NCBI GenBank assembly: GCA_002269645.1
Contig: NIVC01000041.1
Location: 310,001-374,000, forward strand
From: Macrostomum lignano
Taxonomy: Eukaryota
Length of the DNA stretch: 64,000 bases
Reading direction: 5' to 3'
Shown: in pieces, positions 1 through 64,000 of the stretch
How the letters are laid out: every line of letters begins with the position of its first letter
Numbering within the stretch: the stretch's first letter is position 1
Translations under genes and position numbers: made by a program
The notes under the pieces: generated by a model
What the model was told of the DNA's origin: nothing
The model's input: only the letters and a program-made list of their open reading frames with translations
The model's database searches: none

Positions 1-2447
1 TTTAATTTCAAAATAGGCTTTTGTATTTCATTTTTATATTTTTTAGTATTAGTATTTTGTATATACCATTTTTAATACTATACATATAAATATATTAGAT
101 AGTCAAATAACCAAATTTACCAACAATGTCTAATAAGGTAGCTTTGTTGACAAATTTGGTGGAACCCTACCAGAGTAGCTATCCAATCTATCCAATTAGC
201 TTTTAGAAAAAAATGGTATGGCAGATAGCAATATAATACATATAGACTTGTTGTTTAGATAATTTAAAGACAGTTTTTTTATAATGTATATACTTGATAA
301 AATTAAAATACTCCTTTAGAAATCTAAAAGCAAAATAGCATCTTTTAAATGGGACATGAAAAATATGAAAGTTGTCTTTGCAATGATTAGGCCTAGCTGC
401 CTAGGCAGATATCCAAAATTGTTTGTTTGCTAATCCAACAGATTCCAATTAGGCCTAAAGGAAAAAAAGAAGCTCATCAACTAAACTGGTAGTTTGCCTA
501 ATAGATGCTGGATTCTTGAAGAGAAAAAGAAAAAGAAACTCCATTTTGTCTCTCTTCGCTGTTTGTTTAATCAATAATCTGCCAACTAATTGCTAGGCCT
601 ATGTTATGTTTTATTGCTTAGTTTCATAGGTGATAGGCCTAGTCAATTTGTGTTTTTTATCCTAATTGCAAATATCGGCCAACTCAGCTCATATTTTCTA
701 TTCTTTTTATTAGGGCCTATAGGAATAAATTTAGTAACTTGACATACTGAAATACAGTTCAAAAGAACGATGCACGCTAAAAATCGATTTTTTCGCACTT
801 TTTAATTTTTATATCTGACTCTCCAGCTAAATTTATTTGAATAATCGGAGATACTTCTCCTCGATTAGGCCCTAATCTACTTCAGCTTTTGGAGACAGGA
901 GAGAGGAGACTGAGGAGAGTAAGGAAGTGGCTAGATAAATCTCCGCTCCGGAATGATTCTAAATCTTGTGTAATGAAATTATAGCTCGATTTTGAAATCT
1001 TGTACTTTATTTAGAATTTTTTAGTTTTATATTGTATTTATATTATTTTCCATACATATCCCTCATTCTGTAATATTGTAGTAGTATATTCGTACGTTAT
1101 CTACTTATTTTGTTATTATTTAGTTTATAAGAAATATATTCAAATTGGAAAGAGCGTCGCGCTGCGACGGTTCGACGGTCAACTCTGGCTACTGGATCGT
1201 GAGTCACAACGTAGCTTAGCGTCTTAACACTTAATAACAGCATTCATTAGCATTAGATTTTAGCATTAGAGCCTTAGGTTTATCCACTTTAGTATTCTAC
1301 TTCATTAGATCATTGACGTTAATAAAAACGCCCAACTAAGTAGTCACAGTTGCAGTCAATCGTTCGAGTGCTCGCTCAAGTTATTAGCATATTGAATTGA
1401 ATTACTTCACTTATTATTATTCAATTCGACTTCAAATCTGATTGCCATACTTCTTATCGACTTTATTTTTGGAGAAAATAATTGGCGACCACACCTAGTT
1501 TCTATATCCTACTACACAGTACACATTCGAGCCCAACATTTTGAAAATTCAAACAAGACCCAAACCAAACCACTTTCTTTACACTTGTGGTTCGTTTCCT
1601 AGAAATAATAGCTCGTAAAAAGCAGTATATTGAAACAAAATAATAAGTATTCCTTATATACGCATGAATGTTACGGTAATATCAACAGTGAATGACCGTT
1701 TAGTGGCTAATATAATCTGGTAGCCTATATAGTCTAGGACAAATATTAGTGGACAGTCCGATTAGTCTTAACTTTCACATAAATTCCTTACATCACTGCA
1801 TATCATCCATATTCTATTACTATAAGCTGAAGTTTCGGTCATGACGCACTCTCGTTCGCTAATTTTGCATATTGGACATTGAAAAATCAACGACGTACAG
1901 AATTCCAATTAAAAGCAAGTAAGCAAGTCCGTAGCAAAAAACTTACCATTTTTTGGCTTGGGTTTTTTGAAAAAAAACTTGTTTAGACGATTTTAGGCAA
2001 CTTCACTGTGTATGTATCTGGCGGTGTCTTTAAAATATAAAAGTTTATCATGAAAAAATATACATAACAATAAGGCTTAGTTATAGTGGCGCGAAGAAAA
2101 ACCTGTCGGCGCTGTCTGTTTTCAATTGGACGGATAGCTGAAGGCAAATAATATGCAAAAACTAATCTAATTTAATGTAGAGTTTGAATATAAAAAGCTG
2201 CAATAACTGTTAGAATTTTGAAGGCCACGAAAAGCAGACTTAATTGATAGTTCGAGTTACTTAGAGGTGTGTGGAATTCGATATTCGATATTAAATCACA
2301 GCCAATGAGTGGATTGTAAAATTTCAGGTTTTGTGGGCATAGATAGAGAAATCGAAAGAAAAAAACACACATTATACAAAAATAACGAAAAAATCTCTCT
2401 ATATATTACTATTAGCAGTGTCAGTTTAAAAAGTGTCAGTGTCAGTT

Positions 2448-5400
2448 TCACAAATCGTCCAGCGCGTTGGCAAAAGCAGCCAAATCGTGCAGCGATTCGA
2501 ATACGAAAAACTTGTCCAACAGTCTGTAGAAAGCTTCTGGCGCGCTCCGCTTGCAGCCGCATAGAAAGTGCATCTCTTCGCCAGCCAATTTGCCAGCAGA
2601 CGCGGCGGCAGCTGCCAAATTCAGGCTGCGCTCCTCTGCCCAGCGCTGTGTCTCGTCAGCCGACCAGGAGCGCAGGCCGGGCGTTCTCGAGCCGGCGCCT
2701 CCGGCTGTTGAAGACGCCGATATCGGCGGCAAAGTCGGATAAGCCGACGGAAACTGGTGCTCTCGGCCGGTGCTGCCCAGCGAAGCAGCCGACGAAGGCC
2801 GGCTGGCGCCAACTGGCCGAGCAGACGCAGCCTTCACCGGAGCAGCTGCGCCAACTGACGACGAAGCGGCGGCGGCGGCGGCGGCCTCCGCCGGCTCGTG
2901 CACAATCTTGGACGCCGCTCTGGCCTCGGACAGCACCCGTAACAGTTCGTTGATTTTAACATCGAACGAATATTTACCGGAGAAATCGTAATACAAATTG
3001 GCGCCAAGCATCAGGCCAAGCCAGCCGGTTGGCTTGTACTTCTGTTCCAGCAGTAGAGGCACTACTTTCTTGCCTAGCCGCCAGGCGTATTCGGCTTCAA
3101 CTCGACAGTTATTGGAATCTTTGTACTTGCGACTCATGCACATCAGTACGGCGTAGGAGCACTCAACAGCGTCCGCCATTGCGCTGAGAGTGGAGCCTTC
3201 GCCCATGCGCTCGTAGTCTATCCACACCTGTCAGGTGAATGGAATGTACATATAACATTGAGGGTGCTGGTGAGGGTGCTGGTGAGGGTGCTAGTGAGGG
3301 GTGCTAGTGAGGGGTGCCAATGGGGTGCTAGTGAGGGGTGCCAATGGGGTGCTAGTGGGGTGCCAATGGGGTGCTAGTGGGGTGTCAATGGGGTGCTAGT
3401 GAGGGGCTCATTGTGCTCGTTCCCATTAACCTCACAGCGCTAAAGATCGGCTCACCCGAATGCCAGCCTTAGCTAGCGCTTCCTTGATCCGAGCCACTGT
3501 GGCCTTGCACTCGTGCTGATAGCTGATCATGACGTGCTCGCCTTGCAGCACGCAGGCCGGCACAGTCTCGGGGTCAGTTGAGGTCGCCCGACGCCTCAAT
3601 TGGCGCGCCGTCTGCGGACGGTGTGAGGCGGCCGACTGGCCAGGCTTCGAGTCGCCGCTGCCTCGGGAGGCCGCAGTGGGATTCGACAGCTGCTCGTCCA
3701 GGTTGAAGTCCAGGCCCTGCCGTTTTCGGGAAAACTGCTGCTGATTATGCTGATCTAGCAGCCAATAAACACATCTAGCACCCAATAAACACATCTAGCA
3801 GCCAATAAACACATCTAGCACCCAATAAACACATCTAGCAGTCAATAAACACATCTAGCAACCAATAAACACATCTAACAATCAATAAACGCATCTAGCA
3901 CCCAATAAACACATCTAGCAGCCAATAAACACATCTAGCACCCAATAAACACATCTAGCAGCCAATAAACACATCTAGCAACCAATAAACACATCTAACA
4001 ATCAATAAACGCATCTAGCACCCAATAAACACATCTAGCAGCCAATAAACACATCTAGCAACCAATAAACACATCTAACAATCAATAAACGCATCTAAAA
4101 AACTAATAAACACATTTAAAAATAAATAAACACATCTAAAAACCGATAAACACATCTAGCAACCAATAAACACATCTAGCAGCCAATAAACACATCTAGC
4201 AATATATTGACACATCTAGCAATCAATAAACACATCCACGGGCATCAAACGTACCTGCAGCGACCGGGCCTCCCGCCACCGTCCGCGCCCATCCTGCCGC
4301 TGTGTCTGGTCGGCCATGAGGACTCTCAGACAGTCGCCAAACTCGGCCAGAATTCTCTCCCGGTTGGCCGGCAGGAAGCTCAAAGTGAACAGAATGTCTA
4401 AACCGGCTGCTACTTCGTCTTCCCGACCGCCGCTGCACATTCTAAGCAGAGCCGGGAGCAGATCCGTCTCCATTAGCAGAGTCTTATTGACATCGTTCAG
4501 TGCTAAGCGGTTGACGCACTGGGCCAGTTCTATTGTGTGATAGCCTTTGGAACGGCGGTCCGGTCGGCTGATTGAATCAGCCAGGTGGCCAACTAGGAAT
4601 TCCATCACTTCTTTGGCGCCAAGGTACAGATCGGCCTGCAATAATCATACCATTGATCTAAATCCCTGCGAATCTAAGCACTATCAACAGTTCAATGCGC
4701 TTATAAATTTTATAATAAACTTTTATACGCATAATTATACAATCCGTCACTACCTCAATCTATCCCTATCTCAATCCGCTCCTATCTACCTCAATCTACC
4801 CCTATCTCAATCCGCTCCTATCTACCTCAATCTATCCCTATCTCAATCCGCCTAATCTACCTCAATCTATCCCTATCTCAATCCGCTCCTATCTACCTCA
4901 ATCTACCCCTATCTCAATCCGCTCCTATCTACCTCAATCTATCCCTATCTCAATCCGCCTAATCTACCTCAATCTACTCCCTATCTCAATCCGCTCCTAT
5001 CTACCTCAATCTACTACTATTTCAATCCGCTCCTATCTACCTCAATCTACTCCCTATCTCAATCCGCTCCTATCTACCTCAATCTACTCCCTATCTCAAT
5101 CCGCTCCTATCTACCTCAATCTACCCCTATCTCAATCCGCCTAATCTACCTCAATCTACCCCTATCTCAATCCGCCCCTATCTACCTCAATCTACTCCCT
5201 ATCTCAATCCGCCTAATCTACCTCAATCTATCCCTATCTCAATCCGCCTAATCTACCTCAATCTACTCCCTATCTCAATCCGCCTAATCTACCTCAATCT
5301 ACTCCCTATCTCAATCCGCCTAATCTACCTCAATCTACCCCTATCTCAATCCGCCTAATCTACCTCAATCTACTCCCTATCTCAATCCGCTCCTATCTAC

Positions 5401-8400
5401 CTCAATTTACTCCCTATCTCAATCCGCCTAATCTACCTCAATCTACTCCCTATCTCAATCCGCTCCTATCTACCTCAATTTACTCCCTATCTCAATCCGC
5501 CCCTATCTACCTCAATCTATCCCTATCTCAATCCGCACCTATCTACCTCAATCTACCCCTATCTCAATATGCTCCTATCTACCTCAATCTACCCCTATCT
5601 CAATCCGCCTAATCTACCTCAATCTACTCCCTATCTCAATCCGCTCCTATCTACCTCAATGTATCCCTATCTCAATCCGCTCCTATCTACCTCAATCTAC
5701 TCCCTATCTCAATCCGCTCCTATCTACCTCAATCTACCCCTATCTCAATCTGCCTAATCTACCTCAATCTACCCCTATCTCAATCCGCCTAATCTACCTC
5801 AATCTACCCCTATCTCAATCCGCCTAATCTACCTCAATCTACTCCCTATCTCAATCCGCTCCTATCTACCTTAATCTACTCCCTATCTCAATCCGCCTAA
5901 TCTACCTCAATCTACTCCCTATCTCAATCCGCTCCTATCTACCTTAATCTACTCCCTATCTCAATCCGCCTAATCTACCTCAATCTACCCCTATCTCAAT
6001 CCAATCTCAATCTCAATCTACCTCAATCTATCCCTATCTCAATCCGCCTAATCTACCTCAATCTACTCCCTATCTCAATCCGCCTAATCTACCTCAATCT
6101 ACCCCTATCTCAATCCGCCTAATCTACCTCAATCTATCCCTATCTCAATCCGCCTAATCTACCTCAATCTACCCCTATCTCAATCCGCCCCTATCTACCT
6201 CAATCTACTCCCTATCTCAATCCGCCTAATCTACCTCAATCTATCCCTATCTCAATCTGCCTAATCTACCTCAATCTACTCCCTATCTCAATCCGCCTAA
6301 TCTACCTCAATCTACTCCCTATCTCAATCCGCCTAATCTACCTCAATCTATCCCTATCTCAATCCGCTCCTATCTACCTCAATCTACCCCTATCTCAATC
6401 CGCCCAATCTACCTCAATCTACCCCCTATCTCAATCCGCCCCAATCTACCTCAATCTACCCGTACCCCAATTCACCCCAATCTACCTCAATCTACCCCCT
6501 ATCTCGATCCGCCCCAATCTACCTCAATCTACCCCCTATCTCGATCCGCCCCAATCTACCTCAATCTACCCCCTATCTCGATCCGCCCCAATCTACCTCA
6601 ATCTACCCGTACCCCAATCCACCCCAATCTACCTCAATCTACCCCCTATCTCGATCCGCCCCAATCTACCTCAATCTACCCCCTATCTCAATCCGCCCCA
6701 ATCTACCTCAATCTACCCGTACCCCAATCCACCCCAATCTACCTCAATCTACCCCCTATCTCGATCCGCCCCAATCTACCTCAATCTACCCCCTATCTCG
6801 ATCCGCCCCAATCTACCTCAATCTACCCCCTATCTCGATCCGCCCCAATCTACCTCAATCTACCCCCTATCTCGATCCGCCCCAATCTACCTCAATCTAC
6901 CCCCTATCTCGATCCGCCCCAATCTACCTCAATCTACCCGTACCCCAATCCACCCCAATCTACCTCAATCTACCCGTACCCCAATGCACCCCAATCTACC
7001 TCAATCTACCCCCTATCTCGATCCGCCCCAATCTACCTCAATCTACCCGTACCCCAATCCGCCCCAATCTACCTCAATCTACCCCCTATCTCGATCCACC
7101 CCAATCCACCCCAATCTACCTCAATCTACCCCCTATCTCGATCCGCCCCAATCTACCTCAATCTACCCGTACCCCAATCCACCCCAATCTACCCGTACCC
7201 CAATCCACCCCAATCTACCTCAATCTACCCGTACCCCAATCCACCCCAATCTACCTCAATCTACCCGTACCCCAATCCACCCCAATCTACCTCAATCTAC
7301 CCCCTATCTCGATCCACCCCAATCTACCTCAATCTACTTCCTATCTCGATCCGCCCCAATCTACCTCAATCTACCCGTACCCCAATCCGCCCCAATCTAC
7401 CTCAATCTACCCCCTATCTCGATCCGCCCAATCTACCTCAATCTACCCCCTATCTCGATCCGCCCCAATCTACCTCAATCTACCCGTACCCCAATCCGCC
7501 CCTATCTACCTCAATTTACCCGTACCTCAATCCGCCCCTACCTCGATCCGCACCTACCTCAATCAATAGTGCCTATCCTTGATAGTGATAAATCAAGACC
7601 ATGGACAACAGACAAAGACCAGTCCACAAAGACCTCACCTGACTCTCGTCCAAAGCGAACGCAATCAGTATTAGCGCGTGAACTTGCAATTCAACGTCGG
7701 AACTTTTCAAATACGGTTTGACAGAATCGACCACGCCAACCCGGGACAGGACGTCATAAATCTCAGAGTTATTCTTAAAGAACATGTTGTAGGTCAGGCC
7801 TAGCAGGCTATTGACAGTAGCTTTAGCCAGCTCCTGGTCCTGCTTATCGTACCAACCCACCAGAGCCGGGATTACCATCTCTGTGAAGAAGAATTCAGAC
7901 TTCGATAAAGTAACACAGAATGATACGCTGCAGTCCGTGTAATTATGAAAATTCCCCAGTATCAATGTCGCATAGATTCTCTCGTGCTCAAATTTGGTCT
8001 CATCTTCGGCTGATTGGCTAACGAAAGCGTCATCGCGATGCTGCTGGAATAGGTAGACTGCGCACCTGCACAAGCTGTCAATCAGACCTTGGAATTCGGC
8101 AAGTTTTGCTCCAGCCTTCTCTCTGTAGCCAGTCAGCTGCTTCTCCGTCATCTTGAATTTGCCCATCTGGCCATAGAACTCGTACAGCCAAGACAGGTAC
8201 TCAATTAGGGGCCTAGGCTGAGCCGTGGCCTGTTCAGGCGTGTGAGAGGTCATGTACTTCTCAAAGTTAGTTAGAAAATTGCCGTAATTATTGATGACCT
8301 TGGTTAAGAATGTTTGATACTCTTCATCTGTTTGAACTCTGACTGACTCTTCTTCGGATGTCTTCTGCTTTTGTTGCTCTTGTTGCTGCTCTTGTTGCTG

Positions 8401-8520
8401 CTCTTGTTGTTGCTGCTGCTGCTGCTCATCAGTCTTCTTTTGCTCGTCTGGCTTTGCCTCGCCGCTTTGGCCTGCATCGCCGCTTGGCTTGCTTTTGTTT
8501 GCCTCGCTTGAGGAAAACAT
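2448..8520 (-). CDS. ARM-repeat / TIR (TIR_2-like) / C-terminal SAM-like protein, about 778 aa; exons 8520-7639, 4635-4255, about 3749-3456, 3227-2448
   Basis: Four GC-rich ORF segments join in frame at canonical sites (CAG|GTGAGG, TTGCAG|GCC, CAG|GTACGT, CGG|GTGAGC, GACAG|GTG). TIR motifs: HVMISYQ, VWIDYERM, AMADAVE, SRKYKDSNNCRVEAEYA, GWLG. Helical ARM-like N-terminal half with a poly-Q/E tract. The C-terminal WSADETQRW...APEAFYRLL segment is SAM-like. The exon 3 acceptor is uncertain (3749 or 3740). Confidence 0.85.
3258..3410. repeat. 12-13 bp minisatellite (GAGGGTGCTAGT-like) in intron 3 of the TIR gene
   Basis: Visible tandem units. Confidence 0.85.
3755..4237. repeat. 20-bp minisatellite TAGCAGCCAATAAACACATC in intron 2 of the TIR gene
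   Basis: About 24 tandem units. Confidence 0.95.
4745..7562. repeat. 36-37 bp minisatellite (CTATCTACCTCAATCTACTCCCTATCTCAATCCGCTC) in intron 1 of the TIR gene
   Basis: Long tandem array drifting to C-rich variants toward 7560. Confidence 0.95.
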
Positions 8521-8544
8521 GGCACCAATTCAGCTGCGGAAATT

Positions 8545-10345
8545 GCAAATAAAATTGGGGAATTTCCATCAATTCAATCAGTGTGGGGAATTCACATCAA
8601 CTCAATCAGTGTGGGGAATTTCCATCAATTCAATCAGTGTGGGGAATTCACATCAACTCAATCAGTGTGGGGAATTTCCATCAATTCAATCAGTGTGGGG
8701 AATTCACATCAACTCAATCAGTGTGGGGAATCTCCATCAATTCAATCAGTGTGGGGAATTCACATCAACTCAATCAGTGTGGGGAATCTCCATCAATTCA
8801 ATCAGTGTGGGGAATTCACATCAACTCAATCAGTGTGGGGAATCTCCATCAACTCAGTCAGTTTGGGGAATTTCCATCAACTCAATCAGTGTGGGGAATC
8901 TCCATCAACTCAGTCAGTGTGGGGAATCTCCATCAACTCAGTCAGTGTGGGGAATTCACATCAACTCAATCAGTGTGGGGAATCTCCATCAATTCAATCA
9001 GTGTGGGGAATTCACATCAACTCAATCAGTGTGGGGAATCTCCATCAACTCAGTCAGTTTGGGGAATTTCCATCAACTCAATCAGTTTGGGGAATTCCCA
9101 TGAACTCAATCAGTGTGGGGAATCTCCATCAACTCAATCAGTGTGGGGAATTCACATCAATTCAATCAGTGTGGGGAATTTCAATCAAGTCAACCAGTGT
9201 GGGGAATTTCCATCAACTCAATCAGTGTGGGGAATTCACATCAACTCAATCAGTATGGGGAATCTCCATCAACTCAATCAGTGTGGGGAATCTCCATCAA
9301 ATCAATCAGTGTGGGGAATTTCCATCAATTCAACCAGTGTGGGGAATTTCCATCAACCCAATTAGTGTGGGAATTCCCATCAACTCAATCAGTATGGAGA
9401 ATTCCCATCAACCCAATTAGTGTGGGGAATTCCTATCAGCTCAATCAGTGTGGGGAATTTCCATCAATTCAACTCAATCGGTGTGGGGAATTTCCATCAA
9501 CTCAACTCAATCAGTTTAGGGAATTTCCATCAACTCAACTCAATCAGTTTAGGGAATTTCCATCAACTCAATCAGTGTGGGGAATTTCCATCAACTCAAC
9601 TCAATCAGTGTAGGGAATTTCCATCAACTCAACTCAATCAGTTTAGGGAATTTCCATCAACTCAACTCAATCAGTTTAGGGAATTTCCATCAACTCAATC
9701 AGTGTGGGGAATTTCCATCAACTCAACTCAATCAGTTTGGGGAATTTCCATCAATTCAACTCAATCAGTGTAGGGAATTTCCATCAACTCAATCAGTGTG
9801 GGGAATTTCCATCAACTCAACTCAATCAGTTTAGGGAATTTCCATCAATTCAACTCAATCAGTGTAGGGAATCTCCATCAACTCAATCAGTGTAGGGAAT
9901 TTCCATCAACTCAATCAGTGTGGGGAATTTCCATCAACTCAACTCAATCAGTGTAGGGAATTTCCATCAACTCAACTCAATCAGTTTAGGGAATTTCCAT
10001 CAACTCAACTCAATCAGTGTAGGGAATTTCCATCAACTCAACTCAATCAGTTTAGGGAATTTCCATCAACTCAACTCAATCAGTGTAGGGAATTTCCATC
10101 AACTCAACTCAATCAGTTTAGGGAATTTCCATCAACTCAACTCAATCAGTTTAGGGAATTTCCATCAACTCAACTCAATCAGTTTAGGGAATTTCCATCA
10201 ACTCAACTCAATCAGTGTAGGGAATTTCCATCAACTCAACTCAATCAGTGTAGGGAATTTCCATCAACTCAACTCAATCAGTGTAGGGAATTTCCATCAA
10301 CTCAATCAGTGTGGGGAATTTCCATCAATTCAATCAGTGTGGGGA
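8545..10345. repeat. 28/33-bp minisatellite (TCAATCAGTGTGGGGAATTTCCATCAAC), probably in a 5-prime UTR intron of the TIR gene
   Basis: Tandem units; minus-strand acceptor TTTCCGCAG at 8534 and candidate donor GTGAGT at 10429. Confidence 0.95.
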
Positions 10346-11009
10346 ATTTCTACGATTGTCAATACCCTAAAATTCACTGCGAAATATAGAACTGAACAAA
10401 GTACATTAACATTATAACCTTGAACTCACTTTAGCTAGTACAATGCACCTTTATTTAAAGAAATAAAAACAATCAACCACAAAATGAAACAAAGTAAAAC
10501 AACAGAACCAATTTTATAAAACAGTAAACAGGCAGAGCAGAGATAGATGGATTCGCTGTTAAATATTCTACCAGATCGTTCGCAAAATGACCCACCCAAT
10601 TCATTCAAAACAAAAAAGGCAAATTGTGGCACATAAAAATCAATATATATTTGTACGAGCTACTAGGCTTCGATTCCACAAGAAATAATAAGCATTATGC
10701 GAATCTGTAACAGGGTTGTGATCGATTTAATACTAAACAGAAAGTACAGCCGCCGCCACTTTGAAACACCACCAGCCACTGCAAAGGAAAGCATAGCACT
10801 TGATAAGAGCAGATTTGAACTTATAAAAAATAATTCAAAAATCTTGTGACATTATGTAGGTCTGCGAATTGAACTGCCATTATAACCTTGAACTGCCATG
10901 CATATCGGTCTACACGCGTTAATGTTGTTTTCAGATTAACAGAATTACGTATAGATATTATTGAAATATAAATTGCCCAAATTAATGACCTGCATTAATA
11001 ATGAGATCA

Positions 11010-11300
11010 ATGCTACCTATAGTTTTTAGGGATTTCACGAGATGCGACCTGCAGTTTTTAAGGATTTCACGAGATGCTACCTGCAGTTTTTAAGGATTTC
11101 ACGAGATGCTACCTGCAGCTTTTAAGGATTTCACGAGATGCTACCTGCAGTTTTAGGGATTTCACGAGATGCTACCTGCAGTTTTTAGGGATTTCACGAG
11201 ATGTTACCTGCAGTTTTTAGGGATTTCACGAGATGCTACCTGCAGTTTTTAGGGATTTCACGAGATGCTACCTGCAGCTTTTAGGGATTTCACGAGATGC
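11010..11300. repeat. 32-bp minisatellite GATGCTACCTGCAGTTTTTAAGGATTTCACGA downstream of MFSD13A
   Basis: About 9 tandem units. Confidence 0.95.
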
Positions 11301-11326
11301 TCTACCACCCGCAACTTCAGGCAAAG

Positions 11327-13113
11327 TCACACAAAGCGCAGTGCGGCAGCCCCAGCCCGCAGTCGGTAGCACAGCTCCTTGACTCGACGCTGCCGATCTC
11401 CGTGCAGGCTGAAGCGGGTCCACAGCGCCAATTGCACGCAGCCGCAGGCAAGCGGCACCCAGCCGAGCACGCGGAGGCAGCCGAGGCGTGCGGCCGAATC
11501 GAGCGGGGCCGCTCCGGCGGCCAGAGGTCGGTCCGCACCAAGGAGGTCCCGGCCGACGAAATGCGAGAATAGGGCGGTGCCGAGCAGCGGGGCGAGGGTC
11601 TGGCCGGGCTTGCTGAGCAGGGCTGTGGACCCGAATATGAGGGCGCTGATTGGCTCGGAGCGGCGGTGCATTGCGTAATCCTCGTCTACCAGGTCCGACA
11701 CCTGCGATTTGGTGACAGGCGGTTGGGGTTGTGTGACAGGCGGTTGGGGTTGTGTGACAGGTGATTGGGGCTGTGTGACACGTGATTGGGGTTGTGTGAC
11801 AGGCGATTGGGGTTGTGTGACAGGCGATTGGGGCTGTGTGACAGGTGATTGGGGTTGTGTGACAGGCGATCGGGGTTGTGTGACAGGCGATTGGGGTTGT
11901 GTGACAGGTGATTGGGGTTGTGTGACAGGCGATTGGGGTTGTGTGACAGGCTATGGGTGTTGTGTGGCAGGCTATGGGGGTTGTGTGGCAGGCTATGGGG
12001 GTTGTGTGGCAGGCTATGGGGGTTGTGTGACAGGCTATGGGTGTTGTGTGACAGACTATGGGGGTTGTGTGGCAGGCTATGGGGGTTGTGTGGCAGGCTA
12101 TGGGGGTTGTGTGAAAGGTAATGGGGGTTGTGTGATAGGATCTGGGCACTGTGTGATAGGATCTGGGAACTGTGTGATAGTCCTAAATAAATAATTTAAT
12201 TAAATAATGAAACAAAAGCAAGTCTTACCACAAGATTCAACAATTTGCAGACGCCTTCGGTGAACACCCGGTTGCTAAGCAACAGGCAAGCCAGCGGCAG
12301 AGTGCCAGTAGGCAGGGCGGTGAGGACAAACAGTCCAGACAGAGCCTTAGCCAGCAGCAGGCCCCTGACAACTGCGTAGGCTCCGTAGGAGTCGCACAGC
12401 CGAAGGAAGGCCACGTTGTTGAGATGCGGCAGAACAAAAGAGACGGCCAGCACAGCCGAACCAATCAGCGATACAGTCGAAGCGGAGTACTCAGTCGAGG
12501 ACTGCTCGCTGCTCAGCAATAGCAGAAACAAAGGAAAGAAATTGGAATTGAAATGACAATGAAACACTTGCAACAGTTGGGTGCAGCAGAAGTAGACAAA
12601 ATTCTTGTGCGAGAATAATTGACCGGAGAAGGAGCGCAGCTGGCTGCACAGAGGCTTGCTTGGCATCTCTTGGACTTCGCTTGGATCTACTTCGTCAGAG
12701 GCCGCGGAGCAGGCCGCGTGAGCTCGGCGAATGCCCCGACTGAACAGCAGGTAGCCAGCCAGCGCTACGCAGGCCAAGAAGGTGGTGAACAGGCGGAATG
12801 GCAGCAGGCGGGCGCGGTCCCACACCAGGTAGCTGACGAACACCGAGCCCGAGGCGGCGCCGCTGCCAAGGCTGGCGCCCAGGCTGAGCCGGTGCCGCTC
12901 CGACTGGCGCAGAGTCAGGTCCGCCTGCAGGGCGGTGAAGTGCACCTGGGGAATTCGGGTGGGGGGTTGAACTACTGATAGTAGCTAGCTAGGGTTGGGA
13001 CTGGAGCGACACTGCATCAATGGGCAATGGACACCATAGAAAGACAGACAGACAGACAGACACTAAGACAGACAGAGAGACAGACAGACAGACAGACAGT
13101 CACTAAGACACTA

Positions 13114-13208
<95 letters not shown>

Positions 13209-14113
13209 GGCCCAGCCAAAACGCAGGAAGCCAACCGACCTCAACAGCGGTGAGGCAGGCATCGTACAGACAGAGGCAGACAAGGAATTGCACAGCGGGC
13301 CAGCCGGGCAGCCAGCGCAGCCACATCAGAGCGAAGCTCAAGGCCAATAGCGGCCCAAATCTGGCCAGCAGGCGCAGCCGGCGTTCAACAATACGGCCGG
13401 CCCGCCGACCCGCCAGGGTGCCGCCGTCGCTCAGCCAGCCGAACACGTAGTCATTGACGGAGTTCCACACTAGAAATAGCAGCTCGGCCAGCCAGAATGA
13501 CGCCTGTGCGATGGAGAGGTTGGGACAGGCTCTAAGAATTTGTGAGTCCCCGACTGTCTCGCATTCGTCTTTGTGTCTCTCATTCCTGTCTGTGTCTTTC
13601 GTTCTTGTCTTTGTGTCTTTAGTTCTTGTCTCTATGGCTCTCATTCCTGTCTCTGTGTCTCTCATTCCTGTCTCTGTGTCTCTCATTCCTGTCTCTGTGT
13701 CTCTTATTCCTGTCTCTGTGTCTCTCATTCCTGTCTCTGTGTCTCTCATTCCTGTCTCTATGGCTCTCATTCCTGTCTCTGTCTCTTATTCCTGTCTCTG
13801 TGTCTCTCATTCCTGTCTCTGTGTCTCTCATTCCTGTCTCTATGGCTCTCATTCCTGTCTCTGTCTCTTATTCCTGTCTCTGTGTCTCTCATTCCTGCCT
13901 GTGTCGCAGGCCTCCTCTCCGCGTCTCTCAACCGCACTCCCTTGCTCTAGCTTTGCCCACCTTGTCCACCTGGAACACGTTCACATAAGCGTCCACGTGG
14001 TACAGCAGGAAGACATTCTGCAACAGCGAGGTGCAGAACGCCAGGCCGCCATAGTTCAACCAGACGGGCCTGAATGCGGCTGCTGGCGATTCGTTGGCCA
14101 AATGAGGCGACAT
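11327..14113 (-). CDS. MFSD13A: MFS transporter MFSD13A/TMEM180, about 502 aa; exons 14113-13961, 13503-13240, 12945-12229, 11701-11327
   Basis: Recognisable TMEM180 motifs (LLQNVFLLYHVD, FLVWNSVNDYVFGWLSD, QFLVCLCLYDA, FHCHFNSNFFPLF, RVFTEGVCKLLNLVVSDLVDED, LSKPGQTLAPL). Three phase-0 GT-AG introns join the ORFs in frame. Start codon could lie further upstream. Confidence 0.85.
11712..12180. repeat. 21-bp minisatellite TTGGGGTTGTGTGACAGGCGA in MFSD13A intron 3
   Basis: Tandem units. Confidence 0.95.
13040..13208. repeat. (AGAC)n microsatellite in MFSD13A intron 2
   Basis: Direct reading. Confidence 0.95.
13575..13900. repeat. 21-bp minisatellite CTCATTCCTGTCTCTGTGTCT in MFSD13A intron 1
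   Basis: Tandem units. Confidence 0.95.
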
Positions 14114-14334
14114 TCCGCTGCCTTGGTGGGACGGCGCGGTGAACAAAGGGGCGCCGGCGATGTCAGCGACTGCAGGCCAAATGGGACTGGGGCCGCGGCT
14201 TTGGCTGCAAAATGGATTTGTTGCAGTTTTTGTGTTTAAAAAGCACCAATCTTCTAATAGCATCGGTGTCTGATTAGCAAAATTATAGAGATACATTTCT
14301 GTGTAGAGATATTTTCAGTAGCTGTCTGCTATAT

Positions 14335-14930
14335 GACCTCCTGTCCTTCAGTGCCCGCTGCTGCTGCCCTCCGATCCTTCAGTGCCCGCTGCTGCTGCCC
14401 TCCGATCCTTCAGTGCCCGCTGCTGCTGCCCTCCCTCAGATCCTTCAGTGCCCGCTGCTGCTGCCCTCCGATCCTTCAGTGCCCGCTGCAGCCTCCCTCC
14501 GATCCTTAAGTGCCCACTGCTGCTGCACTCCGATCCTTCAGTGCCCGCTGCTGCTGCCCTCCAATCATTCAGTGCCCGCTGCTGCTGCCCTCCAATCCTT
14601 CAGTGCCCGCTGCTGCTGCCCTCCAATCATTCAGTGCCCGCTGCTGCTGCCCTCCCGATCCTTCAGTGCCCGCTGCTACTGCCCTCCGATCCTTCAGTGC
14701 CCGCTGCTGCTGCCCTCCCTCAGATCCTTCAGTGCCCGCTGCTGCCCTCCGATCCTTCAGTGCCCGCTGCTGCTGCCCTCCCTCAGATCCTTCAGTGCCC
14801 GCTGCTGCTGCCCTCCCTCAGATCCTTCAGTGCCCGCTGCTGCTGCCCTCCCTCAGATCCTTCAGTGCCCGCTGCTGCTGCCCTCCGATCCTTCAGTGCC
14901 CGCTGCTGCTGCCCTCAGGTCCTTCAGTGA
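14335..14930. repeat. About 28-35 bp minisatellite (CCTTCAGTGCCCGCTGCTGCTGCCCTCCGAT)
   Basis: Tandem units upstream of MFSD13A. Confidence 0.95.
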
Positions 14931-15493
14931 CTACTCTCCAAGATCCAAATGCAGCACACAAGTCGCTCACTCAGTGTTCAGACGCAATCGCCCGTGCAAA
15001 GGAAAGCTAGTTGAACGAGTATGCTTCGCTGTTCGACTCTGTTTCATTAGTGAATAATAGGCTTATTGAATGTTATAGCTGTTCTAAATTTACCCGCAAG
15101 ACTGAGTGTAGCGTGAAGTTTACTTAAGATTAAATCTGAATTGTAGCAGTTTTCTATATATTCTAGCGTCTATCTACTTAATGTTCACGCACACTTGGCT
15201 ACAGGCTATTTATGCTCAATTGATTTTTAATGCCGTTTAATTACAACCGAATGGCACGATTTAAGAATGAATTTAGATTGAGATTGGATTGAAATGAGAG
15301 CGCACACACACCCACACACTGCTCTCTGCTCCGAAGCCAGCTACAATAACTATATTTTTCTATTAAAACAGCGTATGCCACATGAAGCAAAAAAACGAAT
15401 TGAGACTTTTTGAAAAAAATTAGGATTATATGCCTAGATTTAGAATCCTTGATGCTACTATTAGAGGCTAAGATATCATTCTTATCCTTCATG

Positions 15494-16097
15494 ACATCTC
15501 AGCAACTCCCCATTCAGCCATTGCATCTCAGCAACTCCCCATTGAGCCAATTGGCATCTCAGCAACTCCCCATTGAGCCAATTGGCATCTCAGCAACTCC
15601 CCTATTGAACCAATTGGCATCTCAGCAACTCCCCATTGAGCCATGGCATCTCAGCAACTCCCCATTGAGCCAATTGGCATCTCAGCAACTCCCCATTGAG
15701 CCAATTGGCATCTCAGCAACTCCCCTATTGAACCAATTGGCATCTCAGCAAATCCCCATTGAGCCATGGAATCTCAGCAACTCCCCATTGAGCCAATTGG
15801 CATCTCAGCAACTCCCCATTGAGCCATGGCATCTCAGCAACTCCCCATTGAGCCAATTGGCATCTCAGCAACTCCCCATTGAGCCAATTGGCATCTCAGA
15901 AACTCCCCATTGAGCCAATTGGCATCTCAGCAACTCCCCATTGAGCCATGGCATCTCAGCAACTCCCCATTGAGTCGATTGGCATCTCAGCAACTTTCCA
16001 TTGAGCCATGGCATCTCAGCAACTCCCCATTGAGTCGATTGGCATCTCAGCAACTTTCCATTGAGCTATGACCTCTTAGCAACCCCCCATTGAGCCT
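15494..16097 (+). repeat. 29-31 bp minisatellite (GGCATCTCAGCAACTCCCCATTGAGCCA), copy 1
   Basis: Tandem units; same family as 24272-25015 in opposite orientation. Confidence 0.95.
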
Positions 16098-16382
16098 TGG
16101 CAATACTATTATATTGTAATAGTATTGCCATAGTAGAATACTATTATATAATGACAAAAGGTAATATATTTTGCATCTTTTAAGATATAATGTACTATTC
16201 ATATAGTCATTGAAAGCTTATTTACCTCTAAGGTAAAGGTATTTTTACTTGTTATTTATTATTTGCATATAAGGTCACAATCAAAAGCCACTCCTTTATA
16301 TTTACTTCTTTATACCTTAATACCTTAAATGCATTACTACTACCAGTATTATAATATAATTATTCTTCAACTTTACTCTAAT

Positions 16383-17168
16383 GGCTCATTCCATATAAGA
16401 TGGACATTTTTGGAAAATAAAAAAAGTCAATATTTTTGCTTGCCATTGCCTTATCAGCCAATTTTTTTACCAAATGTTTTTTATGTGTAATATCTACAAT
16501 CTAAGAATAAATGAATGATAAAATGTTAGATTAGTATGCTATCAAGTGGCAAAAAGTCATTTTTGTAAAAATTTAGACATTTTTCTAAGCAAAAGACATC
16601 ATTAAGTTTGTGTACCTTTTAAAAACAAATAGAAAGCTTTGGAAGGTTGAAACAAACTATAGATAAAAGTATAGTACTTGCATCATCAGATAAAAGTATT
16701 GGTGACCAAATAATCTATTATATTTTTAATATATTGGTACCTCAAAGTTACTGAATTGACAGAAAAAAATATGTTACGACCATAATGTTACGACCATAAG
16801 GCTGCCTTTTCTTTTGTATCTTTGTTGCCTTTTTGAGTTTATATATTCTACAAAAAGAGTATGATTACTAAAGATGTTCTTAGTCAAATTTTAAAAAATG
16901 TATTGCAAAATATCAAAAATAAAAATGTTATAAGACTTTTACCTTTAAGTTTCTATATGTCAAAAATCCTGTTGTTACGACCATAAGTGCCATTCAAGGT
17001 TTAATAGCATCCATACTAATGATGATATCTACATGAAACTCTATAAAAATATTTTTGACAAAATTATCTTTCATTTAAAATATTGGTTTAGTATATTCTA
17101 TTATTATATTTCATTTTATAAGTAAAAATAGCCTGTCATGTTACGACCATGCTTATATGGAATGAGCC
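16383..17168. mobile_element. Non-autonomous TIR element (MITE-like), 786 bp, superfamily unassigned
   Basis: 17-bp perfect TIR GGCTCATTCCATATAAG (16383-16399 and 17152-17168), flanked on both sides by TAAT; four internal copies of TGTTACGACCAT. Confidence 0.75.
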
Positions 17169-17287
17169 TAATAATGATATTTTATAGGGCACATATTCAA
17201 GAATTAATTAGCATACTTAGTGTATCAAAAATTCTCTATAGTGCATAGGCCCTTATTACAATTATCTTACTAGAAAGGTTTTATAAA

Positions 17288-17314
17288 TAATTATATATAT
17301 ATGTATATATATAT

Positions 17315-17345
<31 letters not shown>
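17288..17345. repeat. (TA)n microsatellite
   Basis: Direct reading. Confidence 0.9.
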
Positions 17346-17346
<1 letters not shown>

Positions 17347-17448
17347 CAAACTAGAGTTAAAATTGGATCTCAATCTTAAAATCCTAGAATTTTATCAATA
17401 ATTAAGATCTGAAACCTACCTAATTCCAAAATGATAAAATATTGATTA

Positions 17449-17689
17449 CAGTGGCATACATAGGATTTTGCATTGTGGGAGCTGCCATTAACAAGTTAAC
17501 AAGTTGTGACAATAAAGGAGTCAGGACCTTTTTTGAATGCAATAATAAAAGACCTTTTTGGGCAAGAGTTATAAGAACAAAGGACTTTGTAAGTATAGCC
17601 ATACCAATAAAAAGTGGAGAGCAGTACTTAGCCTAGTGGCTATAGGCCCCCTGGCCTCCCCCTCCTTTGTATATAAGCATATGCCACTG
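17449..17689. mobile_element. hAT-type MITE, 241 bp
   Basis: TIR CAGTGGCATA...TATGCCACTG with a perfect 8-bp target-site duplication ATTGATTA (17441-17448 and 17690-17697). Confidence 0.85.
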
Positions 17690-18726
17690 ATTGATTACAT
17701 CTAACCTCTACTTCATTGGGGCCTAATATCAAAATCATAGGGTTGCCAAGTATTTTGGTACTTGGCACTTCAGTACCCCATCCAGTTTAGGGGCCTATTC
17801 TTTAGTGCCCAAATTTTATAAACAATATCTTACTTTAAATAAAGAACTGCTAGGTTCTTAATCTATCAATCAAAGACAATAAATTTTCTAGTAAAGGGAG
17901 ACTGTTTCACTATCTGCTATTTATATATTATTGATACTATAATCTATTATTATAACTATGACTATGGCTATGACTGGTAAAAATGTTACGCCAGGAAAGG
18001 GACTAAGCATACTACTATAATAGGAGGGACCAAGCTAGGGAACTAGCAATGGTTCCAAGCAATAAATTAGTGACACAAATATAAAATAAAATAAGCAAAA
18101 AACAAACAAGACTTTTACTTTTTTCTTTTACATTGGTACTATTACTATATTACTAAGTTAAGTCCAGTTAATGACTAAAGTTCGCATTTTAGTTGATTGG
18201 CCTGCAATAAACTGGAAGACAAATATGTGAAAATAATATTTGAATAGTTTATCTAAATAATGACTTTAACGAACATGAAAAATAACTTGCAGGCGCATAA
18301 TATTTTACCGTAATTTTTTGATTTATTCATTCTTCATTCTGGAGCCCTTTAAAGAATAAATGATGCGGCCATTTCAAATTAAAAATATAACCGAAGCTAC
18401 AAAAAATAAAACAAGTAAAAGGTTTACTCTTGTGATTATGAGACGTTTTTTGTATAATATAATTACAGAATTTTTTTATTTTAAAATATAGCATTTTTAA
18501 GCCAATTGAGTCTAGGAGCAAGCAATTAAATCCTTAGTGGAAAAATCAAGCTATTGAAGACTTGCTTTTCATTGTCTATGGCCCGAAAGGGGGTCTATGG
18601 AGCAACCAATTTGAGAATTTGGGCGCGCTATTAATCTTTTCACAGTTGTGCAAGCCTTAGACAATAGAAAATAACAGATTTCATTAGACAAAGATATGGT
18701 AGACGAAGAATTTATCGAGCAGAGCT

Positions 18727-19640
18727 GTGACGAAAGTTTTGCTACAGCCCAAGATTGCAGTGGATGAGCAGAATCCTGCAGGGCGAGAACCCTATTGCAA
18801 GATAAGCAACGAAAAGTACGACCTGATTGTCGCTGCCATTGAGAGAGGTGATAGTGCTGAGCACATTTCGCGATGTCTGGACGTAAAGAGAAAACCAGTG
18901 TATTCTATCAGGCGTCGCTATGAAAATCACGGGACGCCGGGACCGCGCACGACGGGGTGGAGATCGAGCATCGAAATTGGAAGAGCAACACATCCAACCG
19001 CTTCGCACCTATCCAGGCCTCGAAGTGAGTACTACAACTGTAAGCCAGACCTTGGACAAACAGCTGATTACATTGAAGTGCCTTGGCCGAGACACCGATG
19101 TGCCAGTGGTCAGGAATAAATCCTGAAAACCGGGCGCCGACGAGAATTTGCTCACTGGCTCACTGGTGTTCCATCTGAACGTCACCTCATCTATGTTGAT
19201 GAGACCGGTTTCAACATTTGGACTCGCCGGTCCCAAGGACGCAGCAGACGTGGCCAGCGAGTCCGACGTGTCTTGCACACGCAGCGTGGGGTTCAGATCA
19301 ATGTCCTGCAAGCAGTGGCACCAAATCTCGGCTTGGTACACCACAAGATTGTCGGTCACACACTGACTGCAAACGTGTTTCAAGCATTTGTCGAGAAGCT
19401 GCTCCATGCTGTCAACAATCGAGATGACGTAGACAATGCCGACAACTTCTTAGTCATCATTGATGGAGCTCGCTTCCATAACGGGCTGAGGATCCCCAGC
19501 AGTTTGAGCTGAACTGGCAGGTTGCAGTACTGCCTCCATATTCTCCATTTCTGAACCCGACCGAGTGTGCGCATTTCTGTTTGAAGGCGGCCATCAAGCG
19601 GGAACTTGCGCAGCCACAGGTGTGTAGAGATCTCCAAATA
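18727..19640 (+). mobile_element. Frameshifted Tc1/mariner-IS630-like DDE transposase
   Basis: Across frames: an N-terminal HTH-like segment (SAEHISRCLDVKRKPVYSIRRRY), then IYVDETGF, VIIDGARFH and LPPYSPFLNPTE, giving a DD(about 33-34)E triad. Several frameshifts; no clear TIRs. Confidence 0.85.
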
Positions 19641-20989
19641 CGATACAAAGTAAACTACTATAAGTAACATAGACAAAGCCTACTGGCAATGCTTCTGATT
19701 GTCGCACGTTCAATATGCTTTGACCATAGACTAATGATCTGATTTATAATAATCAATGATGTTTATTTCTCGCTTCACGATGTAGTTGAAAAAGCGGCCC
19801 TGATGCAGACGAGGCTTGATGCTGAATACAGTTCGCCATTGGGCTTGGCTGGAGCTTCTGCAGCTGGAGAAGCTTAACGAGCACCTATATGTCTTTACTA
19901 TTTTTCCAAAACGCTATGTTTGCCAAAATAGTAAAGACGTAGGTGCTCGTTAAGCTTCTCCAGCTCCACCGTTCGTAGAACATCCAGAGGTGGCCCAGGG
20001 AGTTCATGTAGCTCGCAAACTTCTCTCCATGCTGTTGCATTTGATCTCGCGTAGTTCTAGGGCGAGAATCCAAATCCATCTTGTCAAGACACTCACGCTG
20101 GCACCGTCTGTCGAGGCGCTGGCAGAGAGCGGAAGATCTGGCAGCTCTACTCCCGCGATGTTGTTGTCATTGTTGCTAAAGTCGCTGATAAACTTAATAA
20201 ATCGTTCCAGTTCTTTATCCTTGCTGTTGTCTTCATGGCTCAACTCGCTTATCAGCGCCATCGACGGAATCTCTGCCGAAGATGCCGGTGCGCCACCTGT
20301 GCAATATGCTACGATTAGCGACGAAAAGCATAGGTTGATCATCTATCTAACCTGTGAAGTGCGGCGGCTGGTTCAGGCAGATGCTGCATGCGCCATGTTG
20401 TGCGCTGCATCGCTGGGGAGGTGATTATGTAACTTACTGAAGTCTAAACGTACATGTAAAAACTTTTCTGTCGTGTGTTTCTTTATATGCAGGTTTCGTT
20501 AAGTGAACTTCTTTGCTGAACCTTGTTCTACGTCGTAACTTTTTTATAGGGAGCTTCCTGGTTGGTTTGGTTGGAGGCATGCGTGAAATAAATGGAAGGG
20601 CCGAGCAAGATAGTGCTTAAATGAGTGCTCCAAGGATTAAATTGCCCGCCGGGTTGACACACTTTTTACCATAGACAACTAGCAGTGAGGCTCAAAATGC
20701 ATGTGTTTTTGCTATCTTGGATTAAATTGCTTGCTCGTAGTCTCTACTAGCTTGCAAAATGCTATATTGTCTATATGGTTTCATCATGGCGAAGCCACTC
20801 GTGGCGATTGAGCGTTGTCTTACTCTGAAACCAAATATACAACTTACCATTGCCGAATGGTACATGTATAGCCAACAAGAGAATGCAATTAATCATGGTT
20901 TTTACCATGATAGACGTAAAGCACTCTAAATAAAAATTCTTGGTACATCAATCAGCCTGCAGACACTCTCAAGCCGTGCACTATCTCTC

Positions 20990-21340
20990 CATCAATAATC
21001 TTGGGGACTCAGCTTCCGGATCCCGTTGGTCTGAAGCTCACGGCTGATTAATTCAGGGCCATTATCGGACACGAGCAATTCTGGAACACCGAAGTGTGTG
21101 AAGACTGTGCGAAGTGTGGTGATCAGTAGCAAAGGTGATTTTGGCGTTGGCCGTAACACTGAAATCTTGGTTGGCGTCTATGAGATTGCGACCCAAGCAA
21201 GCTAAATGATTTGAAGGCCTGGCCTACGGTCAGGTTGGCCGGGTCGGTCCGCGATATTCAATGAGATTGGACAGTCGTCCTAAGACACGCAACTCGTGGC
21301 CATTGTAGGTAGGCTTGTAGGTAAAATTGACAGCGGTTCC
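20990..21340 (-). mobile_element. Degenerate Ty3/gypsy integrase (rve) fragment
   Basis: Minus-strand translation LITTLRTVFTHFGVPELLVSDNGPELISRELQTNGIRKLSP matches the integrase core pattern FG.P..+VSDNGP.F; a decayed IEYRGP (compare IDYAGP) lies upstream. Confidence 0.7.
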
Positions 21341-21427
21341 AACGGGGGGTCTTTTGAGGCTTTTCCCACAGCTCCGATGACAACGCTGATGGCAGTACCT
21401 GTATAATTACTTTACTTACGCACAATA

Positions 21428-21718
<291 letters not shown>

Positions 21719-22391
21719 TTATTACTTTTACTGCAGCAAGATTAGCACAATTCCCATCTCTATTTTATTTTTTCATAAAATACAATAGAAATAGAAAGCT
21801 GTTCGTTTGTTCTGAGTCCACAATATCTGTTTAAACTGCGATATTGATTACATTCTCGACTGTCTTCTGTTAACATGTATACGGTTACATTAGCCCGATC
21901 TCAGCTGCAGCTATGCCTTGATGCCTTGTATTTGCTCAAACATTTCCGAAAAAAATTGTACCCAACCAATGCCAACAAAGAGTAGAATTTCCCAGAACGA
22001 ATTGCTCAAAGGGTAACGTGATCGCTTACCGTTTTGTTATGTTTATAGACCCAACCTAAAAATACCTACTGAATTACAATGTATACTGCATGGTTCATTG
22101 TTTCAAGTACAAATGTATTTTCTTAACTATTGTACTTAAAACATTGTTGAGTAATGGAAACATTATGTGGTTATATACACGCAAAGGTTCTGTTCAGCAA
22201 TATACTCGTAATTATTAAACCCGCGTCTTCATAATCTATTAGAAATAGAAAATTTTTTATGGATTGGAAAGCTTAATTATCCTGACAAGATACGTACTGT
22301 AACGAATTTGCTACAGGCAAATCTATATTTTCATTTTGTCATTGAGGTGGTAGGTACATACATAGAAAAACAGTACACAGCGGTGAGTCAT

Positions 22392-23432
22392 CTGTCACAG
22401 ACGCTACAAACACTGTCAAAGATGCTGCAGACACTGTAACAGACGCTATAGACACTGTCACATATGCTCCAGACACTGTAACAGATGCTACAGACACTGT
22501 CACAGACGCTATAGACACTGTCACATATGCTCCAGACACTGTAACAGATGCTACAGACACTGTCACAATTGCTACAGACACTGTAACAGATGCTACAGAC
22601 ACGGTCACAGACGCTATAGACACTGTCACAATTGCTACAGACACTGTAACAGATGCTACAGACACCGTAACAGATGCTACAGACACTGTCACAATTTCTA
22701 CAGACACCGTAACAGATGCAACAGACACTGTAACAGATGCTACAGACACCGTAACAGATGCTACAGACACGGTCACAGATGCTACAGACACTGTCACAGA
22801 TGCTACAGACACTGTCACAGATGCTACAGACACTGTAACAGATGCTACAGACACGGTCACAGATGCTACAGACACCGTAACAGATGCTACAGACACGGTC
22901 ACAGATGCTACAGACACTGTCACAGATGCTACAGACACTGTCACAGATGCTACAGACACTGTAACAGATGCTACAGACACTGTCACAGATGCTACAGACA
23001 CCGTAACAGATGCTACAGACACGGTCACAGATGCTACAGACACTGTCACAGATGCTACAGACACCGTAACAGATGCTACAGACACGGTCACAGATGCTAC
23101 AGACACTGTCACAGATGCTACAGACACTGTCACAGATGCTACAGACACTGTAACAGATGCTACAGACACTGTCACAGATGCTACAGACACCGTAACAGAT
23201 GCTACAGACACGGTCACAGATGCTACAGACACTGTCACAGATGCTACAGACACTGTCACAGATGCTACAGACACTGTCACAGATGCTACAGACACCGTAA
23301 CAGATGCTACAGACACGGTCACAGATGCTACAGACACCGTAACAGATGCTACAGACACTGTCACAGATGCTACAGACACCGTAACAGATGCTACAGACAC
23401 GGTCACAGATGCTACAGACACTGTCACAGATG
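22392..23432. repeat. 21-bp minisatellite ACAGATGCTACAGACACTGTC
   Basis: Tandem units; explains the VTVSVAS-repeat pseudo-ORFs. Confidence 0.97.
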
Positions 23433-23516
23433 CCGTTCTTCATACTGTACTTCTAGATTACAACAGAACATTAAATCATCCTTCTTCATTCTTGATTTGT
23501 TGACTTGCTGAAGCTG

Positions 23517-25357
23517 TCAGCACAGCGAGTCGAGTTGCTGCATCTCGGCCTCGGTCAGGGCGGCTCCGGCGATTGCGTAACAAATCACGTGACCATTCAG
23601 CGGCTCCACCGTGTTGTAGCCGATACGAAGTCGGGCGTCGCCGGTCTCAACGCCAGCATCCGGCGAGACAGAGGTCGACGAAGGCGAAGTCAATCGGATT
23701 TTGCCGGCTCCACCGACAAAGTACTTATAGGTGAGGGTCGCGGGTTCGAACGCCAGGCCCAGGCTGATAGAGGCGGGAGAATCGGGGTCCAAGCTGACGG
23801 CGAGTCCGGCGAATCCGTTGGCTTGGCGCTGCTCGGGCCGGACGGATCGCTGCATGAATTCGGTGCCGTTGCTGCGCAGCTTCCAGAAGCCGGTCGGCGA
23901 GTCCACAGTGGAATTGAAAACCGTGTGCAGACCAACTGGCAGAAAATTCGCTAATTGGAATCCGGCAAAAAACTTCGCAAAGTAGGAGAATCCGTTAGTA
24001 GAGGCGTTCAGATGCAGCGGGCCGGCGATGTCGATGTAGGCGGCCAGGTTAGCGGCGAAGAACGCCCCGTTGCGGCTGCGGTTGACGTTGACCGGTACAG
24101 CCGCAGGGAGCGGCGGCAAGGCCGAACCGCTGCTAGCGGCTAAATTGTCAAACGAGATCCGAAAATTGTAGAATGCCCGGAGCTTGCTGGCCAGAGAGGC
24201 CGGCAGAAGAGCTCGCTTGATGTGGGTCAGGCAGGCAGCTGGAGCGGCGGCGGCCTGCGGCGTTTTTGAGCTGGGGAGTTGCTGAGATGCCATGGCTCAA
24301 TGGGGAGTTGCTGAGATGCCATGGCTCAATGGGGAGTTGCTGAGATGCCAATTGGTTCAATGGGGAGTTGCTGAGATGCCAATTGGCTCAATGGGGAGTT
24401 GCTGAGATGCCATGGCTCAATGGGGAGTTGCTGAGATGCCAATTGGCTCAATGGGGAGTTGCTGAGATGCCAATTGGCTCAATGGGGAGTTGCTGAGATG
24501 CGAATTGGATCAATGGGGAGTTGCTGAGATGCCATGGCTCAATGGGGAGTTGCTGAGATGCCATGGCTCAATGGGGAGTTGCTGAGATGCCAATCGACTC
24601 AATGGGGAGTTGCTGAGATGCCAAGGATCAATGGGGAGTTGCTGAGATGCCAATCGACTCAATGGGGAGTTGCTGAGATGCCAAGGATCAATGGGGAGTT
24701 GCTGAGATGCCAAGGATCAATGGGGAGTTGCTGAGATGCCAATCGACTCAATGGGGAGTTGCTGAGATGCCAAGGATCAATGGGGAGTTGCTGAGATGCC
24801 AAGGATCAATGGGGAGTTGCTGAGATGCCAAGGATCAATGGAGAGTTGCTGAGATGCCATGGCTCAATGGGGAGTTGCTGAGATGCCAATTGGCTCAATC
24901 GGGAGTTGCTGAGATGCCATGGCTCAATGGGGAGTTGCTGAGATGCCATGGCTCAAAGGGGAGTTGCTGAGATGCCATGGCTCAATGGGGAGTCGCTGAG
25001 ATGCCATGACTCAATAGGGGATGTTGAGAAGTTCAATAGGGTGGTTTGGGAAGTTTCGCTAATCTGTCCACGCTGTCTCACCTGCCAGACGCTGTCGGCA
25101 GTCCAGTTCGCGTAGCTGCCCAGATAGCAGACGCCGCTGTCGGAGTCGCGGCTGACAGCAGCGCAGTCGGCCCTGACAGCGCACTCGACCACGCAGCTAC
25201 GCCGATCCGTTGCGCCAGACACAGTCGGCAGAGCGGCCCGGCCAGCCGCTGTCGGACAGGACGCCTCGGACTTAAAGGTCACGGTGGCAGCGTTGACAGT
25301 TGCTAGAGCAGTGCTCAGCGCCACAGTCAGAATTGCAGTAAAGTACAGCTCAGCCAT
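23517..25357 (-). CDS. Secreted PAN/apple plus LamG/pentraxin-like protein, paralog A, about 337 aa; exons 25357-25082, 24254-23517
   Basis: Signal peptide MAELYFTAILTVALSTALA; PAN-type Cys pattern SC..EC....DC.......C.LG; C-terminal jelly-roll-like region ending ALTEAEMQQLDSLC. Phase-0 intron TGGCAG|GTGAGA...CCGCAG|GCC. Confidence 0.75.
24272..25015 (-). repeat. 29-31 bp minisatellite (GGCATCTCAGCAACTCCCCATTGAGCCA), copy 2, inside the intron of PAN paralog A
   Basis: Reverse complement of the 15494-16097 unit. Confidence 0.95.
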
Positions 25358-25859
25358 TGCTGGTAAAAAAACTTTGATAAGCACGGCGATAAAATCTGCT
25401 TCCAAAAAGAGAGCCAACGCTTTCCTTGAAAACACAGCTGCCCCAGGACTTATTGATTCTAAACAGAGCAGAGGAAGGAAGACGTGTCGATCAATAATTC
25501 ATATCCTACCCCCCCCCCAGTCCCCCAAGAAACCCTGCAGCCAACCGCTGAAAGCAAGTAAGAGGCAACTCCCCCTTGATATCATTGTCATGGAAGCGGT
25601 GGATAACACAACGGAGGCATAATGGATAAACAAAGCAACCAGAATCAAGGATGGAGAAGAGTGTGAACTCAGTCAGTCAGTCAGTCTGGCGAAAGAGTGT
25701 AAAAAAGCTGAATAGTTTTACATCGACTTCCTGCAGACCAGCTTGCCTCATTTCAATCATAAATTTGGGTCTCTGGATAAGCCATTAAAGTTGGCTAATG
25801 TTTGTCGGTGAAAATAATAGATTCTGTTTATTTGTCAATGAAATAGAATGCCTACCACT

Positions 25860-25995
25860 AAGCCTATCACTGATGAAGGAATAGAATGGATTGCTAGTCT
25901 AGCCAACCACTGATGAAGGAATAGAATGGATTGCTAGTCTAGCCAACCACTGATGAAGGAATAGAATGGATTGCTAGTCTAGCCTATCACTGATT
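25860..25995. repeat. 40-bp tandem repeat, about 3 copies (CCACTGATGAAGGAATAGAATGGATTGCTAGTCTAGCCAA)
   Basis: Direct reading. Confidence 0.9.
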
Positions 25996-26409
25996 AAGGA
26001 AAGGAAGGCTTGTCTCGTTATTCTTACAAGCACCGAAAGTTATCTCCTATTTTTAGATGGCTACGTGCACTCAGAAACAATGCAGAAGCCATGTCAATCA
26101 AGAAGCATCTGCGCGAAGTCGAGTACTCTCATGCAGGGCTGCAGAATGAAGAAAGCAGTTGTTGAAGAAGAAAACTTATCCTTGTTTGAATGACTTTTAC
26201 CAGCAAAGAGTAGTGAAAAGGAAAAAGACTTGTCGTACTTGTAAATTGCACTTTTAAGAAAACGCTTTGTAAAAAAACTTCATTTGCAGCATAAACTACT
26301 TATAGTAAAAAATAACATTTTCTAGACTGAGTTGAATCACTGCATAAAATTAACTCATTATTGCTATTCGCAGTATGAGCTATTTTTTCTAAAAATATGA
26401 TAACATTCC

Positions 26410-26760
26410 TACACTACTCCCTCTCCCTCTGCCTCTTCCTCTGCCTCTCCTTCTCCCTCTTCCTCTCCCTCTGCCTCTTCCTCTGCCTCTTCCTCTCCTT
26501 CTCCTCCCTCTCCCTCTACCTCTCCCTCTCCCTCTCCCTCTCCCACTCCCTCTTCCTCTCCTTCTCCCTCTCCCTCTGCCTCTTCCTCTGCCTCTTCCTC
26601 TCCTTCTCCTTCTCCCTCTCCTTCTCCCTCTCCCTCTGCCTCTCCCCTCCTTCTACCACTCTCCTTCCCTCTCTCCCCCTCTATCTAACTCTCCTTCTCC
26701 CATTCTCTCTTCCTTTCTTCTTTCAACTTGTCCCCCTCTTCTTCACTTCTTTCTTCAGCA
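26410..26760. repeat. CT-rich low-complexity tract
   Basis: Direct reading. Confidence 0.9.
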
Positions 26761-27884
26761 GGACTATTAGTGCCCTCTACTGTACCTCAACTGTTCGTTC
26801 CAATGAAAGTTTGCAGCTCTAGGAAAGTAATAAAAACAAAATCCATCGGATTTAAGTGGAACAGCCCACGCAAGCAGCAGCAGCAGCAGCGCTGTTACCA
26901 TGGAAACGTCGTATTTTTGTCCACAATTCTCTCCGTGTTGACCAGTGAGAAGCCGTCTCACTCAGCCCATTGTTTTCCGCCAATCCAGCCTCTCTCACTT
27001 AATCTTCATCAACTGATTTATTCCCAACTCAGTACACATGCAGTGTAGCAATTGCTTTGCAGCTGGGTCAAAGTTATTTACTAGCTCAAAATATCCGATC
27101 TGCCCGCTGGTAACTAAGCAAAAGACAATGCCCGGTTCTCAACTGGTTTCAAGTGAGTGCGAATTCTTTTTTAATGTATTTTACATCAGAAGCGACACAC
27201 GTCATTTAAGAATTAGTAGTGAACAGTTTTACATAGGGCAAATATTCGCGGGAAGGACTGTAGGGCACCCTGAGCACATGAAAGTGTGCCAATACTGTAA
27301 GCAGGCAACGCAATCATGCACACGCTCACATTGGGTGTACAGCGTTCCTGACATGTACACTCTCTGTGCTCTCTGAATCCTCAATAACTTGCAGAGATGC
27401 ATTTCTTTTTTTTCGCGTGACGAATTCAAATTTGAGCCGATTAAATTTTAGAATCGCAACCACTGTTTCTAAGAAACGCGAGGCCCATAAAATTTCTTTC
27501 TCCCCAAACCCCCAGAGCGGTCAACAAAGCCAGCAGCAATTAAGGCAGCTTTTCCCACTGTTTCCCCAGGCCAACCTCCCACGCTTCTCGGCTGCCATCA
27601 GTGGAGCCAGGCCTCATTGAGTACTAACCTCGGGGGGCCAGGGTTCACCTGAGGACAGCCGTGAATTTTTTAGCGCACTGGCCTACCAAAAAATTTCAAT
27701 GCCTCCAAGACTGTCATGTGGCCTGTGTTTTCTGTTGTTCGCCTCTGGCGCGAAGCCACGAACTGAACTATTCTCTTCTAAAAATAGATCTTTTCTGTGA
27801 CAACACTGTCCTTTTCACTTATAGTGACTGATTGTATGAATACTGGAAAAATATTACTGTATTTATCTATTACATTAATTGAAC

Positions 27885-28070
27885 CTTGTTAAAACTTTGC
27901 TTAAAGCTTTGCTCAAAACCCTGCTCAAACCCCTGCTCTAAGTCTGCTCAAAGCTTGCTCAAACCCTGCTCAAACCCTGTTCAAATCTTGCTTAAACCCC
28001 TGCTCAAACCCTGCTCAAACCTTGCTCAAACCTTGCTCAAACACTTGCTCAAAGCTTTTCAAAGTTTGCT
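27885..28070. repeat. Degenerate 11-bp repeat CAAACCCTGCT
   Basis: Tandem units upstream of PAN paralog B. Confidence 0.8.
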
Positions 28071-28219
28071 CCAGAGATAGCTTCCAATCCAAGCGTTTCC
28101 AGAGGTCTCTGGTCACCCATCAAGATTTCCCAATAAACAATCAAATGTTTTAAGCAATTTCAAAAATCAGAAAATGTATTGAAAGCTCGTATATATAATC
28201 TTTTTTTCAACCAATTTCA

Positions 28220-29766
28220 ATGGTTCTCTCAGGCACGTCGCTGTTGATTGTCTTTGCTGCCGCTGCCGCCTCGGCCGTGTCGGTCACTTTCGTCCAGGAC
28301 GCCTCCTGCCCGCCGTCGACCGCAGCCGCCGGTCGATCCGTGGTCGGCCTGCGCCACCGTCGGAGCTGCGCTGTCGAGTGCGCCATCAGCCCCGACTGTG
28401 CCGTCTTCCACGTCAACGCCAGCTCCGACTGCCGCCTGGGCAGCCTGGCCGACCTCGCCGCCGCCTGGCAGCCGGGCGACTGTCGGAGCGACGTTCGCCG
28501 ACCGACGCTGCCGCCGACCTTGGCCAGCCGGCTCCTTGGATTCTACTGCTTCCGAGTTGGCTACGAGAACCTGATCCGGGCTGTCAGCAACAACAGCCTG
28601 GGCGACGCCAAGCCGCGCGGCGCGGTGTCCCGAAATAAAGACGGCGTCAGCTTCAGCGGAGCGCTAGCCGATTTCTTAGAAATTCCTATCGGACACGACG
28701 GGGGCGGCAGCGGCAGCGGCAGCGGCGGACTTCGACAGCTGCTTGGACCGGCTGGGGAGGTCACCTTCTACGCTAAGGTTGGTGGCTGGCTTCCTGGGAT
28801 CCGAGGGTGAGAATAGAGAGACCTAATGGTGAAAATGAAGGATTTAAGGATGAGAATAGAGAGATTAAGGATGAGAATAGAGAGATTAATGATGAGAATG
28901 GAGAGATTAAGGATGAGAATAGAGAGATTAAGGATGAGAATAGAGAGATTAAGGATGAGAATAGAGAGATTAAGGATGAGAATAGAGAGATTAAGGATGA
29001 GAATAGAGAGATTAAGGATGAGAATAGAGAGATTAAGGATGAGAATAGAGAGATTAAGGATGAGAATAGAGAGATTAAGGATGAGAATAGAGAGATTAAG
29101 GATGAGAATAGAGAGATTAAGGATGAGAATAGAGAGATTAAGGATGAGAATAGAGAGATTAAGGATGAGAATAGAGAGATTAAGGATGAGAATAGAGAGA
29201 TTAAGGATGAGAATAGAGGCATTGATGGTAATACTAGAGAATTAATGAATAAGAAGGTATATTTTTAGAGTAGGAAGTCGAGGATTCGAACCCCAAACCA
29301 CCGCCACCCTGTCCAGGTGTCCCGCCGGTTCAGCTACGAGAGCCCGGCCTTTCACAGCTTCTACAACCGGAGCACCGCCGGCTCCGCCTCGGCGGCCGTC
29401 CAGCCGACCGGCTACTGGCGCGACGCCATGGCGCGGCCGACGCTGCTGCACCGCGCCCTGGCGCCGACCGAGTTCGCCGCGTCCAGCCAGGTGTACCCGA
29501 CCAGCAGCGGCGCGCAGACGGTCTTCAGCGCCGGCGTCGTCATGACTGTCAACGAAGCAGCGACGGCTTCAGTGCGGAACTACTTCAACGGCAGCTTCGT
29601 CGACACCCCGGTGTCGGCGTCGGCGAACACCGGCGACGTCGGAGACGGCGGCCTGCGACTCGGCTTCGATGTGTATTATCCGTTCAGGGGCAGCTTTGTC
29701 GCCTACGGGCTGGCCGCTGCCAACCTCAGCCTCGCCGAGCTGCGGCTGCTCGACTCGCTGTGCTGA
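28220..29766 (+). CDS. Secreted PAN/apple plus LamG/pentraxin-like protein, paralog B, about 335 aa; exons 28220-28777, 29317-29766
   Basis: Signal peptide; RRSCAVECAISPDC PAN motif; C-terminus ANLSLAELRLLDSLC clearly homologous to paralog A. Phase-0 intron AAG|GTTGGT...TCCAG|GTG. Confidence 0.78.
28806..29220. repeat. 21-bp minisatellite GAGAATAGAGAGATTAAGGAT in the intron of PAN paralog B
   Basis: Highly homogeneous tandem units. Confidence 0.97.
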
Positions 29767-29769
29767 CGC

Positions 29770-30690
29770 TGTCACTCTCCATCTTTGTCACTCTCGGTCT
29801 TTGTCACTCTCCATCTTTGTCACTCTCAATCTTTGTCAATCTCGATCTTTGTCACTCTCCATCTTTGTCACTCTCCATCTTTGTCACTCTCCATCTTTGT
29901 CACTCTCGGTCTTTGTCACTCTCCATCTTTGTCACTCTCAATCTTTGTCAATCTCGATCTTTGTCACTCTCCATCTTTGTCACTCTCCATCTTTGTCACT
30001 CTCCATCTTTGTCACTCTCCATCTTTGTCACTCTCCATCTTTGTCACTCTCCATCTTTGTCACTCTCCATCTTTGTCACTCTCGGTCTTTGTCGCTCGCC
30101 ATCTTTGTCACTCTCCATCTTTGTCACTCTCAATCTTTGTCAATCTCGATCTTTGTCACTCTCCATCTTTGTCACTCTCCATCTTTGTCACTCTCCATCT
30201 TTGTCACTCTCCATCTTTGTCACTCTCCATCTTTGTCACTCTCCATCTTTGTCACTCTCGGTCTTTGTCGCTCGCCATCTTTGTCACTCTCCATCTTTGT
30301 CACTCTCAATCTTTGTCAATCTCGATCTTTGTCACTCTCCATCTTTGTCACTCTCCATCTTTGTCACTCTCCATCTTTGTCACTCTCCATCTTTGTCACT
30401 CTCGGTCTTTGTCGCTCGCCATCTTTGTCACTCTCGGTCTTTGTCACTCTCCATCTTTGTCACTCTCCATCTTTGTCACTCTCCATCTTTGTCACTCTCC
30501 ATCTTTGTCACTCTCGGTCTTTGTCGCTCGCCATCTTTGTCACTCTCGGTCTTTGTCGCTCGCCATCTTTGTCACTCTCGGTCTTTGTCACTCTCGATCT
30601 TTGTCACTCTCGATCTTTGTCACTCTCAGTCTTTGTCACTCTCCATCTTTGTCGCTCTCGGTCTTTGTGGATCTCTTAGTCGCTGTAGTT
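29770..30690. repeat. 16-bp minisatellite CTTTGTCACTCTCCAT starting right after the paralog B stop codon
   Basis: Tandem units. Confidence 0.95.
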
Positions 30691-30734
30691 GTCACTCTCA
30701 TTGACGCTATCGTTGTCATCATATCTGTCACTCA

Positions 30735-31562
30735 GTTTGTCACTCTGCTTACCCAATTTCATCGATTATTGTCACTCTGCTTACTTAATTTCATCTATTA
30801 TTGTCACTCTGCTTACTTAATTTCATCCATTATTGTCACTCTGCTTACTTAATTTCATCCATTATTGTCACTCTGCTTACTTAATTTCATTCATTATTGT
30901 CACTCTGCTTACTTAATTTCATCCGTTACTGTCACTCTGCTTACTTAATTTCATCCGTTACTGTCACTCTGCTTACTTAATTTCATCCGTTACTGTCACT
31001 CTGCTTACTTAATTTCATCCATTATTGTCACTCTGCTTACTTAATTTGATCCATTATTGTCACTCTGCTTAACTTAATTTCATCCATTATTGTCACTCTG
31101 CTTACTTAATTTCATCTATTATTGTCACTCTGCTTACTTAATTTCATCCATTATTGTCACTCTGCTTACTTAATTTCATCCGTTACTGTCTCTCTGCTTA
31201 CTTAATTTCATCCGTTACTGTCACTCTGCTTACTTAATTTCATCCGTTACTGTCACTCTGCTTACTTAATTTCATCCATTATTGTCACTCTGCTTACTTA
31301 ATTTGATCCATTATTGTCACTCTGCTTAACTTAATTTCATCCATTATTGTCACTCTGCTTACTTAATTTCATCCATTATTGTCACTCTGCTTACTCAATT
31401 TTATCCATTATTGTCACTCTGCTTACCCGACTTCATCCATTATGTAGCTATCAGACTCTGCTTACACTCTGCTTACTTAATTTCATCCATTATTGTCACT
31501 CTGCTTACTCAATTTTATCCATTATTGTCACTATGCTTACTTAATTTCATCCATTATTGTCA
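30735..31562. repeat. 32-bp minisatellite TTATTGTCACTCTGCTTACTTAATTTCATCCA
   Basis: Tandem units. Confidence 0.95.
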
Positions 31563-31944
31563 CTACAGGTTGCTTAACTGCCTTGTAAGATTTTTCTACT
31601 TTAATAGTTTCTTTCTCATATACTGTAGTTGTAGCTGCTATACGCTACTTTGACTACTTACAGTAACCCAAATAGAACTTACCCTGGTATCAGGTTTTTA
31701 TGCAGTCTTGAAATTTCGTTGGAAGACATTTTTTAAATAATTACGTGTTCCTATAAGTCTCCGCAGATTTCTGTTTAAAACATTTTCTTTATTTCAAATT
31801 TGCTTGTTTGTAATAATTTTTGCGACTTTCTAATCTGTATTTTATATAGTAGCCAGTAGTATGACGTGCCTTTGTCTGATCTTTTCGCCGTATCTTTATT
31901 TCAATAATTCAATAAAATAATGCAGGAGTTTTATGAGAAAAAGT

Positions 31945-33582
31945 TGCATGAGAACAGTCTGATGACTACATGAGAACAGTCTGATAGCTACATGAGAGCA
32001 GTCCGATAGCTACATGAGAACAGTCTGATAGCTACATGAGAACAGTCTGAAAGCTACATGAGAACAGTCTGATAGCTACATGAGAACAGTCTGATAGCTA
32101 CATGAGAACAGTCTGATAGCTACATGAGAACAGTCTGATAGCTACATGAGAACAGTCTGATAGCTACATGAGAACAGTCTGATAGCTACATGAGAACAGT
32201 CTGATAGCTACATAAGAACAGTCTGATAGCTACATGAGAACAGTCTGATAGCTACATGAGAACAGTCTGATAGCTACATGAGAACAGTCTGATGACTGCA
32301 TGAGAACAGTCTGATGACTACATGAGAACAATCCGATAGCTACATGAGAACAGTCTGATAGCTACATGAGAACAGTCTGATAGCTACATGAGAACAGTCT
32401 GATAGCTACATGAGAACAGTCTGATAGCTACATGAGAACAGTCCGATAGCTACATGAGAACAGTCCGATAGCTACATGAGAACAGTCCGATAGCTACATG
32501 AGAACAGTCCGATAGCTACATGAGAACAGTCCGATAGCTACATGAGAACAGTCCGATAGCTACATGAGAACAGTCTGATGACTGCATGAGAACAGTCTGA
32601 TGACTACATGAGAACAATCCGATAGCTACATGAGAACAGTCTGATAGCTACATGAGAACAGTCTGATAGCTACATGAGAACAGTCTGATAGCTACATGAG
32701 AACAGTCTGATAGCTACATGAGAACAGTCCGATAGCTACATGAGAACAGTCCGATAGCTACATGAGAACAGTCCGATAGCTACATGAGAACAGTCCGATA
32801 GCTACATGAGAACAGTCCGATAGCTACATGAGAACAGTCCGATAGCTACATGAGAACAGTCTGATAGCTACATGAGAACAGTCTGATAGCTAGATGAGAA
32901 CAGTCTGATAGCTACATGAGAACAGTCTGATGACTGCATGAGAACAGTCTGATGACTACATGAGAACAGTCCGATAGCTACATGAGAACAGTCCGATAGC
33001 TACATGAGAACAGTCTGATTGCTACATGAGAACAGTCTGATGACTGCATGAGAACAGTCTGATGACTACATGAGAACAGTCTGATAGCTACGTGAGAACA
33101 GTCTGATAGCTGCATGAGAACAGTCTGATAGCTGCATGAGAACAGTCTGATAGCTGCATGAGAACAGTCTGATAGCTACATGAGAACAGTCTGATAGCTA
33201 CATGAGAACAGTCTGATATTGTAGCTACATGAGAACAGTCTGATAGCTACATGAGAGCAGTCTGAAAGCTACATGAGAACAGTCTGATAGCTAGATGAGA
33301 ACAGTCTGATAGCTACATGAGAACAGTCTGATAGCTACATGAGAACAGTCTGATAGCTACATGAGAACAGTCTGATAGCTACATGAGAACAGTCTGATAG
33401 CTACATGAGAACAGTCTGATTGCTACATGAGAACAGTCTGATAGCTACATGAGAACAGTCTGATAGCTACATAAGAACAGTCTGATAGCTACATGAGAAC
33501 AGTCTGATAGCTACATGAGAACAGTCTGATTGCTACATGAGAACAGTCTGATAGCTACATAAGAACAGTCTGATTGCTACAT
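31945..33582. repeat. 22-bp minisatellite GCTACATGAGAACAGTCTGATA
   Basis: Tandem units. Confidence 0.97.
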
Positions 33583-33991
33583 AGGATTAGTCCGACACCA
33601 AAATCAGTTTCTCCCAGGTTTCAAAAGAATGTCAAAGTTGATACCGCAATGCGCAAATGTCAACAGAAAGAACTGAGTGCTGAACACGCAACATGGTTAA
33701 TTGCTAGAATGAGCGAGAGGAATGGAGAACGGCTGGCAGAGAGAAATAAAGGGCGAGGATTCCGCTGAGCCGATAAATTGCGTTTGACCAAATTCAAGCG
33801 CTCGTGACCAGTCCCTTCCGTAATCGTCAGTTTAGGCGAGGAAATCTGTGTCTCATTTCAGCAGCTGAATTTGCTGAGCTGCGGCAACTCCGCCTTCTTG
33901 CTAAATTGTGTCCGATTTTGAGCTCAGCGCTACCCCCCTCAGAAATTGAGTTGCCTGTCAGATCTCTGCGAGAACTGAGTTATCAGTACTG

Positions 33992-34980
<989 letters not shown>

Positions 34981-35324
34981 CCAGTTGCCAGTTACCTCAT
35001 CGCTCGCTACCCAGTTCCTATCAAATATTTGCAGGTGCTGGTGCAGATTTTTTGCATTCCTTTCAGGCTCTCGGTTTCAAAAAGCTCTCACAGGGAGACA
35101 ACGCAGTGGCGCCACACCTGCGAATCCCTGGTTAAGCCGAGAGAAAAATGTTGAAATCAACGCTTCCTTTACTGCCTCAGAGCCGTTTTTCAAGCGGCTC
35201 GGATTTCCCTCTCTGCAAGTATTTTTTGCTTTCGAGCCCTCCCACACACTTTCTCAGCGGCATCGGCACATTTTTTACTGGATATTGTTTGCTCTGTGAC
35301 AATGGAATGACACGCCTGTATATC

Positions 35325-36125
35325 TCCCACACTAATACACAAATCTATCCCACACTAATACACAAATCTATCCCACACTAATACACAAATCTATCCCACA
35401 CTAATACACAAATATACCCCACACTAATACACAAATATATCCCACACTAATACACAAATATATCCCACATTAATACACAAATCTATCCCACACTAATACA
35501 CAAATCTATCCCACACTAATACACAAATATACCCCACACTAATACACAAATATATCCCACACTAATACACAAATCTATCCCACACTAATACACAAATCTA
35601 TCCCACACTAATACACAAATCTATCCCACACTAATACACAAATCTATCCCACACTAATACACAAATCTATCCCACACTAATACACAAATCTATCCCACAC
35701 TAATACACAAATCTATCCCACACTAATACACAAATCTATCCCACACTAATACACAAATATACCCCACACTAATACACAAATCTATCCCACACTAATACAC
35801 AAATCTATCCCACACTAATACACAAATCTATCCCACACTAATACACAAATCTATCCCACACTAATACACAAATATATCCCACACTAATACACAAATCTAT
35901 CCCACACTAATACACAAATCTATCCCACACTAATACACAAATCTATCCCACACTAATACACAAATCTATCCCACACTAATACACAAATATATCCCACACT
36001 AATACACAAATATATCCCACACTAATACACAAATATATCCCACACTAATACACAAATATACCCCTCACTAATACACAAATATACCCCTCACTAATACACA
36101 AACATACCCCTCACTAATACACAAA
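35325..36125. repeat. 23-bp minisatellite ATCCCACACTAATACACAAATCT
   Basis: Tandem units. Confidence 0.97.
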
Positions 36126-36789
36126 TATAGCAATTATTCTGCATAAATCATCCTTAGCGGAGCGCAGCACTTGAATCTGTCTTATTCCCATTATCATAGT
36201 CTCGATTTCGCGCACGCAGCCATCAAATTAGCTGAAAATGGCTCAGTCTCAAGCCGGCAACACATGTCTGTCTGCACTTCTGCCTTCGCCGCTTGAGTCG
36301 CTCACACAAGACCCCCCGGTCCGCATACCAATGATATCCAACGCTTGAAGTTTTGCTAGAAGTTTTGCTTTGCGTTCAAGTCCCCTCGGGGCTTACTCAG
36401 ATTGATGTCGCCAGGAGGAGCCTGGCTGCTACGGTACACTGGGGGGATGCAAATTCTCGCCGGCCCTGCAAACTTTCCCAGATACAGTAGCGAGCGGGAT
36501 TTGAAAGACAAGAAATCAATCGATAGTGCTTTTTTAATCACTGATGCTAGCTAGTATCGATCTGATTGACAGTCGATAGCATCAAATAGGGTTTGCGCAT
36601 AGACTCTTCGAATTGCTCAACCCTTCGGACCCTTGAGGCAGGGTTGTCACATCGGGTTACAGCTGTCCAGTTTATTTGGCTATTTTTGTGCGAGCTGAAA
36701 TTTAAATTTAAATTGCAGAAAATGTGAGTTTGCTGACTCAACAGATATTTGCGTCTGTTCTGCTCAGTACCTCTAATTTCTCACACTAT

Positions 36790-37232
36790 TTCTCATCGCA
36801 TTTCTCACGCGATATTTCTTAACATCCATCATTTCTCACAGTATTTCTCATCGTCTCTGATTTCATTTCTCATCGTGTCTGATTTCATTTCTCATCGTGT
36901 CTGACTTCATTTCTCATCGTGTCTGACTTCATTTCTCATCGTGTCTGACTTCATTTCTCATCGTGTCTGATTTCATTTTACATCGTGTCTGATTTCATTT
37001 CTCATCGTGTCTGATTTCATTTCTCATCGTGTCTGATTTCATTTCTCATCGTGTCTGATTTCATTTCTCATCGTGTCTGATTTCATTTCTCATCGTGTCT
37101 GATTTCATTTCTCATCGTTTCTGATTTCATTTCTCATCGTGTCTGATTTCATTTCTCATCGTGTCTGATTTCATTTCTCATCGTTTTTTATTTCATTTCT
37201 CATCGTTTCTGACTTCATTTCTCATCGTCTCT
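36790..37232. repeat. 22-bp minisatellite TTTCTCATCGTGTCTGATTTCA
   Basis: Tandem units. Confidence 0.95.
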
Positions 37233-37619
37233 CATCGAATTCCAGAGAGCAGGGAGTTCGGGCAGGCCATCCGTCTGCTTCACAATGCTATACAGTTTAT
37301 TTAAACTTTACTATTTCCCAGATACCAACACAGTTTGAGCTGATCTGAGGTTCCGTTCAAGCCCATCACGCAATCCTGTGATGACCGCCCGTACCACGGG
37401 AATCACCAGAGCCATGGAATTAAATGCTCTTAGTATTCGAAATCGTTTTTATGCTCGACCTGTTAGACCCCATCGCAGTAGTCTGAGCCCTGCTCACGCG
37501 CTGCTTCCCTAACGGATAGATTTAAGTGCTCCATATCCAACTGAACTTCATGCTGGATGCTGGAGTATTGAAATAACTCATTTTTCTTAAAATAGAAAAC
37601 CTTAGAATGAAGGATCTTA

Positions 37620-38165
37620 GCGACACTCCGAAAAATACCCCCCCCGAAATATCTTTGCGACACTCTGAAATTCTTCGTGAAGTATTTCAGCAATTTCCCC
37701 AAAATACCCCATGAAGGGTAACCGCAAATTCCTCACAATGGCCTACGAAGAATCTCAGAAAACTCCCCAAAAAACCATGAAGAGTAAAAGCAAATTCTCC
37801 AAAATGCCCCATGAAGGATCTCAGAAACTTCCTCAAAATACCCCATGAAGGATCTCAGAAGTTTCCCTAAAATACCCCATGAATGATCTCAGAAACTTCC
37901 CCAAAATACCCCATGAAGGATCTCAGAAACTTCCTCAAAATACCACATGAAGGATCTCAGAAAATTTCACAAAATACCCCATGAAGAATTTCAGCAAATT
38001 CCAAAAATACCCCATGAATGATCTCAGTAAATTTCACAAAATACCCCATGAAAGATCTCAGCAAAATTCCCCAAAATACCCCGTGAAGGATCTCAGCAAA
38101 TTCACCAAAATACCCCATGAAGGATCTCAGCAAATTCCAGAAAGTTCCCCACGAAGGATGTCACC
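37620..38165. repeat. Degenerate 32-34 bp minisatellite (AAAATACCCCATGAAGGATCTCAG...)
   Basis: Diverged tandem units. Confidence 0.85.
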
Positions 38166-39061
38166 CTACTCTAACTGCCTCATTTTCAAAAGACAAAGTT
38201 CCAACAAGCAAAAGACCCTAACAGGGCTACAAGTACACATAACTAAAGTTCCACAGCCCGAGAAAAAGGATCAGCCTGAAGTCGGCAGACCGATCGCAGT
38301 TCGGATCAGTCATTTGCTTTATAGCTCTGCTCTGCCCCCCATTCTAGAGTGATGCTCGGGGATCTCCAACCCGCCCCCCAGCTTGCCCTTATAATTGAAC
38401 ACGATGGAGCAGGCACTCTGGCTCAATCAATGACCCGCAGCAGCTGCCCTCCGTTCTCATCCTCCTTGGTGCATCTGAAATATCAGCAGCAACAATTTGA
38501 TCAGAATGCGTTTGTATTTCTTTGCCCAGCCGAATTTGTGCTAATTATTGGATACGCACAAATTGACGTGGGTTTTTGCAGAGTATTTCTGAACAAGTCT
38601 ACAAAGCAGCTTAGTAATAGAGAAAGCGGAGCCAAATTCAGACAGAGAATATAATTAGTATTTTACAGCAGGACATTAAAGAAAGTTTAAATAATAGTGG
38701 CTTTATTTACTCTGCCAAAATGGGGAAGTAAGTCTTATAACATTGCAAAAGAAATGCAATTTCTGCTACTAGCAGATGCACACAGAAAAACTGAGAACCC
38801 CCGGCTTCGAACAACTTCAGGGCGCGGTGTGGCTTAAAAAATTTAGAGGGGGGGGGGGGGGGAAACGACAAGGGAGCAAAACTCGGGGGGTCCAACAACA
38901 CGCTAACAAGCGCGGCTTTTGATGGGGGGAGGAAGTATCCCCTAGGGGGGCAGTGGGCAAAAGGGAAGCCGAGCCGAGTGGAATCGAACTGCCGTTTCTC
39001 TAGCAAATTGGACCAAAAGTTCCCGCAGATGTTCGACTCTCGCTTCCGCCAGGCCAACTGG

Positions 39062-39868
39062 TGTCCACCCGCTCTTAGACAGGTCATGTCATGTCCACCC
39101 GCTCTTAGACAGGTCATGTCCACCCGCTCTTAGACAGCTCATGTCCACCCGCTCTTAGACAGCTCATGTCCACCCGCTCTTAGACAGGTCATGTCATGTC
39201 CACCCGCTCTTAGACAGCTCATGTCCACCCGCTCTTAGACAGGTCATGTCATGTCCACCCGCTCTTAGACAGGTCATGTCATGTCCACCCGCTCTTAGAC
39301 AGGTCATGTCCACCCGCTCTTAGACAGCTCATGTCCACCCGCTCTTAGACAGCTCATGTCCACCCGCTCTTAGACAGGTCATGTCATGTCCACCCGCTCT
39401 TAGACAGGTCATGTCCACCCGCTCTTAGACAGGTCATGTCATGTCCACCCGCTCTTAGACAGGTCATGTCATGTCCACCCGCTCTTAGACAGGTCATGTC
39501 CACCCGCTCTTAGACAGGTCATGTCCACCCGCTCTTAGACAGTTCATGTCCACCCGCTCTTAGACAGGTCATGTTGAGTCCACCCGCTCTTAGACAGGTC
39601 ATGTCCACCCGCTCTTAGACAGGTCATGTCCACCCGCTCTTAGACAGTTCATGTCCACCCGCTCTTAGACAGGTCATGTTGAGTCCACCCGCTCTTAGAC
39701 AGGTCATGTCCACCCGCTCTTAGACAGGTCATGTCCACCCGCTCTTAGACAGTTCATGTCCACCCGCTCTTAGACAGGTCATGTTGAGTCCACCCGCTCT
39801 TAGACAGGTCATGTTGAGTCCACCCGCTCTTAGATAGGTCATGTTGAGTCCACCCGCTCTTAGACAGG
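39062..39868. repeat. 25-31 bp minisatellite CATGTCCACCCGCTCTTAGACAGGT just downstream of the LRR gene stop
   Basis: Tandem units. Confidence 0.97.
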
Positions 39869-39883
39869 TCGCGCTGGCGACTG

Positions 39884-42487
39884 TCAGACGTCCGTTTCCA
39901 CGCCACCAACGGCTCCGCTTCCGCAGTCGCCACCGATGCAGGTGTACTTTGCGCACGGCGGAATAGCGATCAGACTGCCGCCACCTGTCGATGGCAGCGG
40001 AGGCAGCGGCGGCGCTGTTGTTAACCTGGGCGGCGGCAGCGGAGGCGGCGGAGGCTGCTGCAGAGACTGAAGACTGCGCCGTTGATGTTGCTGCTGCTGG
40101 CATCGCCTGCGTCTCCGCTTTCGATGCCGTCTGCTATCGCAGGAGGCCAGCGATCGCTGCCGCTGCTCCTGGTGCAGCTGCGTTGTCTCCTGCATGCTGA
40201 TTCCGCCGCCGCCGCCATCGTTGGCACCGCAAGACGCGTCGCTGCTGTCGAGGTCGTCGCTGCTGCAGCTGCCGCTGTGCGAAGTCTTCATAGCCGAGCG
40301 GCTGTTCCGAGCAAACCGATCGAAGTCCACGTAGCGCGGAATGTCGTAGGGCGACCCGGCGGAGGGCACCAGGTCCGGCGGGATGCCCACTCGGAGGGGA
40401 GGCGGCACGAAGTCTGGCCGGTGCTGCAGCAGCCGCTGCAGAGTCTGGTCCCGGCACTGCTGGCATTTGGCGCCGCCGGCCGATGAGGCGCACAGGACGC
40501 CGACTAGAGGCGACGCGGCCGAGGCGGCTGTTGAAGAAGCCGCGATGTCGGCAGCCGCCTGTGCAGCGGCCGACGATTCCAGCGCTCGGTGCCGACCGGC
40601 CACGACGGCTGCTGGTGGACGCTGGCGCCGACGCCTTCTAGCCAGGTTGGTGAGTACGACAACCAGAGTGATGAGGAACAGAACGGCCACCAGGGCTCCG
40701 GACACGATGCCAACTCCGATCACAACAGACTGGTTGACCACGTGGCGCTCGCGGTACACCACTGAGGTGGAGTTGTACCTGGCCGGGCAGTACCTGTGCC
40801 GGTACTCCAGCAGAGATCGCATCCGCTCGCCAGTCTCGCTGTCGCACTGCACGTCCCGATAGTTGGCCAGCGCGGCGCGGACCTGGCTCCACTTAGCCGG
40901 CTGAAACAGGCCGCAGGAGCACACGAAGCCCTGGCCGGTGAACAGCAGGCGTGGCCGGCTGCGCTGAGCAGTGAGGTTGAGCAGCGAGTCTGGCAGGTCC
41001 CGCATGGGATTGCCGGTGATGTTCAGCCAGCGCAGGGCGGTGAAGCGAGCCAGGGGGGAGAAATCTGTGTCAGCTGTCAAAGCGTTGTAGCTCAGATCCA
41101 GGCCTTGCACCAGCGGCGCCAAGGACGCGGCCTCGTCGCTGACTTCGCTGAGGTCGGCGATCGAGTTTCTTGTCAGCCGCAACTCGTACAGGCTGCCGTG
41201 CACGCTGACCGGCAGCAGCTGCGGCAACTTGGTGAGGCCGGCGCCTTCGCAGTCGACTGTGAGTCCGGGAGGTCGCACGGTCTCCAGACAGGAGCAGCCA
41301 ATCGGACAAGCGGCCGCGTGCCGGCAGACCAAGTCGGTCTCATTCAGGCTCAGGACGGTTCGCCAGGCGGGCTGCCCGAAGCAGGGCAGGCTGGTCCAGT
41401 AGTCCAGGGACAGCGCGTTTCTCTTGGAGAACTCCCGCGGGTCGGAGTACACCGCGCGGAGGAAGCGCCACGCGTGCTGTAGCCGGCAGTCGCAGGCCAC
41501 AGTGCTGCCAGAGTTGTCAATGTCCACAAACGACTGGAAGGCGTCGCGAAATCGCTTCAGCTGGTTGACGACTGCGTCAGCCTGTCGCTTGGCCGGGCCA
41601 ATGTCGGGCATGGGGAGGCCCCAGAGCCGGTTGGGGCCGAAGGCTTCAGGCCCGAACTGGTTGTGCAGCAGCAGCACGGACAGGCGCACATAGTAGCTCG
41701 TGTCCTCCAGCCGCCTTCTGTCGCGTTGGCGCTCAATGGCTCGGACATCGGAGGTCGTCCACACCCAGTTGAGCCGGTTGGTGACCTCGGCCAGGCGGTT
41801 GCCACTCAGGTTCACATCCTGCAGGCTGACCAGCCGCACCAGCGACAGGTCCACCCGCTTCAAGCCGCAGCTGGCGACGTTCAGCTTCTTCAAACGGAAC
41901 TGGCGCTCCGGCATGAGCCGGCTGATGAAGAGCCACTCCAGGCCAACATTTTCGGACACATCCAGCTGCTCCAGGCTGGGGAATCGTTCCAGGTAGTCGG
42001 CCAGGTCAAGCTGATTGAGCTTGTTAGCGTGCAGGCTGAGCCAACGCAGCTGACTCAGCTGGCAGGAGTCCGCAGTCCGCCGCTCGGCAGAGGTCGCGCC
42101 GTCAGCGATGCTGTTGTCAGACAGGTCCAGATCTGTCAGGCTGGGAAACAGCCGGCAGAGGTCGGTCAGCGGCAGGGCAGTCAGGCCAGCTCGGGTCAGG
42201 CTGAAGCGGCCCACCTGGGCTGGCGAAGACAGACCGGCTGGCAGGTCGCAGCTGCTGGCTGATGTCACCGATTTTGGCGGTGTCGGCGAAGGCGGCAGCC
42301 AGCAGCGATGCACTGACACAGCCGCGAAGCGGGCGTAGGAGGTGCCGACGGCAGGCGATCTAGGCTGAGCATCGGAGACAACCACATCCTGACAGTGCCG
42401 CCAGGCGCAGCTGGAGATGTCTAGACATTCAACAATTCCGCTACCGATGGCATGCAGCAGCAACTGCAGCAACAGAAACCGCCGCAT
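39884..42487 (-). CDS. Intronless single-pass LRR receptor with Toll-like ectodomain, 867 aa, no intact TIR
   Basis: Signal peptide; LRRs (LTDLDLSDNSI, LEQLDVSENV, LQDVNLSGNRL); LRRCT (VACDCRL), LRRNT (ACPIGCSC...VDC), further LRRs, second LRRCT (FVCSC); hydrophobic TM segment VVIGVGIVSGALVAVLFLITLVVVL followed by RRRRR; low-complexity cytoplasmic tail. Confidence 0.85.
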   Translation of the reverse strand: MRRFLLLQLLLHAIGSGIVECLDISSCAWRHCQDVVVSDAQPRSPAVGTSYARFAAVSVHRCWLPPSPTPPKSVTSASSCDLPAGLSSPAQVGRFSLTRAGLTALPLTDLCRLFPSLTDLDLSDNSIADGATSAERRTADSCQLSQLRWLSLHANKLNQLDLADYLERFPSLEQLDVSENVGLEWLFISRLMPERQFRLKKLNVASCGLKRVDLSLVRLVSLQDVNLSGNRLAEVTNRLNWVWTTSDVRAIERQRDRRRLEDTSYYVRLSVLLLHNQFGPEAFGPNRLWGLPMPDIGPAKRQADAVVNQLKRFRDAFQSFVDIDNSGSTVACDCRLQHAWRFLRAVYSDPREFSKRNALSLDYWTSLPCFGQPAWRTVLSLNETDLVCRHAAACPIGCSCLETVRPPGLTVDCEGAGLTKLPQLLPVSVHGSLYELRLTRNSIADLSEVSDEAASLAPLVQGLDLSYNALTADTDFSPLARFTALRWLNITGNPMRDLPDSLLNLTAQRSRPRLLFTGQGFVCSCGLFQPAKWSQVRAALANYRDVQCDSETGERMRSLLEYRHRYCPARYNSTSVVYRERHVVNQSVVIGVGIVSGALVAVLFLITLVVVLTNLARRRRRQRPPAAVVAGRHRALESSAAAQAAADIAASSTAASAASPLVGVLCASSAGGAKCQQCRDQTLQRLLQHRPDFVPPPLRVGIPPDLVPSAGSPYDIPRYVDFDRFARNSRSAMKTSHSGSCSSDDLDSSDASCGANDGGGGGISMQETTQLHQEQRQRSLASCDSRRHRKRRRRRCQQQQHQRRSLQSLQQPPPPPLPPPRLTTAPPLPPLPSTGGGSLIAIPPCAKYTCIGGDCGSGAVGGVETDV

Positions 42488-43571
42488 TTTCTGCAGCTCA
42501 GTGTGGGCAACTGCCCTCCAACTCTGCCCTCTAGAGGGAGGTCGGGATAGACTTACTAAAAAAGGGAAGGCTTGAAAAAACCGGGTCGGGAAAACAAAAG
42601 AGCCGGCCAGGGAATCGGCGCCGGAAGAGAAATTGAAAGCGGCGGTGAAAAAAAGGAGAATTACGAAGAGCTTTCTCCTCGTTCAATCCTTTGCCTTTTT
42701 AGGCAGGCGAGCTGGTCTAAAAATTTCTTTTCTACAATGCTCGGCGTGTGTTTCCTTCTTGCTTTTGCGATTTCGTATACCAGAGGCCCCCTCCCTCTCT
42801 CTCTCGCTCCAGCTCTGGTTGGCTGGTTCCCGCCGTCTCTGGGAGACGCAATAGGCTCCTGAGAAGAGACAGACAGAACAGACCTACAGCTTATCTTGCA
42901 GGCAATGCTTCATATCAATAGAGAGTACTGCGCACCTCTGGCGCCTCAGCCGCCTGAGCATACACCAGTTAGAAAAGGCTCGAATTTGGCCCAAGAGCGA
43001 GGCACATATTGTCTAAAATAGCTGGGCCATAAAATCATGGGGGGGTCGGTTCTGAGCACAGATAGGAATGTCATTGTGCTGTTCTGTGTACACTCTGAAA
43101 GATTGAATTTGCATTTGTACTAGCATAGTAGAGTCGAATTAACCGCCCCCCTGCGAGCTATTAGAGATCTGTCAATCAATTTAATTCAAACTTTGACCCT
43201 GACCACAGAATTTGTATTGCAAATTAGGACTTAATAAGAATGTTAAAGACAGCCGGTTGTCATGTCTTATTGACTATCGGGCCCGGGCAGACACCTCAGC
43301 AACAGGCCCCTCTCTATCTGCACTTTAATTCAAGCCCAACTCGGATTCGATCTGCTCGTCACTCCAAGGCCAGGATGGCTGAGCAGCAGTCTACAACTCG
43401 CACAAGTGGCATGGGAAGGCAAGGACTTTATAAAAAAATATATATAAGCTGACACAGACGAAAGTGCTGCCAACTCGGTACTCCTATCAATGCGATCTGT
43501 TAGCGTCCTGGCCGGCAAATTACCATCCAGCAGCTGTACAAAAGCATATGTAGCTCGCCAATGTTATGTGA

Positions 43572-45193
43572 GACAGAGAGAGAGAGGGGGTGAGAAAGAG
43601 AGAGGGGAGGGAGGGAGAGAGAGAGAGGGGGAGGGAGAGAGAGAGGGGAGGGAGAGAGGGGAGAGGGAGAGAGAGGGGGAGGGAGAGATGGGAGAGGGAG
43701 AGAGAGGGGGAGGAGAGATGGGAGAGGGAGAGAGAGAGGGGGAGGGAGAGAGAGGGGAGGGAGAGATGGGAGAGGGAGAGAGAGGGGGAGGAGAGAGAGG
43801 GGGAGGGAGAGATGGGAGAGGGAGAGAGAGGGGGAGGGAGAGATGGGAGAGGGAGAGAGAGGGGGAGGGAGAGATGGGAGAGGGAGAGAGATGGAGAGGG
43901 AGAGAGATGGGAGAGGGAGAGATGGGAGAGGGAGAGAGAGGGGAGGGAGAGAGAGGGGAGGGAGAGATGGGAGAGGGAGAGAGAGGGGGAGGGAGAGATG
44001 GGAGAGGGAGAGAGAGGGGAGGGAGAGATGGGAGAGGGAGAGAGATGGGAGAGGGAGAGAGATGGGAGAGGGAGAGATGGGAGAGGGAGAGAGAGGGGAG
44101 GGAGAGATGGGAGAGGGAGAGAGAGGGGAGAGGGGAGGGAGAGATGGGAGGGAGAGAGAGGGGGAGAGAGGGGAGGGAGAGATGGAGAGGGAGAGAGAGG
44201 GGGAGAGGGGAGGGAGAGATGGGAGAGGGAGAGAGAGGGGGAGAGAGGGGAGGGAGAGATGGGAGAAGGAGAGAGATGGGAGAGGGAGAGAGATGGGAGA
44301 GGGAGAGATGGGAGAGGGAGAGAGATGGGAGAGGGAGAGATGGGAGAGGGAGAGAGAGGGGGAGGGAGAGATGGAGAGGGAGAGAGAGAGGGGGAGGGAG
44401 AGAGAGGGGGAGGGAGAGATGGGAGAGGGAGAGAGAGGGGGAGGGAGAGAGAGGGGGAGGGAGAGATGGGAGAGGGAGAGAGAGGGGGAGGGAGAGATGG
44501 GAGAGGGAGAGAGAGGGGGAGGGAGAGATGGGAGAGGGAGAGAGATGGGAGAGGGAGAGAGATGGGAGAGGGAGAGATGGGAGAGGGAGAGAGAGGGGAG
44601 GGAGAGAGAGGGGAGGGAGAGATGGGAGAGGGAGAGAGAGGGGAGGGAGAGATGGGAGAGGGAGAGAGAGGGGAGGGAGAGATGGGAGAGGGAGAGAGAT
44701 GGGAGAGGGAGAGAGATGGGAGAGGGAGAGATGGGAGAGGGAGAGAGAGGGGAGGGAGAGATGGGAGAGGGAGAGAGAGGGGGAGAGGGGAGGGAGAGAT
44801 GGGAGAGGGAGAGAGAGGGGGAGAGAGGGGAGGGAGAGATGGGAGAGGGAGAGAGAGGGGGAGAGGGGAGGGAGAGATGGGAGAGGGAGAGAGAGGGGGA
44901 GAGAGGGGAGGGAGAGATGGGAGAAAGAGAGAGTTGGGAGAGGGAGAGAGATGGGAGAGGGAGAGATGGGAGAGGGAGAGAGAGGGGAGGGAGAGATGGG
45001 AGAGGGAGAGAGATGGGAGAGGGAGAGAGATGGGAGAGGGAGAGATGGGAGAGGGAGAGAGAGGGGAGGGAGAGATGGGAGAGGGAGAGAGAGGGGGAGA
45101 GGGGAGGGAGAGATGGGAGAGGGAGAGAGAGGGGGAGAGAGGGGAGGGAGAGATGGGAGAGGGAGAGAGATGGGGAGAGAGAGGGGGGGAGAG
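43572..45193. repeat. GA-rich purine tract (GGGAGAGGGAGAGAT variants)
   Basis: Direct reading; explains six long low-complexity pseudo-ORFs. Confidence 0.97.
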
Positions 45194-45519
45194 GTAAAAA
45201 ACCGAAAAAACCACACGAGTCAAACAGCAAGCCGGCACTCGGCAAATTATTGACAGCCACACCCCGAGCAGTATTTCTGAAGTGTTGGCAACCAACTTGC
45301 TCCATTAGGGATTGTAATAAAAAACTTTTGTAGTACATTCTGTTATCTATTCACCGACAAAAAACTCGACCCACATCCCCACATGGGAGGGTTCTAAAAG
45401 CATTAGCGAATGCCAGACGCACGCATCTGTTGAAATTACGAGTCGCCGCTACAAGAAGCAGTCAAAAATACAATAAACCTGATTGATACCTTCCTTCAGA
45501 AAACGCTCAAATATAGTCA

Positions 45520-47058
45520 ATTAAATTCCTCATAAAGCCTCAATTACATTTCTCATGAAGCCTCAGATGCCTTCTTCATGAAAACCTCAGTTACATTCCT
45601 CGTGAAGCCTCAATCGCATTCCTCATGAAGCCTTGAGTACATTCCTCTTGAAGCATCAATTATATTTCTCATGAAGCTTCAATTAAATTCCTCATGAAGC
45701 CTCAATTATATTTCTCATGAAGCTTCAATTAAATTCCTCATGAAGCCTCAATTATATTTCTCATGAAGCTTCAATTAAATTCCTCATGAAGCCTCAATTA
45801 TATTTCTCATGAAGCTTCAATTAAATTCCTCATGAAGCCTCAATTATATTTCTCATGAAGCTTCAATTAAATTCCTCATGAAGCCTCAATTATATTTCTC
45901 ATGAAGCTTCAATTAAATTCCTCATGAAGCCTCAATTATATTTCTCATGAAGCTTCAATTAAATTCCTCATGAAGCCTCAATTATATTTCTCATGAAGCT
46001 TCAATTAAATTCCTCATGAAGCCTCAATTATATTTCTCATGAAGCTTCAATTAAATTCCTCATGAAGCCTCAATTATATTTCTCATGAAGCTTCAATTAA
46101 ATTCCTCATGAAGCCTCAATTATATTTCTCATGAAGCTTCAATTAAATTCCTCATGAAGCCTCAATTATATTTCTCATGAAGCTTCAATTAAATTCCTCA
46201 TGAAGCCTCAATTATATTTCTCATGAAGCTTCAATTAAATTCCTCATGAAGCCTCAATTATATTTCTCATGAAGCTTCAATTAAATTCCTCATGAAGCCT
46301 CAATTACATTCCTCATGAAGCCTCAATTACATTCCTCATGAAGCCTCAGTTACATTCCTCATGAAGCCTCAATTGCATTCCTCATGAAGCCTCAGTTACA
46401 TTCCTCATGAAGCCTCAATTACATTCCTCATGAAGCCTCAGTTACATTCCTCATGAAGCCTCAATTACATTCCTCATGAAGCCTCAGTTACATTCCTTTT
46501 GAAGCCTCAATTATATTCCTCATGAAGCCTCAATTACATTTCTCATAAAGCCTCAATTACATTCCTCATGAAGCCTCAATTACATTCCTCATGAAGCCTC
46601 AATTACATTCCTCATGAAGCCTCAATTACACTCCTCATGAAGCCTCAATTACATTTTTTTGAAGCCTCAATTATATTCCTCACAAAGTCACAATTACATT
46701 CCTCATGAAGCCTCAATTACATTCCTCATGAAGCCTCAAATGCCTTCCTCATGAAGCCTCAATTACATTCCTCACAAAGTCACAATTACATTCCTCATGA
46801 ATCCTCAATTACATTCCTCACAAAGTCACAATTACATTTCTCATGAAGCCTCAATTACATTCCTCACAAAGTCACAATTACATTTCTCATGAAGCCTCAA
46901 TTACATTCCTCATAAAGCCTCAAATGCCTTCCCCATGAAGCCTCAATTACATTCCTCATAAAGCCTCAAATGCCTTCCCCATGAAGCCTCAATTACATTC
47001 CTCACAAAGTCACAATTACATTTCTCATGAAGCCTCAATTACATTCCTCATAAAGCTT
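45520..47058. repeat. 23-bp minisatellite ATTCCTCATGAAGCCTCAATTAC with a homogeneous 46-bp dimer block at about 45660-46300
   Basis: Tandem units; alternating two-variant dimer. Confidence 0.97.
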
Positions 47059-47516
47059 CACAAAATGGGAATTACATTTTGAAGGTGATCGTGCAACCCA
47101 AGCGCGATGAAAGGAATAATTCTTTAAAAAGGAACCATGGATAATTTCACGAATTCCAAAACTGAAATTCGCTTCCGCACCGAGGCTCGGGAGTCGAATA
47201 TCGAATCAGTTTAATCGCCAGCCAGAACCCCCTCGAGCAAGCTTCAGCCAGCTAATTGAGCTGATAGAGACTCAATCAATTAATTTCCGCAGACAAGGCA
47301 CCACCGGTGCTAAATTAATGTTCAATTTTGAGCAGTTGGAAGGGGTCACAACTATTATTTTTACTAGGAATATCGAAAAATCAAAAAATGCGTTTTAGAT
47401 TCCATTGCTATGTCATTTGCTATCTTTTAATTTGCTGTCTTTTAATTCTGTTATTTTAGAGATATTCATGTTACAGAATCATTCTAAAAGACGGTGTCAC
47501 ATTTATGAGTGCTCAG

Positions 47517-48950
47517 TGACACATTACACTGGTTTGTAACACATTACACTGGTTTTTAACACATTACACTAGATTGTAACACATTACACTGGTTTGTAAC
47601 ACATTACACAGGTTTGTAGCACATTACACTGGTTTGTAACACATTACACTGGTTTGTAACACATTACACTGGTTTGTAACACATTACACATGTTTGTAGC
47701 ACATTACACTGGTTTGTAACACATTACACTGGTTTGTAACACATTACACTGGTTTGTAACACATTACACTGGTTTGTAACACATTACACTGGTTTGTAAC
47801 ACATTACACTGGTTTGTAACACATTACACTGGTTTGTAACACATTACACTGGTTTGTAACGCATTACACTGGTTTGTAACACATTACACTGGTTTGTAAC
47901 GCATTACACTGGCTTGTAACACATTACACTGGTTTTTAACACATTACACTGGTTTGTAACACATTAAACTGGTTTGTAACACATTACACTGGTTTGTAAC
48001 ACATTACACTGGTTTGTAACACATTACACTGGTTTGTAACACATTACACTGGTTTGTAGCACATTACACAGGTTTGTAGCACATTACACTGGTTTGTAAC
48101 ACATTACACTGGTTTGTAACGCATTACACTGGTTTGTAGCACATTACACAGGTTTGTAGCACATTACACTGGTTTGTAACACATTACACTGGTTTGTAAC
48201 GCATTACACTGGTTTGTAACGCATTACACTGGCTTGTAACACATTACACTGGTTTGTAGCACATTACACAGGTTTGTAGCACATTACACAGGTTTGTAAC
48301 ACATTACACAGGTTTGTAGCACATTACACAGGTTTGTAGCACATTACACAGGTTTGTAACACATTACACTGGTTTGTAACGCATTACACTGGCTTGTAAC
48401 ACATTACACTGGTTTTTAACACATTACACTGGTTTGTAACACATTAAACTGGTTTGTAACACATTACACTGGTTTGTAACACATTACACTGGTTGGTAAC
48501 ACATTACACTGGTTTGTAACACATTACACTGGTTGGTAACACATTAAACTGGTTTGTAACACATTACACTGGTTGGTAACACATTACACTGGTTGGTAAC
48601 ACATTACACTGGTTTGTAACACATTACACTGGTTTGTAACACATTACACTGGTTGGTAACACATTACACTGGTTTTTAACACATTACACTGGTTGGTAAC
48701 ACATTACACTGGTTGTTAACACATTACACTGGTTTGTAACACATTAAACTGGTTTGTAACACATTACACTGGTTTGTAACACATTACACTGGTTGGTAAC
48801 ACATTACACTGGTTTGTAACACATTACACTGGTTTTGTAACACATTACACTGGTTTTGTAACACATTACACTGGTTTGTAACACATTACACTGGTATATA
48901 ACACATTACACTGGTTCGTAGCACATTACACTGGACTGTGACACATTACA
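47517..48950. repeat. 20-bp minisatellite ACACATTACACTGGTTTGTA
   Basis: Tandem units. Confidence 0.97.
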
Positions 48951-50019
48951 CTTCTCTAGGACGGATCTGTTACCAATGTTTGGCACACAGCCTGATCTGT
49001 CTGTGACAACTAAAACAGTGCACTGGTATTTATTGATGTATACCATCGAGAATGGCGTAACACAGGAAAGCACTTGCTTTGTGGACAATTCCCAGTCTGA
49101 AATGACACAATTCTCTGCGACACAAACCAACCCCCCAATTCCCATTCTCGCCGCAGTTCTCCCAATTTTATTCGGGGGGGGGGACAAAATCTGAACAAAC
49201 GATCGATTACGTCGCTAAGGATGGCAACGAATCCCAATTTTGGGATTTCGCTGGCCAGACCTTTATCCGGCGGCACCATCACTTTGACATGAATGAAAGG
49301 ATTCTGGAGTCCAGTCTGCGGAGAGCAGAAAGAGAAGGGTAAAAAAATTAATTTCCAAGGAAACCCAAAACCACTTAACGTTTTTTCTCCCTCCGGTCCC
49401 CCCCCCGCGCACTCGCTCCGTATAAGTGTTTGCGACAGGTGGGGACCTCAAAAGCTCCGCTGGGTCACTCCGGCAACACGACGGGAGAAAAAGTAAAATA
49501 CTCGTATAAGAAAACTTATATTAAAAAGGCTGGATGGGAGAAGTTTTGGCCAGTCGATCAATGCATCAGCGCCCCGCTGCCCGCCTTCCCGGCACACTCC
49601 CGCCTTCTCTCTCTCTCCTTCTCTCTCTCTTAAGTCTTGCTGGAGAGAAACTGCCAGATCTGGATGGACGCCGCCGAGAGAAGGCATGGAGTTAAATAGG
49701 CAATTCGACTCTCTGGGTAGCAACAGGGTAAAAACGTTAGGAAATTCTCGTTCAGACACCGCGAGTGCCAGTCACTTTCTCAATTGTCACTCGGGTCTAA
49801 GTTTGAGATATTTTTTTGAGTTTCCATGATGATTGAAGCTTGCTCTGGTCTGGGGAGCCGCTGAGTTAAACTTTTTTCCCAGATAATTATGCAAATTAAT
49901 ATCTTGTGTCTCTGCCTGCCGGTCTGTCTGTTTCACTAAGGGTCTGTCTGTCTCTTTGGTGTCTTTCTACCTAATAAGTGTCTCTAGGCCTTAGTTTTTT
50001 CCTGTCTGTGCGTCCGTTC

Positions 50020-50372
<353 letters not shown>

Positions 50373-52823
50373 TCAGTCCGCCCAGCTCACTCTGAATCCC
50401 AGCTCAGCTGCAGTCCCCGCCCATCCCCTCACACCCATGCCGTTCTGCAGCAGGCCGGCAGCCGAGTGCTTAATTGAAAGCTCTTGTTTCTGGGATTAAA
50501 ACAGCCAGCTCGCACCCGCCTCATCCCCAGAGTCGCCAGCCGATCCCCGTTCTCCCCTTGCCAGACGAATCCGCCGCGAGACACTGATCCCGAAAAAAAA
50601 TTTCTCAAGCGTGGAATTCCTCATGACATTCGGGCTGGCGACTTGCGAATGGCCAATCCGGCATGTCATCCGGGGCTCTCATCGACTGACGTGGAAACTG
50701 GACACCCGGGTCACCCCGTGCTCGGTCACCTATGCCCATTGCTGATGAAAAAAAAATTCGCTCAAATGATCTTCGCTTTGGAAATGCTGCAGCTAATCGA
50801 GAATTAATCAGTTGCAAACTTTTATCTAATTGATTTTGCTTTTATAGATAAATTCTTTTGCGCCTACTTTCTAGTAGTATGAAGCGATATTACTCTTATT
50901 GCAATAATTATAATTAATAAAGTATTGCAGAATTAACGTCGTAAATACGCATCGTTTCAAGTAGATAATATAAAGCAGGCACACAAAATTCAAGAACCCG
51001 GTCTGAATTTTTGTTGCGCACCTTCTCAAACAAGAATCAAGTCGCCAGCTTTCCAGACGGTCGAGATAGTCAAGGATTCTTCTAGAAGGTCGGATTTTTC
51101 CCATAAACGCCAGTGTATTCAGTACGACCTCTGTGCGCCAATCAGCACTGCGCCTCAGTGCAGCCTTGCCAAGCTTCCAAATTTCATCAGCGCATCGATC
51201 ACGTGTGTCAGCATCAGCTCGAACCCAGGTGGAGCTTCTGGACATTCAACAGGTGTCACCAAGTGACTATGGGCACCCTGTTGAGAATTTCTCTGTTGTC
51301 ACTGATCAAGTGGGCAAACCTCAACTGCTGGGCATCCCCAGCTGGTCTCGCGAGCATTCCGTGATCACCGCGACGCTGTCGGCGCCTTCAAAAGATGAAC
51401 ACCAGGAGACTATGGCCAGTGACCAACGAAGTCAGACCTGATGCAGTGGTTGGTTGCAGACACGTGGTTGGAAAAATCCGACCTTCTGACAGAACCGTCG
51501 AATATCTCGCCGGTCCGGAGGGCTGGCGACTTGATTCTTGTTTGAGAAGGTGCGCAACAAAAAGTCAGCCTGGAGGAATCCCCCTTGGTAGTTCTACTGC
51601 GAAGAAGCCTCCTCGTAATTTCTTAGTTTCCTACGAGTAGCTGTTATTTACTTCATGGCAATTCAATTTACTAATTGCTTCCTTTCGTATCTAGGGCTCG
51701 CCCACGTCAATAACAGCGTTCACACACTACGAAGTACGAGTATATCATGCGTAGACCGCGTGCAACTCAATGCACTAGCGTAGTGGCACTCCGTGCATCA
51801 AACATGTTGTGCATCCATATAAATGCACAACACGTACACGCCGTAGACGCTGGAAACGCCTTTTACATGTACGCGCTTAAACCCTCACTCTCGCTCCCAT
51901 CCAACCCCCATCCAACCCCCGGCCTCACTCTCCACCCCCACCCCCGCCAGTCTGCAGACTGCAGTAACCCAACTTGGACCCGCCCCGGCTGTTGGGCAAG
52001 CAGGCAAGGGACAAAAATAGCTCCCTGACGTGCGCTGCCTGCCTGCTTTCTTTTCTGCCCTTCCTGCCCAGCTCTCTCCTCCCCTCTCTCTACCCCCCTC
52101 CCCCTCCTCCTTGTTCGGCACACTTCTCTTTTATAGATATATTCCCCAGACATGTAGAATAAATTTTGCTTGGCTAGCAGCCGAGGACACGACGAGGTAA
52201 TAACCGTCTGACCTTCCTACGATCCCCGACAGACGACCTTCCGTCACTTCGCAGCCCGAGAGGACTTCACTATTCACAACAATGCGACGTGCTAAAGACT
52301 CAGTCTGAACCGATGGGCCACCTGCTAAGCTGTCACCGACTGCGCGGCGGCGATACTCAGCGGAATCGAAGATTTTCTATTCATTCGAATAACGGCAATG
52401 GCGTTGCCAAGGTAACCAAGTGGTTTAGTCTCTGTTACACAATGTCACACAGTCAGCTAAGAATGATAAAATGCGAGCTAGATTCATAAAAACCCATGAG
52501 CCGAGCCCTAACATAAAACTAATGAGGACATGTACAATTTGTAAAATTTGAAAGGCCAAATCAAAAGATGAACATCGGGTATGCCTCCTGTCGAATGCAA
52601 TTTTAAGTGTAATTTTTGTGCTGAAAAAATGAAAACTTCCTATCTCCGTAGTGTATTTTTTTTCGAAAAAACCTGCCTCCTAAACTTTTCCAAGAAACGA
52701 GGTTCCCGTCCTTCTACTTAAGTAGTCCTTGGCCTGACAATAAGAAAGTCCGAACCACTGTACAGTACACCCTGTATGAGCGTGTGTACAATCCACCTGC
52801 AAATATTTATTGTTTACGTCAAG

Positions 52824-53255
52824 GTGACCGCGTCAGCTGATGCCGCCGCTGGCGTGTCGAAGGACGCAGACAGCTACGCGGAGAAAGCCAAGATCGACAG
52901 CGAAGAGCTCGTGCTGCGCTACCTTCACCTGATGAACGACGACAAGGCCGGTCGTCGCCGGGACGCCTCCTGTCGGGTGAGCTTCCGAGCCGAGAGCTTC
53001 GACTCGCAGTCGTCTACAAAGTCAGAACGGTGCCAGTTTGTCATCGACCTGGTGGACAACCTGCCGGAGACCTTCATTGACGACGACCTGCCACCGGCCA
53101 GCATTCGCGGCCGGCTCACCAGCTGGAGCTCCGAGTCTGACAACGAAGATTTTGTGGCTGAGGACGATGCAGTCTTCTTTGTTGAGAATAGAAGCTCGGA
53201 GGGGAGAATGAAGAGCGAGGCGCTTGTCACGGCGCATGAGATCGCCGCCCTGTAG
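52824..53255 (+). CDS. Probable terminal coding exon of an unidentified gene (acidic, Ser-rich C-terminus)
   Basis: GC-rich stretch with codon style like the other exons; acceptor GTCAAG|GTG in phase 0; ends at TAG. Upstream exons not resolved (candidate donor GAG|GTAATA at 52197). Confidence 0.45.
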   Translation: MTASADAAAGVSKDADSYAEKAKIDSEELVLRYLHLMNDDKAGRRRDASCRVSFRAESFDSQSSTKSERCQFVIDLVDNLPETFIDDDLPPASIRGRLTSWSSESDNEDFVAEDDAVFFVENRSSEGRMKSEALVTAHEIAAL

Positions 53256-53329
53256 AGGTGAGCTGCGGAGGGGGGCGTTGCACTTTAATCAAGTTTCACA
53301 AACCCCAGCCTTTGGTGTACGATTGATTG

Positions 53330-54290
53330 TGAAGTTTGAGGATTGTGATGCTTGGGGATTGTGAAGCTAGATTGTGAAGCTTGAGGATTGTGAAGCTTGA
53401 GGATTGTGAAGCTTGGGCATTGTGAAGCTTAAGGAATGTGAATCTTGGGGATTATGAAGCTTGGGGATTGTGAAGCTTGGGCATTGTGAAGCTTAAGGAA
53501 TGTGAATCTTGGGGATCGTGAAGCTTGAGGATTGTGAAGCTTGGGCATTGTGAAGCTTAAGGAATGTGAAGCTTGGGGATTGTGGGCATTGTGAAGCTTA
53601 AGGAATGTGAATCTTGGGGATTATGAAGCTTGGGGATTGTGAAGCTTGGGCATTGTGAAGCTTAAGGAATGTGAATCTTGGGGATCGTGAAGCTTGAGGA
53701 TTGTGAAGCTTGGGCATTGTGAAGCTTAAGGAATGTGAAGCTTGGGGATTGTGGGCATTGTGAAGCTTAAGGAATGTGAATCTTGGGCATTGTGAAGCTT
53801 GAGGATTGTGAAGCTTGGGCATTGTGAAGCTTAAGGAATGTGAATCTTGGGGATCGTGAAGCTTGAGGATTGTGAAGCTTGGGCATTGTGAAGCTTAAGG
53901 AATTTGAAGCTTGGGGATTGTGGGCATTGTGAAGCTTAAGGAATGTGAATCTTGGGCATTGTGAAGCTTGAGGATTGTGAAGCTTGGGCATTGTGAAGCT
54001 TAAGGAATGTGAATCTTGAGGATTATGAAGCTTGAGGATTGTGAAGCTTGGGCATTGTGAAGCTTAAGGAATGTGAAGCTTGGGGATTGTGGGCATTGTG
54101 AAGCTTAAGGAATGTGAATCTTGGGCATTGTGAAGCTTGAGGATTGTGAAGCTTGGGCATTGTGAAGCTTAAGGAATGTGAATCTTGAGGATTATGAAGC
54201 TTGGGGATTGAGAAGCTTGAAGATTGTGAAGCCTGAGGATTGTGAAGCTTGAAGATGGTGAAGCTTAAAGATTGTGAAACTTGGAGACTG
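53330..54290. repeat. 16-18 bp minisatellite (ATTGTGAAGCTTGGGG variants) with about 169-bp higher-order period
   Basis: Near-identical pseudo-ORFs at 53598 and 53767 show the higher-order period. Confidence 0.93.
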
Positions 54291-55750
54291 TTTAAAGATT
54301 TTTTAATGATGTTCCTAACGCGTTAAGCTGATATCATAACTAGTTCATGCGTTTGGACATCCGTGTATGACATCCCTTCTTTTTCTTTCATCCCTAGAAA
54401 AGTTCAGCACGTTAAACTTGGCAAAATCACCTGATCATTCTTAGAAAGCTCAAAAGTATCCTGAGTACTTTTTTCGACGTGCAAAAGTTTTTTTGAGATG
54501 TATAAAAATTTCTATACATGTACTTCAGGCTGAAGACGAAAATTCGCAATTTAAAATGCAGCCAATGCACTTTAGTAACTAGGGTGCAAATGAGGAGCGA
54601 TTTTAAAAAAATAAATGAAGGGTCTGTCCCGCCCCAGTCCCATTCCTCATGTATTATTCACCAGCCACAAGCTGCAATACAGCAATTTACATTATTAGTT
54701 AAAATGTAACTCTCGCTTGATTTTTCAGATAATGGCGACATTTACTTCTGCTAAAGTACATCTGAGAACCGTGCACCTGAGGATGCAGGGTACAGTACAG
54801 TACAGTAGCTCGTACAGTACAGTGTAAGGTTGGTGGCCACCCTTGCCCAGTGTGCGCACTGCTTTCATTCTCATCTGCCGCCTGTCAATCCCGATCAATG
54901 AATTGCCACCCGTCACTGTACTCTCGCGGGAGTAGGAATTAGTTGAATTGTAATTCGTAGACTTTTAAAGCATTTGCTTTAAGCTTTAAGCAGACGAACA
55001 CCTGTAACGTATAGCCTATAGATGTGTTTTGTCATTTAACCGAAGCGGTTGGACATCTCTAATACTCTTTTTTGTCTTTGTGTCCGTTTTTAGCACTTTT
55101 TTACCTCTTAATCAGGCGTTACTCGTGTTAATTAACGATGCAGCAATCCAGTGATGGTAATCCCCTGTGTTAACCGCTCTTTGAAGATTTTCGCGTTGTG
55201 TTTTTGCATCAATCTTCAGTCTCCATCAGTTTAGCAACCTGGGACACTGCTTAGCTATGTGTTGTTGCAACTCCTTTTTGTGTCGTTTTCTTTCCGACTT
55301 CTTTTGCATTTTTCTGTGTCAACCTAGGCCAGGGACCATCTGCGAATATGGAAGTGACACCCCAATTGGCCCAGGCCAGTTCGTATCCAAAAGCCTTACT
55401 GTCTGCACGAAATTCTCAAAATCTCAAAATCGACTGGATTTCGCTGATGTGCATCTGATTTGCATAAAAGTGAATGGGAAATTTCGTGCAGACAGTGAGA
55501 CTTCTCCGCCTATCTTGCCAAGCTGTTTTTTGGTAACAGCTGGGCTGGGCCGCCTGAGAGCCACTTCCCGTGTCTGCAGTGATCCCTGGCAAAGCTAACG
55601 AGACTACTTGAGCAGAAGGATTTTATTGTAGCTCCTAAAAACACTGAAGCTTCTGTTTTTTGCGGTATAGAATTCAGTTATTCTGAACTATCCAAAATGC
55701 GAACTGAGTTGGCATTTGGGGTAGGTTTGAGGTTCGAGATTTATCTATAA

Positions 55751-56096
55751 CAGAGGCCGGCAAACCTTTCTTTACTTCAAGGGTCAGATAGAGAATAGAT
55801 TTATAGAGAAGGGAAAGAAGAGAGAATAGAAGGTGAGAGGTGAGACGGGGAGAGAGGAGAGGAAAGGGGAGAGAGGAGAGAGGGGAGAGGGGAGAGAGGA
55901 GAGGGGAGAGAGGAGAGAGGAAAGAGAGGAGAGAGGGGAGAGAGGAGAGAGGGGGGAAAGGAGAGAGAGGAGAGAGAAGGAAAGAGAGGAGATAGGGGAG
56001 AGAGAAGAGGGTAGAGAAGAGAGAGAGAGAGAAGAGAAGAGACGTAGACCTTCGCGGGCCTCATGTGGTCCATGGGCCGGAGATTGCCAACCCCTG
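55751..56096. mobile_element. Degenerate hAT (Charlie-like) MITE containing a GA-rich microsatellite
   Basis: Right end reads CAGGGGTTGGCAATCTCCGGCCCATGGACCACATGAGGCCCGCG on the minus strand, a Charlie-type terminus; left end CAGAGGCCGGCAAACC matches imperfectly; flanking 8-mers do not match. Confidence 0.6.
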
Positions 56097-56575
56097 AATA
56101 AGTTGGCTTAATTGAATTTTGAAAAAATCCTATGAGAGACTGAAAGTTCGCAAAATTTCCGCGTGTGTTTTTGCTCACCATTTTTATACAGTTTTCTTTG
56201 TAATTTTTGGTTAAATTTTTGTTTTAACCGCGGTCGCCAATAGCCCGGAAATTTTTTTTTCTCAGAGCAAAAACGGAATCAGCGGCAAAACACAGTTTTG
56301 GTGTTCTTTTAAAGCAGCAAATTTCTTGTTTCTAAAATGCTTAGTCTTGCATATTTTGGTCATTCTATGCGAGATTGAACATTTCTGAAAGCAGAAATTT
56401 GTCGCTTTTAAATGACACAAAAATGGTGTCACAAAACTCAAAATCAACAAACTTGTGAAAACTCGAACTACATGTAATAAAACCTCTAAGAATGTGGTAA
56501 AACCTTCATCATTTAGTAGCAACTGAATCTGGGGGCGTTGCCACCTATTCTCAGTTTTAACTGTTTCTGGCCCCC

Positions 56576-56664
56576 CCCCCAAAATGGAGCCCCCAAGATG
56601 GCGCCACCTCAAGATGGCGCCCCCAAGATGGCGCCCCCAAGATGGCGCCCCCTAGATAGCGCCT
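56576..56664. repeat. 14-16 bp tandem repeat CAAGATGGCGCCCC, about 6 copies
   Basis: Direct reading. Confidence 0.85.
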
Positions 56665-57394
56665 CCTCTAAACTTAACTTTTTATAACCTCTGCACAAGT
56701 AGGCTGCGCAAGTCTCCACTGCTCAATGTAATATCACTGAATATGCATTAATAAATAAAAATTTGCAACGATTTTTAATAATCGGCAGTCATATTACATA
56801 TTAATTGTTATGTTTGCATCACGAGAAGGTTATAAATCTTTTAAAATAACAGAGTCGCAAGCATGATAGGAGAAAATGCAGCTAAATAAGCATAATTTAA
56901 GCGCAATAATAATGACAATAATAGCAGTAATTTCCAATAAGTAAAGTACTATAATACATGACTCATTGTTTCACGGCGAGAAGTTGGCTAATGGTGAGAG
57001 TAAGTTTGATGCTTAAAATAGAACTATATATTACAAATTTTGTAAAGCAGATTTACTGTGCTCGGGCGAATCGTTTTATTAAAGTACACCGGAAACTTTA
57101 TGCCGAGAGTATGCATGCATTTATATTAACAAAATGTGAAGTTAGTTGCGACAGTGCGTAGGATAAGCGATACGATTCTGGGCAAAAAAAGTCTTTTTAA
57201 ACTACTAACACAAGTACTAAGTAGTAAGATGCAGAGCGAGAAATACGAATAAGCCAGAAATTTCGAGTCCTGATGAGAGCTATAACTTTGGCACTTGAAA
57301 AATAAGAGATCGTGAGAGAGAGGGCACTACTGACTGTGAGTAGTTCGCTGCATTATTGGCATTAGTCCACTCTGATACTCATTTTACTCCCCCG

Positions 57395-58240
57395 ATAATC
57401 ATCTTGCTTATCTATCTTTATAATCATCCACCATGCCCAGATAAATCATCTTGCTTATCTTCATAATCATCCACCACACCCAGATAATCATCTTGCTTAT
57501 CTTCATAATCATCCACCACACCCAGATAATCATCTTGCTTATCTTCATAATCATCCATACTGTTAGCATTGTGATGAACTTTTATTTGGTTAACAAATGC
57601 ACTTTATTTACAAGCCATTCATGGCTGCTGAGCCGCAAATGTCTATGGACATTTCGTACAGTACGAGCTAGCTATGCTCACTAACTAAAAGAGCCACGAA
57701 ATATAATGAAAGAGTAATAAATGTCTGTTGAGATGAGCTAAAGGCTGCTACTCAAAATAACTAAAGGACTGGAAATCATTTCTTAAGAAAACCAACACAT
57801 ACCACACAAGATAACTATCTTGCTTATCTTCATAATCATCCACCTCACCCAGATAATCATCTTGCTTATCTATCTTCAAAATCATCCACCTCACCCAGAT
57901 GATCATCTTGCTTATCTTTATAATCATCCACCTCACCCAGATAATCATCTTGCTTATCTTCATAATCATCCACCTCACCCAGATAATCATCTTGCTTATC
58001 TTCATAATCATCCACCTCACCCAGATAATCATCTTGCTTATCTACCTTCAAAATCATCCACCTCACCCAGATGATCATCTTCTTATCTTTATAATCATCC
58101 ACCTCACCCAGATAATCATCTTGCTTATCTTCAAAATCATCCATACCACAAAGATAACCATCTTGCTTATCTTCATAATCATCCACCTCACCCAGATAAG
58201 CATCTTGCTTATCATCGTTTGTCTCACCGATCACGACAAT
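57395..58240. repeat. 42-bp minisatellite GATAATCATCTTGCTTATCTTCATAATCATCCACCTCACCCA in two blocks (57395-57560, 57815-58240)
   Basis: Tandem units interrupted by about 250 bp of unique sequence. Confidence 0.92.
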
Positions 58241-58325
58241 CATCTCCGTTCACAATCATCAGCATTTGCCTCAGAAACTCTCTACTGCTCAATGAAGTCG
58301 CGCTCTATTCATTGACCAAATCCAG

Positions 58326-62400
<4,075 letters not shown>

Positions 62401-62749
62401 GTTTCTTAGAAATTGACTAGCTAAATTCTATCAACTAATCGTTGGGTCTGTCACGATCTTTTTGTCAACTTTTTTGATATTATATCAAAGCATATATATG
62501 GGTTTTTTGCCTCCGTCTCTGCTTCAAAAACCCCCAAAAGCACCCACCCTTCTCCCGGAGCTGCACAACCAATGAAAATCTGCTTGCAGCGGTTAACAAT
62601 TTAGCCAGGCAATTACTTGGTTTGTGCGTGGGGTTTGCTGGATAGAGTGACAGTCTGGGGGAGTGGGGAGTCTCATATCGGAACCTCCTTGTAGACAAGC
62701 AGTGCGACTTGATTAGCTCCGCGCGGTTGATGCGGCCTGCCAGCTGGAG

Positions 62750-63262
62750 GCACCGCAGGCACTCATTTTAGCGCCGCAGGCACTCATTTTAGCTTCTCAG
62801 GCACTCATTTTGGCACCGCAAGCACTCATTTTAGCTTCTCAGGCACTCATTTTAGCTTCTCAGGCACTCATTTTAGCGCCGCACGCCCTCATTTTAGCTT
62901 CTCAGACACTCATTTTAGCTTCTCAGGCACTCATTTTAGCTTCTCAGGTACTCATTTTAGCTTCTCAGGCACTCATTTTGGCGCCGCAAGCACTCATTTT
63001 AGCTTCTCAGGCACTCATTATTTTGGCTTCTCAGGCACTCATTTTAGCTTCTCAGGCACTCATTTTAGCTTCTCAGGCACTCATTTTAGCTTCTCAGGCA
63101 CTCATTTTAGCTTCTCAGGCACTCATTTTAGCTTCTCAGGCACTCATTTTAGCTTCTCAGGCACTCTTTTTAGCGCCGCAAGCACTCATTTTAGCGCCGC
63201 AGGCACTCATTTTAGCGCCGCACGACCTCATTTTAGCTTCTCAGGCACTCATTTTAGCGCCC
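62750..63262. repeat. 21-bp minisatellite GGCACTCATTTTAGCTTCTCA
   Basis: Tandem units; explains the LILASQA pseudo-ORF. Confidence 0.97.
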
Positions 63263-64000
63263 TAAAGCACAGTCCCCTGTGGCAACGGGAGAGGACAGAT
63301 GACCACCTTGACCTCCCCTAGTAATCTCAAATGTCACGGAATCCTCGCCACTCTGTTCCAGCAGTGCTAAAAAGAGTTCTCTTGTCCAGACTCCTAGCTT
63401 CAGGCGTCCTTGACCGGGGCGGTTTTGCCGCTCAATAAAGGGGGGGGGCAATCGGGCAGTGGCCATAAATCATAATCGAGGGCTCAATAGGTGTATTGCA
63501 AGTCTAACAACTAAACAGAACGGCTTAAGCTAAAAGCAGAACCGCACAATTTGTGTTGCAAGTTGCTTCTGCAGGTTCCTACATGCAAACATATGCTGGG
63601 GTTTGGGATTTGGGACAACACAACATGGCGGCTATAAGCCTATAATGTATGTGGCTGAAATGAGCAACAGTGTGCTCATGTGGTCTCAGTGACAATATAC
63701 TCTGTAGCTTCCCACCTATAGTGCGATAGTGACTGCTAAATACACGGAAAAATAAATGTTCAATAAAATAAAAGAGAATTATGAATGCAGATCTAAAAAG
63801 ATATTGATAACATGCAGCAGAGTTTTTTTGCTTTAATTATAGCTCCATGATATATCGCAGCGGTGCAACTTCTGAGAGATTAGCTAAGTAGGAAATCGCA
63901 TTGGTTGCATAGTTAATTAATTAGTTGTCAGGTGCATATAGGCAGGTCCTGTGGGCAGTTATAGCAATGAATAGTAGACAGATGCAAAAAATGTGCACTT

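Follow-up and report, generated by a model that had tools for sequence, protein, structure and literature searches.

Toll-like receptors (TLRs) are characterised by at least one leucine-rich repeat (LRR), a transmembrane helix and a TIR domain (PMC8609888). Surveys have found zero TLRs in Macrostomum lignano and in all other sampled flatworms, and 'TLR-like' flatworm proteins are mentioned in them merely as data not shown (PMC8609888, PMC10279657, PMC7958881). A flatworm gene encoding a Toll-type ectodomain matters because flatworms are reported to be without Toll receptors, as the original prediction for this locus had also stated, in agreement with these surveys (PMC8609888, PMC10279657). 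Several described systems offer points of comparison. The P-type Tolls, such as Drosophila Toll (4lxr), Aedes Toll5A (7b1b) and C. elegans TOL-1 (8suf), carry multiple cysteine clusters, with more than one LRRCT and an LRRNT between LRR blocks. In Hydra, the HyLRR/HyTRR system (defined in PMC8609888) combines an LRR ectodomain and transmembrane segment without a TIR, in an animal without canonical TLRs, with membrane-anchored TIR-only partners. The vertebrate TLR paralogue RP105/CD180 likewise has a TLR-type ectodomain without a TIR, but a single cysteine cluster, and acts with MD-1 and TLR4. A horseshoe-crab cluster (P0035) is a further example of Toll-like proteins that lack a TIR. In Slit and Slitrk proteins an LRRCT is directly followed by an LRRNT; Slit is secreted, with four capped LRR domains, EGF and laminin-G domains, while Slitrk has two capped domains of six LRRs each. 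The NGL/LRRC4 proteins and 5T4/TPBG are membrane-bound LRR proteins that function in adhesion and end in a PDZ-binding tail. More broadly, LRR adhesion proteins with such tails form an established class, for example SALM/Lrfn1-3 (PMC5895706).

The gene described here lies in a 64,000-nucleotide stretch of M. lignano contig NIVC01000041.1 (the window), on which an identical gene call is present. It is a single-exon open reading frame on the minus strand, running from ATG to TGA at exactly the predicted position (39884..42487) and encoding 867 amino acids plus a stop codon (39884-39886). Two other genomic copies have the same length and structure, and the paralogues are also single-exon; the three locus tags of the family have no mention in the literature. 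The gene is solitary within a repeat-rich region, and a 25-bp array begins 14 nt past its stop codon.

Coding sequences of the copies are ~98.5% identical, versus ~93% in the flanks, and dN/dS against the two other copies was 0.19 overall, 0.23 for the ectodomain and 0.09 for the tail, the last value being based on just 2 non-synonymous and 8 synonymous changes. Judged from these substitution patterns, the gene is functional and under purifying selection, because dN/dS against both copies is as low as 0.19. The isolation of the gene among repeats might suggest a pseudogene in decay or a spurious annotation, yet this is scarcely credible for an uninterrupted 2.6-kb reading frame maintained in three copies at that ratio, with an architecture and tail motifs that are common to the paralogues and to a distant homologue.

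To assess the extent of the family, 1.84 billion representatives were searched exhaustively with HMMER; only five matches fell below 1e-30: three M. lignano paralogue groups, one protein from Logan run DRR639838 and one 2779-aa protein. The last is a generic multi-LRR protein that reaches this threshold through summed LRR stretches. The family thus consists of the three M. lignano paralogue groups and the DRR639838 protein, its sole non-Macrostomum member, and the paralogues and this distant homologue have the same architecture and the same tail motifs. Word-indexed homologue searches were of limited help for this LRR protein, as a single sequence recovered only an M. lignano paralogue and a 4-sequence profile missed known members.

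The encoded protein begins with a signal-peptide-like N-terminus (residues 1-20, MRRFLLLQLLLHAIGSGIVE; 42428..42487, minus strand, as for all features of the gene), with a hydropathy peak at residues 4-22 and presumed cleavage. It is followed by a Cys-rich N-terminal cap defined from the family alignment (residues 21-91; 42215..42427), in which each of the four family members retains C27, C32, C62 and C80. LRR block 1 (residues 92-331; 41495..42214), delimited by Pfam, motif scan and the AlphaFold model, comprises five canonical LxxLxLxxN repeats starting at residues 117, 147, 172, 199 and 222, and then irregular helix-containing repeats at ~268 and ~317. Its repeats align collinearly with those upstream of the first LRRCT in TIR-bearing Tolls. 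The helical insert within the block (residues 236-331), searched alone, gave zero matches outside the family and distinguishes the flatworm protein from P-type Tolls. LRRCT1 (residues 332-388; 41324..41494; C332-x-C334...C369...C388) is separated by only five residues from LRRNT2 (residues 394-426; 41210..41308; C394-P-x2-C398-x-C400...C413), for which the Pfam LRRNT match is weak (E 0.021, versus 5.6e-4 in paralogue P0002). LRR block 2 contains three LRRs at 433, 460 and 485 (residues 433-510; 40958..41191; Pfam LRR_8 at 432-494 and motif scan) and leads to a juxtamembrane LRRCT2 (residues 523-567; 40787..40921; C523-x-C525...C548...C567), conserved with Tolls. When 21 sequences including Toll receptors are aligned, 11 of the 12 cap cysteines are invariant, including those of LRRNT2, and the twelfth is nearly so.

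A single transmembrane helix follows (residues 588-616; 40640..40726), recognised by hydropathy (Kyte-Doolittle up to 3.0) and modelled as helical, with the poly-Arg stop-transfer sequence RRRRRQR directly after it; all six NxS/T sequons lie N-terminal of the helix. The LRRs of the extracellular part are recognised by Pfam LRR_4 (E 6.7e-11) and LRR_8 (E 1.2e-9), both above curated cut-offs. The predicted order of LRRs, LRRCT, LRRNT, LRRs, LRRCT and transmembrane segment is therefore borne out by Pfam, motifs, cysteines and hydropathy and goes beyond a chance resemblance, and the ectodomain has the multiple-cysteine-cluster layout. No Ig, FN3, EGF, laminin-G or Slitrk-like domains were found by Pfam in the protein or its paralogues. 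The AlphaFold model, built on an alignment that included Toll sequences, is a confident one (pLDDT 83, pTM 0.78), whereas a 2-row alignment gave an unusable model (pLDDT 48).

Comparison with known receptors places this ectodomain closest to Tolls. When the 4-sequence ectodomain profile was searched, nine alignments extended over more than 400 of its 553 positions (75-98 bits), eight of them to TIR-bearing proteins and one to a Strigamia LRR protein. Pfam confirmed the TIR domain in six of the seven tested among the long-alignment TIR-bearing proteins, and also in a psyllid 'Protein toll'; the named neighbours include this protein, Limulus and oyster 'protein toll-like' and a limpet TIR protein. 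By single-domain score, 30-32 of the top 40 matches are TIR-bearing proteins, although such counts are inflated because Toll entries are very numerous in the database. Against the PDB, the family profile ranked Drosophila Toll (E 1.5e-24) and Aedes Toll5A (E 3.7e-21) first, and among the three PDB alignments listed theirs alone cross the LRRCT-LRRNT junction, with one stretch from LRRCT1 through LRRNT2 and the LRRs to LRRCT2 running onto Drosophila Toll residues 526-754, so that LRRCT1 aligns from residue 526. In a Foldseek search of the PDB, ranks 1-3 were taken by Toll (4lxr, 4lxs) and Toll5A, with C. elegans TOL-1 at rank 7; TM-scores were low (~0.3) and the result is not independent of the sequence comparison, because the AlphaFold alignment included Toll sequences.

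These comparisons also bear on whether the protein might instead be an LRR adhesion or guidance protein unrelated to Toll, whose layout arose independently or came from a Slit/Slitrk-like tandem-capped ancestor and whose similarity to Toll reflects generic caps and repeats. The capped unit in isolation fits such an origin: across the 150 columns of the LRRNT2-LRR-LRRCT2 unit, BLOSUM distances reach saturation at ~0.7, with a Slit3 domain as near as the Tolls, and this saturation precludes a robust phylogeny, so that no tree is reported. In the PDB profile search, the generic LRRNT-capped proteins 5T4/TPBG, LGR4/5, VLR and Slit2 scored 45-58 bits on this unit, close to the 53 bits of the junction-spanning Toll stretch. 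The Toll signal consequently depends above all on the extended collinearity and on the presence of two caps. Slit3 matches the family profile significantly (E 2.7e-11) and its alignment extends over one LRRCT-LRRNT junction (37 bits). With the single sequence, the best PDB match, on LRR block 1, was LRRC4B/NGL-3, a synaptic LRR protein with a PDZ tail. In contrast, all but one of the high-scoring long collinear alignments are to TIR-bearing Tolls, while Slit3 reaches about half the bits (41-45 versus 68-98 for TIR-bearing proteins) at rank 73-79 of 135. The caution in the original prediction about similar ectodomains in non-TLR LRR proteins thus still holds in part, as by distance the capped unit alone does not separate Toll from Slit.

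Domain content and layout also weigh against an origin outside the Tolls. The flatworm protein has a transmembrane helix and none of the additional domains of Slit, its blocks of ~8 and 3 LRRs differ from those of Slitrk, and no Slitrk-like proteins were recognised among the named top-150 matches, so that it belongs to neither group. It resembles the SALM/NGL class in being a type I LRR protein with a class I PDZ-ligand-like C-terminus; however, members of that class possess just one capped LRR domain, in most cases followed by Ig or FN3, whereas the flatworm protein has two Cys-capped blocks and lacks both domains. As in Tolls, its second capped block immediately adjoins the membrane, and three Toll structures lead the fold search. 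An origin unrelated to Toll is consequently rather unlikely, though the tail's resemblance to adhesion-protein tails speaks for it, and were it correct the finding would be an ordinary one. On the sequence evidence, the nearest relatives beyond the family itself are the TIR-bearing multiple-cysteine-cluster Tolls, which is consistent with the predicted protostome-type Toll layout, given the double caps, the collinear alignments and the search ranks. Relative to P-type Tolls, the module order to the membrane is the same and ~440 residues are collinear, but the ectodomain is much shorter (~8+3 LRRs), with a strongly reduced first LRR block, the TIR is missing and the tail bears motifs of a different kind.

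The cytoplasmic tail (residues 617-867, ~250 aa; 39887..40639) is disordered and of low complexity and contains no TIR. At E<=1, Pfam detected neither TIR nor TIR_2 in the whole protein or in the tail alone, nor any TIR in the other family members, paralogues included. A TIR HMM built from Toll receptors found nothing on the tail of the 867-aa protein even at E<=100, and on the paralogue tails gave only negative-score matches, to two of them. The original description of the gene as lacking an intact TIR was correct but understated, since neither Pfam nor the TIR HMM detects any remnant. A hidden downstream TIR exon was considered and rejected: the coding sequence is closely followed by the 25-bp array, the same strand shows no TIR-like frame nearby, and such an exon is also contradicted by the C-terminus common to all relatives. 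Without a TIR, the protein does not qualify as a TLR; with a TLR-like LRR ectodomain and no TIR it falls within the 'LRR-only TLR-like' category (PMC8609888).

In place of a TIR, the tail carries short motifs of its own. PLPPPR (residues 816-821; 40025..40042), within PPPPPLPPPR, fits the PxxPxR consensus of class II SH3 ligands, and one PxxPxR occurs at the equivalent position in all four family members. The C-terminal E-T-D-V (39887..39898) resembles a class I PDZ ligand; across the family the termini are ETDV, GTNV, TTDV and QTDL, or T-[D/N]-[V/L], although the ~30 residues before them cannot be aligned, and all four members show the C-terminal [S/T]-x-hydrophobic sequence of PDZ-tailed LRR proteins. 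An acidic Ser cluster is the third conserved motif, and the motifs persist down to 27% overall identity. Together with purifying selection, these three motifs point to TIR-independent coupling, in which the tail may bind PDZ and SH3 domains, as suggested by the short linear motifs.

A TIR-less ectodomain could alternatively act as in Hydra, as an LRR-only microbe sensor paired with a separate TIR protein, and the original prediction had proposed signalling of this kind and drawn attention to a nearby TIR gene. The window does contain an intact TIR_2-domain gene whose link to the receptor is not established (2448..3539, minus strand; last exon 2448-3227, GT-AG intron 3228-3455, TIR start ~3539), and its spliced TIR domain matches PF13676 positions 1-122 (E 1e-22). 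It lies 36.3 kb downstream of the receptor gene on the same strand, rather than 31 kb away as first stated; a candidate TIR gene at ~8.9 kb, which would correspond to 31 kb, was rejected, as a 28-bp tandem array is found there. The presence of such a gene in the same window would be improbable by chance if TIR genes are rare in the genome, the ectodomain is Toll-like, and flatworms retain TIR-domain proteins and downstream pathway parts despite the absence of TLRs (PMC7958881). However, the neighbour is of the TIR_2 type, scoring 19.5 bits against PF01582, the TLR-type TIR model, under the 21.3 cut-off, and E 0.014 with the Toll-TIR HMM. No membrane anchor was found for it, the candidate upstream exon resembling a soluble helical repeat, and the interval to the receptor gene is largely minisatellite arrays. 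In Pfam scans of 20 long frames from the 2-35 kb region, nearly all proved to be translated minisatellites.

Related loci give a similar picture, with no TIR within 10 kb of two paralogous loci or of the two other copies. A word-indexed search with the TIR exon had no matches, which is probably an effect of poly-Ala words crowding the list of candidates. In contrast to Hydra, no membrane-anchored TIR partner was identified in the window or in the 10-kb flanks of related loci, and the long conserved tail of the flatworm protein suggests partners of its own, with motifs pointing towards PDZ and SH3 domains. Both the relevance of the neighbouring gene and Hydra-like signalling through separate TIR proteins are thus left without support, and a split receptor appears improbable.

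A further TIR-less precedent is RP105, which is present among the weaker sequence and fold matches and might suggest a decoy or regulatory TLR paralogue that modulates canonical TLRs. The tail of RP105 is very short, whereas that of the flatworm protein is long and conserved. Such a protein would moreover have nothing to regulate, since surveys of M. lignano report no canonical TLR (PMC8609888), and this role is very doubtful.

Taken with the Toll-like ectodomain, the reading we favour, with moderate confidence, is that 39884..42487 encodes a type I membrane protein with a shortened Toll-type ectodomain, whose TIR part has been lost or replaced and whose tail is probably coupled to scaffolds. 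The gene most probably descends, we infer, from a Toll/TLR ancestor in which the portion encoding the TIR disappeared or gave way to another sequence, and its product is probably a TIR-less Toll-like receptor. Most likely, the ectodomain would bind an extracellular or cell-surface ligand, and the tail would anchor and cluster the protein on PDZ- and SH3-domain scaffolds at cell contacts. A scaffold-anchored tail combined with a ligand-binding ectodomain would imply a role in adhesion or recognition, similar to that of PDZ-tailed LRR membrane proteins, and not TIR-MyD88 signalling. An example of a TIR-independent role of Toll ectodomains is adhesion GPCR pairing in the TOL-1/LAT-1 complex (PDB 8suf). 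More tentatively, Macrostomum may have kept the multiple-cysteine-cluster Toll as an ectodomain-only lineage, in which TIR signalling was swapped for a PDZ/SH3 tail and an old TIR-independent role in cell recognition or morphogenesis was retained while the immune branch was lost; if so, this would represent a natural separation of Toll's two functions.

M. lignano is amenable to RNAi and transgenesis, and descent of this gene from a Toll would provide a tractable case for studying Toll ectodomain function without a TIR. Macrostomum is an early-branching flatworm. Such descent would also mean that Toll genes were not merely discarded in flatworms, and that the 'TLR loss' reported for this group was at least partly a loss of domains and not of genes.

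The LRR gene at 39884-42487 (-) is exactly one uninterrupted ORF of 867 codons, and an identical 867-aa gene is called on contig NIVC01000041.1. A 98%-identical gene, BOX15_Mlig007983g1, lies on two more contigs and is annotated only as hypothetical or 'LRRCT domain-containing'. The presence of three assembled copies (window, L003 on NIVC01001183.1 and L004 on NIVC01001758.1) is consistent with the genome duplication known in M. lignano; two have identical coding sequences, from both of which the window copy differs at dS 0.039 and dN 0.007 (dN/dS 0.19, Nei-Gojobori counts). By part, dN/dS is 0.23 in the ectodomain and 0.09 in the tail, the latter from just two non-synonymous and eight synonymous changes, and identity to the two other copies is about 98.5% in the CDS versus about 93% in the flanks. 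The gene is thus real and under constraint. Its GC content is high: the 2-kb bin 40001-42000 inside it reaches 66%, against roughly 30-55% for most bins of that size elsewhere in the window. No other called genes lie within 10 kb. About 1.1 kb upstream of the start codon is a 1.6-kb GA/GGGAGG-rich tract (43570-45193), repeats also occur downstream of the other genomic copies, and an LTR-retrotransposon pol gene is found about 10 kb away at both L003 and L004.

With feature boundaries taken from the sequence and from alignments with relatives, the protein comprises a signal-like hydrophobic N-terminus (residues 1-20), an N-terminal cap with four family-conserved cysteines (C27, C32, C62, C80), a first LRR block (about residues 92-331; five canonical LxxLxLxxN repeats, then irregular repeats with two long helices), LRRCT1 (C332-x-C334...C369...C388), LRRNT2 five residues further on (C394-P-x-x-C398-x-C400...C413), three LRRs (433-510), LRRCT2 (C523-x-C525...C548...C567), one transmembrane helix (588-616) followed by RRRRRQR and a low-complexity cytoplasmic tail of 250 residues. 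All six N-glycosylation sequons are N-terminal of the helix. Pfam reports LRR_4 and LRR_8 above curated cut-offs, a weak LRRNT (E 0.021) and no further domain, and the AlphaFold ectodomain model is confident with a 21-row alignment (pLDDT 83, pTM 0.78). The module order of the original prediction is thereby confirmed. Between the regular LRRs and LRRCT1, residues 236-331 (about 41495-41782) make up an insert that is strongly conserved and in part helical, and which as sole query gave no matches outside the family; some Toll matches also have irregular repeats at this position.

The absence of an intact TIR was likewise borne out. Pfam detected no TIR or TIR_2 at E<=1 in the whole protein or the tail alone, a TIR HMM built from Toll matches, relaxed to E<=100, still had no match to the tail encoded in the window and matched two paralogue tails only with negative scores, and no TIR was found in the three relatives. 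A TIR exon hidden downstream is unlikely: a 25-bp tandem array of 30 copies (39062-39870) begins 14 nt past the stop codon, no TIR-like frame lies nearby on the gene's strand, and all relatives finish with the same short C-terminal motif.

When 1.84 billion cluster representatives were searched exhaustively with the ectodomain profile (HMMER), only five matches fell below 1e-30. Four are the gene's own cluster, the M. lignano paralogue groups P0002 (BOX15_Mlig000711g1, 44% identity) and P0005 (BOX15_Mlig003707 group), and P0006 (27% identity), from the Logan assembly of run DRR639838. The fifth, P0007 (amphioxus, 2779 aa), was rejected as a family member, being a generic multi-LRR protein whose score sums many LRR stretches. 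The M. lignano paralogues are also single-exon. The P0006 gene, the only family member found outside M. lignano, occupies 572-2911 of a 4862-bp contig (L001); its product shares the family's cysteine framework, contains PPPPPR and ends in QTDL. Every cap cysteine is kept in all four members. Three features are shared by their otherwise unalignable tails: an acidic serine cluster, one PxxPxR site each (PPLPPR, PLPPPR or PPPPPR), located 30-50 residues before the C-terminus, and a terminal T-[D/N]-[V/L] (ETDV, GTNV, TTDV, QTDL).

Outside the family, collinearity was assessed with a four-sequence ectodomain profile of 553 positions. Nine proteins aligned in one stretch of >400 positions, from LRR block 1 to LRRCT2 (75-98 bits), and eight of them carry a TIR-like C-terminal domain, the ninth (Strigamia P0125) being without TIR. 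Pfam confirmed PF01582 in six of the seven TIR-like collinear matches tested, and also in the psyllid 'Protein toll' P0011; the TIR of P0045 was detected solely by a purpose-built HMM. Neighbours outside the family go by source names such as 'Protein toll' (Cacopsylla), 'protein toll-like' (Limulus, Saccostrea) and, in Patella, TIR-domain protein, the Owenia matches being unnamed. When matches are ordered by the score of their best single domain, 30-32 of the first 40 bear a TIR, a count biased because Toll families are hugely expanded in databases, and Slit3 (P0092) ranks 73-79 of 135 (41-45 bits versus 68-98 bits). In the PDB sequence search the best matches are Drosophila Toll (E 1.5e-24) and Aedes Toll5A (E 3.7e-21), the only ones among the three alignments listed to span LRRCT1-LRRNT2-LRRs-LRRCT2 (e.g. 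Toll residues 526-754). Foldseek against PDB also places Toll (4lxr, 4lxs) and Toll5A on top (E 1e-12 to 2e-9), with generic LRR proteins next at about 3e-8 and C. elegans TOL-1 seventh, a ranking that is not independent because the AlphaFold alignment held Toll sequences and TM-scores were low (about 0.3). The capped LRRNT2-LRR-LRRCT2 unit by itself is generic: BLOSUM distances are saturated (~0.7 over 150 columns), a Slit3 domain lies no farther away than the Tolls do, and several LRRNT-capped PDB proteins reach 45-58 bits on it, the junction-spanning stretch of Toll scoring 53 bits. Slit3, too, spans one LRRCT-LRRNT junction (37 bits). Given these limits, it is well supported by collinearity, ranking and PDB searches that the ectodomain is closest to multiple-cysteine-cluster (mcc) Tolls, and descent from a TLR is the most probable inference but unproven. 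Proteins that lack TIR and have a juxtamembrane module of Toll type are also found in chelicerates (P0035/P0175; Tachypleus, Limulus 'protein toll-like'), the centipede Strigamia (P0125) and Logan samples (P0089 cluster), so TIR loss from Toll-like ectodomain genes may be recurrent, and some cases could be truncated gene models.

The original prediction further suggested that the protein may signal through separate TIR proteins, as in the split receptor of Hydra, and placed a cytosolic TIR gene about 31 kb away. The window does contain an intact TIR gene, encoded like the LRR gene on the minus strand and 36.3 kb from it rather than 31 kb; its last exon (2448-3227) is preceded by a GT-AG intron (3228-3455) and an exon ending at 3456, the TIR starts at about 3539, and a possible upstream helical-repeat exon (4216-4641) may extend the gene to 4641. 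After splicing, the domain matches the full length of Pfam TIR_2 (E 1e-22). It stays under the cut-off for the Pfam TLR-type TIR model, scores only E 0.014 against the Toll-TIR HMM and has as nearest solved structure only a bacterial CRISPR-associated TIR (Cat1, E 0.003). No membrane anchor was seen in this gene. The TIR is followed by an Ala/Ser-rich linker and then a helical C-terminal region that looks conserved and has no Pfam match. No functional link between the two genes was found, and the 10-kb flanks of the paralogous and homeologous loci contain no TIR. A Hydra-like partnership with separate TIR proteins may exist, although nothing specific supports it. Between the genes lie mostly minisatellite arrays, which make up about 25 of 64 kb of the window (39%; period 16-46 bp, summed at TRF score >=400). 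Each array has a different unit (for example, 4750-7564, 8556-10350, 31947-33582, 45517-47060 and 47519-48952), and most long ORFs besides these two genes are translated arrays.

Under the published definition of a TLR as LRR, TM and TIR (PMC8609888), the M. lignano protein is not a TLR; it fits the 'LRR-only TLR-like' class, which the same authors state for flatworms without description. In published surveys the TLR count is zero for M. lignano and for flatworms generally (PMC8609888, PMC10279657, PMC7958881). No literature naming the loci of this family was found, and no earlier description appears to exist of an mcc Toll-type ectodomain combined with a tail bearing conserved PxxPxR and PDZ-ligand-like motifs. 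From the sequences searched, the family appears confined to Macrostomum and one Logan DRR639838 sequence.

The gene is under selection and encodes a type I membrane protein whose ectodomain is double-capped and Toll-type and whose tail lacks TIR and carries conserved short motifs. Established consensus rules predict that this tail bears two ligands, one for class I PDZ domains (the C-terminal T-x-[V/L]) and one of class II for SH3 domains (PxxPxR). From these predicted ligands it would follow that the protein is clustered on scaffold proteins at cell contacts, where it may act as an adhesion or recognition receptor, by analogy with the PDZ-tailed LRR proteins SALM/Lrfn, which have such roles (PMC5895706).
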